In this document: one piece after another, positions 1 to 39,624 of the stretch
Layout: every line of letters begins with the position of its first letter
Numbering within the stretch: position 1 is the first letter of the stretch
DNA from: a virus
Length of the DNA: 39,624 bases
Reading direction: 5' to 3' (one strand)
UHGV virus genome: UHGV-0068444
Notes under the pieces: model-generated
Database searches by the model: none
Told to the model about the DNA's origin: nothing
What the model saw: only the letters and a program-made list of their open reading frames with translations
Made by a program: the position numbers and the translations under genes

Positions 1-6
1 TAACGG

Positions 7-39
7 TTATCAAAACTTTATCAAAATAAGTTATCAAAA
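7..39. repeat. Three direct copies of TTATCAAAA (7-15, 18-26, 31-39) at 11-13 bp spacing, just upstream of the GTG start at 50
   Basis: Exact 9-mer seen three times within 33 bp; possible integrase arm-type sites of attL or operator sites for the adjacent cargo gene. Confidence 0.5.
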
Positions 40-49
40 CGAGGTTGAA

Positions 50-667
50 GTGAAACGCATAAGGATAAAGAAACCAAGATGGATTTTTGTTATTTTATTT
101 TTTGTATTTTTAGGTATTCCATTATTTATTGATGGTATCAAGTATACTGATTACGCTTCAGAGAATTTGCTGCCTGAATTTACTGGTGTAATACTTGAGT
201 TTGTAATCATTCTTTATGTTATTGATTATATTCAAAAGAAAAATGAGCGTGATAATAAAATAAAAGCAGAAAAACGTTTGCGTGAAATGTTTATTTTTTT
301 CTTTAATAAACTGAATGACCACGTTCCTGAAAATTGCAGGATCGGATCTTTTTACGGGCGAGAGCATGATAAAAATAAGCGTCAAATGTCATTAATGAAA
401 GCCCATATAGAAAAACATGGGCTAGATGAAAAGGCAATAAGAGAAATTCGTATTCATTGCAAAGGTGATATTGATTTATTCAATAGTTTTATTCCAGTTG
501 TTGCTACATTAGAAGAGCAGCATTTAAAAGCATGGACGAGAATTTCATATTACATGAATGCAATAATTACGGAAAGAGAAACTGTACAATTTTCCGTTAT
601 AAAAATCATTGATAAAATACAGACATTTGATGATGCATCCTATAATAATAAACTGATAGTAGATTAA
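50..667 (+). CDS. Hypothetical membrane protein (two N-terminal hydrophobic helices plus charged cytoplasmic domain); AT-rich cargo gene
   Basis: 205-aa ORF with GTG start and AGGT-type RBS; visibly AT-rich versus the adjacent int; converges on and overlaps the int stop by 4 nt. Confidence 0.5.
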   Translation: MKRIRIKKPRWIFVILFFVFLGIPLFIDGIKYTDYASENLLPEFTGVILEFVIILYVIDYIQKKNERDNKIKAEKRLREMFIFFFNKLNDHVPENCRIGSFYGREHDKNKRQMSLMKAHIEKHGLDEKAIREIRIHCKGDIDLFNSFIPVVATLEEQHLKAWTRISYYMNAIITERETVQFSVIKIIDKIQTFDDASYNNKLIVD

Positions 668-1791
668 GAGGGTATTTTTTGCCATTCTTTACCTCTGTCA
701 TCATGATATTTATCTGTTTGATGCTGGGTTTTATGACCCAGCAATTTTTGTGTATCAATTCCCTGGTCTTTGTAAAGACGTTCAGACAATGATCTTTGCT
801 CATGGAATGTAGCGGGTGTTCCATCTCCCCATTTAATACAAGCCTTATCCCTCGCCTTACTGAAATTCATCGTTAATGTGTTCGATTTAACTTGTGCGCC
901 TCGTTTAGCCTGTGATGTAGCTCGGAAAAAGTGAATCAGATAGGGGCTAACTGCATAATCTCGACAGCGCGCAACGACGTCACGTAAACTCCAGTTAATC
1001 GCATTGAGGCGAAGAGAAAGAGGTATAGCAATTTTGCTGCCGGTTTTTTCCTGTTCGATATGCAGATGATCATCCCAGATATCGCTAAATTTCATTTTGG
1101 ATATGTCACCAAGACGTTGCCCAGTCACAAGGGCAAGCAGCATTGCATTTCCCATATATTGATGTTTCTTATCTGCGATATCGAAAATCTTCAGCCACTC
1201 TTCGAGACTAAGTCGTTGTCTGGTAATCTTGCGCCTGGGCTGTTTAGTAGCAAGGGCAGGGTTGTGACCAGGCGGCACTTCACCGTAGTGTTGGGCCTCT
1301 TTGAAAACATCGATCAGTACTGAACGAACAACTTGTGCCATTCTTGGTTGACCTGCAGATAGATACTCTTCAAGAATTTGAGCAATATCCCTGACATCAA
1401 CAGAAGATATGAGCTTCATTCCCGCACGTTCCTTAAGAAGTGCAACTGGCTTGGCTTTTTGTTTATACGTATTCTCCTTGATATCACCTGAAGCGAATCT
1501 TTCCTCCTGAATTTTCCAGTACCGCTCAAGCCAGGTAACAGTGGTAATTGACTTACCCTTGCCGGTAGCAATTCGATCGCTTATAGCCAGTACCTGTCTT
1601 GAACGCTGCTCAGCAAGTCTTGCGTTTGCCTCAGTAGCAATTGCTTTAGCCTCAACTTCATCAGTACCTAGGCTGTGAAATTTCCCCGTTACAGGATGCT
1701 TGTACCTCCAATACACTTTATTGACCTTACGACTGTATAGTGGATAGAGGTTAGGTATTGATACATTATTTTTACGTGGTCTCGCAGCCAT
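664..1791 (-). CDS. int: Tyrosine integrase, lambda Int family
   Basis: Start at MAARPRKNNVSIPNLY (ORF extends to 1869); N-terminus and C-terminal HEQRSLSERLY...LLGHK...YHDDRG region parallel lambda Int arm-binding and catalytic motifs. Confidence 0.9.
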   Translation of the reverse strand: MAARPRKNNVSIPNLYPLYSRKVNKVYWRYKHPVTGKFHSLGTDEVEAKAIATEANARLAEQRSRQVLAISDRIATGKGKSITTVTWLERYWKIQEERFASGDIKENTYKQKAKPVALLKERAGMKLISSVDVRDIAQILEEYLSAGQPRMAQVVRSVLIDVFKEAQHYGEVPPGHNPALATKQPRRKITRQRLSLEEWLKIFDIADKKHQYMGNAMLLALVTGQRLGDISKMKFSDIWDDHLHIEQEKTGSKIAIPLSLRLNAINWSLRDVVARCRDYAVSPYLIHFFRATSQAKRGAQVKSNTLTMNFSKARDKACIKWGDGTPATFHEQRSLSERLYKDQGIDTQKLLGHKTQHQTDKYHDDRGKEWQKIPS

Positions 1792-2017
1792 CGCTGAGGA
1801 TCCTTTGCAATTTTGGTGAATCAGATTTCTTGATAACCGGCGCAGCAAGTTCTCCAACCAATTCCGCATCCTCCCTAACTCTCCAGAGCCTACCTTGCTT
1901 CATTGCTGGTGGAGAAAAGAGATTTTGCTTAGCGTAACGGCGCAATGTCGAGACGCTAGGTGGATTACTTCTGTATTTATCGGTTGCCCATTCTTCAAGA
2001 GTTAACATCTGAATCAT
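1772..2017 (-). CDS. xis: Excisionase (lambda Xis-like)
   Basis: 81 aa; MLTLEEWA...RRYAKQNLFSPP resembles lambda Xis MYLTLQEW...RRWVRECRIFPPP; GGAG RBS; overlaps int start as in lambda. Confidence 0.75.
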   Translation of the reverse strand: MIQMLTLEEWATDKYRSNPPSVSTLRRYAKQNLFSPPAMKQGRLWRVREDAELVGELAAPVIKKSDSPKLQRILSDGCETT

Positions 2018-2062
2018 GCGTTATTCTCCATTTAATAACCCGGCTGCACCCGGCATACGTCA

Positions 2063-2365
2063 TTATAAATTATCGCTGGTTAGCTTTGGTGGAACAGCAT
2101 AGAGAGGCCCAGGTGAGACATCAAAACGGCGCCAGCGTATATTACAGGTTCTCTCTTCACCTTTTTTGTGCCAGGCAACGACATCTGCCACTGGCTCGGC
2201 GTTCCTACCTGCCAACACCTCATCTACTACCTTCAACATATCCGCGAGAATGTAAGCTCTGTTCCCGCCGTTTGAGTACTGGGTATCATGCAGTAGGTGT
2301 TCACGTATCTGGTGTAGGCGATCGAGTGATACAGAACCGTTCGCCGGGTGGTTGTTAGTTGTCAT
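2063..2365 (-). CDS. Hypothetical phage early protein
   Basis: 100-aa ORF in the leftward early operon; stop/start overlap with the upstream gene. Confidence 0.5.
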   Translation of the reverse strand: MTTNNHPANGSVSLDRLHQIREHLLHDTQYSNGGNRAYILADMLKVVDEVLAGRNAEPVADVVAWHKKGEERTCNIRWRRFDVSPGPLYAVPPKLTSDNL

Positions 2366-2691
2366 GCTGCCCCCCTACGTTGATGGCCCAGTGCGTGACG
2401 CGCTTCTATCGGGTCCTCTTCTTCGTATTCACCATTGACGCTTTTCACCATCGCCACGCAGCATTCGTTGCAGCACCGATAGGACATAAGTTCGCCGTCG
2501 AATTTCCACGCCGTACTACGGTGAATTTCATCCTTTAAAATTACGCCAGCGCAAATGTGGCATTTGTATTCACCTCGAGAGGTAACGATTTTGTTCGATA
2601 GTTCTGTATCGCATGGCGTACCGAAATCACCTTCGAAAAGATCAAAGTCCAGTGCGTCGTCTAAATCCTGTTTGTTGAGTGAGTTAGTCAT
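2362..2691 (-). CDS. Hypothetical Cys-rich early protein (possible zinc-binding)
   Basis: Start MTNSLNKQDL with GGAGG RBS; CHIC...CCNECC cysteine cluster; translationally coupled to neighbours. Confidence 0.5.
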   Translation of the reverse strand: MTNSLNKQDLDDALDFDLFEGDFGTPCDTELSNKIVTSRGEYKCHICAGVILKDEIHRSTAWKFDGELMSYRCCNECCVAMVKSVNGEYEEEDPIEARHALGHQRRGAA

Positions 2692-3028
2692 TCCAGGCCT
2701 CCAGCTCATTCTGAATCTCTTCGTCGATTTCGTCATTGGTGGCGTCTTCGTTCAGATAGGCGTGCGCCTCTTTGAAATACTTGTCGCGGCGTTCGTCATA
2801 CCAGGCAGAGAACTCAGGCGACCAGGCATGGGTATGTCCGAAAAAATCGACTCTGGCGTTATCTTCTGCGAGACGCTCAACCATGCAGTAAGCTGTGATC
2901 AAACCGCATTCACGGATGTACCCACGCAGGTCGCGCTTGCGCCAGTACGGGCTATATTTCGAGTCGCAGCGGCTTTTAAATTCGACAGTCCAGCGACGGA
3001 TGCAACGTGCGTTCAGTGATTTACTCAT
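2684..3028 (-). CDS. Hypothetical phage early protein
   Basis: 114-aa ORF; ATGA start/stop overlap with the upstream gene at 3025-3028. Confidence 0.5.
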   Translation of the reverse strand: MSKSLNARCIRRWTVEFKSRCDSKYSPYWRKRDLRGYIRECGLITAYCMVERLAEDNARVDFFGHTHAWSPEFSAWYDERRDKYFKEAHAYLNEDATNDEIDEEIQNELEAWND

Positions 3029-3279
3029 TGAGTTGCTCCCTGTCTGGCTCTATTCAATAACTGGTTAAACATCATGGTTAGGCTGTTACTGCACCCAAAT
3101 GGCATATCGTTAACACGGTATGTTGGAATGCCCTTGCGAACACCTGACTTCACGATCCGGCCGGTGCCATAGAGTTGCGATAATGCGCCAGCGACCGCGG
3201 GTGTCTTTTTGTTCATACCTTTGGCGATTTCACCGCTGGTGGTATTCGGATGAGCCTGGAGATATTCAAATACGGTCAT
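3025..3279 (-). CDS. Small putative winged-helix DNA-binding protein
   Basis: 84-aa ORF; basic, HTH-like composition (assignment by eye only). Confidence 0.45.
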   Translation of the reverse strand: MTVFEYLQAHPNTTSGEIAKGMNKKTPAVAGALSQLYGTGRIVKSGVRKGIPTYRVNDMPFGCSNSLTMMFNQLLNRARQGATQ

Positions 3280-3452
3280 GGCGTTTTACCTTTACGTTCC
3301 TGTTCCAGTTGCACCAGAGACTCTTTTAATGCTGCGAACGTAGCGTCCAGTCTGGTGGCAACTTCGCGCATAAGCGGTGCATGCTTTGGTGGCAGTTCAG
3401 CAACGGAGGCAAAAGCCTCCGTAACGAGTTCTTTTACCTTCATGCGGCGCAT
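3276..3452 (-). CDS. Small hypothetical protein (58 aa)
   Basis: Hand-translated MRRMKVKELVTEAFASVAELPPKHAPLMREVATRLDATFAALKESLVQLEQERKGKTP; fills the gap between two genes with ATGA overlap; below the ORF-track length cut-off. Confidence 0.35.
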   Translation of the reverse strand: MRRMKVKELVTEAFASVAELPPKHAPLMREVATRLDATFAALKESLVQLEQERKGKTP

Positions 3453-3979
3453 TGGCGCAGCTCCGCCAGTTCGTTAAAGCGGTTCATGAACAGGCCATAG
3501 GATTGACCTGGACGGAGAGGGATAACCTGAACGAGATCAGAGCAGGGAATACCTTCGAGAATTTCCCACTTCGAACCGTTATCGATTTCCAGATCACGGC
3601 GCTCGGTAGCTAACATGGTTAGATCGGCGTATTTCACGACGGCAGATTGCTCAAGCGGGATACCGAATTTAAAGCGGATAAGACCATCAACATAAGTTTC
3701 CATGCGCTGGTAGTCAGGCAGCAAGGCTTTGAGCGGGGCTGGAATATCCTGGCAATATGCCTCCGCAGCGTCGTGCATCAACGCTTCAAAGGCGAACTCT
3801 GGCGGCACAATCTGGCTTACAAGCACAGAGTGCTGGGCCACGCTGTAGAACTCTGGCAGATGCCCAGCGAATCGACAGATGTTGGAAAGAGCAGTCGCGA
3901 TATCCTCAACATCGATATCGTCGATTGTGGCGGTCAGGTAGTTAAATTTTTTACCGGATAATGTCTGAATGTAGCTCAT
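3440..3979 (-). CDS. HD-domain phosphohydrolase (YfdR-like 5'-deoxynucleotidase family)
   Basis: Start MSYIQTLSGKK after GGAG RBS; HD signature in ...EALMHDAAEAY...; size and context recall the CPS-53 yfdR gene. Confidence 0.65.
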   Translation of the reverse strand: MSYIQTLSGKKFNYLTATIDDIDVEDIATALSNICRFAGHLPEFYSVAQHSVLVSQIVPPEFAFEALMHDAAEAYCQDIPAPLKALLPDYQRMETYVDGLIRFKFGIPLEQSAVVKYADLTMLATERRDLEIDNGSKWEILEGIPCSDLVQVIPLRPGQSYGLFMNRFNELAELRQCAA

Positions 3980-4107
3980 GGTTTTCTCCATATTGGCGCG
4001 CTGCACCACGCAGATTTTGGTTGCACGAATCCCTCGCCGGATGGCGATAATTAATGGAATTACGCTTCAATAAATCCCCGCGGCGCCGGGGATTTAATGC
4101 AGAGCAA

Positions 4108-4935
4108 TTAGGCTTTAAAGTTACCGATGAAAGTTTCCACTGATTCACCTTCGAACTTGCTGATCAGCAAATCGCGGAATTCATTGGCGATAGCTTCTTC
4201 CTGGGCTTCCAGTTGTACTATGCGCAGTACAAAACGAGGTTCATCACCTGTAAGCAAACTGTTGCGTAAGCTAAAGCGGCGTTCGCCTAAACCTTCATAC
4301 GGCACACATTTGAATTCGAACGTTACCGGCATTACGTCTTTGCTGCTGGCTTCAATACTCTGCATAAGCGATTTTTTGCCGCTGAAATCGCTGTCTTCAT
4401 GATCCTGCTGGGTTGCCTGCTGGATAGTGATACGACGAACGGACTGAGCGGCTTGTGAAATCTGCATCGTTCCACCTTCAGCGTCGAACGCTAAGAGGTA
4501 ATCGCTCCAGTCTTCCAGCCACTCGGCGATTTGTTTTTGTTTCAGACGTTCACCGTTGATCTGGAGAAGAGCACGGAATGGTGCGGTCTGTTTTAGGGTG
4601 ATGGATGCAACATTGTCCGCATGACCGGGGTTATCGAGTGTGCCAATGTTGAATACTGAACGGGCTGTCATATGGTCAGCGTCAATAAAGCAGCGTGCTT
4701 TTTCAGTGGCGCTGGCATAGCCTTTTGAATAACGAGCAAAATCTTCAATGCTGGTCGTGGTCATGGCACCGCGGAAGCGGAAACGCTCCAGAGAAAAACG
4801 CTCGAGGCTTTCAATGCCGGTACCCTCTGGCAGTAATGCGGTCGGGCAAGCCAGGCCATGAATATCATTCAGGTGGTAGCCAGAAAGGACCAGGTCTTTT
4901 ACCTGCTGAAATGTACCGCTGTCTAACTGGGACAT
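4108..4935 (-). CDS. DUF2303 / YfdQ-like phage protein
   Basis: 275-aa ORF; length and position next to the HD gene match the yfdQ-yfdR arrangement of CPS-53-type prophages (recollection, not searched). Confidence 0.55.
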   Translation of the reverse strand: MSQLDSGTFQQVKDLVLSGYHLNDIHGLACPTALLPEGTGIESLERFSLERFRFRGAMTTTSIEDFARYSKGYASATEKARCFIDADHMTARSVFNIGTLDNPGHADNVASITLKQTAPFRALLQINGERLKQKQIAEWLEDWSDYLLAFDAEGGTMQISQAAQSVRRITIQQATQQDHEDSDFSGKKSLMQSIEASSKDVMPVTFEFKCVPYEGLGERRFSLRNSLLTGDEPRFVLRIVQLEAQEEAIANEFRDLLISKFEGESVETFIGNFKA

Positions 4936-4991
4936 ATAAATTCCTTATTAACTGATGATCGAAGAGGTATCAGTGAATTTTTTGTTGCGGA

Positions 4992-5366
4992 TCACTGAGC
5001 CGCTTTAAGCTTTCCGTCCACCGCGCCGGTGATGCCGAAGAGTTGCCCCTGATCCTCCTGGAGGATGGTGAGCTTCCCGCCTTTGTTGACCCACATTGGT
5101 GTTTCGGTGGTGTCTTCTTCAGAGACTTTGCCGCGCGGCGTTGGTGTGCTGTATTTCAGCTTGTGCTTGATCTTGACGCGTTTCTCTTCGACAGAGTTAC
5201 CCATGCGCTCAAAATCAAAGGTGAGAACTACCTGGCCTTTGTTACCGTTGTTCAGAACGCCGAGCGCAGTGGTATTAAGCGCTCCTGCTATTTTGTTCAT
5301 GAACACTCCGGCATCCAGTTCGCTCAGAAAGTCGGGTACTACGGTCGTGCGGTCATTACTCATGGT
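4992..5366 (-). CDS. Hypothetical phage early protein (possibly YfdP-like)
   Basis: Start MSNDRTTVVPDFL (ORF extends to 5450); first gene of the leftward early operon. Confidence 0.45.
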   Translation of the reverse strand, partial: TMSNDRTTVVPDFLSELDAGVFMNKIAGALNTTALGVLNNGNKGQVVLTFDFERMGNSVEEKRVKIKHKLKYSTPTPRGKVSEEDTTETPMWVNKGGKLTILQEDQGQLFGITGAVDGKLKAAQ

Positions 5367-6420
5367 TTTACCCTCGTTAAGGCGGCTGCCACCGCCGTGT
5401 TTTCTCCATACACAACAGAGAAGGGCACCTGCAATTGTTGGCGACTGCAATCGCTATCCTCTTGCCCGGGTGGATTGGGTTATGAGCCCGTCACACGGTG
5501 ATACCCTTTTCTGTTGCGTAAAAAGGGCGGTACCGAGGTAGAACATTATCTTCGTCCCCCTTGCATAAGGTTGAAGACCCTGGTACCGCCAAGACTACAC
5601 ACAGCAATACTGGAACTACGGTTATCACGGTCCTAAGCGTGATTTGGTTGTGGTGGCCGGTACTACGATATTCCGGCATGGGTTGATTATCAGTGACGCA
5701 CCCTTTCGGGACACTACCTCACGGTTTAGCGCATCAGCCTGCGCATTCACCACAACGAAGAGAGCACTGCCGGTGTTCGAATCGAACGAACCTTTTCCCT
5801 GCCCAACCCTCCCAACTGAATGGGACTGTCTGGAATCGAACCAGCACTTATGCCTTGCTCGTCAATGCTCTCGTCGTTGTGCCCTGAAAAAGGCTGGCGG
5901 TGACCGGACAAGTGGGAAAACACCGGGCCGCCAGAACAGGGAAGTACTTGTTATTGCTTTGGCCTGCTTTTAACCACATCAGGCGCGGTGGTAAGCCATT
6001 TGCGAATCATCCGGTTATTCATATGCCACCGGCGGCTACTTCGTGGGCGTCCTGCCTGTTCGCTGTTGATGAGTTGAATATACTTGTGAGTAATTTTTGT
6101 GTAAATACCTTTTGGTATATTTTTATTTACTTTTATAGCAACTAATTGCTTTTAATTGGATTTTAATTAAGCAGGTGATGGGTGTTATGCTCAAAAAAAC
6201 ACCAGGTGGCTTGGTATAGAACGTGATGAACTGGAAGAAGACCGTGCGGCATTCATCGCTGGTGAAATTGGCGGTGCAGTTTTCGAGTTGATAATCAACG
6301 GTGTGGTGATAAGTCGAGATGCGATTGTACATAGCTTGGAGACTAAGCGTCGCGCGGTTGGAAATGTGATTCACAAAGGAGTGTTGCGGGATGCTGCTAT
6401 GGTGAGAAAATAATATTTAA

Positions 6421-6452
6421 CCCGGCGCTTGCGCCGGGTTAAATGTTATTTT
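6421..6452. terminator. GC-rich hairpin terminator downstream of the repressor gene, possibly bidirectional
   Basis: cccggcg-cttg-cgccggg (7-bp GC stem) flanked by A-rich sequence on one side and T-rich on the other. Confidence 0.6.
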
Positions 6453-6492
6453 CTAGAAGATGTTAAGTCTGTTTCAAATTCTAACACCAAAA

Positions 6493-7203
6493 TTACAATT
6501 TGTTGTAAGCTATTGATTCGTGTAGTAATGCTTTACCCATAATGTACAATTGATCCTGGTTTTCTTCTGTTATGTACCAGTCTTTGTACACCGGGTTATC
6601 GGATAAAACTGCAAGTTGCAAGCCCTGCATCTGCAAGCGCTTCACATGGAAGTGCTGTCCGAATACAAACGCATAAACACCATCAACCTTGAAGTTTCTT
6701 ACCGAAACATCAAAAAACAACCTGTCTCCAGACTGTATAGTTGGACACATGCTGTCGCCATCGACAGTCATCACTTTTACGTCTTCCTGAGAACGATTTC
6801 CGAAAAGTGAACGAGCGTGCTCGGTGGTGAATTCAATGGCGTGTAGAACCTCAACAAATTCAGAGAGCATAAAACATCCAGGACCAGCACTCACAGTAAG
6901 GTCGAGAACTTCTACACGATAATTGTCGGCTTTGTGAGTGGGTACATCAACATCCATTTTTGAAGTTGGACTAAGACCATCCATCCATCCCCGGCTGATT
7001 TTCAAAGCATCCTCGATCTGCCGAGCAGCCTGCTCCCCAATATTCCGCTTATTAGGTTTACCAGCAGGGTAAAGCATCCGAGAAACAACAGTCGGATCAA
7101 GTCCTGCCTTTTCAGCAAACTCTCTTTGGGTCTTAAAGCGAGTTACTAACTCCTGAAGTTTGAGGCGTCGTAACTCGAAGATCTTAGGCGTTTCCGTTTT
7201 CAT
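6493..7203 (-). CDS. CI-type prophage repressor (N-terminal HTH, C-terminal S24 LexA-like autopeptidase)
   Basis: 236 aa; HTH-like N-terminus; C-terminal GDSMCPTI (Ser) and HVKRL (Lys) motifs of S24 peptidases; divergent from the cro-like gene. Confidence 0.85.
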   Translation of the reverse strand: MKTETPKIFELRRLKLQELVTRFKTQREFAEKAGLDPTVVSRMLYPAGKPNKRNIGEQAARQIEDALKISRGWMDGLSPTSKMDVDVPTHKADNYRVEVLDLTVSAGPGCFMLSEFVEVLHAIEFTTEHARSLFGNRSQEDVKVMTVDGDSMCPTIQSGDRLFFDVSVRNFKVDGVYAFVFGQHFHVKRLQMQGLQLAVLSDNPVYKDWYITEENQDQLYIMGKALLHESIAYNKL

Positions 7204-7250
7204 AATTTCATCTTACTTAAATCTACCTTGAGGTAAATGACTTGTGGGTA

Positions 7251-7279
7251 TTGACTTGTGTTTACTTGGGGGTATATTT
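7251..7279 (+). promoter_or_regulatory. PR-like sigma70 promoter for the rightward early operon
   Basis: -35 TTGACT (7251-7256), 17-bp spacer, -10 TATATT (7274-7279); AGGAGG RBS at 7293-7298; short direct repeats (gacttgtg x2) and a near-palindrome TACCTTGAGGTA upstream suggest operators. Confidence 0.6.
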
Positions 7280-7302
7280 GCTTTTTAAGCACAGGAGGCG
7301 TG

Positions 7303-7545
7303 ATGGAAACGTTAAGAAATTACCTAAACGCTTTGTCGCTCGAAAAACAGAGAGAGTTTGCATCACGATGCGAAACCTCTCTTGAGTACTTGCGTAAAGC
7401 CATAAGCAAAAAACAAAAGTTGGGAGCTGCTCTATCTGTTTCTATCGAAACGCATTCGGGCGGCTCAGTTAGCAGGAAAAACCTCCACCCAGATGATTGG
7501 GAAAAGATTTGGCCTGAACTTGATCATAAAAAAACAGCAGCATGA
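7303..7545 (+). CDS. Cro/YdaS-like small DNA-binding regulator
   Basis: 80 aa; METLRNYLNALSLEKQREFASR...; AGGAGG RBS; divergent from CI across the operator region. Confidence 0.65.
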   Translation: METLRNYLNALSLEKQREFASRCETSLEYLRKAISKKQKLGAALSVSIETHSGGSVSRKNLHPDDWEKIWPELDHKKTAA

Positions 7546-7574
7546 AAGTAACCACAGAAGAGAGGAGTTAACCG

Positions 7575-7819
7575 TGGGTAACAGCAGCGAGACAAAAGAT
7601 ACAAACAGCGTGACCGCTAAAAGCGATGAAGGACAAATAACCATTTCCGAAGGAAAGATGCGGGTTTACATGTCATTCCAGCCAATTGTCCTTCCCCTTA
7701 TTGGCGAGCTGATAAACGAGATGATCCTTAGAGGGAGATCCGCGGAGGAAATACAGGCGGCAGTTGAAAGCGCCGCCCGTGGTTATTCAACGTTCTATCT
7801 TTCGTTTGTTCATGGCTAG
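7575..7819 (+). CDS. Hypothetical early protein
   Basis: GTG start 6 nt after GAGGAG RBS; 81 aa; longer ORF 7493-7819 overlaps cro. Confidence 0.4.
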
Positions 7820-8052
7820 CACTGCGTACGTTGATATTGCTCTTCGGTTTCTTTTGATCTGGCGGACTCTATTTCCTTCAGTTTGTTTCGGTAAAGCTCA
7901 CTGAAGACCAGTTCTGCATTGGTGATCAACTGAAAAACCTCTTCTGGCGACTTCTGGAATGTTTTGAAGTGACCAGACAAGACAAGATTCATGGCCAGAT
8001 CGTGAGCGGCTTCTTCGGGAGACTTGCCGTAAGGCAGTGAATTTACAGACAT
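7816..8052 (-). CDS. Small hypothetical protein encoded antisense within the rightward early region
   Basis: 78 aa from MSVNSLPYGKSPEEAAH; AAGGAGG RBS 7 nt upstream; converges on the 7575-7819 gene with 4-nt overlap. Confidence 0.5.
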   Translation of the reverse strand: MSVNSLPYGKSPEEAAHDLAMNLVLSGHFKTFQKSPEEVFQLITNAELVFSELYRNKLKEIESARSKETEEQYQRTQC

Positions 8053-8137
8053 GTCGAACCTCCTTCGGTTCTGTTGGTGTGAGAGCTTGCAGGCTATCAC
8101 CGTCAGGAAGTTCGGCGCCAATAATGGAGTTGCAGTA

Positions 8138-8686
8138 ATGAACGAACCGCAATGGAAAGTCGAACGTCAGCCAGCCTGGCTGGTGGTAGCGATTAAAAAA
8201 ACGATTACCGATCTGCCAGGTGGCTACGCCGAAGCGGCGGAATGGTTGGGGGTGACAGAGAACGCATTGTTTAACCGCCTTCGCGTCGACGGGGATCAGA
8301 TCTTCCCTATGGGATGGGCGATGGTGTTACAGAAAGCCGCCGGTGTCAGCTACATAGCTGATGCGTTTTCTCGTCAAACAGATAACGGGATACACGTTCC
8401 GGGTGCGGTGCCAGATGACGAAAACGAAGAAATTGGCTTAAAGCTGGCCGAGCTGGTGGGGCGTCTAGGAGAACTGGTCAACGCTTACCGTTGGTATATC
8501 GACGATGGGGTTGTTGATAAGGGTGAGTGGCAGAGCCTTAACGACATTGCATATCAGTTCAGGGTAACTCTGATGACCTTTCTGAATTTGATTGCCCGTG
8601 TTTACTGCCTTCCAGAAAAGAGTGACGCCCGCGAGTGTGCAGCTCCGGGCGCCTTGGCGAACAACTCTTCGAGTATGGAGAAATAA
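8138..8686 (+). CDS. Phage regulatory protein, CII-like (CP76 family, by recollection)
   Basis: Start MNEPQWKVERQ after GGAG RBS; HTH-like LGVTENALFNRLRVDGDQIFPMGW and C-terminal CLP motif resemble the Enterobacteria CP76 CII regulator. Confidence 0.45.
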   Translation: MNEPQWKVERQPAWLVVAIKKTITDLPGGYAEAAEWLGVTENALFNRLRVDGDQIFPMGWAMVLQKAAGVSYIADAFSRQTDNGIHVPGAVPDDENEEIGLKLAELVGRLGELVNAYRWYIDDGVVDKGEWQSLNDIAYQFRVTLMTFLNLIARVYCLPEKSDARECAAPGALANNSSSMEK

Positions 8687-8858
8687 TCCGCATGAACAGT
8701 TTAACGGCTTTTAACCGTCTACCGCAACTCAGGATGATCCCTGTTTCGGGTACTCCGTTGTTTCGGTATGAACGCAGATTATCAAACCGCTGGGTTCCGT
8801 GTAACCACAGTAGGGCGGTTTCAATTGTGGGGGTCTACAACCGGAGGGCAAAACGCCT

Positions 8859-8972
8859 GTGCGCGAACTTAACCGAAGGTTCAAAGACTACCGTGGAGTG
8901 CCAGTCCGTGATATCCGCTGGGAACCTGAAACACAGCGCGTTATCTATCTGCGTGATGGCTACCCGCACTAA
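8859..8972 (+). CDS. Candidate small protein (37 aa) in the intergenic region before the replication gene
   Basis: GTG start 8 nt after GGAGG; hand translation VRELNRRFKDYRGVPVRDIRWEPETQRVIYLRDGYPH looks more protein-like than the overlapping 8635-9018 ORF. Confidence 0.25.
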   Translation: MRELNRRFKDYRGVPVRDIRWEPETQRVIYLRDGYPH

Positions 8973-9027
8973 TGCTTCAGCCCACTTGAGCATTTCAGGC
9001 GAAAGTTCAGGGAGATAACGGACGATC

Positions 9028-9894
9028 ATGAGCCAGATATTTGAAATCGTTCAATCGCTGTCGGGGCAAAGGAATAGCATCACCATTCCGGTCCCGTACC
9101 TCGATTATTTCTCCGGCGATCAGCAGGCGCATGCTTTGGGCGCTGTGCTAAACCAGCTCGTGTTCTGGTCTGGTAAATCAGATCTGAATGATGGCTGGTT
9201 TTATAAAGAGCACAGCGAGCTTGCGGCAGAGATTCGCGGCGTGAGTGAAGATCAGGTGCAGCGCCTGGTAAACAAGATTTGTACCCGCTGGCTACCAGGG
9301 GTTGTTGAAAAGGCGCAGCGACAGGTAAACGGCACGAAAAAGACGCATTACCGTATCAATGGCGAAGCGCTAATCAATGTTTTATTCCCGGCAACGCTGG
9401 ATTCCGCAGAATCGCGGAACGGGAAACGCGAAGTCGCGGAACCTATTCTCTATACAGATCATTACTCAGATCACCACAAACAGATCATTAACCCCTCTTG
9501 TCCGGTTGCGCCGCAACCAGACCCTGAGGTGTTGATCACTGATAACGCCATCCTGGTTTTAACTCATTTGAACCAGGTAAGCGGCTCCCGGTACCAGAAA
9601 TCTAAAACCTCTCTGGAAAACATACGTGCCCGTCTGCGTGAAGGTTATACCGTCAGCGACTTAACGCTGGTGATTGACCTCAAGCATGAACACTGGAACG
9701 GCAATGACGCGCAGTATCAGTACATGCGGCCTGAAACTCTGTTTGGGCCGAAAAAATTTGAGGGTTATCTGCAAAGCGGGCTCCGCTGGGATAAGAAAGG
9801 CCGTCCCCCTCGTGAAAGCTGGGGCGAGAAGAAACATGACCCGATGAAGTTCGGCCCGGTAGATACCAAAATTCCAGAGGGATTCAGAGGATGA
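9028..9894 (+). CDS. Phage replication initiation protein (conserved phage C-terminal replication domain)
   Basis: 288 aa; C-terminal ILVLTHLNQVSGSRYQKSKTSLENIRARLREGYTVSDL...HWNG resembles the Phg_2220_C-type domain of phage replication proteins. Confidence 0.6.
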   Translation: MSQIFEIVQSLSGQRNSITIPVPYLDYFSGDQQAHALGAVLNQLVFWSGKSDLNDGWFYKEHSELAAEIRGVSEDQVQRLVNKICTRWLPGVVEKAQRQVNGTKKTHYRINGEALINVLFPATLDSAESRNGKREVAEPILYTDHYSDHHKQIINPSCPVAPQPDPEVLITDNAILVLTHLNQVSGSRYQKSKTSLENIRARLREGYTVSDLTLVIDLKHEHWNGNDAQYQYMRPETLFGPKKFEGYLQSGLRWDKKGRPPRESWGEKKHDPMKFGPVDTKIPEGFRG

Positions 9895-11213
9895 TTGAAA
9901 ACAAATACTGCCGCGCGCTGGCCGAACTGCGTTCAAAACCAGCTCACGAATTGAAAGAAGTTGGCGATCAGTGGCGGACACCGGATCTGCTTTTCTGGGG
10001 TATCAACGCGCTATTTGGTCCATTAGTTCTGGACTTGTTTGCTGACGACGACAACGCGAAATGCCCGGCATGGTGCACCGCCGAAGATAACGCACTGACG
10101 CAGGACTGGACTGAACGTCTGGCAGAACTGGGTGGCGCGGCTTTTGCCAACCCTCCATATAGCTGCTCGCAGTACCACGAGAAACAGGCGATCACTGGTA
10201 TGACGCACATCATGAAGTACGCAGCAACCCAGCGCGAGAAGGGCGGTCGCTATGTATTCCTGATAAAAGCCGCGCCGAGTGAAACGTGGTGGCCGGAAGA
10301 TGCCGATCACATTGTATTCATTCGCGGGCGCATTGGTTTCGATCTGCCAGTGTGGTTTGTACCTGCTGACGAAAAACAGAAGCCCACCAGCGCGTTTTTT
10401 TCCGGAGCCATAGCTGTATTCGATAAGTCATGGCGTGGCGAGCGATTCAGCTATATCAACCGCACAGAACTGGAAACAAAAGGGCGAGCGTTTATGGCTT
10501 TGGCACAGTTTGCCACCAGCAAACCTCAGCCAGCAACCGCCACACCACCTGTAGCTGACAAGCCAGAAGCAGAGTTGCCACTTACCCAGAAAGATATTTT
10601 TGATATCAGCGGTGTTGAGGCGTGGGCATGCGTTAGAGCTGCGTTCGGCGATAAAGAAGAATACACATTCAGTGAATCGAAGTTTGGGCATACCTGGGCG
10701 GCGGATTCTGTCGAAGCACCGGAATTCACTCAGGTATCACCATTAACGATCGACAAAGCGAAGCTGCTTATTCGTGAGAGTATTTTGCTCGGTGTGGATG
10801 AGTGGCTGTTGTCGATTGAATTCGATGACGCTGCTGCGCGCCTGGATATGTCGGAACGTATTCGTACTGTTGCCCTTGAAGCATCTGGTGAATATGGCAT
10901 GAACAGTACTGATTTCATTGCAGCTATGGGAAGCCTGGATGTTTCCAGTTGGTCCAATATTCGCCAGATCCGCATGCACATCCGTGAGAAAGCTAAACCA
11001 GTAGCCGATCAGCTTCCCGAGTCCCGTATATGGCCACTGGAGGTTGGAATTGTATTCGACCAGGTGGATGGTGCTGACATGCTGGATGAATCACAGCAGA
11101 ACAAGCTGAAAGCCAACATCAATCAACTCTGGCTGGAACGAACGGCCACCAGCGAAATTATCACAATTGCGCAAGGTCTTGTCGACAGCATGCAGGGGGT
11201 AACTCATGCGTGA
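9891..11213 (+). CDS. Phage Dam-type N6-adenine DNA methyltransferase fused to a ~250-aa C-terminal domain of unknown function
   Basis: 440 aa; N-terminal WRTPDLLF...LVLDLFADD...FANPPYS motifs; Pro/Ala/Thr-rich linker (ATSKPQPATATPPVADKPEAELP) then an unassigned domain. Confidence 0.65.
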   Translation: MIENKYCRALAELRSKPAHELKEVGDQWRTPDLLFWGINALFGPLVLDLFADDDNAKCPAWCTAEDNALTQDWTERLAELGGAAFANPPYSCSQYHEKQAITGMTHIMKYAATQREKGGRYVFLIKAAPSETWWPEDADHIVFIRGRIGFDLPVWFVPADEKQKPTSAFFSGAIAVFDKSWRGERFSYINRTELETKGRAFMALAQFATSKPQPATATPPVADKPEAELPLTQKDIFDISGVEAWACVRAAFGDKEEYTFSESKFGHTWAADSVEAPEFTQVSPLTIDKAKLLIRESILLGVDEWLLSIEFDDAAARLDMSERIRTVALEASGEYGMNSTDFIAAMGSLDVSSWSNIRQIRMHIREKAKPVADQLPESRIWPLEVGIVFDQVDGADMLDESQQNKLKANINQLWLERTATSEIITIAQGLVDSMQGVTHA

Positions 11214-11327
11214 AACAGTCTTTTATCGCCCTGCCGGTATAGCGCCTATTTCGGATGTTGTTCAACGTGTTCGTCACTATAGCGGGAAAGTTGAGGTATG
11301 TTTCAGGAATTATGACGGAGGCTTTTA

Positions 11328-11714
11328 ATGAGGCTCATACTCCCATTTCCACCCAGCGTGAACACTTACTGGCGCGCTCCTAACAAGGGGGCGCAGGCTG
11401 GTCGTCACCTCATTAGCGCTGAAGGCCGTAAATACCAGAGCGCTGCCTGCGTGGCGATCATTGAGCAATTACGACGTCTCCCGAAGCCATCGACTGAACT
11501 GGCAGCGGTAGAAATCACTCTGTACCCGCCGGATGCGCGCCGCCGGGATATCGATAATTACAACAAAGCCCTGTTTGACGCGCTGACGCATGCGGGTGTC
11601 TGGGAAGATGACAGCCAGATTAAGCGCATGCTGGTGGAATGGGGACCCGTAGTGCCGAAAGGTCGGGTAGAGATAACGATCAGCAGATATGAACCGGCGG
11701 GTGCAGCCGCCTGA
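11328..11714 (+). CDS. rusA: RusA-family Holliday junction resolvase
   Basis: 128 aa; LPFPPSVNTYWR...RRRDIDNYNKALFDALTHAGVWEDDSQI parallels E. coli RusA. Confidence 0.85.
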   Translation: MRLILPFPPSVNTYWRAPNKGAQAGRHLISAEGRKYQSAACVAIIEQLRRLPKPSTELAAVEITLYPPDARRRDIDNYNKALFDALTHAGVWEDDSQIKRMLVEWGPVVPKGRVEITISRYEPAGAAA

Positions 11715-11727
11715 TATGGAGAAAAGT

Positions 11728-12414
11728 ATGAGCCAGTTAATCGTGAATGGTGTAGTAACAATGTCCAGCCGTGATATTGCGGATCTGGTTCAGAGTAAAC
11801 ACAGTGACGTGAAACGCTCGGCTGAGCGTCTTGTTGCTGCGGGAATTTTAACCGCGCCATTGGCGCAGTTCGATTTTGAGCATAACGGTAATGTGTACCA
11901 GGAGTATCGTTTTAACAAACGCGACTCTCTGGTGATTGTTGCCAGACTGTCACCTGAATTTACCGCCGCGGTCGTCGATCGCTGGCAGGAACTGGAAGAA
12001 GGGCAGAGTGTCAGTGTTCCCCGCTCATTACCGGAAGCGCTTCGCCTGGCTGCTGATTTAGCCGAGCAGAAAGAGCAACTGACGATCCAACTGGCAGCCG
12101 CGGCGCCAAAAGTGGAGTTTGTTGATCGTTATTGCTCAGCAAAAGGCTCCATGTCATTCCGGCAGGTAGCCAAATTGCTTAACGCAAAAGAAACTGAGTT
12201 TCGTCTGTTCCTTATTGAACGCAATATCCTGTATCGCCTCGGCGGCACACTTACCCCCATGGCGCAGCACATTTCCGCGGGAAGATTTGAAGTTAAGACG
12301 GGAACATCGAGCACATCCAATCACGCATTCAGCCAGACGCGTTTCACTGCCAAGGGAGTACGCTGGATTGGTGGTTTGTGGGCTGAACATATTGCAGGGG
12401 GGCAAGCGGCGTGA
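11728..12414 (+). CDS. Rha-family regulator with C-terminal KilA-C/antirepressor-like domain
   Basis: Start MSQLIVNG after GGAG RBS (ORF extends to 11689); N-terminal Rha-like region, C-terminal antirepressor-like region. Confidence 0.6.
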   Translation: MSQLIVNGVVTMSSRDIADLVQSKHSDVKRSAERLVAAGILTAPLAQFDFEHNGNVYQEYRFNKRDSLVIVARLSPEFTAAVVDRWQELEEGQSVSVPRSLPEALRLAADLAEQKEQLTIQLAAAAPKVEFVDRYCSAKGSMSFRQVAKLLNAKETEFRLFLIERNILYRLGGTLTPMAQHISAGRFEVKTGTSSTSNHAFSQTRFTAKGVRWIGGLWAEHIAGGQAA

Positions 12415-13406
12415 GGGCTTTGTTAACTCCTGAAGTAGCCCATCGCATGGGGATTGTGTTGTTTCGTCCCGGCGCGGAACTGATGCACCTCTTCATGCGC
12501 GGTCGCGTCCTTCTCGAACCTGAACCAGAAGAAATGGCGTCATTCAGTACAGGAGCTGTTCCCGCCGCCATTCAGCCGCTGGCTGATGATCCGGTAATGC
12601 GGCAGGTCTTCGGGAATGAGCGGGTTATTCAGCGTGCCGGTGGGCTTCCTTCCCTTGAGCAATGGTTGAGTACCCGGTTTGATTGCCAGTGGCCACATTC
12701 ATCGTGGCACGACAAGAACTTCACAACAATGCGGCACCCACCAGGAAGCATTCGCCTGTGCTGGCATTGCGATCACACTTTGTCCGGGCAGCATACTGAA
12801 CAGCTTGCAGTTATAGCTGCCGGAAACCTGGTATCCTGGATTCTGGAAGTCATTCGGCGTGATTCTGGTTTTCCCGAGTCGCATATCCTGACGCTTCCGG
12901 AACTGTGCTGGTGGATGGTCAGAAACGACCTGGCTGATGTTATTCCGGAAAGCGTTGCGCACAGGGGGTTGCGCCTTCCGGATGAGAAGATCCGCTCTGT
13001 CATGAGGGAAAGCGACATAGTGCCTTCCCCGTCTGCAACCAGCCTCGTGCAGAAGAAAGCGAAGAAGATCCTCACGCTCTCTGTTGATCCGGAGTCTCCT
13101 GAATCTTTCATGCTCAGGCCAAAACGCCGCCGCTGGGTAAATGAGACATACACCCGCTGGGTTAAAACACAACCCTGTGAGTGTTGCCGACGGCCAGCAG
13201 ATGATCCGCACCATATCGTAGGGCACGGTTTGGGTGGTACAGCAACAAAAGCCCATGACCTCTTCGTGATCCCTCTGTGCAGAGAGTGCCACGACGAGTT
13301 ACACGCCGATGTACCGGCATTCGAGCAGAAGCATGGTACGCAGCTTGAGCTGCTACTGCGTTTTATGGATCGGGCGCTGGCGATCGGCGTAATTGCGAAA
13401 GCTTAA
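12411..13406 (+). CDS. DUF968-family phage protein (YdfU-like) with Cys/His-rich C-terminus
   Basis: 331 aa; GTG start overlapping the upstream stop; C-terminal CECC...HHIVGHG...CRECHDELH cluster; lies directly upstream of the Q-like gene as ydfU does in Qin. Confidence 0.5.
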   Translation: MRALLTPEVAHRMGIVLFRPGAELMHLFMRGRVLLEPEPEEMASFSTGAVPAAIQPLADDPVMRQVFGNERVIQRAGGLPSLEQWLSTRFDCQWPHSSWHDKNFTTMRHPPGSIRLCWHCDHTLSGQHTEQLAVIAAGNLVSWILEVIRRDSGFPESHILTLPELCWWMVRNDLADVIPESVAHRGLRLPDEKIRSVMRESDIVPSPSATSLVQKKAKKILTLSVDPESPESFMLRPKRRRWVNETYTRWVKTQPCECCRRPADDPHHIVGHGLGGTATKAHDLFVIPLCRECHDELHADVPAFEQKHGTQLELLLRFMDRALAIGVIAKA

Positions 13407-13427
13407 GTGTATGGAGCGCAAAGAAGC

Positions 13428-14117
13428 ATGAATCAACAAGACCTGAATTTTGTAAGAATAGAATTGCGCCGCGCGCTACCTGACCTCTCTGGGGGAACAA
13501 AAGGGCAGCTTGAGGCTTTCAGTGAACACCCACCAGCAGACAAAAATGCCACCCCGCGCCGTGGAATTCATCTCGTCGAACTCGAAGGAGAGAAGGGGCC
13601 TCGCTTTGTTAACTCGCTTTCCGCGCCATTGTATGTATTGGAAACACGCAGCCGCTGCAGGCCAATGCCGCCGATAAAAGATGCGGAATTTGAGTCCGCG
13701 CCGTGGCGTAGGGCAGTGTCCGCGCTTAGTGGATACCAGCAGGCCTGGTTGCGGTACTGCTACGGTTTTGACCTTAGCTATAAGCACCAGGTGATGATGT
13801 GTGAATACGTCTGGAAAACTTATCAGAAATGTCTGGGTGATAATTCCCTTCAGGAGCGCGTAGTAAAGAAACTGATTGGCCTGGTATGGCTGGCAGGGCA
13901 GGAAATTGCCGCAACCAGAAATAATGAAACCTATAAAGACTATGCTGGTGCAGCGTTGGCCCGCATGGTTAGCGTTGATCGTTCGACATGGTTGCGTGTC
14001 TATTCAGGGCACTGGGCTGGGTTAAAGGCCGCTTTTACCCAGCTTGATGAATCTGCGTTGGCAATGGCTCTTGAATACTATGAGGAAGAAGAAGCCCTCA
14101 AAGTGGCAGAAATGTAA
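13428..14117 (+). CDS. Late-gene antitermination protein, Q-like
   Basis: Start MNQQDLNF (alternative GTG at 13407); position between nin-like genes and a tR'-type terminator; family assignment by context and recollection. Confidence 0.55.
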   Translation: MNQQDLNFVRIELRRALPDLSGGTKGQLEAFSEHPPADKNATPRRGIHLVELEGEKGPRFVNSLSAPLYVLETRSRCRPMPPIKDAEFESAPWRRAVSALSGYQQAWLRYCYGFDLSYKHQVMMCEYVWKTYQKCLGDNSLQERVVKKLIGLVWLAGQEIAATRNNETYKDYAGAALARMVSVDRSTWLRVYSGHWAGLKAAFTQLDESALAMALEYYEEEEALKVAEM

Positions 14118-14212
14118 AGTAAATTTCACTATCTCCTTCAAACGCGCTTGCAAAATGCAACAAAATAAGCCATATTTAAAGCGTATTTGATATGTTGCCA
14201 AAGTTTTATAAA
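14118..14212 (+). promoter_or_regulatory. Presumed late promoter (PR') and Q-utilisation region
   Basis: Inferred from position between the Q-like gene and the tR'-like terminator; candidate -35 TTGCAA and -10 TATTTA hexamers; exact site not determined. Confidence 0.35.
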
Positions 14213-14233
14213 CCCGCCAATGAGCGGGTTTTT
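14213..14233 (+). terminator. tR'-like intrinsic terminator
   Basis: cccgc-caatga-gcggg hairpin followed by TTTTT, about 100 nt downstream of the Q-like stop. Confidence 0.7.
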
Positions 14234-14280
14234 GCGTTATAATTCACCGATTTAAACCAATTGTTTTAAATAGGTGAAGT

Positions 14281-15132
14281 ATGAAAATAGATAATCCCGA
14301 AAATCCACTTGAACGAAACGATTTTTCGATGGATGACTTCCATCACTACTTAAGGGAGTTTGATAAAGCTGTATGTGAAGCGAATGCTGTAAGTCAGGGG
14401 GTTGGTGTGCGAATGGCTGAGGCTTTTAAAGGGTGGTCTACATACATTTTTTCACGAATCTGCATTCATGCTTCAATAATGATTTCCAACGTACCAAAAT
14501 CAAGATGGGCTAAGCGGGATTATGACTTTTGGGATTTTTCGGCGATTGCACCTCATGTAAGAGCGATTCTGGAAGCTGAGTTATTGTTTATGTATTTATC
14601 TGAGAATCCAGATTCAACTGAGGAGTGGTCAGCAAAGTTGAATGTCATGCACATGAATGATTGTGTAAAGAGAATTGAGTTATTTACATCTAGTGATAAT
14701 ACGAAAGCATTGGATTTTTATCATGAACAAAAAGATATAATAACTGAGAGACTTAATAACAACCCTGTTTTTTTATCCCTTGAACAAGGAACCAGAAAAC
14801 GTTGCTTGACTGGAAAAGCGCTTATGATTCCAAATCGAGATGAGTTATTGGTTAAACTGGGAAAAGATCCAAAGTCATTTAAAATAATGTTCGATTTTTT
14901 ATCTCATTATACGCATATACTACCTATGTCATATTATAAAATGGAGCCAAACGGAAGAGGAACTGGTTGTTTTAACAACTATGACTTTGGCTATATGATT
15001 ATGGGGATGATTATTTGTACTGAATCCTTGACTAAGTGTACAGATAGATTAGTAGAACTTTTTCCTGATGTTAGACGGTTGCGAAAAGGAACTAAATCAA
15101 AATTCACGTTAGGTCCTAAACCTACAAAATAA
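14281..15132 (+). CDS. AT-rich hypothetical protein (283 aa), cargo gene; function unknown
   Basis: ATG after AGGTGAAG RBS; visibly lower GC than flanking phage genes; no hydrophobic segments; no motif recognised. Confidence 0.6.
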   Translation: MKIDNPENPLERNDFSMDDFHHYLREFDKAVCEANAVSQGVGVRMAEAFKGWSTYIFSRICIHASIMISNVPKSRWAKRDYDFWDFSAIAPHVRAILEAELLFMYLSENPDSTEEWSAKLNVMHMNDCVKRIELFTSSDNTKALDFYHEQKDIITERLNNNPVFLSLEQGTRKRCLTGKALMIPNRDELLVKLGKDPKSFKIMFDFLSHYTHILPMSYYKMEPNGRGTGCFNNYDFGYMIMGMIICTESLTKCTDRLVELFPDVRRLRKGTKSKFTLGPKPTK

Positions 15133-15162
15133 CAATGAGTCGCTTGCTGCTATTTTAAAGGC

Positions 15163-15185
15163 TTCCAAATGGAAGTCTTTTATAA
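15163..15185 (+). terminator. Weak hairpin terminator after the 14281-15132 gene
   Basis: cttcc-aaat-ggaag stem-loop followed by tcttttat. Confidence 0.35.
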
Positions 15186-15350
15186 TTTCAGGTTTCGCAA
15201 ATTATACTTATCTTCACATTTTCATAATAGCGCATAAGCCAGCCCCCCCTCCATCAACCACAGCGCCATACGAACTATCGGAGGTGAGGCTAAATTAGTA
15301 ATCGTTCTTACCTGCACAGGTGCATAAAAATCAGCCTAAAATGCGAGTTT

Positions 15351-16013
15351 TTATGAAGAGAGCAGCATGACTTTTTCTTTTGCGGGCGAAGGTGACTGCT
15401 CTTTCAAAGGGAAAATTATAAATGCTATAAATGCAGTAAATAATACTATGAAAGCTAGCACTGTAACTTTCCTTGAAGATGATAGGGCTTTGTTATATTC
15501 CTTGGCTATTTTGTTCGTTATATGGATCTTAGTGCTATTTATTTCATCTTTTAGTATGGATAATTTATTTATAAATTCCTGTGTTTCTTCTCGAGAGTAA
15601 AGTTCTGAAGCATCTCTTGGGGTTTCATGTGGATGCCGAGTATAACCAAGTATTTGTGGTATTAAATTACCATGCGATTGAACTACAGATTCATATTTCT
15701 TATAGCAAGCATTATCAAAAAATCTCATTCTTATGCTAAGTTCTCTGAGTTTGTCAACGTCTAGAGAAACTTGTTCGTTGGCAATAATTAAATCTCCGCG
15801 GTTTAATGTATTCTTGTGTTGAAAAATTAGTAAAAGCCATTCTGTATTATTGTAAAGCTTTTCAAGATTGGCATGTATATCAAGTCCGAGTTTTTCATAT
15901 GCGGATAATTTGACCTCTTTTTCCTTTGCAGAAAGAGAAGATGAATAAGCCAGTAATCCGCTTATTATGGCAACAATAAATGTTCCTATAATGGTTAAGG
16001 TATTCGAGTCCAT
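15351..16013 (-). CDS. AT-rich hypothetical membrane protein (one N-terminal and one C-terminal TM helix), cargo gene
   Basis: Start MDSNTLTIIGTFIVAIISGLL (ORF extends to 16070); C-terminal VLAFIVLFTAFIAFIIF hydrophobic helix; convergent with the 14281 gene. Confidence 0.55.
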   Translation of the reverse strand: MDSNTLTIIGTFIVAIISGLLAYSSSLSAKEKEVKLSAYEKLGLDIHANLEKLYNNTEWLLLIFQHKNTLNRGDLIIANEQVSLDVDKLRELSIRMRFFDNACYKKYESVVQSHGNLIPQILGYTRHPHETPRDASELYSREETQEFINKLSILKDEINSTKIHITNKIAKEYNKALSSSRKVTVLAFIVLFTAFIAFIIFPLKEQSPSPAKEKVMLLSS

Positions 16014-16120
16014 TGTATTCTTCAAAAGTTGGTCAAAAATATATTGTAATATTTTAATGTATAAAATCAATCATTTCCCCTCATTCTGAGAGGACTCCCA
16101 GCAACAAAGAGGGGGGCTAA

Positions 16121-16507
16121 ATGTCCGATCCGATTTCCGGTTCTGGGATGGCTGGTGGTGTCCTGACGGGGGCCAGCGTCTATGGATTTCTGTCCGGAAC
16201 CGATTACGGCGTGGTGTTTGGCGCATTTGCCGGGGCTGTATTTTACATTGCAACCGCAGCGGATCTAAGTGCAGCGCGCCGACTGGCATATTTTCTGGTG
16301 TCGTATATTGCGGGGATCCTTTGTTCCGGGCTGGTGGGTTCAAAGCTGGCTCAGGCTACCGGCTACAGTGATAAACCACTGGATGCCATTGGCGCCGTAA
16401 TCGTTTCTGCTTTAGCCGTCAAAATCCTGACATTCCTGAATAATCAGGATGTCGGCTCGCTGGTGGCGCTGATAACGCGCCGGGGAGGTTCAGGTGGTAC
16501 AAAATGA
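16121..16507 (+). CDS. Putative holin (three predicted TM segments)
   Basis: 128 aa, Gly/Ala-rich hydrophobic segments; first gene of the lysis cassette upstream of endolysin. Confidence 0.55.
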   Translation: MSDPISGSGMAGGVLTGASVYGFLSGTDYGVVFGAFAGAVFYIATAADLSAARRLAYFLVSYIAGILCSGLVGSKLAQATGYSDKPLDAIGAVIVSALAVKILTFLNNQDVGSLVALITRRGGSGGTK

Positions 16508-16775
16508 CCCATCGGCAACTTTTAATGCATTGCTTTGTGCTGGGGTAGTGTTAACCCTGATGTTTTACCGTCGCGGCGACTCGCGACATCGACCGTGGAT
16601 ATCTCGCTTAGCGTGGCTGCTTACGGTCATCTACAGCGCCGTTCCGCTGGCGTATCTGTGCGGTATTTACCCGTACTCATCATGGGCCACTATCGGGGCC
16701 AACTTTATTTTCCTGTCCGTGCTGGTCGCCGTAAGAGGCAACGTGGCACGTCTGGTTGATCATCTGAGGCACTAA
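16494..16775 (+). CDS. Second small membrane lysis protein (holin or antiholin-like)
   Basis: 93 aa, three hydrophobic segments; overlaps the upstream gene; stop overlaps the endolysin start. Confidence 0.45.
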   Translation: MVQNDPSATFNALLCAGVVLTLMFYRRGDSRHRPWISRLAWLLTVIYSAVPLAYLCGIYPYSSWATIGANFIFLSVLVAVRGNVARLVDHLRH

Positions 16776-17389
16776 TGAACCAATCACAATTTCAGCAGGC
16801 GGCTGGTATCAGCGCCGGGCTTTCTGCGCGCTGGTTTCCGCACATTGACGCGGCAATGAAAGAGTTTGGCATTACAGCTACGAACGATCTGGCTATGTTC
16901 ATCGCCCAGGTTGGGCATGAGTCTGCTGGCTTTACCTCGCTGGTGGAAAGCTTCAACTACTCGGTAGAGGGGCTGAAGAAAACCTTTGGTAAACGGCTTA
17001 CTCCTTATCAGTGTGAAATGCTGGGTCGTGTCGATGGTAAGCAGGTGGCCCACCAGCCGCAAATAGCCAATCTGGTTTATGGTGACCGCATGGGGAATAA
17101 CAGCCAGGGTGACGGCTGGAAATATCGCGGTCGCGGCCTGCTGCAAATCACGGGTCGTGAGAACTACACCAAATGCGGCACGGCGCTGAAACTTGACCTT
17201 ATCAGTACGCCAGAATTGCTAACGCAAGAGCGACATGCGGCTCGTTCGGCTGCGTGGTACTTCACGTTACGCGGTTGCCTGATGTATTCGGGTGACGTGG
17301 CACGCGTTACGCAGATTATTAACGGCGGACAGAACGGCATTAAAGACCGCCGTGAACGTTACGCCAAAGCTAAAGCTGCACTGGTGTGA
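16775..17389 (+). CDS. Endolysin, glycoside hydrolase family 19 (chitinase-like lysozyme)
   Basis: 204 aa; AQVGHESAGF...YRGRGLLQITGRENY resembles the GH19 catalytic core. Confidence 0.8.
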   Translation: MNQSQFQQAAGISAGLSARWFPHIDAAMKEFGITATNDLAMFIAQVGHESAGFTSLVESFNYSVEGLKKTFGKRLTPYQCEMLGRVDGKQVAHQPQIANLVYGDRMGNNSQGDGWKYRGRGLLQITGRENYTKCGTALKLDLISTPELLTQERHAARSAAWYFTLRGCLMYSGDVARVTQIINGGQNGIKDRRERYAKAKAALV

Positions 17390-17396
17390 GGTCAGT

Positions 17397-17666
17397 ATGG
17401 GGCTTGAAATGATTATCGGCCTGGTTGTTGCTGTGCTGGCTGCAATTGCAGGTGCTTTTGGGCTGGGCAAATCACGCGGTACCAGTATCGCTGAAACAAA
17501 AGCGGACCAACAACGCACTGAAGAACGTGCAATAGCTATTGAAGCGGTTGCAGAACGCCGGGTAGAAACAACAAAAGGAGCCAGGGATGTACAACAGACT
17601 GTTAACCATATGCCTGATGACGCTGCTGATCGCGAGCTGCGCAAAAACTGGACACGTAAGGATTGA
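17397..17666 (+). CDS. Inner-membrane spanin (Rz-like)
   Basis: Start MGLEMIIGLVVAVLAAIAGAFGL (N-terminal TM) after GAGG RBS; charged coiled-coil-like remainder; directly after endolysin. Confidence 0.6.
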   Translation: MGLEMIIGLVVAVLAAIAGAFGLGKSRGTSIAETKADQQRTEERAIAIEAVAERRVETTKGARDVQQTVNHMPDDAADRELRKNWTRKD

Positions 17667-17808
17667 GGTTATTGACACCGGCTGCGATTGGGTAAAACCC
17701 ATCTACGGCACTGCTCATGATTGGGAAGTGCTGGACAGGCAGACCAAGAAAGACATTCTTATGCATAACAAAGTGTGGATGTCAAACTGTGGCTCTATAA
17801 CTTATTGA
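17587..17808 (+). CDS. Outer-membrane lipoprotein spanin (Rz1-like), overlapping Rz out of frame
   Basis: MYNRLLTICLMTLLIASC has a lipobox (LIASC); starts inside the Rz-like ORF in another frame. Confidence 0.6.
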   Translation: MYNRLLTICLMTLLIASCAKTGHVRIEVIDTGCDWVKPIYGTAHDWEVLDRQTKKDILMHNKVWMSNCGSITY

Positions 17809-18459
17809 TTTTGTTTTTTTGTTGTCTACCATATCAGGCAATGTGAAGGCATATAGAAGAAATACTTCGGTGAAACCAATCATTTCTTGAGCATCTTCTT
17901 TTGAAAATTCTTCATCAGAATGAACTGCTCCATTGGAATCGATTCGAACTATATGTGCCCATTCCCTCATTTGATCTGTAATCAGTCCCTTAGCATGCAA
18001 CATAGAAATCCGTTTAACCAATTTTTCATCTTTTGAGTCATTTCCCAGTAACTCCCGTGTAGCAATGTCCAAGACTTTACGGCAAAGCATAACGGATGTG
18101 TCGAAACGACAGCGCCCTAAGTTGTCTTTTGCTTCTATGAAAGCCATAGCAGCACGTGGCGGAGTGTGTTCGGGGGCGTTAAGGAGGGTGGGTTTCGGGA
18201 TGATATCAATCAACTGGTACTCAGTATTTCCAGGAATGATTACGTTTACATCATTATTTTGCCTAGATTTTGCACGAGGTAAATAACCACCGGGATTATT
18301 CATTTTTACAATAGCAATACCTGATTGAAAACAGCTTCGACAACAAAATGCAATATTAACTAAAGGCCCGGCGTTGATACGCAGTTCTGCCCATCCTTCA
18401 AGGACAGCATTTTCCCTCAGACAATGTGGGCAAGTGATATCGAAAGTGAGAATTCGCAT
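17782..18459 (-). CDS. Hypothetical protein with N-terminal zinc-ribbon (CPHC...CCRSC) and C-terminal helical domain; reverse-strand cargo gene
   Basis: Start MRILTFDITCPHCL after GGAG RBS (ORF extends to 18504); moderately AT-rich; C-terminal region loosely reminiscent of DUF4145-type domains (unverified). Confidence 0.55.
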   Translation of the reverse strand: MRILTFDITCPHCLRENAVLEGWAELRINAGPLVNIAFCCRSCFQSGIAIVKMNNPGGYLPRAKSRQNNDVNVIIPGNTEYQLIDIIPKPTLLNAPEHTPPRAAMAFIEAKDNLGRCRFDTSVMLCRKVLDIATRELLGNDSKDEKLVKRISMLHAKGLITDQMREWAHIVRIDSNGAVHSDEEFSKEDAQEMIGFTEVFLLYAFTLPDMVDNKKTKSISYRATV

Positions 18460-19140
18460 GACTCTACTCCATACATTAAAAGAAATTGAAAATGAATTAC
18501 ACAATGCACAACGACCTGAGTCTACACTCCTTCAACGATATGAAGTATCGAATGAGATTAAAAAAAAGGAGTTTGTAGTCGCTTTGATCGGTAAACTGAT
18601 AGAATTGGACCGCCGTCTCTATGTCACATCATTGAAGCCTTAGTTTCAATTTTACCGATTTATCGCTTAAGGGGTAGGACTTCAACACTACTAAGTGAGC
18701 ATTGCAGCAGGCATTCAGGGGAATGCTGTGACAGTAGTTAGCTAGGGTAAACCGTTTGCGCCTGGGGATTTTACTTTGCGACGGAAAATTAAAAAACTAT
18801 ATGATTTCTTATCCCACTAGGATGTCTGCGGACTACTACTGACTGTTTAGGCTATTACGAGGGGCTCAAACTCAACGTCTGGCATCAACGCAGAACTGAA
18901 AAAGTCGCCATGAATGTGGTTACGGTATTTGGTGGGATATAAACGTACCTTCATTTCTAAGCTTGATAATCACCTTTGTCCGAATTGCCTACGCGATAGT
19001 CATGTAGTTTTAGTCATAACCGTTTACCCTATTGATGTCAAGATAAATTGGATAACACTGATGAATCGAACCTCTAAATCCTTTGATGGGCCACTCATAG
19101 CTGACTGGTTCAAAAAAGTGTTATCAATGGTATGATAAGT

Positions 19141-19170
19141 TGAGATGAAAGGTGTAAATGAACTATAATA
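19141..19170 (+). promoter_or_regulatory. Sigma70-like promoter for the 19205-19854 two-gene cassette
   Basis: -35 TTGAGA (19141-19146), 18-bp spacer, -10 TATAAT (19165-19170). Confidence 0.5.
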
Positions 19171-19204
19171 ATTCAACAGTTAATCTGAGAAAAATGGATT
19201 ATGT

Positions 19205-19474
19205 ATGTCGAATGTAAAAAAAATAGATGCTATAGTTCAAAATTTATTTGAATTCAGAGATGCTACAGGTGAACTTACGGATAAAAATATTGTTTTAATA
19301 CAAAAAATCATAACGAACTTACCTGACTATGCTGGTAAGGATCCATATGAATTTTATTCATCATTTTCTGAAGATATTAATGAGTCGCTCAAAGCAATTG
19401 CCAATTATCATAAGGCACATGCTAAATACATTAATGCCCTCGATAAATTAGCAGAGCTTAGGTCGGAGGGGTAA
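19205..19474 (+). CDS. Small hypothetical soluble protein (89 aa), first gene of an AT-rich cassette
   Basis: Very AT-rich ORF; stop lies 2 nt before the start of the next gene. Confidence 0.55.
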   Translation: MSNVKKIDAIVQNLFEFRDATGELTDKNIVLIQKIITNLPDYAGKDPYEFYSSFSEDINESLKAIANYHKAHAKYINALDKLAELRSEG

Positions 19475-19476
19475 TA

Positions 19477-19854
19477 ATGGCTACGGAAGATATTCAGGCT
19501 TTGTTATCTAAAGTTAATGCGTTAAGATTTGAAGATAAAAGAATAGAGAAGGAAACAGGAGAGATTGAAAATGAAATTCAGGCTCAATTTCTTCGTGATG
19601 GTAAAACAAGGAGTACATTAACCATAACATTTATGAGAGGCTTTTTTGGTCTTATCGTTTTTTCTTTTATATTTGTGATAGCTTATAACTATTGCGCAGT
19701 GCAATGGGTACTTCAATTACAAAGCAAAGGGCTCATGGAGGCTTCTAAAAGTATCGCACTACTTGAGTTAGATAAGGTGTTATCTATTATGGTTAGTGCG
19801 TTAGGAACATCTCTTGGGTTTATAATTGGCTATTATTTTAAAGACAAAAAATAA
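19477..19854 (+). CDS. Hypothetical membrane protein (125 aa): charged helical N-terminus plus two C-terminal TM helices
   Basis: FFGLIVFSFIFVIAYNY and VLSIMVSALGTSLGFIIGYYF hydrophobic segments; followed by a strong terminator. Confidence 0.55.
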   Translation: MATEDIQALLSKVNALRFEDKRIEKETGEIENEIQAQFLRDGKTRSTLTITFMRGFFGLIVFSFIFVIAYNYCAVQWVLQLQSKGLMEASKSIALLELDKVLSIMVSALGTSLGFIIGYYFKDKK

Positions 19855-19930
19855 ATAATTTAATTTTACATTGCTATTTATGTTTTGCTTTTAAGATTTT
19901 TAACTTTCTAGATGTAGAGTTATTGTTAAA

Positions 19931-19958
19931 GCACTGGTATTTGCCAGTGCTTTTTTAT
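19931..19958 (+). terminator. Intrinsic terminator closing the 19205-19854 cassette
   Basis: gcactgg-tatttg-ccagtgc hairpin followed by TTTTTT. Confidence 0.7.
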
Positions 19959-20360
19959 TAAAATCCGCGGATTAATGACGGCAATCATGAATACTCCTCC
20001 AAAGACTGATCCAACGATACGGGTGTATAAGTCACACTTGTTTAATCTGTGATTGATGGCACTATAATTTATGTTGCACAACATAAACTGCCGATGGAGG
20101 GAATTGAGTGCTGAGCATGTCAGACATAAGTGTGTTGTCGAAGGTCTCCTCAGGCATGGTTTCTGCATAACGTCGACACTTGAAAGCCTCCATAATGACA
20201 ATAAAGTATAAGTATTATCATTATTAATTGTCACTTGCCGTTGCGACATGCTTGGGCGGCGACCGCCTAAGTTCTCTTTATAAATGAGAAGTTCCCGCTA
20301 GCGACCGTTTCTGATTCTTTTTTTCTACTAAGTTTGTATCAAATAAACAGGATAATGCCG

Positions 20361-20723
20361 ATGCCAGCACGAGCAAAGCGTCCATGCCGGCACAAGGGCT
20401 GTGCGGCAGTTACCAACGATGCCAGTGGCTATTGTGATCAACACCGACAGCGGCATGCTGGTGATGGCTGGCGTAACTATCAGGCAGGAAAGAGCAGGCA
20501 GGAACGTGGATATGGGCGGACCTGGGAAATTAAACGGGTGCGTATCCTTCAGCGTGATAAGTACCTGTGTCAGAACCATCGCCGGCAGAAGATTGCAAAA
20601 AAGGCGACCAGCGTTGACCACATCATTCCAAAAGCTCATGGCGGTACTGATGACGATTTCAATCTTGAGTCGTTGTGCTGGGACTGCCACAGAGCGAAGA
20701 CGGCAAGAGAGCGTATCCGATGA
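20361..20723 (+). CDS. HNH endonuclease (terminase-associated type)
   Basis: Start MPARAKRPCRHKGC (ORF extends to 20334); Cys pairs CRHKGC...CDQH and C-terminal HIIPKAHGGTDDDFNLESLCWDCH motif; sits just upstream of terminase small subunit. Confidence 0.8.
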   Translation: MPARAKRPCRHKGCAAVTNDASGYCDQHRQRHAGDGWRNYQAGKSRQERGYGRTWEIKRVRILQRDKYLCQNHRRQKIAKKATSVDHIIPKAHGGTDDDFNLESLCWDCHRAKTARERIR

Positions 20724-21058
20724 GTTAGACCCATTGCACATATTTTGGTTCACGGCTCTATACAATAGCTAACTGCCCAAAATAATGGGGTGGTTCATCG
20801 CGCCGCGCCAACCTGCACTGCAGCTATTGTGGGCAGTCAGGGCATAACTCTAGTGCCTGTCCACATAATGAGAGCTGCGGTCGTCGGCGCAGCCTGAATG
20901 ATGACTTCCATCTTGATTGATGCCCACACAGGCCAGGGGAAGGGGGGATCAAATCCCTGACCCCTTTCGCCTTCCAGGACTGCCGCCTGAAGGACATTTT
21001 TATACGCAAGAAATAAGGATCTTTTTTCCGGTAGGTTTTAACTATTAATAGAGGTGTT

Positions 21059-21493
21059 ATGGCTGGTGGAATTCGATCATCAGGCGGAGGGCGAAAGCCC
21101 GTTTTACCTTCAGGACAAAAAAGCAAACTGACCAGAATCGCACCTCCCGCTGAGTTAATGGGGGAGAATGCAATAAGACTGTGGAAAACCCAAAGTAAAA
21201 TTCTGATCGAAAGAGGCGTGTTTGAACTGGAGGATGCGCCCCTGCTTCTGGCTTACTGCAATGCCTTCCATTTAATGCTTGAAGCTGAAAAATTGCTCTC
21301 GTCAAGCCTGACGACCGAAAGTGAAATGGGGGGATTAAAGAAACATCCCGCCGTTAACATCAGAAATGATTCTGTTTCCCAGATAGCCCGTCTTGGCTCG
21401 CTTCTGGGGTTGGATCCACTCAGCCGAATTAGGATGCGTGGCAGTGGAAATGATCCGGACGACGACGGGAATGAATTTGATGAGTTTGACTGA
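21059..21493 (+). CDS. Terminase small subunit (P27-like family)
   Basis: 144 aa; position immediately upstream of and overlapping the large-subunit start; acidic C-terminus. Confidence 0.65.
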   Translation: MAGGIRSSGGGRKPVLPSGQKSKLTRIAPPAELMGENAIRLWKTQSKILIERGVFELEDAPLLLAYCNAFHLMLEAEKLLSSSLTTESEMGGLKKHPAVNIRNDSVSQIARLGSLLGLDPLSRIRMRGSGNDPDDDGNEFDEFD

Positions 21494-23214
21494 TGGCTAC
21501 ATATCCGAACGTCAATGCAGCGAACCAGTATGCAAGAGATGTTGTTGGCGGGAAGATCCTTGCTTGTCAGTTAACTGTGCTTGCCTGTCAAAGACACCTT
21601 GATGATTTGGAACGTGCGAAGGATCCTGCCTGGCCTTACCGGTTTGATAAAAACAAGGCCGAGCGATTTTTGCGCTTTGCTCAGAAGATGCCTCATACGG
21701 CCGGTGAATGGGCCAGGAAGAAACTACGAATAGAATTTGAGCCCTGGCAAAAGTTTGCCCTTGGTGTGCCATTTGGATGGGTTAATAAGAAGTCCGGATT
21801 CCGGCGTTTTTCTGAAATATATATTGAGGTGCCCAGGAAAAATGGGAAATCCGCAATTGCAGCTGCCGTTGGTAATTATATGTTTTGCGCCGATGGTGAA
21901 CATGGTGCAGAAGTGTACTGTGGCGCCACTACTGAAAAACAAGCCTGGAAAGTCTTCTCTCCCGCTCTACAAATGGTAAAAAAACTCCCGGCATTGCGAC
22001 AAAAATACTCAGTCAAACCCTGGGCGAAGAAAATGACCCGTCCGGATGGCTCTGTTTTTGCGCCAGTCATCGGCGATCCTGGTGACGGCGATTCCCCTTC
22101 ATGTGCAATTATTGATGAATATCACGAGCATCAGACTGATGCACTTTATACAACGATGACTACCGGGATGGGGGCAAGGGAGCAGCCTGTTACTCTGATT
22201 ATTACTACAGCGGGTTATGACATTACTTCGCCCTGTTACGAGAAGCGTGTGCAGATAGTGGAAATTCTCCGCCGTAACCGGACAGGAGAAGAAAACGAGA
22301 CAATATTTGGCATTATATACGGTCTGGATGACGATGATGACTGGACCAGGCCCGAAGCGCTGATTAAAGCAAATCCCAACTTTGGTGTTTCTGTTAAAGA
22401 GCATTTTCTTCGGGCGAAGCAGTTACTGGGAATATCCAATCCCAGCCAGACTAACAAAATTCTGACCAAGCACTTTAACCGGTGGGTAAGTGCAAAAACG
22501 GTTTTTTATGACCTGCAAAGATGGATGGCTGCTGCGGATAAAAACCTTAAATTATCTGATTTTGTTGATGAGGATTGCTGGCTGGGTATTGATCTGGCCT
22601 CGAAAGTAGACCTGAATGCCGTAGTGCCAGTGTTCAGGAGAGAGGTTGCTGGTATAACCCATTTTTACTGTGTGGGGCCGCTGTTCTGGGCGCCTGAAGA
22701 TACAATTTATTCACCAGATCCCACGCTGAAAACCATTTCTGAACGTTACCAGTCATTTGTGAAACAGGGGGTATTGATACCTACTGAAGGGGCTGAGGTG
22801 GATTATCGGTTAATTTTTGAGTCAATTCTTCAGTTACGCCAGCAGGTTAAAATTGTCCAGTGCCCGATAGATCCTTACGGGGCAACATCATTGCGCCATC
22901 TGCTTGAAGAGGAGGGGCTGGAATCCGTTGAGATCAGGCAAAATTTTACACATATGAGTGATCCAATGCGTGAAATTGAGGCGGCGCTGGCATCAGGACG
23001 CTTTCATCATGACGGTAACCCTATCATGAACTGGTGCATCCAGAATGTTATAGGGCGTTACTTACCAGGAAGCGATGACATTGTTCGCCCAGGGAAGGAG
23101 AGAAAGCAAAACAAAATAGATGGCGCGGTAGGACTAATGATGGGAGTCGGGCGAGCCATGCTGAACGGAACTGTCAGTAAATCGGCTTATGATGAGGAAG
23201 ATATTACATGTTGA
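21493..23214 (+). CDS. Terminase large subunit
   Basis: 573 aa; ATPase-like N-terminal region and nuclease-like C-terminal region (WLGIDLASKVDLNAVV); follows the small subunit, precedes portal. Confidence 0.9.
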   Translation: MATYPNVNAANQYARDVVGGKILACQLTVLACQRHLDDLERAKDPAWPYRFDKNKAERFLRFAQKMPHTAGEWARKKLRIEFEPWQKFALGVPFGWVNKKSGFRRFSEIYIEVPRKNGKSAIAAAVGNYMFCADGEHGAEVYCGATTEKQAWKVFSPALQMVKKLPALRQKYSVKPWAKKMTRPDGSVFAPVIGDPGDGDSPSCAIIDEYHEHQTDALYTTMTTGMGAREQPVTLIITTAGYDITSPCYEKRVQIVEILRRNRTGEENETIFGIIYGLDDDDDWTRPEALIKANPNFGVSVKEHFLRAKQLLGISNPSQTNKILTKHFNRWVSAKTVFYDLQRWMAAADKNLKLSDFVDEDCWLGIDLASKVDLNAVVPVFRREVAGITHFYCVGPLFWAPEDTIYSPDPTLKTISERYQSFVKQGVLIPTEGAEVDYRLIFESILQLRQQVKIVQCPIDPYGATSLRHLLEEEGLESVEIRQNFTHMSDPMREIEAALASGRFHHDGNPIMNWCIQNVIGRYLPGSDDIVRPGKERKQNKIDGAVGLMMGVGRAMLNGTVSKSAYDEEDITC

Positions 23215-23387
23215 TCACTCTTTTAAGTTTTATTATCGGCCTCGCCGGAGCCGGGTTAGTGTCTGCCGGTGCCTGGCTTATTTCACCTGCAGCCGGGCTT
23301 ATTACTGGCGGTTCAATCTGCCTGCTGTGGTCATTTTTAATCGCGAAATCGATGTCCGCCAGCGTAATTAAATCAGGGGGTGAATAA
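23208..23387 (+). CDS. Small hydrophobic protein (59 aa) between terminase and portal
   Basis: Hand-translated MLITLLSFIIGLAGAGLVSAGAWLISPAAGLITGGSICLLWSFLIAKSMSASVIKSGGE; start overlaps the terminase stop, stop overlaps the portal start. Confidence 0.45.
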   Translation: MLITLLSFIIGLAGAGLVSAGAWLISPAAGLITGGSICLLWSFLIAKSMSASVIKSGGE

Positions 23388-24646
23388 TGTTCATTCCCCA
23401 GATGTTTCGGGGTAAATCTCAGTCTGGTGGTGGTTTCTGGCAGGCGATGCTGGGTGGGGTGAGTTCCAGCCAGAGCAAGGCGGGGATCATTATCACTCCT
23501 GAAACCGCACTGGCGTTATCGGCGGTCCGGGCATGCGTAACGCTTCTGGCAGAATCGGTGGCGCAGTTGCCGTGTGAACTTTACAGGCGAGGCGCTAACG
23601 GAGGCCGTGAACGGGCGACTGACCACCCTGTTTATGATCTGATTCATTCCCAGCCCAACAAAAAAGACACCTCGTTTGAATACTTTGAGCAGCAACAGGG
23701 CCTGCTCGGGCTGGAGGGAAATTGCTACTCGATCATCGACAGGGACGGGAAAGGGTATCCCCGCGAATTAATCCCGGTTAATCCCAAAAAAGTCATCGTC
23801 CTGAAAGGGCCTGACGGGATGCCCTATTATGAACTCCCCGAAATTGGCGAAACGTTGCCAATGCGCATGATGCATCATGTGAAGGTTTTCTCGCTGGATG
23901 GTTATATCGGTAGCTCTCCGATCCAGACGAACGCAGACGTTCTTGGGCTGAACCTGGCCGTTGAAGAGCATGCTTCTCAGGTTTTTCGCCGTGGCACAAC
24001 GATGAGCGGCGTTATTGAGCGACCAAAGGAGGCTCCGACAATAAAGAACCAGGAGAAGATTGACCAACTTCTTGCTAAATGGACGGATCGTTATTCCGGT
24101 ATGCGTAATGCCTTTTCTGTCGCATTGCTTCAGGAAGGGATGAGCTACAAACAGCTATCTCAGGATAATGAGAAAGCGCAGCTGTTGCAGTCCCGCCAGT
24201 GGGGCGTGGAGGAAGTTTGCCGACTCTATAAAATCCCGCCTCATATGGTGCAGATGCTGGCGAAAGCCACAAATAACAACATTGAGCATCAGGGGCTGCA
24301 GTTCGTCATGTATACGCTTTTAGCCTGGCTGAAACGCCATGAAGGCGCATTAATGCGCGATCTGCTTTTACCCAGCGAGCGCGGTAGTCTGTACATTGAA
24401 TTCAATGTATCCGGCCTGCTGCGCGGGGATCAGAAGTCACGCTATGAATCTTATGCGCTGGGCCGTCAGTGGGGCTGGTTATCGGTTAATGACATTCGCC
24501 GCATGGAGAACCTTCCTCCCATCGCCGGTGGGGACAAATACCTGACGCCTCTGAATATGGTCGACAGTAAACAAATCTTACCTGGCAATAACGCGCCAAC
24601 AGCTAAACAACTGGCAGAAATCGAAACTATTCTGGCCAGAGCCTGA
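23387..24646 (+). CDS. Portal protein (HK97-like family)
   Basis: 419 aa; position after terminase large subunit and before the prohead protease. Confidence 0.85.
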   Translation: MFIPQMFRGKSQSGGGFWQAMLGGVSSSQSKAGIIITPETALALSAVRACVTLLAESVAQLPCELYRRGANGGRERATDHPVYDLIHSQPNKKDTSFEYFEQQQGLLGLEGNCYSIIDRDGKGYPRELIPVNPKKVIVLKGPDGMPYYELPEIGETLPMRMMHHVKVFSLDGYIGSSPIQTNADVLGLNLAVEEHASQVFRRGTTMSGVIERPKEAPTIKNQEKIDQLLAKWTDRYSGMRNAFSVALLQEGMSYKQLSQDNEKAQLLQSRQWGVEEVCRLYKIPPHMVQMLAKATNNNIEHQGLQFVMYTLLAWLKRHEGALMRDLLLPSERGSLYIEFNVSGLLRGDQKSRYESYALGRQWGWLSVNDIRRMENLPPIAGGDKYLTPLNMVDSKQILPGNNAPTAKQLAEIETILARA

Positions 24647-24658
24647 TTATTCCCCGCT

Positions 24659-25603
24659 ATGCGGGCTGACCTGGTATATCTCATGACAACAAAATTACTT
24701 AACCTGCCGCACCTCGCAGAAATGGTCTTCGGTGTGCCTCATTACGCAACACAACAGACGATGGACGCCGTGAAGGCGGTATTGCTTCCCCGTATTCAGG
24801 GAACGGTGACGGATCCGGTCATTACGATGGCGCTAAATCCGGATGATTCGCCATCCCCGGAAGAGCTTCAGCCAGCCGGTGGTATCGCGGTTATTCCCGT
24901 TCACGGGATTCTGGTCCCCCGGCGCGGGCAAATTACAGCGATGTGTACCGAACTGACAAGCTATGAGCGAATCCGCAGCCAGCTGCATTCGGCATTAAAT
25001 GACCCATCCATCAGTGAAATCGTTCTGGATATTAATTCAGGCGGCGGTTTAGCGCCCGGGTGCAAAGAGCTGGCTGATTATATTTATCAGTCGCGAGAAA
25101 TGAAACCGATCACCGCTATTGTGAACTTTAATGCCTTCTCTGCCGCGTATTTTATCGCGTCGGCCTGCAGCAAGATTGTCGCCAGTCAGACCAGTGGCGT
25201 TGGCTCTATCGGGGTGATCATGGAGCACCTTGATACGTCAAAGCTGGAAGAGATCATGGGCGTAAAATTTACTGCACTCTACCGGGGAGATAACAAGAAT
25301 AATGGCACGTCACATGCCGCGTTGAGTGAATCGGCTCTGACGATGTTCAACAAAATGCTCGACGACATGTACGAGACATTTACCTCCTCAGTGGCTGAGT
25401 ATCGTGGTCTTAAACAGCAGGCAGTGACAGATACCCAGGCGGGAATCTACTTCGGCGCTGATGCTATTTCTGCTGGTCTTGCTGATGAAGTTTCGGATCC
25501 TCAGTCTGCGATTAATGCCATTGCGGCAAAGTACAAACAACCTTCACAAACCACTTCCATAAAGCTGCAGGCAGCCGCGATGGACCTGCAAACCAGAATG
25601 TAA
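24659..25603 (+). CDS. Prohead protease, S49 (SppA/ClpP-like) family
   Basis: 314 aa; DINSGGG...IVNFNAFSAAYFIASACSKIVASQTSGVGSIGV resembles the S49 active-site region; between portal and capsid. Confidence 0.75.
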   Translation: MRADLVYLMTTKLLNLPHLAEMVFGVPHYATQQTMDAVKAVLLPRIQGTVTDPVITMALNPDDSPSPEELQPAGGIAVIPVHGILVPRRGQITAMCTELTSYERIRSQLHSALNDPSISEIVLDINSGGGLAPGCKELADYIYQSREMKPITAIVNFNAFSAAYFIASACSKIVASQTSGVGSIGVIMEHLDTSKLEEIMGVKFTALYRGDNKNNGTSHAALSESALTMFNKMLDDMYETFTSSVAEYRGLKQQAVTDTQAGIYFGADAISAGLADEVSDPQSAINAIAAKYKQPSQTTSIKLQAAAMDLQTRM

Positions 25604-25678
25604 CCCGGCGCTCACGCGTCATTACCACCAGAAAGCAGCCTTAGTGCTGTTTTTTTATACCTGAAAAGAGAGAAAACT

Positions 25679-26962
25679 ATGCCACAGATTGAAGAATTAC
25701 GTCGTCAGCGTGCGGGTATTAATGAGCAGGTTCAGGCCCTGGCCACGATTGAAACTACCGGTGGAACGCTGACAGCGGAGCAGTTAACCGAATTTGCCAG
25801 CATGCAGCAGCAGTTCACGGATATCAGCGCCAAAATTGAGCGTCTGGAAGCGGCTGAACGTGCCGCGGCGCTTGTTGCCACACCGGTTAGAGGCACACAG
25901 CAGGCTCCTGGTGTCATCGTTAAGGCGGAGCCAAAGCAATATACCGGGGCAGGCATGACCCGTCTGGTGATGTCGATTGCAGCAGCGGAGGGTAACATCC
26001 AGGAGGCTGCAAAATTTGCGGCGGAAGAACTGAATGACCCGTCTGTCTCGATGGCCATCAGCACTGCCGCTGCGTCAGGCGGCGTTCTTATTCCGCAAAA
26101 CCTTCACAGCGAAGTGATTGAGCTACTGCGCGATCGTACCATCGTTCGTAAGCTGGGCGCGCGCTCCATTCCGCTGCCGAACGGCAATATGGCGCTGCCG
26201 CGTCTGGCCGGTGGAGCGACGGCGAACTATACCGGGGAAGGTAAGGATGCGAAAACATCAGAAGCGCGCTTTGACGATGTGAAACTCACTGCGAAAACCA
26301 TGATTGCGATGGTGCCCATCTCAAATCAGCTCATTGGCCGCGCAGGTTTTAACGTTGAACAACTGGTATTGCAGGATATTCTGACGGCGATTTCTGTTCG
26401 CGAAGATAAAGCTTTTCTGCGTGATGATGGTACCGGTGATACGCCGATCGGTATGAAAGCGCGTGCAACGGAGTGGAATCGCCTTAAACAATGGGCTGGC
26501 GCAGATTTATCCCTGAATTCTATTGATGCATACCTGGATGACATCATCCTGATGGCTATGGACGGGAACAGCAACATGATCAGCTGCGGCTGGGGCATGT
26601 CGAACCGGACCTACATGAAACTGTTCGGGCTGCGCGACGGTAACGGCAACAAGGTTTACCCGGAAATGGCCCTGGGGCTGCTGAAGGGATATCCGGTTCA
26701 GCGCACCAGCGCTATCCCGGCAAACCTCGGTGACACCGGCAAAGAGTCAGAAATTTACTTCGCTGACTTCAATGATGTGGTTATCGGTGAAGACGGCAGC
26801 ATGAAAGTGGCATTCTCTCAGCAAGCCGCCTACCAGGACGGGGACGGCAATATGGTTTCCGCGTTCTCCCGTAACCAGTCATTGATCCGTGTGGTGACTG
26901 AGCACGATATCGGCTTCCGTCATCCGGAAGGTCTTGTACTCGGGACAAAAGTGCTGTTTTAA
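25679..26962 (+). CDS. Major capsid protein (HK97-fold) with N-terminal coiled-coil delta/scaffold domain
   Basis: 427 aa; coiled-coil N-terminus (MPQIEELRRQRAGINEQVQAL...ERLEAAERAAAL); downstream of the protease. Confidence 0.8.
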   Translation: MPQIEELRRQRAGINEQVQALATIETTGGTLTAEQLTEFASMQQQFTDISAKIERLEAAERAAALVATPVRGTQQAPGVIVKAEPKQYTGAGMTRLVMSIAAAEGNIQEAAKFAAEELNDPSVSMAISTAAASGGVLIPQNLHSEVIELLRDRTIVRKLGARSIPLPNGNMALPRLAGGATANYTGEGKDAKTSEARFDDVKLTAKTMIAMVPISNQLIGRAGFNVEQLVLQDILTAISVREDKAFLRDDGTGDTPIGMKARATEWNRLKQWAGADLSLNSIDAYLDDIILMAMDGNSNMISCGWGMSNRTYMKLFGLRDGNGNKVYPEMALGLLKGYPVQRTSAIPANLGDTGKESEIYFADFNDVVIGEDGSMKVAFSQQAAYQDGDGNMVSAFSRNQSLIRVVTEHDIGFRHPEGLVLGTKVLF

Positions 26963-26972
26963 CCGGTCCTGC

Positions 26973-27000
26973 ACGCTGTGCGACCACGGTCGCACAGCGT
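26973..27000 (+). terminator. Long perfect hairpin immediately after the capsid gene (no U-tract)
   Basis: acgctgtgcgac-cacg-gtcgcacagcgt, a 12-bp perfect stem; likely partial terminator or RNA-stability element. Confidence 0.4.
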
Positions 27001-27060
27001 AAAAAGCACGTAATCCCCCAGGCCCGCAGCAGCGGGTTTTTTCTTTTCAGGAGCAAAACG

Positions 27061-27474
27061 ATGACAACGAAAGCGAAAAAAGAAGCGGCGGCGGGCGGCG
27101 CCCGTGGTGGGGAAAAACAAGGAGGCCATACCGCGGCAGCCGTTGATGTGAAAAAGCAGGATGACCTGCCGACGGAACATACGGTGGACGGGGATGGCGG
27201 CCAGAATACTGCCGCTGGTTCAGGTAATGACGGTGTTGATCTGACCGGAAGTGAAACAAACGGGGCCGCGGGCCTGACGGGAGCAGAAGTGATGCGGAAA
27301 GCGGTTTTTTTCCTGGGACCATACCATCGTTATTCACGCGGTGATACGGCCTGTTTTGATGCTGAGTACGCAGAGGAACTGGTTGAACGCCATATCGCGG
27401 TATGGCCAAAAGATGCGAAAAAGGCGATGAGTCCCCGCAAGGGAGCCGATAACCATGATACTGAAATTGGATGA
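27061..27474 (+). CDS. Hypothetical head-associated protein with Gly/Ala-rich N-terminus
   Basis: 137-aa ORF between capsid and connector genes. Confidence 0.45.
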   Translation: MTTKAKKEAAAGGARGGEKQGGHTAAAVDVKKQDDLPTEHTVDGDGGQNTAAGSGNDGVDLTGSETNGAAGLTGAEVMRKAVFFLGPYHRYSRGDTACFDAEYAEELVERHIAVWPKDAKKAMSPRKGADNHDTEIG

Positions 27475-27772
27475 TGTGAAAACCCAGCTCCGTCTGGAGC
27501 CGGAGTTTACGGAGCATGACGACATGCTCCGTAAAATGATGGCGGCTGCGCAGAAGAGTATTGAGCGTGACTACTACTGCAGACTGGTGAGAAGCGATGA
27601 CGAACTGCAGGCGCTACCGGAAGGGGTACGCGGTTTTGTGGCGAATGAAGATATCCAGCTGGCCATGCAGTACCTGGTCGGGGATGCGTATCTGAATGGT
27701 TTCACTGGTCAGTGGCTGGAGACGGATGCCGTCCAGTCTCTTCTTTTCCCGTTGCAGGAGAATACCGTATGA
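27455..27772 (+). CDS. Head-tail connector (gp6-like)
   Basis: 105 aa; MILKLDDVKTQLRLE... typical N-terminus for this family; position after capsid. Confidence 0.55.
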   Translation: MILKLDDVKTQLRLEPEFTEHDDMLRKMMAAAQKSIERDYYCRLVRSDDELQALPEGVRGFVANEDIQLAMQYLVGDAYLNGFTGQWLETDAVQSLLFPLQENTV

Positions 27773-28119
27773 GCCTGAAGCCGGAGGAGATGACCTGCCG
27801 CCTTTCGATTGGGTATATGCAATCCGGACGGGGGCCGCTGGGTGAACACCTGCCGGAAAAACTGGTCACGACCGGGAAAGCCTGGGCGAAGCGCGAACTG
27901 GTGTCAGGCAGAAAGGTTCGCACACTGGATCAGCAGCAGGTTGTTGAAACGTGTCTTTTTACCACTCATCCGAACCTGAATATTGATATCGACTGGAAAA
28001 TAACGACGTCTGACCGGGTTTATACCGTTCGTAACGTCGAACGTCTTACTGACCGCATTATCATCACGGGGGAGGCAGACGCACGTCATGATCGAGCTGG
28101 CATTAAAGACATCACTTGA
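27769..28119 (+). CDS. Head closure / head-tail joining protein
   Basis: Start MSLKPEEM after AGGAG RBS, ATGA overlap with the previous gene; family assigned by size and synteny. Confidence 0.5.
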   Translation: MSLKPEEMTCRLSIGYMQSGRGPLGEHLPEKLVTTGKAWAKRELVSGRKVRTLDQQQVVETCLFTTHPNLNIDIDWKITTSDRVYTVRNVERLTDRIIITGEADARHDRAGIKDIT

Positions 28120-28516
28120 ACGCCTGACCGGGCTGGTTGTTTACCCTCTGCTCCTGCCCGATAAGCTGCTGGAGGGGGTTACTTACCAGCGGATTTCCGA
28201 TCCTGAAATTGAAGTGGGTCTGGTACGTACGGGTCTTGTCACGGCGCGATTCCAGATAACCCTGTATCTCACCGATGATTACACCGGACTGTTACGACTG
28301 GATCAAAAAATCTGGCGTGCATGGCGGCCGGTTGTCCACGGGCAGATAGAAGGGTTTCCGGTGCAGTACGTGGCGCGGGGCAGCATTCAGCAGGATAAAA
28401 ATGTGCTGACCAGCGGCAGTGTGCAGTACCGGCTGGCACGTGACTTTTTCTTTACGTACGCGCAAAGCGCTGACGCTAATGGTGTCGGGGAGGTCGGCGA
28501 TGAGAATATCCGTTGA
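28088..28516 (+). CDS. Tail completion / neck protein (synteny-based)
   Basis: 142-aa ORF within the head-tail joining cluster. Confidence 0.45.
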   Translation: MIELALKTSLERLTGLVVYPLLLPDKLLEGVTYQRISDPEIEVGLVRTGLVTARFQITLYLTDDYTGLLRLDQKIWRAWRPVVHGQIEGFPVQYVARGSIQQDKNVLTSGSVQYRLARDFFFTYAQSADANGVGEVGDENIR

Positions 28517-28916
28517 GGTTGAAGGACTGGCGGAGCTGGAGAAAAGCCTGCTGGCGCTCGGGGAAAACATTGCCCTGAATATCGTACGCGACGCCGGTAC
28601 GAAAGCCATGCAGCCGGTGGTGGATGAAATGATAAGGCACGCGGGATTTAACCCTGATAATGACGGGGAGCATATGCGTGACACCATCCGGGTAAGAAGC
28701 CGTAGCCGTGTCAGGGATGGCCGCTGGCCGACCCTGATGACATTCCGGGCGGGCCCCTCAGCACCGCACACGATAAAAGCCCGCGCGCAGGAGTACGGTA
28801 CGTATAAACAGGTCGCCATACCCTTTATGCGACCAGCTCTCGATAACAATATTCCCAAAATCCTTAGCACGCTTGCACGTGAAATTCGTGCGGGCATTAA
28901 CAGTTATAAACAATAA
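28500..28916 (+). CDS. HK97 gp10-like tail component
   Basis: Start MRISVEVEGLAELEKSL after GGGGAGG RBS; N-terminal pattern typical of the gp10 family. Confidence 0.5.
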   Translation: MRISVEVEGLAELEKSLLALGENIALNIVRDAGTKAMQPVVDEMIRHAGFNPDNDGEHMRDTIRVRSRSRVRDGRWPTLMTFRAGPSAPHTIKARAQEYGTYKQVAIPFMRPALDNNIPKILSTLAREIRAGINSYKQ

Positions 28917-28930
28917 GCACGAGGTCAGAC

Positions 28931-29401
28931 ATGACAGGTAAAACATCATCTGAGTACGCGACCCTTCCGGCAGGATCGGCCGTGAAGTGGGGGATGCCCG
29001 GCGACAATGTCGCGGCGCTGAAGCCACTGAAAAGCTGTACCGGCGTGGGGGCGATGGGGTTACAGGGTGGTTTTGTTGACTGTACCACGCTGCTGGACAC
29101 CCAGAAGCAGTACATTTCGGATCTGCCTGACGGACCGGATAAGACGCTGACGTTTGTTGATGATCCGGAAGACCAGAATCTGACGGATTTTCTGAACGCA
29201 GCAGAGCGTCGCGAGGTGGTGCAGTTTTACGTTGAACTGCCCAATGGTCGCACATCAACGTCAGTTATTGCGCTGGCGGGCTGGCAGATGGCGGAAATCA
29301 AGGCTCCGGCGAGCGCAGCCATCCAGCTCGAGGTGAAGGGTAAGCAAAACTCCATTACATGGGGAAGTAAAGCCACTACCCCGGTTACCCCAAAACCATA
29401 A
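28931..29401 (+). CDS. Major tail (tube) protein
   Basis: 156-aa ORF immediately upstream of the tail assembly chaperone pair (synteny). Confidence 0.5.
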   Translation: MTGKTSSEYATLPAGSAVKWGMPGDNVAALKPLKSCTGVGAMGLQGGFVDCTTLLDTQKQYISDLPDGPDKTLTFVDDPEDQNLTDFLNAAERREVVQFYVELPNGRTSTSVIALAGWQMAEIKAPASAAIQLEVKGKQNSITWGSKATTPVTPKP

Positions 29402-29468
29402 TCGCCCGGCGCCACACGTTAAACGCATCATTTCCTGTTACCCCTTCTGTAAATAAGGACTCTGATAA

Positions 29469-29816
29469 ATGAAAAATCTGAAAAGCGCGCTGCTGTCTGC
29501 CACCCGTACGGTTGCGGACTGTACCCTGCTGGGCGTGCCGGTGCACATCCGTCGTATGAGTGCACTCGAGGCGGCAGACTACGACGATGCCATCGCAGAT
29601 GCCCGCGCAGCGAATAATGCGCTGGTCCCCGCCCGACTCAGTGCCGGACTCATCCTTTCAGTGCTGGTGGATGAAAACGGGAATGCCATTCCACCCAAAA
29701 GCCTCCCCACCGTGGATGAGTTGCTGGCCGTACATGATAACGCCGCCCTGATTGAGGCTGTGTCAGTTATTCAGCGGCACAGTTACGGGACGCTGGAGGA
29801 GGCGCAAAAAAACTGA
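29469..29816 (+). CDS. Tail assembly chaperone (lambda G-like)
   Basis: 115-aa ORF ending just past an A_AAA_AAC slippery heptamer; directly upstream of the tape measure gene. Confidence 0.65.
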   Translation: MKNLKSALLSATRTVADCTLLGVPVHIRRMSALEAADYDDAIADARAANNALVPARLSAGLILSVLVDENGNAIPPKSLPTVDELLAVHDNAALIEAVSVIQRHSYGTLEEAQKN

Positions 29817-30055
29817 GGCAATCTCCCTGGCTGTTGCTGGCTTACCAGCTGGCTGACCGCCTGGGAGAACCCGATCCACTGAAAATTCTGTCTCTGCCAG
29901 CTTCTGTTCTGATGGGGTGGCTGGCGTTTCTTAATCTTCCGGAAATTAATGGTATGGCACCTGGCGACCCGCCCGACAGCGGACTGAATGTACCTGCCAT
30001 TTCACCGGATGATACTGCCGCGGCCTGCGCTGCTTTTATGAGGGTGATGAAATGA
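29469..30055 (+). CDS. Tail assembly chaperone frameshift fusion product (G-T-like), made by -1 slip at 29807-29813
   Basis: Downstream ORF lacks an ATG start (listed with TTG) and is continuous in the -1 frame with the G-like ORF (KKLRQSPWLLLAYQLADRL...); conserved arrangement in long-tailed phages. Confidence 0.55.
29807..29813 (+). other. Programmed -1 ribosomal frameshift site (slippery heptamer A AAA AAC) linking G-like and T-like frames
   Basis: X_XXY_YYZ heptamer 3 nt before the G stop; the -1 frame is open from the slip site through the 29834-30055 ORF. Confidence 0.6.
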
Positions 30056-33024
30056 GTGGTAATGCCGGAACGCTGGCGGTCAGTCTGCATGTGAACAGCG
30101 CCTCTTTCAAAGCCGACCTTATGGATGCTTATCAGACCGGCAGCCGTGAGGCCCGGCGATTTGCTGAGTCCACTCGCAGGGAAATGAAAGAGACCGGGGA
30201 TGCCATCGGCAGTGTGGGTACCAGTGCCGGAGGGCTGGGACGCACTTTCGAAGGCCTTTCCTCGCGCCTGAAAACAGGAAGCGGCGGCTTTGATCAACTG
30301 CGTAGTGCTCTCAATGGTTTTGCTGCCACGGGGAATGTGTCCGCCAGTACGCTGGCTAATGCCCTGGTACCGGCGATATCCCGGACGCTGACGGGGGCTG
30401 AACAACTGAAAGGTGTGCTCGCTCAACAGCGGGACGCGTTCAGCAAAACCGCTCAGGCGGCATATGATGCCGCCCGGGCGCAAATCCAGTCGGCGCAGGC
30501 GGCAAAGCAAAAAGCACTGGATGTGGCACAGAGCGCGGCAAAAGACTATGAAGCAGCGAAGGCTGTCGAAGAAAATGCCGTGGCGCTGGCGCGTCATTAC
30601 GATCAGCAGCAGAAAGTCAATAAAGAGTACGGTCTTGCGGTCAGTTACAGAGAGGAATACCGGAAGATAAACGCGCAGCTTAAAGAGTCAGACATGGCGG
30701 CCAGCGTCGCCAAACAACGGGTGGCTGCGGCGGGAAAGGCAGCGGCAGAAGCGGAGGCACTGGAAGCACTCGGAAAGTCGAAGCTCTCGGATGCCATGCG
30801 TCTTATCAGCGCCAGGAACTATGAGATTTCTCTGTCAGCGCGTGCCGCCGCTGCGGGTACCGCGTTGCTGAACGGTGCACTGGCGATGGTAGGCGGGCCG
30901 GTCGGTCTGGGGATTATTGCGCTGGTTTCTGGCGTGACGGCACTGTGGTCTGCCTACAGCAAAGCTGAAGAAAAAACGAAAGCCCTGAATGCGGCATTAC
31001 TGCAAGGCAATAGTGGCGCGTCACTCAGCCTGACCCGGATCCGGGCGCTGAATAAAAGCCTGGGTGACACGGATGGCTCCATGAAGGCAGTGACGGCTGC
31101 GGTTAAGGCCGGGTTCAGCGGCGAGATGCTGGATCGCGTGTCCTCAGTCGGTAGCCAGCTGGAATCACTGGGGGGGAATGCGGATGAGCTGGTCCGACAG
31201 CTGTCATCCATCAGTGGCGATCCGGTCAAAGCGATGCAGGATGCCACGCAGCAGGGGTACGAATTTAATGCTGCGCAGATAGAGCAGATTGCCACCCTGG
31301 CCCGCCTGGGTAAAACCGCCGAGGCGGTGGCGCTGGTGCAGAAAATCATGCTTGATGACGTTGCGGACAAAATGAAGGAGCAACAGCGTCAGACTGAGGA
31401 GAGCATTGGCTGGTGGGAGAAGCTGAAGAAAGCTGTTTCTGAAGGGCTTGAGGGCTACGCTTCAGCGCAGATTGAGACCAGTCGCGCGATGGCGGCCGCG
31501 GTGGGGGTGGATATTGATGAGCCCGCCCGAAAGCTCAAAGAGAAGCGGGACGAAGAGAAAAAACAGGAGGAAGACCGGGCTCAGGCCGCCCGTCAGCGCC
31601 AGGATGAGCAGAGCAAAGAAATCACCGCCCAGATAAATCTGGCCGCCTGGATCAAGGCCGGGACGGATAAAACCCGTCTTGCAGCAGAAGCCACCGCCGA
31701 TCTCAGTACCCGCTATAAGGCCGGAAAAATCACCGCTGATGAGTACGCTTCTGCCCTGAGAGGGATAGACAAACTCTACGGTGATAAAAAAACCGGGGTG
31801 TCCGCCCATCAGGACAGCGAGGGTGTTCGCCGTCTGGCGCAACTGAAGCAACAGGAAGTGGTGCTGAAAGCGCAGGGGCGTGAAACGGAGCGGATGGGTG
31901 AAAGTCAGAAAAAATTACTGGCTTTTGAACAGGAAATCGCGTCTTACGCCGGGAAAAAACTGACAAAGGCCCAGGAAAGCGTACTGGCTATGCAGGATCA
32001 ACTGCGTGCCCAGCTTGAAACTAACGCAGCCCTGGAGAAGCAAAACGCACAACGTAATCTGGCTGTGACGCTTGAAAAACAACTCCGGGATGTCAGGGAG
32101 GAAACGGCACGCCGTCAGCAGGAGCAGAATAACGCTGCTGCTCAGGTGACGATGAGCGACCGGGAATATGAGCAGATGGTCACCCTGCAACAGATCCGTG
32201 AGGATTTTGCGCAGAAACAGAAAGCGCTCGATGAGGAGGTAAAAGACCATTCATCAGTGCTTTACCAGGCACAGACACAGGCGCTTGCCGAAGAAATGCA
32301 GAGGCAGACTGAAATCGTCAAAAAAGGCGCCGAAGACAAAAAAGCGGCTGAGGAGGATTTTGCGGGAGCCGCCGCCGCAGGCATGAAGAACTGGATGGAC
32401 AAGGCCGGTAACTATGCACAGCAGATAAAGGACGCAGTGTCGAACGCCATGGACGGGCTGGCGGATAACATTGTCGCCACCCTTAACGGCAATAAAAGCT
32501 CATGGCGTGACTGGGGGACGATGATACTCCAGACCATTCAGAAAATTCTGGTGAATGCCGCGCTGGTTAACGGCCTGAAGGCACTGGGCGGATCACTGGG
32601 TGGTGCCGGAGGGATCCTGGGAGGGATTGGCAGTGCAATTTCCGGTGTGGTGGGTAATGCCCGGGGGGGCGTCTATGACTCTCCGGGACTCAGTGCTTAC
32701 AGCTCTACTGTCGTCGACAGGCCCACGCTGTTTCCGTTTGCCAAAGGGGCGGGACTGATGGGGGAAGCGGGGCCGGAAGCGATTATGCCGCTGACCAGAG
32801 ACAGTAAAGGTCGTCTGGCCGTCACCGCGACGGGAATGGAAGGGACGGGAGGTGGCGTGGTGGTTAATCAGCAGTTCAGTGTGCACATACAGAATGACGG
32901 CAGTAACGGTGAAATAGGCCCCGGCGCGCTGAAGATGGTGTATGAGATTGCCGAACAGGCAGCAATGAAAACACTGACTGTGCAGGGGCGTGATGGTGGC
33001 AGGCTGAGCGGAGCATACAGATGA
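30052..33024 (+). CDS. Tail tape measure protein
   Basis: 990 aa, long Ala/Gln/Glu-rich coiled-coil regions, Gly-rich C-terminal segment; between the G/T genes and M. Confidence 0.85.
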   Translation: MSGNAGTLAVSLHVNSASFKADLMDAYQTGSREARRFAESTRREMKETGDAIGSVGTSAGGLGRTFEGLSSRLKTGSGGFDQLRSALNGFAATGNVSASTLANALVPAISRTLTGAEQLKGVLAQQRDAFSKTAQAAYDAARAQIQSAQAAKQKALDVAQSAAKDYEAAKAVEENAVALARHYDQQQKVNKEYGLAVSYREEYRKINAQLKESDMAASVAKQRVAAAGKAAAEAEALEALGKSKLSDAMRLISARNYEISLSARAAAAGTALLNGALAMVGGPVGLGIIALVSGVTALWSAYSKAEEKTKALNAALLQGNSGASLSLTRIRALNKSLGDTDGSMKAVTAAVKAGFSGEMLDRVSSVGSQLESLGGNADELVRQLSSISGDPVKAMQDATQQGYEFNAAQIEQIATLARLGKTAEAVALVQKIMLDDVADKMKEQQRQTEESIGWWEKLKKAVSEGLEGYASAQIETSRAMAAAVGVDIDEPARKLKEKRDEEKKQEEDRAQAARQRQDEQSKEITAQINLAAWIKAGTDKTRLAAEATADLSTRYKAGKITADEYASALRGIDKLYGDKKTGVSAHQDSEGVRRLAQLKQQEVVLKAQGRETERMGESQKKLLAFEQEIASYAGKKLTKAQESVLAMQDQLRAQLETNAALEKQNAQRNLAVTLEKQLRDVREETARRQQEQNNAAAQVTMSDREYEQMVTLQQIREDFAQKQKALDEEVKDHSSVLYQAQTQALAEEMQRQTEIVKKGAEDKKAAEEDFAGAAAAGMKNWMDKAGNYAQQIKDAVSNAMDGLADNIVATLNGNKSSWRDWGTMILQTIQKILVNAALVNGLKALGGSLGGAGGILGGIGSAISGVVGNARGGVYDSPGLSAYSSTVVDRPTLFPFAKGAGLMGEAGPEAIMPLTRDSKGRLAVTATGMEGTGGGVVVNQQFSVHIQNDGSNGEIGPGALKMVYEIAEQAAMKTLTVQGRDGGRLSGAYR

Positions 33025-33365
33025 CAGCGCAACTGAAAACATTTCACTGGTCGCCCAGAGAAGGGATGAAGATGGCATCAAAGCCGTCTGTTGTCACGGT
33101 GAGATTTGGTGACGGGTATTCGCAGCGCAGGGCGGCAGGGCTGAATGCGCAACTGAAAACGTGGTCGCCGGTATTCCGGGTTCAGGGGGAAAGGGAGATT
33201 CGCGCCCTGAACGATTTTCTGGATGCGCATGCAGGGTACCGGGCTTTTTTGTGGCGACCGCCGCTGGTGAACCGGCTGGTCAGAGTGATATGCCCTGAAT
33301 GGGATGTCAGCAATCTGGGGGGGTACACTGATTTCTCATGCAGGTTTGAGCAGGTCGTGATTTAA
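33021..33365 (+). CDS. Minor tail protein M (lambda gpM family)
   Basis: 114 aa; KTFHWSP...KPSVVTVRFGDGYSQRRAAGLNAQLKTWS...FLWRPP...FEQVV closely parallels lambda M. Confidence 0.9.
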   Translation: MTAQLKTFHWSPREGMKMASKPSVVTVRFGDGYSQRRAAGLNAQLKTWSPVFRVQGEREIRALNDFLDAHAGYRAFLWRPPLVNRLVRVICPEWDVSNLGGYTDFSCRFEQVVI

Positions 33366-33481
33366 AGATCGAAGAATCGATCTGATCGATCGATATATTT
33401 AATTGAACTTATTCAGCTGCTGGTGATGTTGTTCAGGCGCACGCCATGGTGCGCCTTATAAACAAACTGAAGGGAAACAAT

Positions 33482-34012
33482 ATGAATAAGTTAGCAGTGG
33501 CTGTTCTGGCTATGTCGGTTCTTGGTGGTGTCGGGGTTGCAAGTGCCGCTGATTATAAAAATACCGTGTCTCTGGGATATGCACATACACATTTGTCTGG
33601 TTTGATTTCAGGAAATGCAGCTGGTGCGAATCTGAAATATAACTGGGAACATCTGAATAGCGGGTTTGGCGTAGTGGGATCGCTTACCTATACCGAAGCT
33701 GATCTTAATAATTATTATTACGGCTATCGGGTTGGCGAAGTTAACTACACGTCTTTCCTTGTGGGGCCGTCATATCGTTTTAATGATTTTCTGAGTACCT
33801 ACATCATGCTCGGAGGGGCCAGTGGCGAAGTGAAAGATAATTTTGGGCACAGTGAATCTAAAACGAGTTTCGCCTATGGGATCGGTATCCAGGTTAACCC
33901 GGTAGAGCATTTTGCAATCAATGCCTCATATGAGCATGCTAAATTCAGTACTCAACTGGGTGATGATATTGATGCCGGAACCTGGGTTTTGGGTGTGGGT
34001 TACAGTTTCTGA
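33482..34012 (+). CDS. lom: Ail/Lom/PagC-family outer-membrane beta-barrel protein (cargo gene)
   Basis: Start MNKLAVAVLAMSVLGGVGVASA (signal peptide); ends GVGYSF (aromatic terminal residue typical of OMPs); alternating hydrophobic pattern; lower GC than neighbours. Confidence 0.8.
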   Translation: MNKLAVAVLAMSVLGGVGVASAADYKNTVSLGYAHTHLSGLISGNAAGANLKYNWEHLNSGFGVVGSLTYTEADLNNYYYGYRVGEVNYTSFLVGPSYRFNDFLSTYIMLGGASGEVKDNFGHSESKTSFAYGIGIQVNPVEHFAINASYEHAKFSTQLGDDIDAGTWVLGVGYSF

Positions 34013-34031
34013 CAGTATTCAATATTCCAAT

Positions 34032-34059
34032 AAAAAACCCTCCACTGTGAGGGTTTTTT
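34032..34059. terminator. Bidirectional intrinsic terminator between the lom-like and sodC genes
   Basis: aaaaaaccctc-cactgt-gagggtttttt: hairpin flanked by an A-run and a T-run, between convergent genes. Confidence 0.75.
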
Positions 34060-34126
34060 ATTGGGTAAATTTTCCGGCCTCCTCCTAAAGGTGCTGTCCG
34101 GTGTCTTTTTGTTGTATTACCTGCTG

Positions 34127-34654
34127 CTAGTTTATGACACCACAAGAAAAACGTGCCCCACCTCCGCCAAGAGTCACCGGAGTGTCAGAGTAGTTATCAC
34201 CACCTTTGTGGATCATAAGTGAATGCCCCTTAAGGTCGGACAGTGATTTAAGGCGCGGAGCCAGGATCGGGTATGTGGCATGACCATCAGTGTTGACAAC
34301 CAGCCCAGGCAGATCGCCCAGGTGACCTTTATCATTGTACGGTCCAAGGTGTTTACCTGTTTTCTCAGGATCCAGATGACCTCCCGCCATCAGGGCTGGC
34401 ACATTTTTTCCATCCTGGAGACCAGGCATGCAGGATGGATTAGTATGGACATGGAAGCCATGAACTCCCGGGGTAAGGTTGTTAAGGTCGGGGGTAAAAA
34501 GCAGGCCGTAAGGTGTCTCAGACACAGTTATTTCGCCGATGTTTTTACCTGCACCGTCAGAGAGTACGTCGTTCATTTTGACGGTCAGGCTGTTTTCTGC
34601 CACCGCTGAACAACTGATCAACATTCCAGCCATCACTAATATTCTTAATTCCAT
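34127..34654 (-). CDS. sodC: Periplasmic Cu/Zn superoxide dismutase (cargo gene)
   Basis: 175 aa with signal peptide; HGFHVH, GGHLDP, HLGDLP and GGGGAR...CGVI motifs characteristic of Cu,Zn-SOD. Confidence 0.9.
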   Translation of the reverse strand: MELRILVMAGMLISCSAVAENSLTVKMNDVLSDGAGKNIGEITVSETPYGLLFTPDLNNLTPGVHGFHVHTNPSCMPGLQDGKNVPALMAGGHLDPEKTGKHLGPYNDKGHLGDLPGLVVNTDGHATYPILAPRLKSLSDLKGHSLMIHKGGDNYSDTPVTLGGGGARFSCGVIN

Positions 34655-34744
34655 GATTAATGTTCCTTTTCTGTCAATGACATCAATATTCTTATGTGAT
34701 GGAGAGGTCTTTTTTCAACCAGTTTTACAGAAAGGATTTTGATT

Positions 34745-35440
34745 ATGCAGGACGTCCCACAGGACACGCTTAACGAAACCACCCGAACAGAGCAGTCCGC
34801 CCGAATCAGTCTCTGGGAATTTGATGCAACAGCCATCGGAGGGGAGCGTTATTTTTTCTGTAATGAGCCCAATGAAAAAGGCGAGCCGGTGACCTGGCAG
34901 GGGCGACAGTATGAGCCTTACCCGATACAGTCAGATGATTTTGAGATGAACGGCGTCGGCCCGGCGCCGCGTATCAGCCTTGTCGTGTCGAATATGTTTG
35001 GTCTGGTGACGGGCATGGCGGAAGATCTGCAGAGTCTGACCGGCGCGCGGGTGGTGCGTCGCCTGGTGTATGCAAAATTTCTCGATGCGGTGAATTTCGT
35101 GAACGGCAATCCGGATGCCGATCCGGAACAGGAGGCCGTGGCCTGGTATGTGGTGGAGCAGCTCTCGGAACTCACATCCGGCACTGCCACATTTATTCTC
35201 GCTAACCCTGTTGAAACTGACGGCTCGGTGTTTCCGGCACGTATTATGCTGGCGGATATCTGTACGTGGACATACCGGGGAGATGAGTGCGGGTATGACG
35301 GCCCGCCGGTAGCCGATGAATTTGATAAACCCACCTCAGATCCTGCAAAGGATCAATGCAGCAGATGTCCTGCAGGATGCAGGCTACGTAACAATATTGC
35401 CAGAGCAGGCTTTTTTATCTCCATTAACAAACTTTCCTGA
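34745..35440 (+). CDS. Minor tail protein L (lambda gpL family)
   Basis: Start MQDVPQDTLNETTRTEQSA; near-identical blocks to lambda L (GGERYFFCNE.NEKGEPVTWQGRQY, TWTYRGDECGY, FRNN...SINKLS). Confidence 0.95.
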   Translation: MQDVPQDTLNETTRTEQSARISLWEFDATAIGGERYFFCNEPNEKGEPVTWQGRQYEPYPIQSDDFEMNGVGPAPRISLVVSNMFGLVTGMAEDLQSLTGARVVRRLVYAKFLDAVNFVNGNPDADPEQEAVAWYVVEQLSELTSGTATFILANPVETDGSVFPARIMLADICTWTYRGDECGYDGPPVADEFDKPTSDPAKDQCSRCPAGCRLRNNIARAGFFISINKLS

Positions 35441-35450
35441 CGGTGACGTT

Positions 35451-36194
35451 ATGACAAAAACAGAACAGGATATTCTGGCGCATGCCGCACAGTGTGCACC
35501 GGCGGAATCGTGCGGGTATGTGGTCAGAACGGATGCGGGGGAGATGTACCTTCCCTGTGAAAATCTGTCTGCGGAACCCACCATGTATTTTCGCATGGTG
35601 CCGGAGGCGTATCTCCGTGCGCAGGCGGCAGGCGACATCGTGGCGCTGGTCCACAGTCACCCGGGCGGCCAGCCGTTTCTGAGTGAAGGGGACCGATGTT
35701 TGCAGTTACAGAGTGCACTTCCCTGGTGGCTGGCCTGCGACGGTAAAGTGCATAAGTTTCGCTGCGTGCCGCATCTCACAGGGCGGAGTTTTGAACATGG
35801 TGTGACGGACTGCTACACACTGCTGCGGGACGCCTGGCATCTGGCGGGGATCGAACTGCCTGATTTTGAACGCCAGGATGGCTGGTGGGATCGTGGGGAG
35901 AATATGTATCTGGATAATTTTCCTGACATTGGTTTTTACCCGGTAGAGCCTGAGGCCACGCAGACGGGGGATGTGTTGATTTGCTGCTTCGCATCGTCGG
36001 TGGCGAATCATGCCGCAGTGATCTGTGACAATGGGGAGCTGTTACACCATATTCCTGACCAGTTAAGCAAACGAGAGAGGTATACCGACAAATGGCAACG
36101 CCGCACACACTCAATCTGGCGTCACCGGGAATGGCGCGCATCTGCCTTTACGGGGATTTACAACGATTTGGTCGCCGCATTGATCTCAGCATAA
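35451..36194 (+). CDS. Tail tip assembly protein K (lambda gpK family)
   Basis: Start MTKTEQDILAHAAQCAPAESCGYVV; blocks VALVHSHPGG, HKFRCVPHLTGR.FEHGVTDCYTL, SKRERYTDKWQRRTHS match lambda K. Confidence 0.95.
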   Translation: MTKTEQDILAHAAQCAPAESCGYVVRTDAGEMYLPCENLSAEPTMYFRMVPEAYLRAQAAGDIVALVHSHPGGQPFLSEGDRCLQLQSALPWWLACDGKVHKFRCVPHLTGRSFEHGVTDCYTLLRDAWHLAGIELPDFERQDGWWDRGENMYLDNFPDIGFYPVEPEATQTGDVLICCFASSVANHAAVICDNGELLHHIPDQLSKRERYTDKWQRRTHSIWRHREWRASAFTGIYNDLVAALISA

Positions 36195-36802
36195 ATTCAG
36201 CGGCGGAAGGGCTGCATGCGCTGTTTATGCAGATACCGGAATTCCGTCAAAAACTGAACGAAGGCTGGTACCAGGTCCGGATTTCAGGACAGGATATTGC
36301 TTCTGATGAGGTGACCGCCCGGCTGCATGAGCCTTTACTGCCGGGGGCTGTCATTCATATCGTGCCCCGGGCCGAAGGTGCAAAATCCGGCTGGGGGGGG
36401 ATAATTCTGGGGGGAATTCTGGTCGCCGCTTCATTTATCCCCGGGCTGAATGCAATGGTGGCGACCGCCATGCTTTCATTTGGTATCTCAGCGACACTGG
36501 GGGGCGTGGCGCAGTTACTGACCCCGAAAGTGAATACGGCGGATGGCAATACAGCCGATAACGGTAAGCAGAGTACATACTTTTCCTCACTCGAAAACAT
36601 GATTGCCCAGGGGAATCCGATGCCGGTACCGTACGGTGAAATTATGGTGGGGTCCCGGCGGATTTCGCAGACCCTGAGTACACGGGATGAGAGCTCGCCG
36701 GAGAAGGTGATTAATTATGGCGGACCGTTCGCCCGGTACGAGGAGCTCATGTTACAGATTGCCGGGCTGCCCATTACGAAGCCTCGAGTTATTGTGCACT
36801 GA
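36092..36802 (+). CDS. Tail assembly protein I (lambda gpI family)
   Basis: MATPHTLNLASPGMARICLYGDLQRFGRRIDL parallels lambda I; alternative start at MARICLYG (36131); overlaps the 3' end of K. Confidence 0.85.
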   Translation: MATPHTLNLASPGMARICLYGDLQRFGRRIDLSINSAAEGLHALFMQIPEFRQKLNEGWYQVRISGQDIASDEVTARLHEPLLPGAVIHIVPRAEGAKSGWGGIILGGILVAASFIPGLNAMVATAMLSFGISATLGGVAQLLTPKVNTADGNTADNGKQSTYFSSLENMIAQGNPMPVPYGEIMVGSRRISQTLSTRDESSPEKVINYGGPFARYEELMLQIAGLPITKPRVIVH

Positions 36803-36871
36803 CGCAGTTTCACAGCGTACCGATACTGACCGCCCTGATGGCGGTTTTGTCATTTATGGAGTGAGTAAAAC

Positions 36872-39624
<2,753 letters not shown>

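Follow-up and report, generated by a model that had tools for sequence, protein, structure and literature searches.

The window analysed here, the whole 39,624-nt stretch of virus genome UHGV-0068444, begins with three exact plus-strand copies of the 9-mer TTATCAAAA, followed by a gene for a 205-aa protein that converges on an integrase gene (Table 1). The triple repeat and its spacing (starts 11 and 13 nt apart) are as an earlier note, made from the letters of the DNA alone, had described them. The same holds for the 4-nt overlap between the two convergent genes, which arises where the stop of the 205-aa gene (665-667) and the minus-strand stop of int (664-666) share the palindrome TTAA. The int open reading frame was listed at 401 aa; we prefer the start that gives 375 aa, since the Pfam arm-binding domain, IntE and the public gene calls all begin there. 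The adjoining xis gene aligns at the DNA level to e14 xisE, and a terminator-like hairpin lies within the 3' end of int, 55 nt past the stop of the 205-aa gene. No Rfam match was found in window positions 1-3000. Elsewhere in the window TTATCAAAA occurs a single further time, at 15712-15720, where about 0.5 copies are expected by chance over both strands; this copy is isolated, lies within a minus-strand open reading frame (15351-16070), and was set aside as a functional site because it is consistent with chance.

Table 1. Features at the integrase end of the window, with the basis for each call.
Feature	Position	Strand	Basis and remarks
P'1, probable arm-type Int site	5..16	+	Dodecamer GGTTATCAAAAC, 9-mer at 7-15; exact repeat
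P'2, probable arm-type Int site	16..27	+	CTTTATCAAAAT, 9-mer at 18-26; starts 11 nt after P'1
P'3, probable arm-type Int site	29..40	+	AGTTATCAAAAC, 9-mer at 31-39
Shine-Dalgarno GAGG	41..44	+	5 nt ahead of the GTG; kept in Citrobacter and Raoultella loci
Cargo gene, 205-aa predicted inner-membrane protein	50..667	+	Open reading frame, GTG start
int, lambda-type tyrosine integrase of e14 (IntE) type, 375 aa	664..1791	-	PF09003 (E 5.2e-36), PF00589 (E 2e-15)
Terminator-like hairpin and T-run	722..743 (L004 10673-10694)	+	Consensus scan, pattern match only
xis, excisionase, 81 aa	1772..2017	-	Open reading frame overlapping the int start; PF07825 (Exc) on the identical public gene call

The chromosomal setting of this end was established from public sequences. 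The exact 205-aa protein occurs in 69 blocks of public assemblies, and eight places yielded surrounding DNA, with E. coli or Enterobacteriaceae as the named hosts. An intact 416-aa icd lies directly upstream of the cargo gene in all six places whose locus reaches far enough, in the gene order phoQP-purB-hflD-mnmA-nudJ-rluE-icd, and the remaining two of the eight are short contigs with identical upstream sequence, including the triple. Locus L004, from the complete chromosome CP057166.1, shows a terminator hairpin after the icd stop (11 pairs and a T-run in a consensus scan, which looks strong), and window position 1 comes 16 nt beyond it. This icd is 98% identical to that of K-12 over its first 1080 nt and 92% identical over its last 165 nt, a drop that fits a core within icd and a 3' end supplied by the phage. 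The core (…CGCCATATGG…, L004 9730) was located within icd, some 222 nt left of position 1, in line with the suggestion of the earlier note that the attL core lies at or beyond the window edge. The repeats lie about 228-260 nt from the core, and are this far from it because the icd' segment lies between. Together, insertion at icd and an IntE-type integrase identify a prophage of the e14/phage 21 type. With considerable confidence we read the window as opening inside attL, the prophage being an e14-like lambdoid element in the 3' end of E. coli icd and the repeats its P' arm sites. The left boundary of the prophage is thereby settled for annotation: it lies within icd and not at the window edge. 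We also considered a boundary between int and the cargo gene, which would make the gene and the repeats host DNA, and rejected it; in K-12 the original icd 3' end, now at attR, has a terminator of its own and is followed by neither the repeats nor the gene.

The repeats recur at the same place in relatives. K-12 e14 has the same TTATCAAAA triple after the icd terminator, with ymfD, ymfE and lit as the next genes; E. coli PCP07014 has it after icd with a degenerate third copy and a putAbiC protein as cargo; vB_EcoM-689R6 has it with a DUF262 cargo; and it follows icd in Raoultella and Citrobacter prophage remnants as well as in Proteus and Providencia. Scanning viral contigs for the exact triple yielded 74 loci, of which 38 are free of cargo, with the int stop 18-41 nt past the third repeat, and 24 have 0.5-3.7 kb between the third repeat and the int stop. 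The triple precedes about 25 unrelated cargo sets, some of them on the opposite strand. Since it is present both without cargo and with many different cargos, it belongs to the att/int module and is not an operator of the 205-aa gene; an operator had been the second reading offered by the earlier note. That the repeats are operators or promoter elements of this gene, bound by a phage or host regulator, would agree with their place between the terminator and the ribosome-binding site and with their invariance before orthologues, even in remnants with a truncated int. We nevertheless consider it very improbable: in the cargo-free loci the same triple abuts the int stop, K-12 e14 has the triple yet no plus-strand gene for about 2 kb, a fourth copy stands at a fixed distance from the core in the P arm, and no sigma-70 promoter is predicted at the repeats.

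The earlier note had proposed looking for the 9-mer near the other prophage end, which is where this fourth copy stands in relatives. In the attR of e14 and of PCP07014, the dodecamer GGTTATCAAAAC occurs in the same orientation as in the triple, with 124 nt from its last A to CGCCATATGGG at the core. The GGTTATCAAAAC-CGCCATATGGG pattern is present in 58 viral contigs, always with a gap of 123-125 nt. The P-arm copy is known from these relatives, as the window's own attR lies outside the source contig, which ends 106 nt after a J-like tail gene. Across 53 distinct aligned P arms, conservation stops at the dodecamer, and the sequence to its left is unalignable. Contig L078 contains a complete attP, consisting of the P-arm site, the core, icd' and the triple. 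The stretch bounded by the P-arm dodecamer and the third P' repeat measures about 395 bp. A 1997 study by Wang et al. in J Bacteriol is said to have delimited a minimal phage 21 attP of 366-418 bp with limits at "repeated dodecamers", and the span observed here fits that size.

Two further observations concern the flanks of these sites. Just outside the P-arm dodecamer of e14 lies mcrA, the gene for the McrA restriction enzyme (L020 1722-2555), which, along with the variable sequence beyond the dodecamer at 53 attR sites, suggests a second cargo slot at the other att end. In cargo-free relatives (loci L093-L149), a C-rich spacer, CCCCnCCCnAAAA, which resembles the phage 21 arm motif TTCCCCAAAA and is missing from the window, stands between the third repeat and the int stop, and e14 has an inverted TTTTGGGG after its triple (L019 1780-1805); both are candidates for a fourth site, a relic or a terminator.

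Within the triple, the P'1 dodecamer is invariant in every e14-type attL examined and corresponds in position to the first annotated subsite of phage 21. The 11-nt phasing of P'1 and P'2 is common to the window, e14 and Providencia. On the P' arm, conservation ends with P'3; to its right the sequence is wholly different between loci, consisting of cargo or of a short C-rich spacer ahead of the int stop. Loci with cargo genes that have become saturated at synonymous sites (pS 0.68-0.83) agree at every one of the 27 repeat bases, a comparison of sequences which suggests that selection acts on the repeats.

The repeat motif also tracks the type of integrase: TTATCAAAA accompanies e14-type Ints, and TTCCCCAAAA accompanies Int21. 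The window Int has an N-terminal PF09003 arm-DNA-binding domain and is 85% identical to IntE, 91% to the PCP07014 Int and 58% to the phage 21 Int, with about 75% DNA identity between window int and intE. The N-terminal 64 aa are near-identical in the window Int, IntE and the PCP07014 Int and have diverged in Int21, so that the difference between the two arm motifs is matched by a corresponding difference between the Int N-domains. Both motifs meet in a Providencia sp. MAG (L166), which has a 21-type arm site, ATTCCCCAAAAC (7481-7492), 124 nt left of the core and, on the other side of the core and icd', the TTATCAAAA triple (about 7843-7876), a homologue of the 205-aa protein and an integrase; such a hybrid junction is the product expected of 21-type and e14-type prophages in tandem at icd.

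Sites for IHF or another host bending protein, in place of Int, offer a different explanation of the repeats. The IHF consensus is WATCAANNNNTTR, and it is matched by the first repeat with the start of the second (TATCAAAACTTTA). The second, third and P-arm copies depart from this consensus, leaving one fit among four, and so do the equivalent phage 21 sites (TTCCCCAAAA); in addition, the motif changes along with the type of integrase, something that binding by a host factor would not call for. We therefore regard this explanation as exceedingly unlikely. Judged by position, conservation and co-variation with the integrase, the TTATCAAAA triple very probably represents arm-type Int sites, the first reading of the earlier note: the triple stays with the att/int module whatever the cargo, a fourth copy lies in the P arm, and phage 21 provides a parallel. 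Arm sites of this kind are known biology of the e14/21 phage family, and the TTATCAAAA/dodecamer motif offers a means of finding and typing these att sites, as in the 58 and 74 viral contigs described above.

The short interval from the third arm site to the int stop constitutes a compact, sharply bounded cargo slot, with about 25 alternative gene sets in a survey of 24 cargo-bearing viral contigs and genomic loci. Cargo between att and int had been called a recognised accessory position in the earlier note, and this survey agrees, many of the sets being defence genes. Identifiable contents include RexA with RexB, putAbiC, a SIR2_2 protein, a 537-aa cytidine-deaminase protein, AIPR, two HNH nucleases, AAA_15/AAA_21 ATPases with a methyltransferase or other partner, DUF262, DUF3800 and DUF2971 proteins and, in e14, Lit. 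Slot cargos are mostly on the plus strand and end at or overlap the int stop; most run in the direction of icd and start 10-100 nt past the third repeat. In the window, the insertion starts one base past the third repeat, ends at the int stop and replaces the C-rich spacer, giving a cargo segment of 628 bp with 29% GC, compared to the simplest relatives, in which the int stop follows about 20-40 nt past the third repeat. Known defence genes abound between att and int, and the slot is a hotspot for them. Because many of their slot neighbours are recognisable defence systems, unlabelled occupants such as the 205-aa membrane protein are good candidates for new anti-phage functions, and single genes with such defined borders are easy to test.

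At 29.4%, the GC content of the cargo gene is below that of its phage neighbours (about 45-55%). E. coli, Citrobacter and Raoultella supply eight orthologues, each of 205 aa, with 63-75% identity, a dN/dS of 0.105 and saturated synonymous sites; the low ratio and the constant length indicate a genuine gene under strong purifying selection. In Raoultella (L009-L013) and Citrobacter portucalensis (L014-L017), prophage remnants keep icd', the triple and an intact 205-aa orthologue, while only 214 or 85 aa of the integrase remain, with host genes or an insertion sequence after it. A homologue with 35-39% identity occupies the same slot in icd prophages of Proteus faecis and Providencia, so the family recurs in this slot. 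More distant homologues (Vibrio, Aeromonas, Shewanella and others) are found in mixed neighbourhoods with scattered defence genes and no constant partner. A profile search of 1.8 billion cluster representatives found 54 members, most of them 195-240 aa long. Megablast of window positions 1-2100 matched no phage record, and among 5,426 complete E. coli genomes no record covered the cargo gene.

Two N-terminal transmembrane helices followed by a further domain, as claimed previously for this AT-rich gene, were recovered at about residues 11-29 and 40-60 by Kyte-Doolittle windows and AlphaFold (mean pLDDT 79.5, and above 90 over most of the C-terminal part). The domain that follows is helical, and by AlphaFold and hydropathy TM2 runs on as a long helix into a helical bundle. 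The predicted topology puts the N-terminus inside, followed by a hairpin of two TM helices and, on the cytoplasmic side, a helical bundle of about 140 aa, the bundle being placed in the cytoplasm on account of positive charges that flank the hairpin on both sides and of two distant fusions. Among 26 diverse members, E43, G46 and E50 (all in TM2, forming an ExxGxxxE motif) and W162 are invariant, and R78, H158, K160 and F193 are nearly so. The two fusions, P0022 and P0025, are distant family members from AT-rich organisms and join the family domain to an extra TM segment and a weakly matched, periplasmic OmpA/MotB/ZorB-like peptidoglycan-binding domain, a hint that part of the family is tethered to the cell wall. 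A MotB/ZorB-like stator subunit was considered for the window protein and rejected, as the latter ends after the cytoplasmic bundle, without a periplasmic OmpA-like domain.

The HMM and structure searches that the earlier note had recommended for identifying the protein returned neither a curated-threshold match nor a specific fold. Pfam, PHROGs, PADLOC-DB v2 and NCBIfam gave no above-threshold match, with a sub-threshold DUF3671 as the only Pfam hit; PADLOC gave no hits for the window protein, for P0011 and P0013, or for the Providencia homologue. Foldseek found nothing in BFVD with E below 0.3, and structure searches in general returned generic helical bundles or nothing. The cargo gene represents an uncharacterised family within a well-defined defence slot.

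Position, composition and topology together make it plausible that the 205-aa protein is expressed in lysogens and acts at the membrane in defence or superinfection exclusion, the likeliest single role in our view, though we give it slightly less than even weight. Abi or Sie cargo typically consists of a lone low-GC gene for a small membrane protein. The protein might instead serve lysogenic conversion or prophage maintenance in another way, such as at the envelope, in stress, or in control of induction or lysis, or it might be a selfish passenger. This would agree with the lack of a match to any known defence family, with the mixed chromosomal contexts of distant homologues, and with the intact gene in the Raoultella and Citrobacter remnants, which would fit any host-beneficial role. 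The dominance of the slot by recognisable anti-phage genes, the strong purifying selection and the typical Abi/Sie traits of the gene speak against it, and we regard it as a serious possibility that is on balance doubtful. For defence or exclusion, a more specific proposal is put forward tentatively, as rather doubtful in its full form: the protein would found an undescribed single-gene anti-phage or exclusion family, in which TM2 forms a pore or proton leak (E43, E50) gated by a cytoplasmic helical sensor, and which has travelled with e14-type int/att from Escherichia to Providencia while diverging to 35% identity.

These observations can be arranged in a working model. The phage supplies a replacement icd 3' end and terminator, just left of the window. 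We infer that the N-terminal domain of Int docks on the three P' repeats and the one P-arm copy, from which arm-bound Int would bridge to the core within icd to form integrative and excisive complexes, as in lambda. A one-gene cargo has replaced the short spacer and encodes the predicted 205-aa inner-membrane protein, whose TM2 glutamate pair could belong to an oligomer that conducts ions or is gated, under the control of the cytoplasmic bundle. No sigma-70 promoter was predicted between the icd terminator and the cargo start codon, so that cargo transcripts may come from icd read-through across the arm sites, which would speculatively leave room for modulation by bound Int. In an extended form of this idea, the repeats would have a dual role, serving as arm sites while Int bound to them, or the nucleoprotein complex on attL, modulates icd-to-cargo transcription and couples expression to the prophage state. 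Slot cargos that mostly share the direction of icd and begin 10-100 nt past the third repeat are compatible with such coupling, as is read-through as a plausible transcript source for a gene lacking a predicted promoter, but the icd terminator looks strong (11 pairs, T-run) and the idea is purely inferential; we consider it improbable.

Other accessory genes are present in the window. Among the tail genes lie those for an Ail/Lom-family outer-membrane protein (33446-34009, plus strand) and a periplasmic Cu/Zn superoxide dismutase, SodC (34130-34654, minus strand; PF00080, E 5e-30), both of them accessory genes of the virulence type familiar from lambdoid phages. Between the Q antiterminator and holin genes, the interval occupied by stx in Stx phages, are two unannotated open reading frames (14281-15129, plus strand, and 15354-16070, minus strand), one of them with a sub-threshold DUF5677 match. 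A DUF4145 protein with a weak PD-T7-4 match (E 0.002) is encoded after the lysis genes (17785-18504, minus strand). The Q-holin reading frames and the DUF4145 gene may mark further accessory or defence slots.

According to Campbell's essay (PMC3530522), one bacterial site serves both phage 21 and e14, but their specificities differ and are set by sites on the phage DNA. Like the prophage in the window, phage 21 (attP in OL657228.1 and M61865.1) inserts in icd and brings a replacement icd 3' end and terminator. Three copies of TTCCCCAAAA follow right after the icd' terminator, annotated in the GenBank record as attP subsites P1P2P3, and one lies in the P arm, with offsets as in the e14 type (124 nt on the P side and about 235-236 nt from the core to the first P' site); int likewise converges on the repeats. 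Phage 21 differs in its motif (TTCCCCAAAA in place of TTATCAAAA), in an Int that is 58% identical with a diverged N-domain, and in the absence of cargo, its int ending 11 nt past the third repeat. The e14 element (attL-ymfD-ymfE-lit-intE) has the TTATCAAAA triple at 11/13 spacing in the same place, an Int of 85% identity, and cargo between the P' sites and int, including the Lit abortive-infection protease. Its cargo, however, is unrelated and measures 3.2 kb, and e14 is a defective 15-kb element, whereas the window has a full lambdoid gene set.

The attP of lambda has three tandem direct P' arm sites (P'1-P'3) and further P-arm sites, with an N-terminal arm-binding domain in its integrase. 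The window resembles it in having three tandem, direct, int-proximal arm sites; lambda differs in the sequence of the sites, in having two P-arm sites compared to the one conserved copy here, and in P' sites that lie much nearer the core. For the 205-aa protein, the closest parallels are lambda RexB, P22 SieA and SieB, and HK97 gp15, which are also small inner-membrane proteins encoded by low-GC accessory genes at a prophage end. The 205-aa protein has a topology of its own, without sequence or specific fold similarity to these proteins, and homologues of RexA and RexB occupy the very same slot in relatives of the window prophage.

Follow-up and report, generated by a model that had tools for sequence, protein, structure and literature searches.

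Prophage early-operon leaders that combine a DicF-type sRNA with RNase III sites have been known as a general kind since 1990. DicF itself (RF00039), which regulates ftsZ, xylR and pykA, comes from the dicBF transcript of the Escherichia coli K-12 prophage Qin. A 190-nt precursor owes its 5' end to RNase III, and the 53-nt DicF form is generated by RNase E (PMC10448788); on read-through transcripts a further RNase III cut leaves a 72-nt 3' end downstream of DicF (PMC5069750). Processing stems for RNase III are likewise found in the lambda N leader. Two further systems resemble parts of the locus described here. The putL element of phage HK022 occupies about the first 70 nt of the PL transcript and needs no N for its action (PMC9378689); put RNAs of this type bring about read-through by binding directly to the zinc-binding domain of the RNA polymerase β' subunit. 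RprA (RF00034) is a core-genome sRNA whose 5' half pairs with the rpoS leader, and which RNase E cleaves into a shorter 3' form (PMC6202311). The Pas sRNAs, described in a preprint, are late-region sRNAs from another locus.

Here we compare with these systems an ORF-poor stretch of the prophage genome UHGV-0068444, all 39,624 nt of which are referred to below as the window. Our analysis suggests, as the probable explanation, that this stretch is the conserved, strand-specific, structured and untranslated leader of the leftward early operon, with functions that may be read by analogy with dicBF.

A probable leader without ORFs, composed of recurring modules

The window is a lambdoid prophage with a CII-like gene, replication genes and a Q-like gene (Table 1), and none of its genes is N-like. 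The yfdP-like gene is followed on the minus strand by yfdQ- and yfdR-like genes; its ATG starts at 5363, not at 5366 as first annotated. The initial annotation had described about 1 kb of DNA between this gene and the repressor terminator as lacking a convincing ORF without being AT-rich, and had likened its position to that of rexAB and N in lambda. For 5364-6070 the description holds: the ORF list contains only short ORFs that overlap in several frames, and GC content (0.51-0.55) equals that of the flanking genes, falling to 0.41 in 6001-6300. The comparison with lambda is also reasonable, a small accessory gene lying between cI and PL and an N gene being absent. Across stretches of this type, RefSeq records carry no features and no annotated pseudogene. 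ARAGORN found no tRNA genes in the window, and Rfam 15 at gathering thresholds gave no match anywhere in it. When permissive thresholds were added, nothing rose above threshold in the window or in 29 related loci, the exceptions being the controls and unrelated matches to C4, IsrK and one tRNA. The STnc100 model (RF02076) had no match in the window, and sub-threshold ones only beside the DicF position in ST64B, mEp460 and Qin.

Table 1. Positions of genes, signals and RNA modules in the window
Feature	Position	Strand	Basis
Integrase gene	664-1869	minus	ORF list
yfdP-like gene, first leftward gene	4992-5363	minus	phrog_204, E = 2.5e-40; ORF list
ATG of yfdP-like gene	5363-5361	minus	
Shine-Dalgarno GAGGG	5371-5375	minus	
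GC hairpin	5381-5396	minus	
Conserved box UGGAGAAA, upstream of yfdP-like start	within 5361-5408	minus	
Module A2, 18-bp stem enclosing a three-way junction	5409-5519	minus	RNAalifold, fold
Module A1, candidate sRNA	5520-5608	minus	18-mer match, alignment of 30 loci
Spacer with four local hairpins	5611-5747	minus	fold z = 0
Module B, 20-bp stem P1 and four-way junction	5748-5882	minus	RNAalifold, covariance model
Module C	5876-5993	minus	contains tL1
tL1 intrinsic terminator, CUGGCGGCCCGG...CCGGUCACCGCCAG then CCUUUUU	5887-5934	minus	alignment, fold
Module D, ~68 nt, predicted 5' end of leftward transcript	6003-6070	minus	conservation, covariance model
PL-like sigma-70 promoter, -35 TTTACA, -10 TATATT	6077-6105	minus	promoter scan, 10/12 matches
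Operator half-site ACTTGTGAGTA, 11 nt	6082-6092	within PL-like promoter	repeat search
Upstream ORF, 10 codons, MLKKTPGGLV then stop	6187-6219	plus	direct reading
Small protein gene, 65 codons, phrog_3975	6216-6413	plus	phrog_3975, E = 5e-33
Bidirectional intrinsic terminator	6415-6444	both	13-bp stem, 7 GC pairs (terminator scan)
LexA/cI-type repressor gene	6493-7203	minus	
cro-like gene	from about 7304		
Q-like antiterminator gene	13407-14117		

The right end of the region is not ORF-free as had been claimed, and contains a gene whose 65-aa product belongs to phrog_3975 and aligns colinearly with an annotated E. coli protein of 68 aa (WP_000438990; L007 3162-3368, related loci being cited by such numbers). 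Where the E. coli homologue starts with ATG, this gene has ATA; the stop of a 10-codon upstream ORF overlaps this ATA, and a similar upstream ORF precedes the homologue in L007, an arrangement suggestive of translational coupling. What had been taken for a leader peptide or attenuator at 6380-6440, the tiny ORF ATG CTG CTA TGG TGA with an AAGGAG ribosome-binding site, is the last codons of the phrog_3975 gene misread out of frame. The hairpin noted beside it at 6421-6438 proved to be a strong bidirectional terminator (Table 1), recovered by the terminator scan and as an inverted repeat (6405-6428/6431-6454, 96% complementary), which serves both the cI-like repressor gene on the minus strand and the small plus-strand gene.

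Leftward transcription is predicted to start at about 6070, from a PL-like promoter that is the best promoter match of the region on the minus strand, with 17 nt between its two hexamers. The half-site ACTTGTGAGTA within it recurs at 7240-7250, beside the -35 of PR, a pairing to be expected of OL and OR. A TTGAC-type -35 and a -10 stand at the same distance upstream of module D in 30 relatives; the promoter and operator sequences of these prophages are unrelated, while their geometry is the same and they end a few bases before D. Together these features would place the transcript start near 6070, some 700 nt before the first start codon. A predicted untranslated leader of ~700 nt, running to the yfdP-like ATG, is thus the most likely reading of the sequence, and the operon downstream of it is probably yfdP-yfdQ-yfdR...int.

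With the YfdP protein as query, 64 loci from many Enterobacterales genera were retrieved. Megablast searches of phages and 5,426 complete E. coli genomes matched discrete pieces and never covered the whole region; module borders were set by local BLAST against annotated relatives. The modules recur upstream of yfdP in the 64 genome loci in varying combinations, and are also present in ST64B, mEp460, Stx2 phages and others. Parts of the region occur, with compensatory base-pair changes, in at least 120 IMG/VR contigs, the counts from pattern scans being lower bounds. In the Salmonella phage ST64B, the complete arrangement lies inside the 815-nt gap between sb37 and sb38. Judged from these alignments, the recurrence of the region is far beyond chance. 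Modules D, tL1, B, A1 and A2 are each conserved, lie in the orientation of transcription and are supported by covariation, with the exception of most of D. We consider it likely that the leader is a chain of RNA modules reshuffled as cassettes among related prophages.

Decayed cargo genes had been among the candidates first proposed for this DNA, which would then consist of frameshift-broken protein-coding genes of the N/rex position. Such cargo does exist in relatives: in L001, L002 and mEp460, modules D and C are separated by an intact gene for a 121-aa ClpX-zinc-finger protein, which is missing here, another relative has a RelA/SpoT-domain gene in the same slot, and others carry small genes of unknown function directly after D. 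However, the ClpX-zinc-finger gene is cleanly absent from the window, 464 nt being replaced by 8 nt, and this is the only difference at the level of genes. The retained modules are ORF-free in all relatives (more than 60 are equally so across the counterpart of 5364-6070), and RefSeq annotates no pseudogene. Moreover, substitutions in the stems are compensatory and indels are not multiples of three. The chance that this is broken coding sequence is next to negligible. The two other candidates of the initial annotation, a structured non-coding RNA and a long regulated leader of the leftward operon, are both supported, the former by compensatory changes in B, A2 and the D hairpin despite the lack of an Rfam family at threshold, the latter by the promoter and the conserved, covarying modules.

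Module B and module D

In module B, stem P1 closes a four-way junction with three hairpins. Two of these, P2 and P4, mimic tRNA T-arms, with G-C-closed stems and UUCRAUU loops, while P3 is variable; the junction strands GACGAGCAAGG and AUGGGCA are invariant. The initial annotation had noticed both T-arm motifs and placed one on each strand; both exist, but they lie together on the minus strand, in one element. RNAalifold recovered 36 pairs, 12 of them compensatory, from 13 MAFFT-aligned copies. Across 91 copies (65 distinct), 97.4% of cells are paired and 16 of 34 pairs show compensatory changes; the 65-copy alignment was fitted to the model, and the independent 13-copy alignment gave the same structure. 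None of 500 shuffles reached the observed values, and slid controls fell to about 40% pairing. The 20 pairs of P1 are formed in 98.7% of cells, and P3 keeps its pairing through changes of sequence and length.

The covariance model of B scores 158.6 bits on the minus strand and 29.9 on the plus strand, and G-U pairs, which would be A-C mismatches on the opposite strand, are abundant (pair 19:132 is U-G in 42 of 65 copies). Together these identify the minus strand as the RNA strand, and the orientation of B is always that of leftward transcription. A pattern scan detected the element in at least 120 IMG/VR contigs. Of 5,426 E. coli genomes, 78 carry it, each as a single copy without annotation, and in 69 of 78 viral contexts it adjoins at least one of D, tL1, A1, A2 or yfdP. 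It is also carried by an unrelated podovirus (SPN1S/SPN9TCW).

T-arm sequences are typical integrase targets. The inverted repeats of P1 and A2 and the T-arm palindromes might act as DNA, as recombination or attachment sites or as a small mobile repeat, and the mosaic distribution of the modules fits such a role, as does the presence of B beside a tRNA gene in the unrelated podovirus. Against this stand the frequent G-U pairs, which fit one strand only, the difference in score between the strands, the constant leftward orientation, the single copy in each of the 78 E. coli genomes, and the persistence of pairing in P3. Elements acting at the DNA level are a very improbable explanation. Specific comparisons of P1 with integron attC sites and with ERIC/MITE repeats also failed, since the core motifs differ and there is a single copy per genome.

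The likeness to tRNA raises the question of whether B is instead what is left of a decaying phage tRNA cluster and has no function in its own right. Its two hairpins match the T-arm consensus perfectly (G-C-closed stem, 7-nt loop UUCRAUY), and real tRNA genes occupy the equivalent place in some loci: tRNA-Ile in L061/L063, and tRNA-Arg in L076, L129 and SPN9TCW, where B lies directly upstream of it. Such proximity is not the rule, as a tRNA gene was found at or near B in 3 of 60 viral loci scanned. Unlike tRNA, B has neither an acceptor end nor an anticodon arm, and its two T-arms share a four-way junction on top of a 20-bp stem. ARAGORN was negative, in agreement with the earlier statement that there is no full cloverleaf, and the Rfam tRNA model had no match in the window at E values up to 10; B is thus not a tRNA. 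Moreover, 65 distinct copies keep the non-tRNA junction, its invariant strands and 97% pairing, which is the opposite of decay and renders a tRNA remnant extremely improbable. The pseudogene, DNA-repeat and tRNA-remnant readings are each contradicted by covariation, strand asymmetry, copy number or conservation. TRNA-like RNAs that are not tRNAs are exemplified by the bacterial Y RNA YrlA. Within the modelled fold of B, conserved GG motifs in the junction strands could play the role of the D-loop. A hammerhead-like ribozyme was also considered; UGACGAG and GAAA boxes are present, but the stem II/III junctions and the A15.1-U16.1 pair misfit, and Rfam returned no ribozyme match for B.

Module D stands at the predicted 5' end of the leader. 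More than 30 prophages from many genera share it at 83-97% identity, although the DNA immediately upstream is unrelated. One hairpin, CCGGU..ACCGG, covaries, with compensatory changes at three pairs; the remainder is nearly invariant, and the fold is no more stable than that of shuffled sequence (z = +0.7). Covariance model R1 scores D at 104.5 bits and finds one copy in the 39.6-kb window. In each of 34 loci, and in ST64B and mEp460, the model finds exactly one copy, oriented every time with leftward transcription; it finds none in Qin. Conserved terminators lie downstream of D in nearly all loci. The window has two of them in its leader, tL1 and the terminator of A1, so expression of the leftward operon needs read-through of at least two terminators.

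This arrangement resembles that of the put RNAs of HK022 and HK639, which span about 70 nt from the PL start of a lambdoid phage without N, with terminators downstream, as D does from its predicted start. D is nevertheless not a put homologue, as neither BLAST nor R1 found similarity to HK022 or HK639 put (HK639 with filters off). Unlike HK022, the window has no putR-like second copy, R1 finding none downstream of PR, and inspection of D revealed neither a NANNAT pause element nor a -10-like one. D could also be drawn as a put-like pseudoknot (GCG/CGC plus C(A)GGC/GCCG); among the few natural variants, however, disrupted and intact forms are equally frequent, and we make no such claim. In other loci D is followed by varied genes, mutually unrelated and of unknown function, and some loci, including the window, have none; no dedicated partner protein therefore travels with D. 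Being made first, invariant across immunity types and found without N, D may help RNA polymerase to pass tL1 and the A1 terminator, a step we liken to HK022 putL and regard as more speculative than the rest of the proposal.

Alternatively, D could be a 5' stabiliser, a translation element for the next gene or a binding site for a phage or host protein, with no role in antitermination. In many loci an ORF begins 10-30 nt after D, as a stabiliser or translation element would predict, and the missing put-like sequence, second copy and -10-like pause element are consistent with such roles. Such roles are harder to reconcile with downstream genes that are unrelated to one another or absent, and with the conserved terminators downstream in nearly all loci. 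A function of this kind is a real possibility for D, if somewhat short of probable.

Putative processing stems and a candidate sRNA

The tL1 hairpin of module C has compensated stem changes in L003/L013/L014/L026/L064 and folds at -21 kcal/mol (z = -2.9). The spacer after module B starts with GUGGUGAAUGCG, a motif that also follows the equivalent stems of ST64B and the DicF of Qin; the spacer as a whole was matched in one genome relative (L008) and 16 IMG/VR contigs, and its fold (z = 0) gives no sign of structure. Module A2 contains a conserved loop, GGCUCAUAACCCAAUCC, and a variable hairpin. RNAalifold on 23 loci gave it 35 pairs, 11 of them compensatory, and its fold (-47.6 kcal/mol) has a z-score of -4.2.

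The model of B also returned weaker matches of 25-37 bits in many loci, in which P1 arms (CACAAC..AAGAGCAYUG / CAGUGCUCUU..GUUGUGG) surround quite different inserts. The arms of A2 resemble these faintly (a weak 19 bits in L056). One P1-type stem lies in Qin (L073 2673-2760; model R2, 23.5 bits, E = 1e-5), with dicF ~125 nt downstream. The 190-nt precursor, measured back from the DicF 3' end, would begin in the 3' arm of this stem, from which we infer by analogy that P1 is a probable RNase III site. P1 (20 pairs) and the A2 stem (18 pairs) both have the roughly 20 bp of nearly unbroken duplex typical of RNase III processing stems such as those of dicBF and the lambda N leader.

The resemblance to Qin extends beyond this stem. 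Like the window, Qin has a repressor-controlled early operon (dicBF; P22 immC-like) in which a ~20-bp stem with P1 arms precedes an sRNA ending in a UUGGCGGUA...GCCGCCCUUUUU terminator, and a second long-range stem lies between the sRNA and the ribosome-binding site of the next gene. The second stem of Qin separates DicF from dicB, in the interval to which the 72-nt RNase III end maps. The two differ in the single-stranded 5' stretch of the sRNA and in the P1 cap, which in Qin lacks the T-loop junction. Furthermore, the domain after the sRNA (A2 in the window) is unrelated in sequence, and Qin, which has no module D, has three small genes before its stem.

The sRNA candidate is module A1, which comprises a single-stranded 5' stretch, AUUGCUGUGUGUAGUCUU, a terminator hairpin, UUGGCGGUACCAG...GGUACCGCC, and CUUUUU. 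Changes in its stems are compensated in the alignment of 30 loci, and nearly every locus has the terminator, some 160 nt before yfdP. DicF and A1 are alike in operon position, downstream of a P1-type stem in an early repressor-controlled operon, in overall shape and in the base of the terminator, UUGGCGGUACCAG...GGUACCGCCCUUUUU in A1 being a near match to DicF. P1 comes before the candidate sRNA in the window and in 69 of 78 viral contexts. The A1 hairpin is longer, with a conserved interior of its own, and the 5' stretches differ (UUUCUGGUGACG in DicF, AUUGCUGUGUGUAGUC in A1). Owing to this longer hairpin, the DicF model scores just 16.6 bits at 5525-5603 on the minus strand, below its gathering score of 48 bits; the best relative (L035) reached 28.4 bits and the Qin dicF control 76.7 bits.

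The stretch AUUGCUGUGUGUAGUCUU is identical in 18 of 18 positions to nt 60-77 of E. coli RprA, where it is also single-stranded and directly precedes the terminator. The short form of RprA is said, in 2015 work by Papenfort et al., to regulate ricI. By pattern scan, the 18-mer occurs in 120 or more IMG/VR contigs. The 141 viral copies in the fetched loci continue into no fewer than 14 different terminator starts, and none of these copies, nor the window, has the RprA 5' half beside the 18-mer. The terminators of L003 and L012-L014 also resemble that of RprA, L003 and L012 scoring 41.2 bits with the RprA model. The window itself has no match to that model at E values up to 10 (gathering score 70 bits). 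A1 thus lacks the domain with which RprA pairs with the rpoS leader, and is predicted to come from a phage operon rather than from its own promoter. A constant single-stranded 18-mer in front of terminators that vary freely is what selection on the pairing region of a base-pairing sRNA would be expected to produce. The window contains no site complementary to the 18-mer, so the targets of A1 are probably host mRNAs. Our literature search found no description of prophage copies of the RprA 18-mer.

Proposed processing and its meaning

By analogy with Qin, transcripts made after induction would end either at tL1 or at the terminator of A1, or would continue past both, which would make downstream expression conditional. 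RNase III would cut both ~20-bp stems, P1 of B and A2, as in dicBF, and RNase E would trim the 5' end of A1. Processing could thereby release a ~90-nt Hfq-type sRNA with the RprA 3'-domain 18-mer, acting on host mRNAs, and a compact RNA with two T-loops resembling the tRNA elbow, and leave a yfdP mRNA with a defined 5' end.

A more ambitious reading takes B as a two-elbow RNA that binds or decoys a factor, D as a second antiterminator family unrelated to put, and A1 as a means to seize part of the RprA regulon; that all of this applies jointly is doubtful. If true, the factor bound by B would recognise the shape of tRNA; an enzyme of processing or modification, or a defence nuclease that targets tRNA, would be examples. 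The D family would comprise promoter-proximal RNAs that render RNA polymerase terminator-resistant without a phage protein, and A1 would give many prophages part of the host RprA regulon upon induction.

Neither Rfam 15 nor the literature searched contains module D, the double T-loop cap, A2 or the RprA-identical 18-mer, though some modules may feature in older work. The three covariation-supported motifs (B, A2 and, for one hairpin, D) are new to Rfam 15. A kilobase left blank by annotation pipelines thus becomes a defined set of RNA elements that hundreds of enterobacterial prophages carry, among them ST64B of Salmonella Typhimurium, some Stx2 phages and prophages of E. coli Nissle 1917. These elements link the DicF and RNase III story to a much wider family of prophage leaders. 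They also show that the 3' domain of RprA has abundant phage-borne twins, which suggests either mimicry of a host regulator of stress, biofilm and conjugation, or a phage origin for part of RprA itself.

RNA genes and RNA-family matches in related loci

The leaders of two Phytobacter ursingii loci combine a stem of the P1 type (the closing stem of the T-arm-mimic module B), directly followed by tRNA-Ile with an unusual anticodon, and then the DicF-type sRNA module A1. In Qin, mEp460, and ST64B, matches to STnc100 score 34-36 bits against a threshold of 47 and flank the position of DicF or A1. These sites share a common start, GUGGUGAAUGCGG, which also occurs 3' of module B in the window. IsrK and C4 antisense RNA were matched in Stx2a_1447 and ST64B, where the sites lie within the rightward operon and adjoin antirepressor genes; no Rfam match to IsrK/C4 was found in the window.

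Features of the window and of related loci
Feature	Locus	Coordinates	Remark
tRNA-Ile(AAT)	L061; L063	1186-1264; 2722-2800	P. ursingii
IsrK + C4	L005 (Stx2a_1447); L075 (ST64B)	4931-5119; 5132-5320	Rfam, above threshold
STnc100 (RF02076)	L073 (Qin); L074 (mEp460); L075 (ST64B)	2933-3142; 2352-2554; 2592-2710	sub-threshold
RelA/SpoT-domain gene	L007 (E. coli O157:H16, CP062876)	1227-2342	PL-yfdP slot
ClpX C4-type zinc finger (phrog_20296)	L001; L002; L074	3076-3441; 2847-3212; 2620-2988	121 aa
Hairpin	window	5381-5404	terminator-like, plus strand
uORF	window	6187-6219	10 codons
ATA	window	6216-6218	phrog_3975 gene
HNH endonuclease (phrog_96)	window	12411-13406	331 aa

Local signals and the neighbor of the Q-like gene

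The GC hairpin that precedes the yfdP ribosome-binding site looks like a terminator when read on the plus strand, GGCGGCTGCCACCGCC then GTGTTTTCTC, and could stop antisense transcription coming in from inside yfdP. The small phrog_3975 gene has ATA where its homolog has ATG, and the TAG stop of the uORF overlaps this codon (ATAG); this arrangement could reflect start-codon loss, or re-initiation by coupling. The HNH endonuclease gene is the direct upstream neighbor of the gene for the Q-like antiterminator.

Accessory genes between PL and yfdP

In several relatives the first gene after module D, the conserved 5' element of the leftward transcript, encodes the ClpX-type zinc finger protein, at the position taken by N in lambda. 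L007 shares both its PL promoter and the small plus-strand gene with the window but carries a RelA/SpoT-domain gene between PL and yfdP, suggesting a hotspot for accessory or defense cargo in this slot.

Follow-up and report, generated by a model that had tools for sequence, protein, structure and literature searches.

A conserved small gene antisense to the early operon of a lambdoid prophage and its convergent partner gene

Small prophage genes that face lytic operons are a main source of lysogen-specific functions, for example exclusion, defence, virulence and tuning of the genetic switch. Known moron or accessory loci include rexAB, bor and lom of phage lambda. Lambda also contains OOP, a 77-nt non-coding RNA that is transcribed leftward in the rightward early operon, starts just upstream of an early gene and covers the 3' end of cII in the antisense direction. 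In coliphage 186, the strong lytic promoter pR points head-on into the weak leftward promoter pL, at a distance of 62 bp, and both drive switch genes; Callen, Shearwin and Egan are said to have found, in 2004, that the weak promoter is suppressed by the strong convergent one, which would confine the leftward gene to lysogeny without the need for a dedicated regulator. On the side of the proteins, SinI and SinR of Bacillus illustrate how a small antagonist protein and its partner can have a helical hairpin in common. Prophage genes that run antisense to lytic genes and possess a promoter of their own are typical accessory loci, with expression in the lysogen (PMC7067206). STMMW_20121 of ST64B is an antisense accessory example, and an OOP-like RNA has been reported in BTP1 (PMC7067206).

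The window analysed here, a stretch of 39,624 nucleotides of viral DNA (UHGV-0068444), is a nearly complete lambdoid prophage, in the early region of which two small genes, B on the plus strand and A on the minus strand, converge. Small accessory genes that lie antisense in the early region of a prophage are of a known kind; the libraries searched contain no description of the family of A, of its pairing with the convergent gene B or of the covarying helix that involves its ribosome-binding site. The locus resembles those of the moron type in that B and A form an insertion that is missing from close relatives, in that A is directed against the surrounding lytic operon, in that A is preceded by a candidate promoter (and, in some relatives, followed by a terminator) and in that it would be expected to be switched on in the lysogen. 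It is unlike them in that A arrives as one member of a convergent pair, the other member of which is read with the lytic operon, in that A has no canonical terminator in the window and no distinctive G+C content, and in that its ribosome-binding site is embedded in a covarying helix.

In the immunity region, a cI-like repressor gene of the LexA/S24 type (6493..7203, minus strand) is followed by a cro/YdaS-like gene (7303..7545, plus strand), gene B (7574..7819, plus strand), gene A (7816..8052, minus strand), the YmfL/CII-like, CP76-type regulator gene ymfL (8138..8686, plus strand), an O-like replication gene (9028..9894) and then a Dam methylase gene. Gene A is thus located antisense within the rightward early operon, as the preliminary description had it. 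The ymfL product belongs to PHROG 101, "CII-like transcriptional activator" (E = 7.5e-43), and weakly matches Pfam Phage_CP76, the family of the 186 CII protein; its relatives are annotated as "YmfL family" in RefSeq.

Gene A consists of 78 codons, from the ATG at 8050-8052 to the TAG at 7816-7818, both on the minus strand. Its Shine-Dalgarno sequence, AAGGAGG (8059-8065, minus strand), had been described as lying 7 nt upstream of a 78-aa minus-strand frame; frame and motif are as described, while the spacer, TTCGAC, measures 6 nt. Gene B, which encodes 81 amino acids, starts with the GTG at 7574 and ends with the TAG at 7817-7819, so that positions 7816-7819 are shared and the 4-nt convergent overlap noted earlier was confirmed. 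Between the start codons of A and ymfL there are 85 nt, in keeping with the previous estimate of about 90 nt. The arrangement AAGGAGG-N6-ATG is found once in the window, against 0.06 occurrences expected; AAGGAGG by itself occurs about as often as expected (4 times, against 3.8). The block GGAG(G/A)T(T/C)C(G/-)ACATG is retained even in relatives of A with only 44-52% protein identity, and the amino-terminal pattern M-S/T-x-x-x-L-P is common to all relatives. A longer reading of 101 amino acids, from the TTG at 8121, is not conserved, its frame being closed 10-11 codons before the ATG in loci L001 and L006.

Gene A is a genuine protein gene under purifying selection. When its frame is compared at the DNA level with homologues from other prophages, representing four lineages, pN is 0.10-0.16 and pS 0.50-0.75, with dN/dS values of 0.05-0.12; the synonymous sites are saturated with respect to homologues at 71-77% identity. 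The remaining five frames of the region contain 1-8 stop codons each, and in four of them dN/dS is around 1 or higher. In the antisense frame that shares its third positions with A, dN/dS is 0.15-0.20, with 5-6 stop codons. That the frame is a chance one, with a good Shine-Dalgarno match and no gene behind it, could be argued from the many frames of similar length on both strands of the window and from the unremarkable number of bare AAGGAGG motifs. The dN/dS values over four lineages refute this, and the same length and amino-terminus recur in the 25 protein clusters of the A family, while no competing frame of any length is present on the plus strand between 7820 and 8137; the probability of a chance frame is practically nil. 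The small gene with a strong ribosome-binding site, its coordinates checked, is therefore real, and it has been kept in related prophages, so that the refuting condition named in the preliminary description, a frame without conservation there, does not hold.

Comparison with cassette-less E. coli prophages reveals the limits of the insertion: similarity ends at 7557 and restarts at 8141, delimiting an inserted cassette of about 580 bp (7558..8137) made up of B, A and the leader of A. In two loci without the cassette, L025 and L026, ymfL is located 10-28 nt downstream of cro and begins with GTG GGT AAC/T GAA/CAA CC. The first codons of B, GTG GGT AAC, are the same as this ymfL start, and the ribosome-binding site in front of them is likewise the same. 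The ymfL gene of the window has a new start, ATG AAC GAA CCG, preceded by a new GGAG. From the old start on B and the new one on ymfL, it can be deduced that the cassette was inserted after roughly the third codon of ymfL, and that B took over the ymfL translation start; B is read with the cro operon. G+C contents are 0.44-0.48 in the cassette, 0.39-0.47 to its left and 0.51-0.55 to its right, without sharp contrast. The divergent promoter pair that had been proposed between A and ymfL is not supported, as ymfL closely follows cro in the relatives and no plus-strand promoter-like site is found in 8053-8137. Since ymfL lies directly behind cro in the insertion-free relatives, it is internal to the cro operon and does not need a promoter of its own.

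Profile hidden Markov models of A and B were run on the six-frame open reading frames from all fetched loci. Convergent A/B pairs are present in eight diverged lineages (the window type, comprising L010-13 and L018-20, and L001-4, L005, L006-9, L147-8, L149-51, L154-5 and L152-3), with 3' ends that overlap by 4-35 nt or are separated by a gap of 15-20 nt. Among these lineages, identities go down to 44-48% for A and to about 32% for B. The pair is found directly after cro, after ydaS-ydaT, and before CP76-type CII genes or various replication modules; in L152-3, it is located within a tail-gene cluster, in the order tail terminator, E217_gp31-family sheath-like gene, PhiTE-type tube gene, B-like gene, A-like gene (facing the preceding ones) and assembly chaperone gene. 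In all lineages with the pair, B is oriented along the surrounding operon and A against it, and the A-like gene opposes its neighbours in every context, including the loci in which it occurs alone. The recurrence of the pair, once inside a tail-gene cluster, argues that it is a mobile module.

The two genes are also found separately. Gene A occurs without B in three lineages, i.e. L021 (in the terminase/lysis region), L022 (behind a Rha-like gene, within a cro operon) and L023/24, and B occurs without A in L014-17, which represent three lineages and include several Salmonella prophages; there, the slot behind B is filled by other cargo. Sequence identities of A and B are uncorrelated, with about 90% for B and 48% for A in L149 and 43% for B and 77% for A in L001, which argues against a tightly co-evolving protein pair. 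Judged by these comparisons, B and A evidently form one inserted, mobile two-gene module in which pairing is not obligatory.

The product of gene A is an acidic (pI 5.3), hydrophilic and soluble protein of 9.0 kDa. Its AlphaFold2 model is a two-helix hairpin, with a first helix of residues 12-26, a loop and a long second helix of residues 36-76 (mean pLDDT 80). Conservation is highest in the amino-terminal half, which contains the motif LPxGK(S/T)PxEAAH(D/E)L..L(V).SG(H/Y)F. The carboxy-terminal tails fall into about six unrelated classes, indicating recombination within the gene. Homology and structure searches, as had been suggested in the preliminary description, gave no family or fold match in the libraries searched: there were no matches at all in Pfam, PHROG, NCBIfam and PADLOC, the best E-value of the A profile against PDB sequences was 0.87, and Foldseek returned no hit with an E-value below 1 for the model (best values 6.0 in the PDB and 1.5 in BFVD). 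Gene A stands outside the catalogued toxin-antitoxin, defence, Pfam, PHROG and Rfam families searched. A resemblance to AriR/YmgB and Hha, suggested by the motif "..NLMLSG..", was discarded, as no such protein came up in the PDB profile search and the Foldseek searches gave it no support.

In the predicted structure of the B protein (pLDDT 73), a beta-hairpin precedes a two-helix hairpin. Like A, B has no match in Pfam, PHROG, NCBIfam or PADLOC, and no fold match was obtained with Foldseek (best E-value 1.4). A ribbon-helix-helix fold was considered for B and dismissed, there being no Pfam match and no ribbon-helix-helix protein in the Foldseek list. Neither A nor B has membrane segments or a known toxin fold. 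Both contain the motif helix-G-(K/R/H)-S..EE-helix, which a MAFFT alignment renders as L..L.L.G...S.EE....A..[FY]. Alignment of the two profiles with hhalign gave P = 2.9e-4 and a probability of 40%, or P = 1.1e-3 and 20% with a broader A profile, neither hidden Markov model picks up reading frames of the other family, and the B motif recurs in a helical repeat protein of de novo design; paralogy of A and B is, on these grounds, unproven, and the similarity may just reflect a generic helix-cap motif. By way of analogy only, A and B are reminiscent of SinI and SinR in being small proteins encoded by adjacent genes, with two-helix hairpins and the shared helix-Gly-(Lys/Arg/His)-Ser...Glu-Glu-helix motif; they differ from them in that their genes are convergent rather than in tandem and in that common ancestry is not established.

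About 75 nt upstream of A are conserved between contexts, the start codon of the neighbouring gene being 78-107 nt away from the ATG of A. This leader contains, on the minus strand, a candidate -35 element, TTGGCG (8116-8121), and a candidate extended -10 element, TG-a-TAGCCT (8091-8099), separated in the window by a spacer of 19 nt, which together would constitute a leftward promoter, P_A. With the pattern TTGG(T/C)(G/T)-N17-19-TA..CT, it is the top-scoring site of the 200 nt upstream of A in four of seven loci and ranks second in a fifth, and in these loci the -10 element always ends 37-38 nt ahead of the ATG. In 10 leaders, position -11 is always an A and position -7 always a T. Most leaders, also those of the distant loci L022 and L152, contain TTGG(T/C)(G/T) or a sequence close to it; leaders with the TG extension have a spacing of 19 nt, and those of L005 and L152, without the TG, one of 17 nt. 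Scores of the candidate range from 5 to 8, not above those of shuffled sequences (median of the best scores 6.7), and a standard promoter scan gave nothing on the minus strand. As single matches are weak, the conserved position is what suggests P_A, which would be a weak sigma-70-like promoter with a start near 8084 and a 5' untranslated region of about 32 nt.

The leader also contains two complementary segments on the minus strand. The 3' arm, GGAGGTTCGAC (8053-8063), covers the Shine-Dalgarno sequence and the spacer, and the 5' arm or "anti-SD", CCGAACTTCCT (8105-8115), is located about 45 nt upstream of the ribosome-binding site. Together, they form an 11-bp helix, with about 87-88% of the cells of the alignment paired in 10 diverged leaders. 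Compensatory changes are present in three pairs of the whole structure (A-U to G-C in L001 and L152, C-G to U-A in L023, and one inner pair), two of them inside the 11-bp helix, and none of 500 shuffles matched the observed covariation or pairing. The covariation supports a conserved helix in which the Shine-Dalgarno sequence would be paired with an upstream segment; in Rfam, no family reached its gathering score, and the region produced nothing but noise.

In the pairing of an upstream segment with the Shine-Dalgarno sequence and spacer, and in the compensatory substitutions, the leader resembles hairpins that sequester the Shine-Dalgarno sequence, such as translational repressor stems and RNA thermometers. 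It differs from these in that the helix might just as well arise on the operon-sense RNA and in that the candidate P_A would leave the upstream arm outside the mRNA of A: the anti-SD arm is situated in the P_A spacer, and a start near 8084 would preclude the helix in A's own mRNA. The hairpin is more stable on the operon-sense RNA (-28 to -44 kcal/mol) than on the A-sense RNA (-24 to -30 kcal/mol). An attempt to assign the strand from counts of G.U and A.C pairs was uninformative, with 4 wobbles and 10 mismatches on the A-sense RNA and 6 and 8 on the B-sense RNA. The helix would act either in an mRNA of A that starts further upstream, the translation of which would be throttled, or in read-through transcripts, or else on the operon-sense RNA.

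Downstream of A, the nearest hairpin is a GC-rich one within the coding sequence of B (7753-7780), 38-65 nt past the stop codon of A and with a U-poor tail. It may serve as a weak terminator for the A transcript, and it is equally conserved in B genes without A. With this hairpin inside B and the coding sequences already overlapping, the A transcript would overlap the 3' end of B. The lone A-like gene of L023 is followed by a strong intrinsic terminator, with a stem-loop and a T-run, and in L021 a GC hairpin is present behind the stop codon of the A-like gene, which the terminator filter did not score as a terminator.

Tentatively, we favour the reading in which A is a moron-type accessory gene of a B/A module, with its own promoter, active in the lysogenic phase and encoding a product that binds a partner; this may quite possibly be correct. 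Gene B would be transcribed along the host operon, here the cro early operon (pR-type), and A in the opposite direction, from its own weak promoter P_A in the 85-nt spacer. In the lysogen, where pR is repressed, P_A would fire and the strong Shine-Dalgarno sequence would allow efficient translation of A. In lytic growth, strong early transcription running head-on through P_A would suppress it, and transcriptional interference would silence A, the timing of which would thus be set without a dedicated regulator. Here, as in 186, a strong lytic promoter would be directed into a weak leftward one; unlike those of 186, the promoters would be about 800 bp apart, A is cargo rather than a switch gene and interference is presumed. 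Preferential expression of A in the lysogen is plausible in view of its orientation, the position-conserved leftward promoter-like element and the published precedent. From the sequences, we infer the start site of A, the timing of its expression, the transcriptional interference and any A-B interaction. The helix over the ribosome-binding site would block translation of A from transcripts that start upstream of P_A, or would form on the operon-sense RNA.

Being a small cytoplasmic helical hairpin, the A protein most likely works through binding to a partner. The recurrent linkage makes B, or the target of B, the obvious candidate, and A and B would then mark or control opposite states of the phage; lone occurrences and uncorrelated divergence keep an interaction of A and B hypothetical. 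Should A and B influence one another, the module would offer a compact and portable link between protein activity and the lytic or lysogenic state; if they do not, A would be one more orphan accessory gene. A more far-reaching reading is that B/A is an undescribed mobile module of two proteins by which the state of the phage is reported or controlled. One protein would be read with whichever lytic operon receives the module and the other from its own promoter while that operon is silent; the helix and the antisense overlap would provide reciprocal control, and A would antagonise B or the B-like proteins of incoming phages. We hold this to be doubtful; if true, the module would be a new kind of device for stabilising lysogeny or for superinfection immunity.

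An accessory protein is not the only product that can be envisaged. The active product might be an RNA, OOP-like and antisense to the 3' end of the B mRNA and possibly to the cro mRNA, with the reading frame secondary or the RNA dual-function. The A transcript must indeed enter B, and its geometry recalls that of lambda OOP and of the OOP-like RNA of BTP1, i.e. a leftward transcript in a rightward early operon that overlaps the 3' end of an early gene and begins just upstream of the next one. Unlike OOP, A is a conserved protein gene, and the gene it overlaps, B, has no CII-type match, the CII-like ymfL being on its other side, upstream and divergent. Since A is coding and its target is other than CII, it does not belong with the OOP-type RNAs. 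If only the RNA mattered, nucleotides and not amino acids would be conserved, and the strong purifying selection on the protein, with saturated synonymous sites, argues against this. In addition, the A-like genes without B in L021-L023 have kept the protein, and the overlap region, encoding the carboxy-terminal tail, is the most variable part of A, which leaves an active RNA very improbable. Timing might also be different from that in our preferred reading: A could be an establishment-phase gene, with a leftward promoter in the 5' end of ymfL that is activated by the CII-like YmfL, comparable to pRE of lambda and pE of 186. The transcript would include the anti-SD, so that the leader helix would restrain A, and would continue antisense through B and cro and in the sense direction into the cI-like gene (6493..7203). 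In lambda and 186, a CII-dependent promoter is present at the start of cII. The PHROG and Pfam assignments of YmfL fit such a role; A, anti-B, anti-cro and cI share the leftward strand; and the helix covaries, which in A's own mRNA would require a start at or beyond about 8116. Against it stand the sequence past the anti-SD, which belongs to the neighbouring gene and is unconserved between contexts, the occurrence of the module in a tail operon and beside unrelated genes, with no adjacent gene for a CII-type activator, and the lack of a convincing promoter there (scores of 2 or less in the window). The motif TTGC-N6-TTCA, spotted by eye in the window, is missing in L025 and is probably a chance one. 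A lambda-like CII site, TTGC-N6-TTGC, in the 5' end of ymfL was rejected on similar grounds, being present in the window only and not in L025, with YmfL being of the 186-CII type. We consider an establishment role improbable.

In another reading, B and A would be a toxin/antitoxin-like, abortive-infection or anti-defence pair, one of them harmful or active and the other neutralising, with their convergence providing antisense control. Convergent genes with overlapping 3' ends are typical of type I toxin-antitoxin loci, such as par/fst and bsrG/SR4, B and A travel together across very different contexts, and the same stretch is a hotspot of toxin-antitoxin cargo in related prophages, with TumE/HVO_A0114, PaaA2-ParE, MazEF-like and YoeB/YefM systems. 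However, compared with type II toxin-antitoxin and known defence systems, A and B lack any family match (PADLOC, Pfam and NCBIfam included) and are convergent rather than co-directional. The absence of membrane segments and of known toxin folds also speaks against such a pair, as do the B genes without A in several Salmonella prophages and the A genes without B, unexpected for an obligatory toxin and antidote, and the divergence of A and B, which does not co-vary. A pair of this kind is unlikely.

As a subject of study, A is a clean case, certain as a gene, extremely rare (about 25 clusters among 5.8 billion proteins) and clearly mobile, and it comes with a candidate promoter head-on to pR, a covarying helix over the ribosome-binding site and an obvious candidate partner in B. 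The search of the 5.8 billion proteins gave only five clusters, which include full-length homologues of 78 amino acids at 77% and 71% identity and a form of 65 amino acids at 75% identity. An exhaustive scan with HMMER, covering 1.84 billion representatives, contributed no more than seven distant relatives, and after the profile search the family comprised 25 clusters, the named members of which are all from Enterobacteriaceae (Salmonella, E. coli, Enterobacter and Trabulsiella). None of 5,426 complete E. coli genomes, even at low stringency, and none of 50,697 phage records contains the B+A cassette; a search of phage records for a distant family member likewise gave nothing. The cassette was not found in the PLSDB plasmids, and species-representative genomes and JGI metagenome contigs yielded no further A or B loci. 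A scan of viral contigs with a DNA pattern of the A translation start returned only loci that were already known. Searching IMG/VR with the A profile gave seven loci (L018-L024), including three in which A is alone. In E. coli and Salmonella enterica, the label that public annotation pipelines attach to A is "hypothetical protein".

The gene ymfL (8138..8686, plus strand), which encodes a CII-like (CP76-type) regulator, has received the B+A cassette after about its third codon, as a comparison of window positions 7560-7582 and 8120-8146 with the cassette-free E. coli relatives L025 (2480-2520) and L026 (2860-2900) shows. The start of B, the 81-amino acid plus-strand gene (7574..7819), consists of the original Shine-Dalgarno sequence of ymfL and the codons GTG GGT AAC (M-G-N), while a new GGAG and ATG now stand in front of ymfL. 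The new junction between cassette and ymfL is common to the window and the related locus L149, from which it follows that the B-A-CP76 synteny is of some standing. Between 8051 and 8137 the ymfL frame is open upstream as far as an ATG at 8051, which lies, together with the start codon of A (the 78-amino acid minus-strand gene, 7816..8052), within a single palindrome, CATG. The resulting 211-amino acid reading frame was considered and rejected as spurious, comparison with relatives placing the true ymfL start at 8138.

In the alignment of the A family (P0021-P0051), the amino-terminal 50 or so residues are conserved. For the carboxy-terminal 25 or so, about six classes of tail with no relation to one another can be distinguished, exemplified by the endings EEQYQRTQC, NSINQDK, KNFNEFLKGS, QEIWSALVL, PWWEFFSLHYC and AAKDLKIGF. 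A conserved amino-terminus joined to unrelated tails implies recombination breakpoints within this very small gene.

Residues 45-66 of B (window about 7706-7771) contain the motif L..L.L(R/A/E)GKS.EEIQAAV. This motif matches the repeats in a helical protein that was designed de novo (PDB entry 9k80; E-value 7e-11), a caution that homology can be mimicked by short idealised helix-loop-helix motifs. At the residues QAAVxxAA, the B coding sequence also contains a GC-rich hairpin (7753-7780; about -19 to -25 kcal/mol for a 57-nucleotide segment), which is retained even in B homologues of 32% identity, and also where A is absent. The hairpin might terminate leftward transcription, serve as an element of the B mRNA or be a by-product of alanine codons.

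A diverged B/A pair is located in a phage tail-gene cluster (L152:2501-2921 and L153:465-885), flanked by a PhiTE-type tube gene on one side and a tail assembly chaperone gene on the other, with B in the sense of the tail genes and A antisense; the module is therefore not confined to immunity regions.

In related prophages, the slot adjoining B holds different, unannotated cargo: antisense reading frames of 158 and 155 amino acids (L014:4500-4976, minus strand; L001:6745-7212, plus strand in the locus and antisense to the early operon) and sense frames of 126 and 137 amino acids (L016:4298-4678; L017:4298-4711). None of these four has a PADLOC match. The early-operon stretch next to B looks like a cargo hotspot. 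In several relatives (L015:6000-6633, L016:6005-6638, L017:6444-7077 and L149:1322-1955), a toxin-antitoxin-like TumE / HVO_A0114 pair has been inserted in antisense orientation, separating the CII-like gene from the replication genes, and PaaA2-ParE, MazEF-like and YoeB/YefM modules lie around the same immunity region in L006 to L009 and L154.

Across the whole window no tRNA or tmRNA genes were found, and nowhere along the 39.6 kb of the prophage does a match to an Rfam family attain the gathering score. About 0.9 kb (window about 5550-6490) separates the early-left genes from cI and contains no convincing long open reading frame; the G+C content falls to 0.35-0.37 at 6000-6300 and 6400-6600. 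A small accessory gene or RNA could lie within 5550-6490.

Follow-up and report, generated by a model that had tools for sequence, protein, structure and literature searches.

The 440-aa open reading frame at 9891..11213 (+) of the virus genome UHGV-0068444 (39,624 nt, the whole of which is called the window here) is predicted to encode a phage N6-adenine DNA methyltransferase that carries two uncharacterised helical modules, AB and C, behind its catalytic domain. Comparison of homologues and of their gene neighbourhoods suggests, with a probability that we put at roughly 45%, that phage DNA-modification enzymes use AB and C as accessory or docking modules and that C is the partner of a large C5-cytosine methyltransferase. 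Phage orphan methyltransferases are usually annotated only by their catalytic domain; in this case, over half of the protein is made up of conserved, folded modules that belong to no described family. The C family (phrog_16025) has no Pfam entry, and AB has neither a Pfam nor a PHROG family.

Gene position and catalytic domain

The reading frame starts with ATG and was confirmed as a real gene. It belongs to the early-right operon of a lambdoid prophage and directly follows the gene for an O-like replication initiator; its start codon overlaps the initiator stop codon as ATGA (9891-9894). The region contains the following features:

9028..9894, + strand: O-like replication initiator (288 aa, Phg_2220_C domain; PF09524, E=7.7e-24)
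9891..10505, + strand: PF05869/TIGR01712 phage N6-adenine DNA methyltransferase domain, residues 1-205 (profile matches)
10506..10571, + strand: linker 1, residues 206-227, Pro/Ala/Thr-rich, predicted disordered (pLDDT, alignment)
10572..10994, + strand: module AB, residues 228-368, eight helices (AlphaFold2 model, alignment)
10995..11015, + strand: linker 2, residues 369-375, predicted disordered (pLDDT)
11016..11213, + strand: module C, residues 376-440 (about 376-437) and stop codon, three helices (PHROG matches, alignment)
11206..11327, + strand: empty site of a C5-methyltransferase cassette (homology breakpoints against cassette-bearing loci)
11328..11714, + strand: RusA Holliday-junction resolvase (PF05866, E=1.5e-16; conserved downstream neighbour)

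The original prediction of an N-terminal Dam-like methyltransferase with a FANPPYS motif was borne out by two profile matches above their cut-offs: Pfam PF05869 'Dam' covers residues 19-199 (E=2.5e-43, 148.1 bits against a cut-off of 28.1; profile positions 3-167 of 169), and NCBIfam TIGR01712 'phage N-6-adenine-methyltransferase' covers residues 16-196 (197.1 bits against a cut-off of 97.05). FANPPYS occupies residues 85-91 (nt 10143-10163), and the motif IV NPPY within it (residues 87-90, nt 10149-10160) is kept in every aligned full-length homologue. The PADLOC model MTase_II PDLC03332 matches the protein with E=4e-156. Phage HP1 Dam and similar PF05869 members have about 165-169 residues, and some members of the family target GATC. 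Residues 1-205 correspond to a full-length member of these HP1/T1-type phage Dam methyltransferases, with NPPY, in a phage-borne orphan enzyme; the family models span about 165-169 positions, whereas the window protein has 235 extra residues that form two folded modules.

The slot after the O-like initiator is a DNA-methyltransferase slot, which related phages fill with interchangeable DNA-modification enzymes. Behind initiators that are 53-79% identical, it holds a D12 Dam, an MT-A70-like enzyme, a beta-class N4/N6 enzyme or a C5-Dam fusion, and the loci with these other methyltransferases have no AB, no C and no helicase loader. Dam+C without AB occurs behind initiators about 85-95% identical to that of the window. 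The RusA gene forms the downstream boundary of the modification slot.

Two candidate relatives were discarded. E. coli K-12 YfdM, for which a phage phenotype has been published (bioRxiv 10.1101/413146), was considered to be module C, but its translation covers the first 91 aa of the Dam domain, as far as NPPY, so that study says nothing on the tail. Hia5 and Hin1523 are non-specific adenine methyltransferases that have DPPY and FxGxG motifs and, according to their description (PMC3299994), are related to E. coli Dam, DpnM and T4 Dam; they apparently belong to a different family. A literature search on the Nissle prophage methyltransferase, ST64B sb44 and accessory proteins of C5 methyltransferases found nothing relevant.

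The C-terminal tail comprises two modules

The tail had been described as a Pro/Ala/Thr-rich linker followed by a single acidic domain of about 250 aa that resisted assignment. The linker and the acidity are as described: the Pro/Ala/Thr-rich stretch (about residues 208-227) reads SKPQPATATPPVADKPEAE, and residues 230-439 have a pI of 4.5, with 35 D+E and 19 K+R. The single domain gave way to two separable modules, each of which occurs without the other and each of which is acidic (pI 4.2-5.0; C has a pI of 4.2, with 11 D+E in 67 residues). Linker 1 differs in length and sequence among homologues, appearing as variable-length insertions in the alignment, and residues 211-228 have pLDDT <50 in the full-length AlphaFold2 model. 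Linker 2 likewise falls below 50, at residues 372-379 of that model and at model residues 148-156 in a model of residues 223-440.

The AlphaFold2 model of residues 223-440 is all-helical, with a pLDDT of 85 (about 90 in the AB part), and the full-length model has a pLDDT of 66 and a pTM of 0.39, with no confident packing between domains. In these models, AB and C are predicted to be autonomous folded modules on disordered linkers. The alignment yields motifs of invariant residues in AB, SGVEAWAC..AAFG.K.EY.F.ESKF.HTWAAD and W.NIR.IR, and a motif in C, WP.EV..VF.Q......L...Q..L...IN..WLE, in which W, P, E, N and L are invariant.

Searches beyond the alignment were mostly negative for family membership. 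Residues 206-440 have no Pfam match at E<=0.01, AB and C taken separately have none at E<=1, and NCBIfam gives none in the tail; AB hits no family in either Pfam or PHROGs. Foldseek with the model of residues 223-440 returned nothing from BFVD or PDB at E<=0.001, and a sequence search of PDB chains gave only a chance match. A profile search with AB recovered no new architectures and no more than 16 proteins, most of them fragments. Module C matches phrog_16025 (E=2e-11) and phrog_111 (E=1.9e-22), and the alignment supports its homology to the stand-alone proteins of phrog_16025. The profile and structure analyses proposed with the original prediction delivered all-helical modules and disordered linkers, and neither a Pfam family nor a convincing structural neighbour.

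Distribution, architectures and selection

The gene is common in Enterobacterales prophages. Of 5426 complete E. coli genomes, 25 have a gene about 94% identical, among them that of Nissle 1917, whose copy (WP_001704140.1, 439 aa) bears the annotation phage methyltransferase. In the phage collection, megablast gave no match; tblastn did return relatives. Among 80 related IMG/VR loci reached via the initiator gene, a Dam gene with one or both modules lies directly 3' of the initiator in 72, mostly starting at the initiator stop codon. C is carried on Dam in 69 of these 80 loci and the full Dam+AB+C arrangement is found in 37; the latter is also the main architecture in 80 further loci reached via the AB module. 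The loci within each set share phylogeny, and these counts are not phylogenetically independent. Protein lengths are 292-299 aa for Dam+C, about 397 aa for Dam+AB and 440-445 aa for Dam+AB+C. One possibility raised at the outset was that the tail is a known domain routinely fused in this family; it is routinely fused, as the 69 loci show, and is not a known domain.

Judged from codon comparisons, all three parts are under purifying selection, with median dN/dS values of 0.07 (Dam), 0.10-0.125 (AB) and 0.19-0.24 (C), and the AB and C motifs persist at 30-45% identity across genera and fusion partners. The region itself is highly mosaic, with split or frameshifted genes, deletion chimeras and variation in cassette presence; in one chimera (P0013), Dam+AB is joined to the C-terminus of a C5 enzyme.

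AB is common only to the Dam fusions and to ParB-like proteins of the same genomic slot. The ParB-like carriers are gp48 of Pantoea phage AH07 and three others (P0128, P0133, P0137); in these, AB lies C-terminal to a ParB HTH (PF17762), and the N-terminal portion is presumably a ParB/Srx part. In phage AH07, the gene after gp48 is annotated as a tRNA-guanine-transglycosylase-like enzyme. Clusters of phage DNA-modification genes are known to include ParB-like proteins, such as DpdB, which is encoded beside DpdA in 7-deazaguanine systems. The window protein shares AB with the ParB-HTH proteins of its slot, which may be counterparts of DpdB, but it has a Dam domain and no ParB-like N-terminus. 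Homologues as separate genes, a further point raised at the outset, exist for C, in at least 710 clusters, while AB offers none that is convincing: what looked like stand-alone B+C or AB proteins (P0010, P0006, P0167 and P0163/4) turned out to reflect an assembly gap, a deletion derivative, a split by frameshift and fragments at contig ends.

Module C and the large C5-cytosine methyltransferase

The stand-alone C proteins are mostly 85-94-aa 'hypothetical proteins'. Some carry the labels 'DNA methyltransferase', 'DNA adenine methylase' or 'PAPS reductase', which were transferred from neighbouring genes and are probably wrong; for the PHROG label 'DNA methyltransferase' on C relatives, Pfam gave no methyltransferase family match even at E<=1. 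C also forms the tail of Dam, MT-A70, ParB-like (ParB-HTH) and PAPS-reductase+Dam proteins.

Of 67 C-ending genes in the first locus set, 49 are followed by a large C5-cytosine methyltransferase gene, with stop and start overlapping. Starting in reverse from the C5 enzyme, with one locus per species, we found a C-ending reading frame directly upstream and overlapping the start of the C5 gene in 77 of 80 species. These 77 comprise 42 stand-alone C proteins or proteins with another N-terminus, 33 Dam+C and 2 Dam+AB+C; in one species (L172), C and the C5 enzyme are fused in frame. Stand-alone C followed by the C5 enzyme was seen in unrelated phage backbones. The stand-alone phrog_16025 proteins are separate genes overlapping the C5 gene start, whereas C in the window is a covalent tail of Dam. 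The C5 enzymes (PF00145) have 575-760 aa, begin MREIIVDNFAGGGG and contain the motifs FAGGGG, PDC, ENV and GNAVPP. One locus (L025) has a distinct 709-aa C5-Dam fusion in the same slot, without C. Distance matrices correlate strongly for all pairs (r=0.83 for C-C5, 0.89 for C-Dam, 0.84 for Dam-C5), as expected from linkage, and do not set the C-C5 pair apart. The adjacency of C and C5, together with the frequent fusions upstream, could be a by-product of gene order.

The window lacks the C5 gene. An ATG at 11206 (M-R-E) matches the codon at which the large C5 methyltransferase begins in related phages, and a 113-nt spacer (11214-11327), with RusA next, stands where relatives have a C5 gene of about 1.9 kb. 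Homology to three cassette-bearing loci (L034, L035, L038) ends at the stop codon of the Dam fusion and restarts at the RusA start, and the window contains no C5-enzyme match in six frames at E<=10. Because the cassette is absent, module C of the window is an orphan tail. C is likewise kept without the C5 enzyme in E. coli Nissle, in ST64B and in about 29 of 80 AB-bearing IMG/VR loci. Orphan C has a dN/dS of 0.19, which is not relaxed; its retention indicates that either C is useful without the C5 enzyme or the losses are recent. Since the divergence may be older than the loss of the cassette, the dN/dS value does not distinguish between the two. In the window, C may still serve the Dam domain in cis, or it may be a recent leftover.

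Proposed role of the modules

The genome context suggests that C partners or docks the large prophage C5-cytosine methyltransferase, which is encoded immediately downstream of C in most relatives and would be translationally coupled to it. As the tail of a Dam, MT-A70 or ParB-like enzyme, C would bring that enzyme together with the C5 enzyme in a single modification unit, a non-covalent counterpart of the Dam-Dcm fusions, in which the link is covalent. AB, too, may be an accessory module, perhaps one for docking or oligomerisation, a reading of which we are less sure. A physical interaction of C or AB, and an effect on methylation, are what we infer from the domain boundaries, modularity, purifying selection, slot and genomic associations observed here. 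The fuller version of this model is doubtful in our estimation: C would be a previously unrecognised small-protein family and the obligatory partner of a possibly multispecific C5 enzyme, the tails would assemble a multi-enzyme complex, and AB would be a second docking module.

Precedents exist for parts of this arrangement. Phage P1 Dmt is a Dam-Dcm fusion, and M.EcoHK31I and M.AquI consist of alpha and beta chains, the small chain providing missing catalytic motifs. The likeness lies in the pairing of adenine and cytosine methylation, or of a C5 enzyme with an adjacent or overlapping small polypeptide. Here, in contrast to M.EcoHK31I and M.AquI, the C5 enzyme has its own motifs, and C has no methyltransferase motif.

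If C is indeed the partner of the C5 enzyme, it would belong to a two-component cytosine methyltransferase that is widespread among the prophages of Klebsiella, Citrobacter, Enterobacter, Salmonella and E. coli. This would explain the same tail on unrelated modification enzymes and would bear on restriction evasion by temperate phages and on the reading of bacterial methylomes. If the modules are simple oligomerisation tails, the finding is an ordinary one. Since the probiotic E. coli Nissle 1917 carries this type of gene, experiments are easy to set up.

Alternative explanations

The modules could instead act in cis, with AB and/or C dimerising the PF05869 enzyme, holding it on DNA or gating its activity, and with the link to the C5 enzyme secondary. 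We regard this as rather unlikely, even though orphan C invariably sits on a methyltransferase and is under purifying selection. ParB proteins usually have their dimerisation domain at the C-terminus, the position that AB takes in the ParB-like proteins, and the invariant Arg and Asn in the last AB helix (NIR.IR) could contact nucleic acid. PDLC03332 (297 positions) matches the window protein in two stretches and so appears to include C; the PF05869 and TIGR01712 models, however, have only about 165-169 positions. The acidity of both modules is unlike that of typical DNA-binding domains, the abundant stand-alone C precedes a C5 enzyme and not a Dam, and the full-length model (pTM 0.39) packs the domains with no confidence. 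An involvement of the tail in replication, which had been suggested at the outset, is quite improbable. The tail would replace a missing lambda-P/DnaC-type loader, or link the enzyme physically with the O-like initiator or replisome, yet its only likeness to such loaders is its position directly after the initiator gene. The modules show no Pfam, NCBIfam or fold similarity to helicase loaders (PF06992, AAA+ loader domain) and are dispensable in phages with related initiators, where other methyltransferases fill the slot without AB, C or any loader; an obligatory co-occurrence of AB or C with the initiator fails for the same reason. Stand-alone C also coexists with a lambda-P-type protein (L095) and occurs in non-lambdoid contexts (L089, L096). 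As C in most relatives sits just before the large C5 methyltransferase gene, the tail probably has its place in DNA modification rather than in replication. To this extent, the companion suggestion that the tail retargets or regulates the methyltransferase fared better, its link to methyltransferase biology being upheld by the position of C next to the C5 enzyme.

An anti-restriction role, in which C would be a small acidic inhibitor of type IV nucleases (McrBC, Mrr) that guards newly methylated phage or host DNA, seems improbable. McrBC and McrA classically target 5mC, and a small helical protein of about 60 aa with an acidic pI of 4.2 that is predicted to be tightly co-expressed with the C5 methyltransferase in 77 of 80 species, retained without it and fused indifferently to several enzymes would suit this role. 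The acidity of C is moderate, however, its 11 D+E in 67 residues giving a charge density below that of known DNA mimics, and fold searches showed no similarity to Ocr, ArdA or Arn. The C5-Dam fusion of L025 occupies the same slot without C, and the in-frame C-C5 fusion suggests a role in the same complex instead. The idea that the tail has no function of its own and is debris left by recurrent in-frame fusions and deletions at a recombination hotspot can draw on the mosaic region, with the P0013 chimera, its split or frameshifted genes and the presence or absence of the cassette. It is scarcely credible given a dN/dS of 0.10-0.24 across many divergent copies, folded models of high confidence, and motifs that are maintained at 30-45% identity across genera and fusion partners.

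Results

The open reading frame at 9891-11213 (+) is intact, with 440 codons; its ATG and the stop codon of the gene before it overlap as ATGA. Its Dam-like N-terminus with the FANPPYS motif, as proposed in the original prediction, was confirmed by matches to Pfam PF05869 'Dam' (residues 19-199, 148 bits against a cut-off of 28) and to the NCBIfam equivalog TIGR01712 'phage N-6-adenine-methyltransferase' (residues 16-196, 197 bits against 97), the motif occupying residues 85-91 of the 440-aa protein. On these profiles, the catalytic domain is an ordinary PF05869/TIGR01712 member. The Pro/Ala/Thr-rich linker and the acidic, unassignable tail behind it were also correctly described: the linker is followed by ~210 residues with a pI of 4.5 and no match in Pfam or NCBIfam. 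The prediction of one ~250-aa C-terminal domain stood as regards an extra tail but not as regards a single domain, since homologue lengths, which form discrete classes, and an AlphaFold2 model show two modules, a middle one (AB, residues ~228-368) and a last one (C, ~376-437).

Length classes of the homologues
292-299 aa: Dam, linker and the last ~65 residues (C); Citrobacter, Salmonella, phage ST64B (sb44), phage LLS (gp45)
~397 aa: Dam, linker and the middle ~140 residues (AB), without C; Atlantibacter, Phytobacter
440-445 aa: Dam, AB and C; the window, Nissle 1917, phages Eeyore and Flotzy

The model of residues 223-440 (mean pLDDT 85) is all-helical, with eight helices in AB, three in C and a disordered stretch between; the full-length model is poor (pTM 0.39), with no confident packing among Dam, AB and C. 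AB begins with the strongly conserved motif SGVEAWAC..AAFG.K.EY.F.ESKF.HTWAAD and ends in a conserved helix (W.NIR.IR), and C carries WP.EV..VF.Q......L...Q..L...IN..WLE. Tail matches amounted to only 43 representatives in 1.84 billion clustered proteins (E<=0.001); the family is narrow.

The same architecture was seen again in dozens of independent viral contigs, and 25 complete E. coli genomes carry a copy at ~94% nucleotide identity; the Nissle 1917 copy (439 aa) is annotated just as a phage N-6-adenine-methyltransferase. Purifying selection acts on all parts, with median dN/dS values of 0.07 for Dam, 0.10-0.125 for AB and 0.19-0.24 for C. Given this recurrence, the E. coli copies and the selection, the frame is neither a chance reading frame nor a sequencing fusion. 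In E. coli K-12, YfdM (b2356; L007 6113-6388) comprises just the first 91 residues of the PF05869 domain and stops at NPPY; judged by this sequence, it cannot be a complete methyltransferase. A preprint credits T1-like phage propagation to YfdM 'methylase' activity and names K-12 YfdQ as the second CPS-53 gene required for the phage SW1 phenotype (10.1101/413146).

The window is a lambdoid prophage with the following surroundings.

Features around the methyltransferase gene
664-1869 (-), integrase, first in gene order
4108-4935 (-), DUF2303/YfdQ homologue, between integrase and S24 repressor
6493-7203 (-), S24 repressor, preceding the cro-like gene
between S24 repressor and O-like initiator, cro-like and YmfL/CII-like genes
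9028-9894, O-like initiator with a Phg_2220_C domain, directly 5' of the methyltransferase gene
11328-11714, RusA, next gene after the methyltransferase gene
downstream of RusA, in order, Ant/KilAC antirepressor, DUF968/HNH gene, antiterminator Q

We sampled 80 IMG/VR loci encoding a relative of the initiator, using longest-ORF gene calls in all compared loci. In 72 of the 80, the gene immediately 3' of the initiator is a PF05869 gene bearing AB, C or both, mostly starting at the initiator stop codon. Locus counts here and below overstate independence because loci within each set are related, for which a species-level set and unrelated phage backbones partly compensate. Exception loci carry another DNA methyltransferase in this slot, at times behind a small PerC/YfdN-like gene, and none of the enzymes listed below bears AB or C.

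Enzymes in the slot of exception loci
L025: 709-aa fusion of C5-cytosine methyltransferase and D12-Dam
L026: D12-class Dam
L028, L029, L044, L045: DPPW enzymes, MT-A70-like in appearance
L041: beta-class N4/N6 enzyme

The slot acts as an exchange site for at least five methyltransferase families (PF05869, D12 Dam, MT-A70-like, beta-class N4/N6 and C5) and also for ParB-like proteins. Many related phages, but not the window, have a small protein (106-158 aa), seemingly a LexA DNA-binding domain alone, between methyltransferase and RusA (L025 8075-8413; L026 7246-7584; L027 7328-7804; L028 7630-8082; L029 7636-7956; L088 7473-7949; L177 6618-6947), Pfam-confirmed for L088 and L177 and assigned by sequence similarity in the others; interference with the SOS response is a possible role.

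C is associated with a large C5-cytosine methyltransferase gene. In phage Eeyore, the Dam+AB+C gene and the start of a 646-aa PF00145 gene overlap by 8 nt, and in our first locus set a large C5-cytosine methyltransferase gene follows with such an overlap in 49 of 67 C-ending genes; in the remaining 18, RusA is next, as in the window. The reverse test, with the C5 enzyme as query and one genome per species, yielded 80 loci (45-99% identity), 77 of which have a C-terminated frame ending at the C5 start codon (42 stand-alone small proteins or frames with another N-terminus, 33 Dam+C, 2 Dam+AB+C). In Yersinia frederiksenii (L172), C and the C5 enzyme form a single in-frame fusion with C at the N-terminal end, and the rest are one non-enterobacterial locus without C and one truncated locus. 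Among the N-termini joined to C ahead of the C5 enzyme are those of MT-A70 adenine methyltransferases, of a ParB-HTH protein and of PAPS-reductase+Dam proteins. The original prediction had proposed a search for homologues as separate genes, and C does occur as one: stand-alone C is phrog_16025, with at least 710 clusters of 85-94-aa 'hypothetical proteins' in Klebsiella, Citrobacter, Enterobacter, Salmonella, E. coli and Serratia, and it precedes the C5 enzyme in unrelated phage backbones too, one with a lambda-P-type gene. C is missing from L025, the other C5-Dam fusion. In the genomes, C is almost obligatorily linked to a single family of large C5 methyltransferases, in one instance by fusion.

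The middle part of these enzymes (575-760 aa) is variable and very long and contains a P..T(I/V)TAGG-like motif four or more times (L003 5656-7593; L088 5494-7476; L089 5743-7785; L097-L176 near position 3001), which calls to mind multispecific phage C5 methyltransferases with their several target-recognition domains. Set against L003, the 405-aa protein P0013 is a deletion chimera in which Dam and most of AB run in frame into the C-terminal ~85 residues of the large C5 enzyme, which shows the fluidity of the region.

No frame of the window holds any remnant of the large C5 enzyme. Nucleotide homology to cassette-bearing relatives breaks off precisely with the Dam-fusion stop codon (11213) and restarts at the RusA start (11328), with a 113-nt spacer, shared among compared loci only with L008-L010, in place of the ~1.9-kb C5 gene. 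An ATG at 11206, 8 nt ahead of the Dam gene stop codon (11211-11213), reads M-R-E, as does the conserved beginning of the C5 enzyme (MREIIVDNFAGGGG), and opens a 40-codon frame (11206-11328) whose remainder is spacer sequence. From this sequence, the interval resembles a vacant site for a ~1.9-kb cassette that some phages carry and others lack. C in the window is an orphan tail, as the large C5 enzyme is absent and the spacer stands in its place. Orphan C is common (Nissle 1917, ST64B and about 29 of 80 AB-bearing IMG/VR loci) and has no visible relaxation of selection by dN/dS, an estimate with which recent loss is compatible.

AB has no true stand-alone gene among our matches, so the separate homologues sought for the tail do not extend to this module. 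Apart from Dam fusions, only ParB-like proteins carry it, at their C-terminus (AH07 gp48, P0127, P0128, P0133, P0137), and the genes for these proteins in intact prophages occupy the same slot, behind the initiator or a PerC-like gene and ahead of RusA, Ant, DUF968 and Q. Among compared loci, it has no association with initiator subtype or the C5 cassette. In Pantoea phage AH07 (gp48-gp49; L004 3173-5247) and in L092 (6001-8275), the AB-bearing ParB-like gene is followed by a 251-aa gene. Pfam finds nothing in either 251-aa protein; the AH07 annotation as archaeosine tRNA-guanine transglycosylase-like hints at a 7-deazaguanine DNA-modification pair.

Discussion

Our analysis shows that the catalytic PF05869 domain is followed by two helical modules on flexible linkers, which are folded, under selection and shuffled independently of each other, and that the gene occupies a dedicated modification slot. 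The gene itself is not new, being already in databases under the PF05869/TIGR01712 name. As far as libraries and searchable papers show, the nature of its tail has not been described; AB has no family in Pfam or PHROG, and C is only an unannotated PHROG bearing a transferred label.

Our tentative reading, to which we give a probability of about 0.45 on gene order and fusions, is that C is a docking module or partner of the large C5 methyltransferase and, as a tail, would couple the upstream modification enzyme to it. AB may be a second accessory module for Dam and ParB-like enzymes, perhaps acting in docking or oligomerisation. Bifunctional Dam-Dcm enzymes (P1 Dmt) and two-polypeptide C5 methyltransferases (M.EcoHK31I, M.AquI) are the closest functional analogies; unlike in the two-polypeptide enzymes, C is devoid of methyltransferase motifs, and the large C5 enzyme seems complete. 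The earlier idea that the tail retargets or regulates the methyltransferase survives in this modified form, as a methyltransferase accessory with C coupled to the large C5 enzyme.

A mirror-tree test did not discriminate among the partner, cis-helper, anti-restriction, replication and debris readings. That the tail is a cis-acting helper of Dam itself is unlikely, though the most probable of the rivals, and an anti-restriction role against modification-dependent nucleases is improbable. A replication role was originally suggested by the absence of a separate helicase-loader gene. This absence was borne out, with no recognisable helicase, primase or loader gene in the window prophage, but the exception-locus phages, with initiators 53-79% identical to that of the window, have no recognisable loader either, and the missing gene is a trait of the whole phage group. 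Initiators ~85-95% identical to that of the window precede both AB-bearing and AB-less variants; together with the exception loci, this makes AB and C dispensable for the initiator's job. The main argument for replication is therefore gone, and this role, in a slot that is a methyltransferase slot, is unsupported and in our view quite improbable. Non-functional debris is the least probable reading, and very much so.

Two further features of the prophage were observed. The O-like initiator (9028-9894; loci L031-L087) is a mosaic whose N- and C-terminal halves recombine independently, since in many relatives the match, at 85-97% identity, covers either residues 1-167 or residues 153-288 but not both. 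Low-GC islands (1-1000, 14001-16000 and 19001-20000; GC 0.32-0.37 against ~0.52 elsewhere) include one after Q with ORFs at 14281-15132 (weak DUF5677 match) and 15351-16070 (no match); these and, outside the islands, ORF 17782-18504 (weak PADLOC PD-T7-4 match, E=0.002) are probably morons or defence cargo.

Follow-up and report, generated by a model that had tools for sequence, protein, structure and literature searches.

The AT-rich stretch of about 1.9 kb between the late antiterminator gene Q and the lysis genes of the virus genome UHGV-0068444 is the joint of two independent single-gene accessory cassettes. The window, by which we mean the whole stretch of 39,624 nucleotides that was analyzed, is a recombinant: a Klebsiella-type module made of Q, the terminator tR', a gene here called ORF1 and a further terminator is joined to a module made of a second gene, ORF2, and a lysis cassette headed by Phage_holin_8. 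Judging from the alignment, the dead ribosome-binding site (RBS) of a different holin marks the joint between the two. The kind of slot is familiar for phage cargo, and its contents are two uncharacterized protein families. Our complete account, in which both cassettes lie in the leader of the late operon and in which we propose an expression pattern and a function for each gene, is tentative, and we regard it as marginally more likely to fail in some part than to hold in full. The features of the region are as follows.

13407..14117, plus strand: Q-type late antiterminator gene (PF06323, E 3.7e-36; phrog_304, E 2.1e-71)
14148..14176, plus strand: putative late promoter pR' (TTGCAA, 17-nt spacer, CATATT), read by eye and below the scan threshold
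14210..14233, plus strand: tR'-type intrinsic terminator, hairpin and U-run (fold -12 kcal/mol, z -3.0)
14281..15132, plus strand: ORF1, 283 aa, predicted soluble all-alpha, divergent DUF5677-like protein; first gene of the late transcript
15157..15190, plus strand: second intrinsic terminator, 10-bp stem and T-rich tail, directly 3' of ORF1, found by scan
15262..15292, plus strand: recombination scar, leader and RBS of a holin_2-type holin with the ATG lost, found by alignment
15351..16013, minus strand: ORF2, 220 aa, two predicted transmembrane (TM) helices, orphan family, antisense to the late transcript
16043..16070, minus strand: sigma-70-like promoter for ORF2 (TTGATT, 16-nt spacer, TACAAT), found by scan
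16075..16120, plus strand: holin_8 leader with a short conserved inverted repeat and RBS; right edge of the slot
16121..17389, plus strand: lysis cassette with Phage_holin_8 (16121-16507), Phage_holin_3_7 (16494-16775) and a GH19 endolysin (16775-17389)

Composition and boundaries of the cargo slot

GC content is 0.347 over positions 14234-16075, against a mean of 0.499 (sd 0.053) for 1.84-kb segments of the window, and none of the 756 sliding segments of this length falls below it, so that these 1.8 kb have the highest AT content in the window. Along the profile, GC drops from about 0.53 to 0.32-0.39 over about 14000-16100. ORF1 (plus strand) and ORF2 (minus strand) are equally AT-rich (0.357 and 0.335) and converge between Q/tR' and the holin gene. 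The earlier note had described about 1.9 kb of AT-rich DNA with two convergent genes at this place, and both the GC segments and the open reading frames bear out this description.

The edges of the slot were defined by homology. On the left, homology to the Q module of E. coli Nissle stops at 14233; on the right, homology to E. coli lysis cassettes without ORF2 starts at about 16075-16084. The Q module is near-identical in Nissle, yet quite different genes occupy the Q-holin slot of this strain. The same is true of DA33137 and CFSAN061769, which share the lysis cassette of the window. The junction had been proposed as a site of accessory cargo, with a comparison of related prophages as a check; relatives with the same Q module or the same lysis cassette do differ there, and their slot is filled with quite different genes. 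Scanning the complete window for Rfam families and tRNAs found nothing, and neither the island DNA (megablast) nor the two proteins (tblastn) matched any of 50,697 phage records.

The site at 14148..14176, which the promoter scan did not report, is probably the late promoter; the GCTTGCAA block at this site is kept, in alignment, in Nissle and in two other relatives (L009 and L047). The tR' hairpin, AAACCCGC-CAATGA-GCGGGTTT at 14210-14231 followed by TT, is common to aligned phages with different Q families. At the other end, the holin_8 leader belongs to the lysis module and is kept in ORF2-bearing loci; its fold is not significant (z -0.85).

Mosaic origin and independence of the two genes

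Positions 13064-15292, which include the Q gene (public gene calls start it slightly later, giving 229 aa), are colinear with L080, a Klebsiella prophage; the shared block extends from the DUF968 gene up to the start of holin_2. Homology stops at 15292, which corresponds to the exact holin start of this prophage. The scar at this place reads GGAGGTGAGGCTAAATTAG in the window and GGAGGTGAGGCTATG in the relative. Further along, positions 15712-16778 match a Citrobacter locus (L010) over the 5' part of ORF2 and the holins. The first cassette (pR', tR', ORF1 and the second terminator) entered together with the Q module and derives from a phage of the Klebsiella type.

Each gene is also found by itself. 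ORF2 alone lies between Q and holin_8 in Enterobacter, Kosakonia, Citrobacter and metagenomic phages, including relatives that are 30-42% identical, and ORF1 alone follows Q in Citrobacter, Enterobacter, Hafnia and Klebsiella prophages. Among the 26 ORF1-bearing IMG/VR loci, ORF2 is present in only two full-length loci, which are identical to the window, and the two genes occur together only in this phage lineage. The view of the region as a two-gene island or system was thus not upheld: each gene stands alone in many other phages, and a scar lies between them.

If ORF1 and ORF2 did form one system, they would combine a lysogen defence with a late antidote, like Tai/Ati, or a toxin with its immunity protein. 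In favour of such a system, the pair is present in every copy of this phage, the two genes are equally AT-rich, and the layout resembles the noncontiguous operon of phi80, where likewise an antisense gene adjoins one on the late strand. However, seven other ORF2 lineages lack ORF1 and about 20 ORF1 phage loci lack ORF2. Moreover, the 90%-identity cluster of ORF1 has members in E. coli, Klebsiella, Citrobacter and Raoultella, a much wider range than that of the ORF2 cluster, and the recombination scar separates the two genes. We rejected the two-gene system on co-occurrence and consider it very unlikely.

Both genes are real, with pN far below pS in every pairwise comparison and AF2 models of pLDDT 89.0 (ORF1) and 81.8 (ORF2). 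ORF1 has a dN/dS of about 0.04, and its protein identity to the Klebsiella copy is 89%, compared with 61% for Q. These data bear on a further reading, in which both genes are hitch-hiking or decaying passengers without current function. The lack of family annotations, the AT-rich, foreign composition and the absence of both genes from the 50,697 sequenced phage isolates agree with it. But neither reading frame is interrupted, and purifying selection acts on both. ORF1 exceeds Q in conservation, and one ORF1 sequence (≥90% identity) is indexed in 353 public-collection blocks, mostly Klebsiella prophages. In addition, the frame and position of ORF2 are kept down to about 30% identity, and both AF2 models are confident. 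We give the passenger reading very little credence.

The ORF1 protein family

ORF1 has no TM-like segment (its top 19-residue Kyte-Doolittle mean is 1.19), in agreement with its earlier description as soluble. It was matched to the Pfam family PF18928 with 21.7 bits (E 2.3e-4), below the gathering threshold of 27.1 bits; residues 84-219 align to positions 25-156 of the 166 positions of the profile. The match recurs in the aligned relatives (30/39 at E<=0.01 and 33/39 at E<=1, best E 1.1e-8), many of which carry a precomputed PF18928 match or the NCBI name 'DUF5677 domain-containing protein'. By transitive homology, these profile matches make ORF1 a divergent and distant relative of DUF5677. 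The proteins of its own family, about 280 aa at full length, constitute a distinct subfamily, marked by additional helices at the N-terminus and by a basic, conserved tail at the C-terminus. A total of 28 residues are invariant, including R94, E98, D127, C128, R131, S208, H212 and R226.

This was the sole match when both proteins were searched against Pfam, PHROGs, NCBIfam and PADLOC. PHROGs gave no match to either window protein or to the family alignments (which were searched against Pfam and PHROGs for both genes and against PADLOC for ORF1 alone). The PADLOC-DB 2.0 profiles, a library version that dates from 2023, did not match ORF1 or ORF2 at E<=0.1 and yielded only scattered chance-level matches for the 39 ORF1 relatives at E<=1. 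Foldseek found no fold match for the ORF1 model in the PDB (best E 0.33) and no match in BFVD for either protein at E<=0.001, and a profile search against PDB sequences returned nothing. Neither of the two libraries searched contains a match to the predicted fold of ORF1. The earlier note could assign neither protein to a family; this statement stands for the orphan ORF2 and falls for ORF1. The profile and structure searches that it had proposed gave DUF5677 for ORF1 and were negative for both proteins in PADLOC, PHROGs, the PDB and BFVD.

Two enzymatic candidates were considered and rejected. A neighbouring DUF4145 gene and the all-alpha fold suggested a HEPN-type RNase, but the Rx4-6H motif is missing: H212, in LSHYTH, is the sole invariant His, and an Arg 4-6 residues upstream is found in 0/39 sequences. 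No HEPN-family Pfam match was detected in the 39 relatives at E<=1. The motifs LSHYTH and NGRGTG, as read by eye, had suggested a HEPN-like or a Fic-like protein, but there is neither a canonical Fic motif nor a fold match.

Locus and proposed expression of ORF1

ORF1 lies directly downstream of Q in 21 of the 26 IMG/VR viral loci, with Q belonging to four families; wherever it occurs in a phage its strand is the late one, and it is accompanied by several lysis types. A hairpin is found upstream of the gene in 22/27 loci and downstream in 21/27. These flanking hairpins have folding energies of -12 to -13.3 kcal/mol (z -3.0 to -4.3), the terminator at 15157..15190 having values of -12.5 kcal/mol and z -4.3, and the downstream stems after ORF1 homologues comprise at least nine different sequences. 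Only a short gap, of almost constant length, separates the tR' hairpin from the ATG. Since ORF1 directly follows tR' on the late strand, the argument for expression in the lysogen that was made for the minus-strand gene does not apply to it. We infer that ORF1, as a cytoplasmic, enzyme-like, all-alpha protein, is nearly silent in the lysogen, where it lies between two terminators, and is produced once Q renders RNA polymerase terminator-resistant, as is stx in Stx phages. It would serve the phage in lytic growth, and our guess is that its most likely role is counter-defence or host manipulation.

The sigma-70 scan agrees with this model, as it reported no site between tR' and the ATG of ORF1. 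Some observations count against a model in which ORF1 depends on Q only. A -10-like TATAAT is present at 14238-14243, 3' of tR', and recurs in relatives, so that ORF1 may possess a weak promoter of its own. In addition, a terminator behind ORF1 makes most sense if Q-unmodified polymerase does enter the gene. Alternatively, then, ORF1 might be a classical moron, transcribed in the lysogen from its own promoter 3' of tR', closed by its own terminator and encoding a stand-alone defence or host-fitness protein. Indeed, four lineages have a -10-like hexamer (TATAAT, TACAAT or TATAAC) at 36-45 nt before the ATG, and most loci have the dedicated downstream terminator. Of the hallmarks of a moron, ORF1 shows the terminator, the composition and the accessory status, with a promoter part that consists of the -10-like hexamer only. 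No acceptable -35 accompanies this hexamer, and the nearly constant spacing from hairpin to ATG also argues against an independent unit.

The surroundings of ORF1 outside phages bear on the same alternative. Homologues are also found on plasmids and in chromosomal islands, and they adjoin type I-F cas genes and a DUF4365-TPR protein. DUF5677 (PF18928) receives only two passing mentions in the literature, where it is described as enriched near defence-linked serine recombinases; this association points to defence and away from counter-defence. However, the single DUF5677 ORF tested in the literature was outside the protective candidates, no PADLOC match was found, and ORF1 evolves slowly. Moreover, its place on the late strand in every phage implies strong expression while the phage itself is growing lytically, a timing that suits a defence gene poorly. 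The search for a constant partner of the non-phage homologues was also negative, as no Pfam family occurred more than twice among 58 neighbour proteins from 13 genomes; these settings outside phages have no bearing on a role in the lytic phase. We consider the moron reading of ORF1 unlikely, although it carries some weight, and we prefer expression under Q.

Predicted topology, evolution and proposed expression of ORF2

Public annotation starts ORF2 at TTG 16070 (239 aa, P0072) rather than at ATG 16013 (220 aa). All ORF2 homologues start with MDSNT at the ATG equivalent to 16013, and the promoter-like site running from 16070 to 16043 falls inside the publicly annotated extension. Two TM segments were detected at about residues 5-27 and 181-204, which matches the earlier description of N- and C-terminal TM helices around a soluble domain. 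Lys and Arg are absent from the N-tail (0 residues) and flank the central domain (4 plus 4-5 residues), a distribution that places this domain in the cytoplasm by prediction. The predicted topology is N-out/C-out, with two TM helices and a cytoplasmic helical domain of 150 residues.

Conservation is concentrated at the N-terminus, with a majority fraction of 0.92-0.94 over residues 1-45 compared with 0.60-0.78 elsewhere. Pairs of ORF2 proteins are 28-55% identical where the adjoining holin_8 proteins are 63-98% identical; for L009 and L047, the values are 55% and 98%. On these comparisons ORF2 is a tiny, fast-evolving orphan family. Among plasmids, ORF2 gave no match.

ORF2 is antisense between Q and the holin_8 cassette in 8/8 lineages, and its -35 hexamer TTGATT is kept in the window, L006, L009, L010 and L047. 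In phages with ORF2 only, its stop codon abuts the tR' hairpin, which is two-way. No significant structure was found 3' of the stop codon in the window (z 0.21), where ORF2 is without a terminator of its own because the ORF1 cassette separates it from the tR' hairpin. The moron-like attributes of ORF2 are therefore a predicted promoter, a two-way tR' terminator in ORF2-only phages, a GC content of 0.335 and absence from E. coli relatives that share its lysis cassette. The earlier note had pointed out that the minus-strand gene is antisense to late transcription, which would suit expression in the lysogen; the promoter-like site and the antisense position in every lineage are consistent with this view. 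ORF2 would form a second cassette, transcribed from its own sigma-70 promoter towards Q. It would be on in the lysogen and turned down by Q-modified polymerase arriving from the opposite side. Against this pattern, H-NS could silence both genes, at 35% GC, in an E. coli lysogen. Our guess is that ORF2 is most likely an inner-membrane factor of superinfection exclusion or abortive infection.

The constant neighbourhood of ORF2 raises the question of a role in lysis. A holin, antiholin or spanin was rejected because ORF2 is on the strand opposite to the late cassette and because no match to a holin family was reported for it in Pfam or PHROGs at E<=0.1; distant relatives gave only chance-level matches at E<=1 (two to Hol_Tox with E 0.5 and one to a 'hol-like chemotaxis' PHROG with E 0.035). 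ORF2 could also be an accessory of the holin_8 cassette, for instance a holin antagonist of the lysogen, whose task would be to dampen leaky late transcription or to keep superinfecting phages with the same holin type from lysing the cell. In favour of this, ORF2 is small and membrane-bound, its first TM helix is highly conserved, and it is adjacent and divergent to a Phage_holin_8 cassette or its leader in all eight lineages, whereas ORF1 occurs with several lysis types. However, these lineages are related and share one holin type. In addition, 261 complete E. coli genomes match the lysis cassette and none of them carries ORF2, which indicates that the holin does not need it. ORF2 also diverges much faster than the holin; their identities correlate weakly (r 0.41-0.45), and since the 15 pairs are non-independent we treated this test of co-evolution as uninformative. 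We regard the holin_8 accessory as distinctly unlikely and retain exclusion or abortive infection as the preferred role.

Comparison with known systems

ORF1 occupies the slot and strand of stx in Stx and other lambdoid phages, behind a Q-controlled terminator and ahead of the holin, so that Q antitermination and prophage induction are expected to control its output. Such control is described for stx (review PMC8065619). The two have no sequence or fold similarity, and ORF1 is a single cytoplasmic all-alpha protein without a signal peptide.

For ORF2, the closest layout is that of the phi80 Tai/Ati noncontiguous operon, in which tai lies antisense among the late genes under Q control; its expression is constitutive in the lysogen and lower when Q is expressed (PMC11364771). 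ORF2 is likewise antisense in a Q-driven late operon and has its own predicted promoter. However, Tai lies between the lysis genes and terminase, and ORF2 between Q and the holin. Tai is always found with its cognate late-strand antidote, whereas ORF2 has no constant partner and its only constant neighbours are Q and the holin. ORF2 is also a membrane protein, unlike Tai, and the likeness is one of layout.

Prophage and phage inner-membrane proteins of exclusion or abortive infection include HK97 gp15 (cited in PMC11364771), P22 SieA, lambda RexB and T4 Imm. ORF2 is likewise small, membrane-anchored, fast-evolving and a prophage single-gene cassette of the moron type. It differs in its predicted 150-residue cytoplasmic helical domain held by two helices, and it showed no similarity in any library searched. 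In DLP12, nmpC is also antisense between a Q homologue and the holin gene. The genes nmpC, bor and lom are prophage-expressed accessory genes near the Q-to-lysis region, as ORF2 would be, but they encode outer-membrane proteins with signal peptides and known folds, all three of which ORF2 lacks.

Significance of the two cassettes

A bolder reading would make ORF2 a new class of prophage immunity and, jointly, ORF1 a new Q-switched counter-defence enzyme fold. We think it rather improbable that both hold. If they did, ORF2 would combine a conserved TM effector end with a hypervariable cytoplasmic sensor. It would have a fixed place beside holin_8 cassettes, and late transcription of the phage itself would shut it off; it might, for example, trigger or block membrane permeabilization upon sensing a superinfecting phage. 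ORF1 would then be a new all-alpha enzyme fold and the first late product of many Klebsiella, Enterobacter, Citrobacter and E. coli prophages, where it would neutralize a host defence that senses late phage proteins.

Genes without a known function are expected in the Q-holin slot, and these two constitute a useful lead rather than a surprise. The Q-to-holin leader is the toxin site of Stx phages, and further genes tied to Q antitermination, or sheltered from it, show how temperate phages time their accessory functions. ORF2 offers a compact test of two ideas: that a gene placed antisense within a late operon is thereby switched on in the lysogen and off in lysis, and that an exclusion protein can be recognized by a variable domain joined to a conserved anchor. 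Finally, the function of ORF1, once found, would improve the annotation of clinical genomes by the hundred and would be the first to be assigned to DUF5677.

A variable cargo slot between Q and the lysis genes

The right arm of the prophage is lambdoid: ORF calls and profile searches across the window identified RusA, Ant and a DUF968 protein, followed by a Q-type antiterminator. GC content drops to 0.32-0.39 between Q and the lysis cassette, and the value for 14234-16075 (0.347) lies below all 756 sliding windows (mean of same-size windows 0.499, sd 0.053). The GC scan, ORF calls and folding confirmed the AT-rich stretch, both ORFs and the tR'-type hairpin that the earlier note had described.

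Features of the Q-to-lysis region (promoter and terminator calls are consensus matches)
13407-14117: Q-type antiterminator (PF06323, E 3.7e-36; phrog_304)
14210-14233: tR' hairpin AAACCCGC-CAATGA-GCGGGTTT, then TT (fold -12 kcal/mol, z -3.0)
14281-15132, plus strand: ORF1, 283 aa
15157-15180: second intrinsic terminator, after ORF1 (fold -12.5 kcal/mol, z -4.3)
15351-16013, minus strand: ORF2, 220 aa
16070->16043, minus strand: sigma-70-like site from the promoter scan (TTGATT, 16-nt spacer, TACAAT), 30 nt upstream of the ORF2 ATG
from 16121: lysis cassette, Phage_holin_8, then Phage_holin_3_7 and a GH19 endolysin (profile matches)
17782-18504, minus strand: gene in antisense, flanked by the lysis cassette and the HNH/terminase genes (ORF call, profile matches)

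On the left, the E. coli Q module nearest in sequence, that of a Nissle prophage, is homologous up to 14233, the foot of the hairpin; on the right, homology to E. coli lysis cassettes begins at 16075-16084. A short inverted repeat of the holin_8 leader, CCCCTCATTCTGAGAGG (16078-16094, plus strand), lies where this homology starts; it is conserved in ORF2-bearing loci and its predicted fold is no better than that of shuffled sequence (z -0.85).

Related phages hold other genes at this position: a 68-aa ORF, an SDH-family Clp-fold serine proteinase, a 63-aa ORF and a DNA methyltransferase in Nissle, one 85-aa ORF in DA33137, and ORFs of 89 and 264 aa in CFSAN061769. The slot is therefore variable, which bears out the view of the Q-holin junction as a cargo slot filled with accessory DNA. 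We also observed that a DNA methyltransferase of ~350 aa recurs on the late strand of this slot, behind an ORF1 homologue in the compared loci L012-L016, L059, L068 and L070 and without one in the Nissle locus (L022). It is an N6_N4_Mtase in L015 and L016, where Pfam was checked. The slot thus also carries genes plausibly needed late, for example for methylation of progeny DNA.

Two real genes with separate histories

Both ORFs are real genes. In a collection of 5.8 billion proteins, ORF1 has at least 282 relatives, whereas ORF2 has 18; an ORF2 profile run against 1.84 billion cluster representatives returned only 15 clusters. Non-synonymous differences are far fewer than synonymous ones in every ORF1 and ORF2 pair (ORF1 against the Hafnia copy: pN 0.069, pS 0.685, dN/dS ~0.04; ORF2: dN/dS 0.13-0.26 wherever computable). 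Both AlphaFold2 models are confident. That of ORF1 contains twelve helices (pLDDT 89.0, pTM 0.87), and no hydrophobic segment was found in the protein (top 19-residue mean 1.19). ORF2 is modeled as a long helical hairpin (helices 3-66 and 141-204) with a small helical domain at its far end (pLDDT 81.8), and presents two hydrophobic segments at residues ~5-27 and ~181-204. Its start is the ATG at 16013, and MDSNT opens all homologues; public annotation gives a TTG-started version of 239 aa, within whose extension the promoter-like site falls.

The earlier note had treated the pair as one two-gene island. This was not borne out, as each gene occurs alone in other phages. Seven more lineages have ORF2 relatives that stand alone in antisense, with no ORF1: Enterobacter mori (in a cryptic prophage at icd), Kosakonia sacchari, Citrobacter braakii, two IMG/VR contigs and two distant relatives, which share 30% and 42% identity with the window protein. 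Without exception, ORF2 is flanked by a Q-type gene (DUF1133, Phage_antitermQ or PF03589) on one side and by a holin_8 cassette, or the leader of one, on the other. L084, one of the distant phages with ORF2, has only 27 bp between the ORF2 and Q stop codons (5697-5723), and a single hairpin fills them; this leaves no space for a late promoter downstream of Q, so that pR' must there sit inside the 3' end of Q. Relatives of ORF1 were found alone, on the late strand right behind Q, in prophages of Citrobacter freundii, Enterobacter bugandensis, Hafnia alvei and Klebsiella. Across 26 IMG/VR loci with ORF1 relatives, a Q gene from one of four families ends just upstream in 21 and lysis genes lie downstream in ~20 (types include holin_8/GH19, holin_2/lysozyme and GH108). 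Many of the loci counted, here and below, are interrelated, so that the counts exceed the number of independent observations. ORF2 was present only in two full-length loci identical to the window; a third window-identical contig ends within ORF1.

Nucleotide alignments indicate how the two genes were brought together. Positions 13064-15292, which span the 3' part of the DUF968 gene, Q, the hairpin, ORF1 and its terminator, are colinear with a Klebsiella prophage (L080) at 77% identity, and the match breaks off precisely at the holin_2 start codon of this prophage. The holin_2 ribosome-binding site is kept in the window and the ATG is gone (GGAGGTGAGGCTAAATTAG vs GGAGGTGAGGCTATG in the relative). 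On the right, 15712-16778 matches a Citrobacter phage (L010) at 85%, a segment that takes in codons 1-100 of ORF2 and the two holins; on the left, 11334-13390 matches the same phage at 93%. In ORF2-only phages, a tR'-type hairpin, terminator-like in both directions, abuts the ORF2 stop codon. We conclude from these alignments that the window is a recombinant in which a Q-tR'-ORF1-terminator module was placed ahead of an ORF2-holin_8 module, and that ORF2 was thereby separated from the tR'-type hairpin. The ORF2 of the window is itself recombinant: its first 100 codons are 85% identical to the Citrobacter allele at the nucleotide level and the remainder does not match it.

Predicted expression of ORF1 and ORF2

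ORF1 starts 48 nt past the tR' hairpin, behind a good Shine-Dalgarno sequence. Hairpins with a T-run lie upstream of the gene in 22 of 27 ORF1 loci and within 50 nt past its stop in 21 of 27. The downstream stems comprise at least nine different sequences, which indicates that the hairpin persists as its sequence changes. A promoter scan from the hairpin to the ATG returned no site; the -10-like hexamer TATAAT at 14238-14243 recurs in relatives and lacks a usable -35. A weak promoter may still serve ORF1 alone. On the simplest reading, ORF1 is the first gene of the late transcript and a recurrent first late gene, which the earlier note had overlooked. As first late gene, ORF1 would be reached without Q at most by read-through polymerase, which the second terminator would halt before the lysis genes, and would be fully expressed with Q. 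The same arrangement of Q-controlled expression is known for stx (PMC8065619).

The putative ORF2 promoter lies at the border of the holin leader, and its TTGATT is conserved in five of the six lineages compared. This site and the antisense position back the proposal that the minus-strand gene is likely expressed in the lysogen. The promoter scan returned no promoter-like site on the plus strand from ORF2 to the holin, so the late transcript must cross all of ORF2 in antisense. Convergent late transcription would lower ORF2 output in lytic growth. Such an effect was demonstrated by experiment for phi80 Tai, which is constitutive in the lysogen and reduced on Q expression (PMC11364771).

The ORF2 protein

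None of the libraries searched returned anything of note for ORF2. Its most conserved part is the first 45 residues (majority fraction 0.92-0.94; 0.60-0.78 elsewhere), which comprise transmembrane helix 1 together with the motif S(T/A)KEKE(I/V)KLxxYEKLG; only A15, G19, E31, E40, G43 and Y173 are invariant in distant relatives. Lys/Arg residues are absent from the N-tail; four follow helix 1, 4-5 precede helix 2, and the C-tail has 2-3, offset there by acidic residues. This distribution points to a protein with both ends outside (N-out, C-out) and its central domain in the cytoplasm.

ORF2 is paired with holin_8 in 8/8 lineages, and may therefore have a role related to lysis. However, the lysis cassette is matched by 261 complete E. 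coli genomes and ORF2 is in none of them. ORF2 also diverges much faster than holin_8 (pairs 28-55% vs 63-98% identical); in two phages, the holins are 98% identical and the ORF2 proteins 55%. The pattern of a conserved membrane end, a fast-changing cytoplasmic domain and a lysogen-type promoter would fit an exclusion or abortive-infection protein.

Other genes in the window

The product of the antisense gene at 17782-18504 has a Cys4 zinc-ribbon-like segment at its N-terminus (CPHC...CCRSC) and a DUF4145 domain at its C-terminus (PF13643, E 8.4e-11), and it gave a weak PADLOC match to PD-T7-4 (E 0.0019). PD-T7-4, renamed RAZR, is a zinc-finger HEPN RNase activated by assembly on phage portal-like rings (PMC13017515). 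The same phage therefore probably carries a RAZR-like abortive-infection gene, in the slot that Tai occupies in phi80.

Several further ORFs were observed. Two AT-rich ORFs (GC ~0.30-0.35) at 19205-19474 and 19477-19854 (plus strand; 89 and 125 aa, the second with a hydrophobic C-terminal half) precede the packaging genes. Every copy of the phage has them, and neither matched PADLOC or NCBIfam. A 205-aa ORF, likewise AT-rich and with two hydrophobic segments near its N-terminus (50-667, plus strand), lies beside the integrase gene (664-1869, minus strand) at the prophage end, and in one assembly its equivalent is found between the integrase and host icd; this ORF is possibly a further cargo gene, adjacent to the attachment site. 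By eye from translations, 17292-17808 (plus strand) looks like an overlapping-end spanin gene pair: the first ends at 17666 (89 aa in public calls; hydrophobic stretch MGLEMIIGLVVAVLAAIAG), and the second (17587-17808) starts with a lipoprotein-like signal, LLIASC.

The ORF1 family and its possible role

ORF1 scored 21.7 bits against Pfam DUF5677, under the cut-off of 27.1 (residues 84-219 aligned). DUF5677 matches at E<=0.01 were obtained for 30 of 39 aligned relatives (best 1.1e-8), and NCBI names some of them DUF5677. The claim that neither protein could be assigned to a family thus does not hold for ORF1, whose family is, by these profile matches, a divergent full-length subfamily of DUF5677. 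Twenty-eight positions are invariant in the 39-relative alignment, including D28, C61, R75, W76, R94, E98, D127, C128, R131, S208, H212 and Y219, along with the loop NGRGTG (224-229) and the basic tail RKGxKSKFxxGPK. ORF1 is 89% identical to the Klebsiella copy, and the adjacent Q 61%. No match to ORF1 was found in PADLOC (2023 version), PHROGs, NCBIfam or PDB sequences, nor by Foldseek against PDB and BFVD, and the family lacks an Rx4-6H motif.

Relatives outside phages adjoin type I-F cas genes on a Pseudomonas megaplasmid, follow a DUF4365-TPR protein in Vibrio, adjoin an integrase and a RelE/ParE pair in Photobacterium, lie between IS elements in P. amygdali and occur on a conjugative Shewanella plasmid; no conserved partner was found among their neighbours. 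ORF1 is a mobile, stand-alone protein and probably an enzyme. In the literature, DUF5677 is enriched beside the serine recombinases that mark defence loci, and of nine candidates five protected E. faecalis, the only DUF5677 member tested not being one of the five.

Neither the slot nor its wiring is new: ORF1 resembles stx as late-leader cargo, and ORF2 resembles phi80 Tai as an antisense moron, as nmpC also is. Both gene families are uncharacterised, and a defence role is unproven for either. In all phage contexts ORF1 lies on the late strand, which suggests that the phage needs its activity in lytic growth or at any rate is not harmed by it. Counter-defence or host manipulation is thus somewhat more probable than defence.

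Follow-up and report, generated by a model that had tools for sequence, protein, structure and literature searches.

Two consecutive holin-family genes, a GH19 endolysin gene and overlapped spanin genes in the lysis cassette of a lambdoid prophage

Related and comparable lysis cassettes

The lysis cassettes closest to the one described here are those of the phages mEp390 and HK639 and of related prophages from E. coli, Citrobacter, Salmonella and Klebsiella, for example Citrobacter phage Chris1. These cassettes carry five genes in the same order and from the same protein families as here, encoding two holins (PF16931, then PF05449), a GH19 endolysin and an overlapped spanin pair whose i-spanin has about 90 aa. 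The proteins of mEp390, which are 48-73% identical to those of the present cassette, are annotated as holin, holin, endolysin and twice as Rz-like spanin. The HK639/mEp390 spanin family has been listed as overlapped (Kongari et al. 2018, PMC6139136). The present cassette differs from this type only by sequence divergence and by its flanking cargo. In addition, a conserved 76-aa ORF that follows the o-spanin gene in Chris1 and in E. coli DA33137 is absent here.

Both membrane protein families are also found, in the same order and directly 5' of the endolysin gene, in the P2-like phages KS5, KL3, KS14, AP3, RSA1 and phiCTX from Burkholderia, Ralstonia and Pseudomonas. For KS5, KS14 and KL3, a "putative antiholin + DUF754 holin" was predicted by bioinformatic analysis (Lynch et al. 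2010, PMC3091744). However, the proteins of these P2-like phages share only 20-40% identity with those of the cassette and their endolysin combines a PG_binding_1 domain with a PF11860 muramidase instead of belonging to GH19. Their LysB/LysC-type spanins are likewise overlapped but come from other families.

The Y/K/lysA/lysB/lysC genes of P2 itself follow the same logic as the present cassette, with a 93-aa holin with three transmembrane domains (TMDs), a separate four-TMD timing protein and a soluble endolysin. In the same way, lysB and lysC are overlapped, the o-spanin gene starting in the +1 frame inside the i-spanin gene and ending beyond it. However, the gene order differs, K being located between Y and lysA, and the P2 endolysin is not a GH19 enzyme. 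Furthermore, neither BLASTP nor profile comparison with hhalign detected homology between P2 Y and Hol2 (the product of the second gene of the cassette), between LysA and Hol1 (the product of the first) or between LysC and the o-spanin, and BLASTP returned no alignment at all for this last pair. The Pfam model of LysC, PF23793, matches the LysC proteins of P2 and phiCTX but not the o-spanin of the cassette.

The lambda genes S107/S105, R, Rz and Rz1 share with the cassette a three-step pathway and a late-operon position downstream of Q. The antiholin of lambda arises from a single dual-start gene, whereas two genes without conserved dual start are found here; R is a transglycosylase whereas the endolysin of the cassette belongs to GH19; and Rz1 is fully embedded in Rz whereas the spanin genes of the cassette are overlapped. 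No sequence similarity to lambda S or Rz was detected (BLASTP against lambda Rz: E = 0.12). Judged from these sequence comparisons, the cassette appears analogous to the lysis genes of P2 and lambda and not homologous with them.

The endolysin of SPN1S and epsilon15 (PDB 4OK7; LysSA05) is a full-length GH19 match to that of the cassette, and epsilon15-like phages such as Tyrion carry the PF16931-PF05449 pair upstream of their endolysin gene, as here. In contrast, in the epsilon15/SPN1S group the spanin genes are of the embedded type and come from the Bcep176 family, whereas those of the cassette are overlapped and belong to another family.

Three other systems were considered and set aside. 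The proteins gp62 and gp63 of N4 are a pinholin and its regulator, different proteins with one and two TMDs that act with a SAR endolysin; the N4-like phage FSL SP-076 nonetheless carries the PF16931/PF05449 pair. Hol41, a holin from a Jersey-like phage, and HolAP, from the Acidovorax phage AP1, both belong to unrelated families.

The five genes and their genomic setting

The window, that is, the whole stretch of 39,624 nucleotides analysed (UHGV virus genome UHGV-0068444), belongs to a lambdoid prophage with a Q-like antiterminator. The genes of this prophage include an integrase gene and those for the head and tail, and a repressor region is also present. The Q-like antiterminator gene (13407-14117, PHROG 304) lies upstream of the cassette while HNH, TerS and TerL genes are found downstream, from position 20334. 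Together with the integrase and the repressor, these neighbours place the cassette in the usual late-operon position. The presence of AT-rich cargo on both sides of a lysis cassette is unusual: the GC content is 0.53 in the cassette, 0.35 upstream and 0.375 downstream. The sole PADLOC result among the flanking cargo genes is a weak match to PD-T7-4 (E = 0.002) for a DUF4145 protein. DNA similar to the cassette was found in 263 of 5,426 complete E. coli genomes (about 5%), and the exact proteins appear at NCBI, in E. coli and other Enterobacteriaceae, under names such as "phage holin family protein" and "glycoside hydrolase family 19 protein".

The list of ORFs and inspection of the sequence itself both indicate that five intact and co-directional lysis genes fill positions 16121-17808 of the plus strand exactly. 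All five encoded proteins match lysis families well above threshold in Pfam or PHROG, while no NCBIfam model matches any of them. The first gene, hol1 (16121..16507, +), encodes a 128-aa protein of PF16931 (Phage_holin_8) and PHROG 198 from an ATG preceded by the Shine-Dalgarno sequence GAGGGGGG. It overlaps by 14 nt the second one, hol2 (16494..16775, +), which starts with a GTG located 5 nt downstream of GGAGG and encodes a 93-aa protein of PF05449 (Phage_holin_3_7, formerly DUF754) and PHROG 217. The stop codon of hol2 and the ATG of the endolysin gene (16775..17389, +; 204 aa, PF00182 and PHROG 181) overlap as TAATG. After a gap of 7 nt comes the i-spanin gene (17397..17666, +; 89 aa, PHROG 1026), which has an ATG start with GAGG upstream. 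Its start was set at 17397, where its homologues begin, although a longer ORF with a GTG start at 17292 is also listed. The last gene (17587..17808, +) encodes the o-spanin, equivalent to Rz1, a 73-aa protein of PHROG 1275 with an ATG start and AAGGAG upstream. This cassette is a real, intact and ordinary prophage lysis module.

The endolysin matches PF00182 (GH19) with 34.2 bits (cut-off 25.5; E = 2.9e-08), PHROG 181 with E = 7.6e-88 and the SPN1S endolysin of PDB 4OK7 over residues 2-203 (E = 7e-79, about 65% identity). Its Glu49/Glu58 pair belongs to the conserved GHES...E motif within GHESAGFTSLVE. Hydropathy analysis of its N-terminus revealed no hydrophobic SAR or signal segment, which indicates that the enzyme is soluble, stays in the cytoplasm and can reach the wall only through large holes. 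The three features of SPN1S-type GH19 endolysins, i.e., a GH19 sequence, a Glu-x8-Glu pair and solubility, are therefore all found here, and by its sequence the enzyme would be a muramidase of the GH19 chitinase-like type. The PF00182 and 4OK7 matches thus bear out the sequence-only reading of this locus, which had proposed a GH19 endolysin and not a transglycosylase of the lambda R type.

The i-spanin matches PHROG 1026 (E = 2e-33) and has no Pfam match above threshold. According to its hydropathy, it has a single N-terminal TMD (residues 4-24) followed by a charged periplasmic domain. Among 55 relatives, its length ranges from 87 to 91 aa and all but one (54/55) are devoid of Cys. The o-spanin (PHROG 1275, E = 2e-28; no Pfam match) is a lipoprotein precursor whose lipobox, IAS-C, ends at Cys18, leaving a mature protein of 56 aa from the lipidated Cys18 on, with two further conserved Cys residues (C33 and C68). 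Its gene is in the +1 frame relative to the i-spanin gene, shares 80 nt with it and extends 142 nt beyond its stop codon. The same +1 frame is found in 55/55 relatives, with an overlap of 74-86 nt. In the classification of Summer 2007 and Kongari 2018, overlapped two-component spanins combine an i-spanin with an N-terminal TMD and an o-spanin with a lipobox and its Cys; the o-spanin gene begins within that of the i-spanin, is read in a different frame and terminates after the i-spanin stop codon. All these features are present in the pair described here, and spanin function is inferred for both proteins from family membership. That the lipoprotein gene starts inside the Rz-like gene in another frame and runs past its stop, as initially noticed, is thus established by the coordinates and by the 55 relatives.

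The o-spanin ends in GSITY, at the junction with the downstream AT-rich insertion, where relatives carry, for example, KESGRERREPK. A truncation of the protein by this insertion was considered and ruled out: among 50 relatives, natural variation gives this tail a length of 1 to 12 residues after the conserved Asn-Cys, and every conserved feature of the protein is intact, so that the GSITY end is no truncation. Annotation pipelines frequently omit the o-spanin gene or assign it a wrong start.

Selection was estimated by comparison with eight related cassettes from phages or prophages of E. coli, Citrobacter, Salmonella and Klebsiella. The dN/dS ratios range from 0.04 to 0.13 for hol1, 0.04 to 0.09 for hol2, 0.04 to 0.24 for the endolysin gene and 0.16 to 0.22 for the i-spanin gene. 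All four genes are under purifying selection, which is strong on hol1 and hol2. The sequence-only reading hinged on the second membrane ORF being conserved, and such is the case, all the more so as its start position is kept in 9/9 cassettes (GTG in eight of them, ATG in mEp390).

These data also bear on whether one of the membrane ORFs, or the overlapped lipoprotein ORF, could be a chance or non-functional ORF in a decaying prophage. The AT-rich insertions on both flanks, an o-spanin tail unlike that of most relatives after Asn-Cys and the many cases where this gene is missed or mis-started in annotation would fit such a decay. However, the dN/dS values are far below 1 for hol1, hol2, the endolysin and the i-spanin, the ORFs are intact and preceded by Shine-Dalgarno sequences, and the o-spanin ORF, its lipobox Cys18 and its two further Cys are kept in 55/55 relatives representing 41 distinct sequences. 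As tail length is naturally variable, the GSITY end does not count as damage either. This explanation is therefore already largely refuted by dN/dS, tail variation and o-spanin conservation, and appears extremely improbable.

The pair of membrane protein genes

The two consecutive small membrane proteins noticed ahead of the endolysin are both multi-pass. Hol1 matches PF16931 over the entire profile (positions 1-121 of 121; 117.3 bits, cut-off 26.4, E = 5.6e-34) and PHROG 198 (E = 4.8e-41). Its hydropathy indicates four hydrophobic helices, rich in Gly and Ala, that are followed by a short and basic C-terminal tail; the predicted topology is N-in/C-in. In an AF2 model of low confidence (pLDDT 62.7), helices span residues 8-25, 29-45, 51-80, 86-107 and 112-119. 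The first helix is weakly hydrophobic and rich in Gly, Ala and Ser. Hol2 matches PF05449 (profile positions 2-79 of 80; 70.7 bits, cut-off 25.4, E = 1.1e-19) and PHROG 217 (E = 3.4e-31). It includes three hydrophobic segments, a basic loop (RRGDSRHR), a conserved RGNV motif after the third TMD and a basic C-terminus. Because of this loop and of this C-terminus, it is predicted to have the N-out/C-in topology of class I holins.

Neither gene shows a conserved dual-start motif of the lambda type, i.e., two in-frame starts a few codons apart with a longer product that carries additional N-terminal positive charge. A dual start Met1/Met10 was considered for hol1 but Met10 is replaced by Leu in 8/8 relatives, so that this gene lacks the motif. 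As for hol2, it has a single start and its product carries neither Lys nor Arg ahead of the first TMD. The proposal of separate genes, instead of a dual-start gene like that of lambda, is thus upheld. By analogy with characterized systems, a holin and an antiholin encoded by separate genes, the latter of the P2 LysA or P1 LydB type that delays the triggering of the holin, would be a reasonable interpretation.

The association of both genes was explored in IMG/VR, where four divergent Hol2 queries retrieved 248 loci, 242 of which had enough upstream sequence for judgement. An ORF of the hol1 family abuts hol2 in all 242, which come from four phage lineages (232 were recognized by an automatic screen; the remaining ten were ORF-calling artefacts settled by inspection). 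The overlap of 14 nt is found in 78/78 close relatives and in 75 of 80 Tyrion-like loci, while RSA1-like loci show an overlap of 4 nt. Furthermore, the pairwise divergences of Hol1 and Hol2 are correlated (r = 0.71, 36 pairs), and the recombination joints with relatives, located inside the 5' part of the endolysin gene or 3' of it, leave the hol1-hol2 pair whole. The ordered PF16931-PF05449 pair is thus a fixed module.

This module is found directly 5' of the endolysin gene in the lambdoid phage mEp390, the Stx2e phage phiP27, the epsilon15-like phage Tyrion, the N4-like phage FSL SP-076, Seifer (Casjensviridae) and the P2-like phages RSA1, AP3 and phiCTX. The endolysins encoded immediately downstream belong to five unrelated types, namely GH19, GH24, GH108, M15 peptidase and PF11860 muramidase. 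None of the nine partner endolysins examined carries a SAR or signal segment; all nine being soluble, large holes must be provided by the pair. This arrangement is not new, since mEp390, phiP27, phiCTX and others are annotated holin/holin, and the cassette falls within a type that has already been catalogued.

In phiCTX, orf9 belongs to PF16931 and orf10 to PF05449. The Pseudomonas pyocin holin Hol (PA0614), a tested holin, presumably resembles phiCTX orf9. A genome scan with orf9 gave no match, and among the 120 matches listed by a protein search, those from P. aeruginosa were only phiCTX-like prophage copies. A link between the pair and this pyocin holin was therefore not retained.

The constancy of this association raises the possibility that Hol1 and Hol2 form an obligate two-component holin. 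Both proteins would co-assemble, neither would work alone, there would be no antiholin, and timing would stem from the stoichiometry imposed by coupled translation. The adjacency in 242/242 loci, the maintenance of the pair as a unit while the endolysin swaps among five enzyme families, the conserved overlaps, the correlated divergence and the equally strong purifying selection on both genes are all consistent with this model. The Gly/Ala-rich helices of Hol1 would also suit helix packing. However, such co-occurrence fits a strongly beneficial regulator as well as an essential partner, and class I holins with three TMDs, for example lambda S105 and P2 Y, act alone. The obligate two-component holin is therefore a serious candidate, though not the probable one, even if invariant linkage, conserved overlaps and equal constraint fit a two-subunit holin about as well as the antiholin model.

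Proposed lysis pathway and division of labour

It is very likely that the cassette is the late-operon lysis module of a lambdoid prophage and that it acts through the canonical three-step pathway of Gram-negative hosts, with Hol2 most likely as the hole former. As the late genes are expressed, Hol1 and Hol2 would build up in the inner membrane. Since the 3' end of hol1 contains the GTG and the Shine-Dalgarno sequence of hol2, both genes are probably translated in a coupled manner. At a programmed time, triggering would open large and non-specific holes. With its three TMDs and N-out/C-in topology, Hol2 would most likely form these holes, while the four-helix Hol1 would be its dedicated partner, either a separate antiholin or timing regulator or a required co-subunit. 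The soluble GH19 endolysin would then cross the holes and cleave the peptidoglycan. The i-spanin in the inner membrane and the o-spanin lipoprotein in the outer membrane would form a complex that spans the periplasm. Once the wall has gone, this complex would disrupt the outer membrane, the likely mechanism being a fusion of both membranes. The shortness of the i-spanin, 89 aa versus 153 aa in lambda, was counted against this explanation.

Judged by topology and gene position, Hol2 is the better candidate for the hole former and Hol1 would be a timing partner with a gene of its own, in agreement with what was predicted for both families in the Burkholderia phages KS5, KS14 and KL3 (PMC3091744). 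Whether this partner is specifically an antiholin is more doubtful; this sub-model, built by analogy, could be correct but is held with somewhat less than even confidence. Antiholins are usually dispensable and evolutionarily labile. The invariant co-occurrence of hol1 with hol2 thus suggests that Hol1 is more than an optional inhibitor, which argues against a division between holin and antiholin. The initiation signals of hol1 (ATG and a long Shine-Dalgarno sequence) are stronger than those of hol2 (GTG). If Hol1 were an inhibitor, it would therefore be made in excess, which also counts against the antiholin reading. The literature searched contained no experiments on proteins of PF16931 or PF05449.

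The same initiation signals, the first position of hol1 in the operon and the plain "holin" label that both families bear in databases would be compatible with reversed roles, Hol1 (PF16931) being the hole-forming holin and Hol2 (PF05449) its regulator or antiholin. This assignment is nevertheless improbable: Hol2 has the textbook layout of class I holins (three TMDs, N-out/C-in, basic C-terminus), its gene abuts the endolysin gene, and the four-TMD partner is of the antiholin type in P2 (LysA) (PMC3091744).

A broader and more speculative proposal can be made, which at present appears rather unlikely: instead of a holin accompanied by an accessory antiholin, PF16931-PF05449 would be a conserved and obligate heteromeric holin of two translationally coupled subunits, common to lambdoid, P2-like, N4-like, epsilon15-like and Casjensviridae phages of beta- and gamma-proteobacteria. 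The first helix of Hol1 might then act as a dynamic, SAR-like trigger element.

For annotators, the cassette represents a complete and apparently functional lysis module in a prophage, and the correct starts are now supplied for the GTG-initiated hol2 and for the overlapped o-spanin gene. Deciding between a holin/antiholin pair and a two-subunit holin would supply a missing entry in the inventory of lysis-timing systems and would overturn nothing. More generally, the PF16931-PF05449 pair is a very widespread fixed unit, which accompanies soluble endolysins of five enzyme classes.

Mosaic structure of the lysis cassette

The lysis cassette (window 16121-17808, + strand) is a mosaic. The same pair of tandem holin-family genes, hol1 and hol2, is joined to a different and longer Rz-type spanin (130 aa) in phage SKA5 (L008) and Salmonella phage 118970_sal3 (L009), and the pair is likewise found with a different 130-aa Rz-type spanin in 27 of the 80 IMG/VR relatives. 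The endolysin of these mosaic relatives is about 66% identical overall to that of the window, and the DNA similarity between their endolysin gene and that of the window stops about 145 nt into the gene. The recombination joints are placed within the endolysin gene or just 3' of it.

A cluster look-up reported the 128-aa hol1 and the 93-aa hol2 in one 90%-identity protein cluster. The two sequences are unrelated and are read in different frames; their shared membership is probably an artefact of clustering or bookkeeping.

Annotation of the overlapped o-spanin and of hol2

The overlapped o-spanin gene is mis-started or omitted in the public annotations of relatives. For example, the o-spanin annotated in E. 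coli DA33137 (L002, 4049-4255) begins at 'MLTVSC', and those of Citrobacter phage Chris1 (L001, 4632-4769) and mEp390 (L003, 2766-2918) start well within the gene, while that of TH9F11 (L010) lacks any annotation. The hol2 ORF of Salmonella phage 118970_sal3 (L009, 1920-2201) is intact but unannotated in the RefSeq record. Exact copies of the window's o-spanin sequence are limited to a single Logan contig and a single nr MAG entry.

Putative cargo genes flanking the cassette

Downstream, an AT-rich block (GC 0.375), the second of two, separates the lysis cassette from the HNH and terminase genes. It carries a gene (17782-18504, - strand) for a DUF4145 protein (PF13643, E = 8e-11; PHROG 1305) that shows a weak PADLOC match to PD-T7-4 (E = 0.002). 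This gene is convergent with the o-spanin gene, which its 3' end overlaps by 27 nt, and is present in only 2 of the 80 close IMG/VR relatives. In E. coli DA33137 (L002, 4233-4463) and Citrobacter phage Chris1 (L001, 4747-4977), the o-spanin gene is instead overlapped at its 3' end by a conserved 76-aa ORF (sequence beginning VNVENLSEAYYINNEIKELQRLK). A tblastn search of the window found no counterpart of this ORF (best E = 1.1), which appears to have been displaced there by the DUF4145 cargo. The same downstream block also carries a gene for a 125-aa protein (PHROG 20796) at 19477-19854 (+ strand). Further downstream (20334-23214), an HNH endonuclease gene (PHROG 144) is followed immediately by the terminase genes, for a P27-family-like small subunit and for the large subunit. 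This order is the HNH-cos packaging arrangement, likewise present in phiP27 and the E. coli relatives.

The other AT-rich block, 2 kb long (14118-16070), separates hol1 from the Q-like antiterminator; its GC content is 0.35, versus 0.53 in the lysis cassette. It contains a 283-aa ORF (14281-15132, + strand) with a weak, below-threshold match to DUF5677 (E = 2e-4), followed 3' by a terminator-like hairpin (15157-15180), and a 239-aa ORF (15351-16070, - strand) with hydrophobic segments close to both termini, for which no family was found in Pfam, PHROGs or PADLOC. In phiP27, the same Q-to-lysis slot holds stx2e, which immediately precedes the same holin pair. The upstream block may be moron or defence cargo.

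Follow-up and report, generated by a model that had tools for sequence, protein, structure and literature searches.

The window analysed here is the whole 39,624-nucleotide stretch of UHGV virus genome UHGV-0068444, a lambdoid prophage. Between its lysis cassette and its packaging genes lies a minus-strand gene whose predicted product is a zinc-ribbon HEPN ribonuclease (hereafter the RNase gene), abutted by a small divergent open reading frame (ORF), the partner. Replication and Dam genes, followed by DUF968, were observed between the S24 repressor and antiterminator Q. The main features of the window are given below, with strand where assigned.

664–1869, minus strand: lambda-type integrase
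6493–7203, minus strand: S24 repressor
13407–14117: antiterminator Q
14118–16120: island of 35% GC
16121–16775: two holins
16775–17389: GH19 endolysin
17292–17808: Rz/Rz1
17587–17808, plus strand: Rz1-type o-spanin (lipobox LIASC), overlapping the 3′ end of the RNase gene in convergent orientation; left edge of the cassette
17782–20333: 2.5-kb island of 37% GC, holding the RNase gene, the 61-aa ORF and two plus-strand ORFs
17782–18459, minus strand: zinc-ribbon HEPN gene, 225 aa, ATG start (ORF; Pfam DUF4145; PHROG 1305; hhalign against the RAZR family)
17814–17820, minus strand: homopolymer of 7 A (T on the plus strand); all relatives have one A fewer
18458–18643, plus strand: 61-aa partner ORF, divergent from the RNase gene and co-oriented with the late operon (phrog_8371, E 8e-6)
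18644–18717: stretch beyond the partner stop, approximate right edge of the mobile cassette
19205–19854, plus strand: two ORFs in the 37%-GC island, with an 11/12 promoter-like site ahead
20334–20723: HNH, then terS and terL
23387–24646: HK97-type portal

The RNase gene and Rz1 are convergently oriented, with the RNase gene lying antisense to the late operon. A sequence-only reading of the window had placed a reverse-strand protein of ~225 aa, moderately AT-rich and opposite to the late operon, between the spanin genes and the packaging module, and this description holds: the ORF encodes 225 aa on the minus strand, it is preceded by Rz/Rz1 and followed by HNH, terS, terL and portal, and its GC content of 0.406 is below that of both the adjoining upstream lysis cassette (0.532) and the window overall (0.497). 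Other ORFs share this gap with it: the island also holds the 61-aa ORF and the two plus-strand ORFs.

The gene can be regarded as real because its product has homologues in ~146 database clusters at 45–97% identity. An alternative TTG start would lengthen the ORF to 18504; homologues begin at the ATG. The copy in the window is slightly altered at its 3′ end, where the sister contig UViG_2663762810_000004 (99.97% identical) and all other relatives have 6 A in the homopolymer run. The extra A shifts the last 10 codons out of register, giving the tail KKTKSISYRATV instead of KKQNQ and extending the ORF 27 nt into Rz1, and touches the unconserved tail only; a sequencing error in the homopolymer could account for it. 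Across 12.7 kb, the window matches IMGVR_UViG_3300029184_000060 at 100% identity. A consensus scan for sigma-70 promoters and terminators found no convincing promoter upstream or terminator downstream of the RNase gene, with no minus-strand sigma-70 matches of at least 9/12 in 18460–18720 and with counts around the gene no better than in shuffled sequence, while 18460–18740 read by eye gave weak candidates only. Rfam and tRNA scans of the window returned no matches.

The predicted protein divides into the following parts, all encoded on the minus strand.

18289–18459, minus strand: Cys4 zinc ribbon, residues 1–57 (C10, C13, C40, C43), a three-stranded sheet and presumed sensor core
18199–18288, minus strand: extra helix and two strands, residues 58–87 (AF2 helix 61–69, strands 73–75 and 81–87)
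18154–18198, minus strand: proline-rich interdomain linker, residues 88–102, aligned to the RAZR linker
17821–18153, minus strand: HEPN-fold DUF4145 domain, residues 103–213
17920–17946, minus strand: putative catalytic motif R172-IDS-N176-GAV-H180 (RIDSNGAVH in the translation), aligned to RAZR R146/N150/H154 (9y9c)

The N-terminal CxxC...CCxxC pattern noted in the sequence-only reading is present as C10-P-H-C13 and C39-C40-R-S-C43. Among 32 aligned homologues (45–97% identity), C10, C13, C40 and C43 are invariant and C39 is variable, indicating a Cys4 site. An AF2 model built from this 32-sequence alignment (mean pLDDT 85) is laid out as a ribbon (20–53), the extra helix and two strands (61–87), an extended linker and a helical bundle (101–223), with the ribbon strands at 20–27, 33–40 and 46–53 (pLDDT ~90). 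Weak profile matches to the Rpb9 zinc ribbon (E ~0.06) parallel the comparison of the RAZR ribbon with 1QYP in the RAZR paper (PMC13017515). Residues 58–87 fall in an unaligned hhalign gap between ribbon and linker and have no RAZR counterpart, while the linker, whose prolines P88, P96 and P100 are invariant, aligns with RAZR region 63–79. The helical C-terminal domain had been likened to DUF4145, a likeness confirmed by both profile and fold: Pfam DUF4145 (PF13643) matches residues 120–198 (E 7.4e-11, 42.4 bits against a gathering cutoff of 23.1), and this above-threshold match is accompanied by a four-helix up-down core and an R-x(4-7)-H motif, the features that characterise DUF4145/HEPN domains. 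R172, N176 and H180 are invariant in the 32 close relatives and at least 90% conserved among 104 representatives that are only 25–43% identical to the query. Over nearly its whole length (residues 2–219, against profile positions 11–220 of 226) the protein also matches PHROG 1305, labelled 'DNA binding protein' (E 8.1e-43).

PD-T7-4, a defence gene from E. coli UMB1727, was renamed RAZR for ring-activated zinc-finger RNase (PDB 9Y9C/9Y6U; Zhang et al., Nature 2026, PMC13017515; Vassallo et al. 2022, PMC9519451). In RAZR, specificity is set by an N-terminal Cys4 zinc ribbon, which a conserved linker joins to a C-terminal DUF4145/HEPN domain; R146 and H154 of that domain are catalytic, and their replacement by alanine abolishes defence (PMC13017515). 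A RAZR 24-mer forms around the Gp77 ring of phage SECphi27 or around T7-type portal rings; once assembled, RAZR cleaves single-stranded RNA (ssRNA) non-specifically and infection is aborted (PMC13017515).

Profile searches, among the checks proposed in the sequence-only reading, recovered both DUF4145/HEPN and RAZR. When a profile of the 104 sequences was searched against the PDB (hmmsearch), the RAZR chain 9y9c was the sole significant match (E 5e-7), with an alignment that spans the CPHC...CxxC ribbon as well as the region between linker and catalytic motif, and that places R172/H180 on R146/H154. The close-family profile reached RAZR chain 9y9c_OA at E 1.8 only, and single-sequence phmmer of the window protein against the PDB gave noise only (E > 1). 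Alignment of the window family with the RAZR family by hhalign (98.4%, E 5e-15) covered 172 collinear columns over both domains, with a ~30-residue unaligned insertion in the window family between ribbon and linker. Against a 219-aa RAZR sequence reassembled from two database fragments, BLASTP of the window protein aligned 135 residues at 29% identity (E 3e-4), all of them in the linker and HEPN domain. The PADLOC PD-T7-4 model (PDLC04109) gave the window protein 15.9 bits (E 1.6e-3, HEPN part only), compared with 339.7 bits (E 1e-102) for the rebuilt RAZR used as a control, and was matched at E ≤ 1e-3 by 51 of the 104 family representatives, none of them strongly (best 1.8e-11).

These comparisons indicate that the window family and RAZR share ancestry, architecture and catalytic machinery, although the relationship is distant. 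The low PADLOC score, and the recovery of homology only profile-to-profile, set the window family apart from the RAZR family and support its treatment as a separate family (PHROG 1305) within the RAZR superfamily. The suggestion of the sequence-only reading that the gene is accessory, with a possible defence role, gains support from this profile-level homology to a defence RNase. Since the similarity is remote, the transfer of mechanism, above all of ring-templated activation, is uncertain.

RAZR and the window protein are both ~220 aa in length and combine a CPHC...CxxC Rpb9-like Cys4 ribbon, a proline-containing linker and a C-terminal DUF4145/HEPN domain with an R-x3-N-x3-H motif, and both are found on mobile elements. 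Their sensor domains differ: that of the window protein comprises ~90 residues, compared with ~65 in RAZR, being ~25–30 residues larger through an extra helix and two strands, and the two are unrelated in sequence except for the four cysteines. The window gene occupies a lambdoid prophage cargo slot and runs antisense to the operon of the phage. The single RAZR-like locus examined, by contrast, is found outside a late operon, near an integrase and resolvases. RAZR is a single-gene system, whereas the window family is paired with a conserved gene in 56/80 loci (the 212-aa clade described below being the exception); no such divergent ~60-aa partner is described for RAZR, and the RAZR-like locus examined lacks it.

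The wider family was assessed with HMMER over 1.84 billion representatives of 50%-identity clusters, which returned 2,804 relatives at E ≤ 1e-3, a set that represents the broader DUF4145/HEPN signal, and 142 at E ≤ 1e-30. The listed relatives are, with few exceptions, ~200–230 aa long and align across most of their length. The family is carried by lambdoid prophages of Escherichia/Shigella (Stx phages), Klebsiella and Providencia and by metagenomic relatives. Megablast of the RNase gene against 5,426 complete E. coli genomes gave no match, and an E. coli orthologue (~50% amino-acid identity) is present in 37 of these genomes, always on the chromosome. A scan of species-representative genomes gave 10 loci. 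Neither the E. coli orthologue (WP_000060692.1) nor its partner (WP_050866385.1) was found among the entries of the DefensePredictor tables that were searched.

Classification of 80 IMG/VR loci by tblastn with marker proteins revealed two main slots for the RNase gene: 43 loci lie in the replication|nin slot (to NinB), 24 at the lysis|terminase junction (spanin/endolysin to terS) and 13 were unclassified. The gene is antisense to the phage operon in all 67 classifiable viral loci, with every marker on the opposite strand, and is likewise opposite in strand to adjacent phage genes at every annotated or Pfam-labelled locus examined. The closest relatives (97% identity) share the lysis|terminase junction of the window in phages that vary in endolysin (GH19 or GH108) and in head module, and DNA similarity with them runs from the Rz1 end to ~18717. 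Three loci (L004–L006) are ~85% similar over the whole 17404–18717 block, with a fourth (L007) diverging earlier, at ~18600–18625. This is how a mobile cargo cassette behaves.

Insertion between modules, opposite strand, deviant base composition and variable presence among related phages are all found for the RNase gene and are the hallmarks of a moron, and we infer that it is transcribed autonomously. In lambda, bor and lambdap78 lie on the reverse strand between Rz1 and cos; these and other lambdoid morons share the slot and reverse orientation of the window gene, are AT-rich and vary among similar phages, although Bor is an outer-membrane lipoprotein unrelated to the window RNase. The sequence-only reading was therefore wrong to take the lysis-to-terminase junction of lambdoid phages as usually unoccupied, given lambda bor/lambdap78 and the 24/80 homologue loci at that junction. 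Its proposal to use enrichment in defence islands as a test is also ill-suited to this family, which is found in prophage cargo slots and not in chromosomal defence islands, so that absence from such islands would not refute a defence role.

The new element described here is a conserved partner gene that is tightly linked to the RNase gene. The two ATG codons overlap in the tetranucleotide CATG (18457–18460), and the same geometry, with a recognisable protein (motif DRPEFTL-QRYE...ALIGKLIEQDR), recurs in Providencia, Enterobacter, Tatumella, Rosenbergiella, Symbiopectobacterium and Stx-phage loci. The E. coli partner is annotated in RefSeq with an identical 2-nt overlap, and the closest named relative of the window partner, from Leclercia adecarboxylata, is 82% identical. 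Differences between partner orthologues at codon positions 1/2/3 are 0.46/0.35/0.62, a skew that constitutes a coding signature for the ORF. A partner HMM detected the gene, always divergent and abutting, in 56/80 loci, including 43/43 in the replication|nin slot and 6/24 at the lysis|terminase junction. It is missing mainly from a clade of 212-aa proteins in Klebsiella/Citrobacter/Enterobacter, in which terS lies 34–357 nt upstream. Conversely, a search with a peptide pattern of the small ORF recovered 30 viral contigs, each of which carries the RNase gene in the same arrangement (30/30). The partner family comprises 66 clusters, all 'hypothetical' or nameless, with no Pfam match and no sequence match in the PDB; the AF2 model is a three-helix bundle (pLDDT 92) for which no informative structural neighbour was found. 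The invariable antisense orientation of the RNase gene relative to the phage operon puts the partner in sense orientation wherever it occurs, and the partner would be transcribed with the lytic programme.

Taken together, we consider it probable that the RNase gene is prophage cargo (a moron) encoding a RAZR-superfamily ribonuclease, the most likely benefit of which would be abortive-infection immunity of the lysogen against other phages. By analogy with RAZR, the RNase would be produced in the lysogen from its own promoter and held as inactive oligomers. The N-terminal ribbon domain would then recognise a protein of an incoming phage, which for RAZR is a large ring assembly, portal or recombinase, and binding would re-arrange the HEPN dimers to form active sites for non-specific ssRNA cleavage. 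Such cleavage would stop translation, and the infected cell would release no phage. That the window family is activated on rings specifically, as RAZR is, seems less assured than its role as a defence RNase, and because its sensor domain is larger and different, the trigger probably differs from that of RAZR. A search of papers and supplements found no experiment on the window protein or on any member of its subfamily.

If a prophage encodes a sensor of phage structural assemblies, the assembly of its own virions must not kill it, and a linked small gene oriented with the lytic operon is a candidate answer to this problem of self-tolerance. The partner, read with the lytic operon, may modulate or silence the RNase during the lytic growth of the prophage itself, and antisense late transcription through the RNase gene may likewise dampen it, both being weaker suggestions than the immunity role. 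The fullest form of this idea, in which the RNase and its start-codon-sharing partner form a two-component prophage immunity module with a self-tolerance switch, the partner binding and silencing the RNase, is offered tentatively, as a possibility that we rate as doubtful. The RNase would be made in the lysogen and fire on a structure of superinfecting phages, and the partner would be transcribed only in the lytic operon of the prophage, early from the nin site and late from the lysis|terminase site. Silencing, aided by antisense transcription, would permit assembly of the phage's own portal and other rings without suicide.

Three other explanations are less consistent with the data, because of the partner-less clade, the invariant catalytic residues and the antisense orientation, respectively. 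The first is an addiction or stabilisation module resembling a toxin–antitoxin pair, in which the 61-aa protein would act as antitoxin to the HEPN RNase, the pair stabilising the prophage and sensing no phage. We regard this as unlikely. Toxin–antitoxin pairs are normally co-transcribed, whereas the RNase gene and its partner diverge from a common CATG, and the partner resembles neither MNT nor any other known antitoxin. Furthermore, the partner-less clade (18/24 lysis|terminase loci, for example the Klebsiella P0112 group, in many contigs) keeps the RNase intact, and an intact RNase without a partner throughout a clade indicates that the enzyme is not constitutively toxic. HEPN–MNT type II/VII systems pair a minimal HEPN toxin with an adjacent, co-transcribed MNT nucleotidyltransferase as antitoxin; the window locus has no MNT gene and its partner is three-helix and divergent. 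A toxin–antitoxin role and an abortive-infection role are compatible with each other.

The second explanation, that the protein is a zinc-ribbon nucleic-acid-binding regulator of prophage or host expression with a non-catalytic HEPN-like domain, is suggested by the PHROG 1305 label 'DNA binding protein', which has been carried into RefSeq for Shigella phage 75/02, by the occurrence of Rpb9/TFIIS-type ribbons in transcription factors and by the fact that non-catalytic HEPN domains are common. The conservation of R-x3-N-x3-H (invariant in the 32 close relatives, at least 90% in the 104 distant ones) would be unexpected for a degenerate domain, however, and the equivalent residues are essential in RAZR. 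No domain evidence for the label was found in the window protein, in which Pfam detected neither an HTH nor any other DNA-binding domain, and the label appears to be an inference rather than a tested function; we therefore consider a regulatory role very improbable. It is just as improbable that the RNase serves the phage's own lytic growth or induction (turnover of host or competitor RNA, or counter-defence) and not lysogen immunity. In favour of this reading, all enterobacterial loci examined are phages or prophages, and the partner ORF is co-oriented with lytic operons. Against it, the RNase gene runs antisense to the lytic operon at all classified loci (67/67), an orientation in which lytic transcription would oppose it and which is a signature of lysogeny-expressed cargo such as lambda bor. 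In addition, RAZR, its nearest relative of known function, protects the host as an Abi protein (PMC13017515).

Under the favoured reading of a lysogen-protective RNase, the window family would be a widespread and uncharacterised sister of RAZR in Enterobacterales prophages. RAZR established that infection can be sensed by a small zinc-finger RNase that wraps around ring assemblies of the phage (PMC13017515); a different, larger sensor, probably responding to a different phage cue, would extend the known range of this immune mechanism. As the PADLOC PD-T7-4 model makes no call for the window family and phage databases label it 'DNA binding protein', the family is missed in defensome surveys and in host design for phage therapy.

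Other systems share individual elements with the window protein. The N-terminus of HsdR (PRK11448) and the BREX-associated BxaP have the Pfam domain and HEPN clan in common with it (PMC10799925; Anantharaman et al. 2013, PMC3710099), and a weak match to NCBIfam PRK11448 was found at residues 134–194. In HsdR and BxaP, however, DUF4145 is the N-terminal module of a large multidomain protein in restriction–modification (R-M) or BREX loci, whereas in the window protein, which is small and stands alone, it forms the C-terminal effector. The type I R-M association of DUF4145 was rejected for the window, which has no R-M genes nearby and no BREX genes either. HEPN Abi proteins borne by prophages or plasmids and HEPN toxins (HepS of Gifsy-1, AbiV, HEPN/MNT toxins and LsoA/RnlA) have differing sensor modules, none with a zinc ribbon, and no sequence-level relation of the window protein to them was detected. 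DS-38 of DefensePredictor (WP_001313577.1) is a validated E. coli defence protein with HEPN and zinc-finger domains (bioRxiv 10.1101/2025.01.08.631726; PMC13092281 supplements). It was considered as an experimental match and rejected, as it is 366 aa long with an N-terminal HEPN domain and multiple C-terminal zinc fingers, the reverse of the architecture of the window protein, and BLASTP with the sequence from Table S8 gave E 3.6. The distant homologues in Latescibacterota and Roseomonas are located between IS1595 copies or beside antirepressor and SLATT/DUF4231 genes.

The RNase gene, which encodes a ZnR-HEPN (DUF4145) protein, is accompanied by a divergent small gene, the partner ORF, and the start codons of the two genes overlap in a single CATG. 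The partner ORF carries a coding signature and is conserved in 56 of the 80 loci, at a length of 60–80 aa.

Window 18458-18643, + strand: partner ORF, phrog_8371
L001 4757-5002, L013-L020 and L027-L056: copies of the partner ORF at other loci with RNase-gene homologues

All independent finds of the partner ORF (30/30) adjoin the RNase gene, and its orientation is in every case that of the phage lytic operon. A search of the partner ORF against Pfam gave no match. Its product is predicted to fold as a three-helix bundle.

Where the RNase-partner module occupies the nin site, it is directly adjoined by a toxin-antitoxin pair, with which it forms a small accessory cluster flanked by the replication genes and NinB.

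L001 4141-4702 and L140 1563-2202: RelE/ParE toxin and HTH antitoxin pair, in Shigella and E. coli prophages of Stx-phage type

At the lysis/terminase site of the window, the RNase module is separated from HNH/terS by a pair of neighbouring small ORFs. No other part of the window is as AT-rich as the stretch that holds them (32.5% GC), and a sigma-70-like site (11/12) lies ahead of the pair at 19140-19169. These ORFs probably constitute a second, independent cargo unit.

Window 19205-19474, + strand: small ORF matching the uncharacterised PHROG 21707
Window 19477-19854, + strand: small ORF matching the uncharacterised PHROG 20796 (E 8e-49)

An island of 35% GC (window 14118-16120), bordered by antiterminator Q on one side and the holin on the other, occupies the position equivalent to that of stx in Stx phages. 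Its two ORFs, neither of which matched PADLOC or PHROG, may be additional cargo or defence candidates. Upstream of Q, a Dam-family methyltransferase gene and a DUF968/HNHc gene form a pair. In L004 and L005, the closest relatives from metagenomes, this pair again lies beside the cassette.

Window 9891-11213: Dam-family methyltransferase (440 aa)
Window 12411-13406: DUF968/HNHc protein
Window 14281-15132, + strand: 283-aa ORF with a sub-threshold DUF5677 match (E 2e-4)
Window 15351-16070, − strand: 239-aa ORF with hydrophobic stretches near both ends, as read from the sequence

At the 3′ end of the RNase gene, the window has a homopolymer of 7 A on the minus strand (17814-17820), compared with 6 A in a 99.97%-identical contig and all relatives. 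The extra A, which may be a sequencing artefact, frameshifts the last codons and prolongs the ORF into Rz1.

Among database entries P0270-P0389, many proteins of the type of RAZR, the E. coli ring-activated zinc-finger RNase, are 146–160 aa long and begin at the equivalent of RAZR M63, and therefore lack the zinc finger. Some of these entries may be pseudogenes or gene-calling artefacts, in which case they would distort surveys of RAZR homologues. At the one locus inspected (Raoultella planticola, L137 5821-6441), the N-terminal zinc-finger domain is a separate 54-aa ORF, split off by a frameshift.
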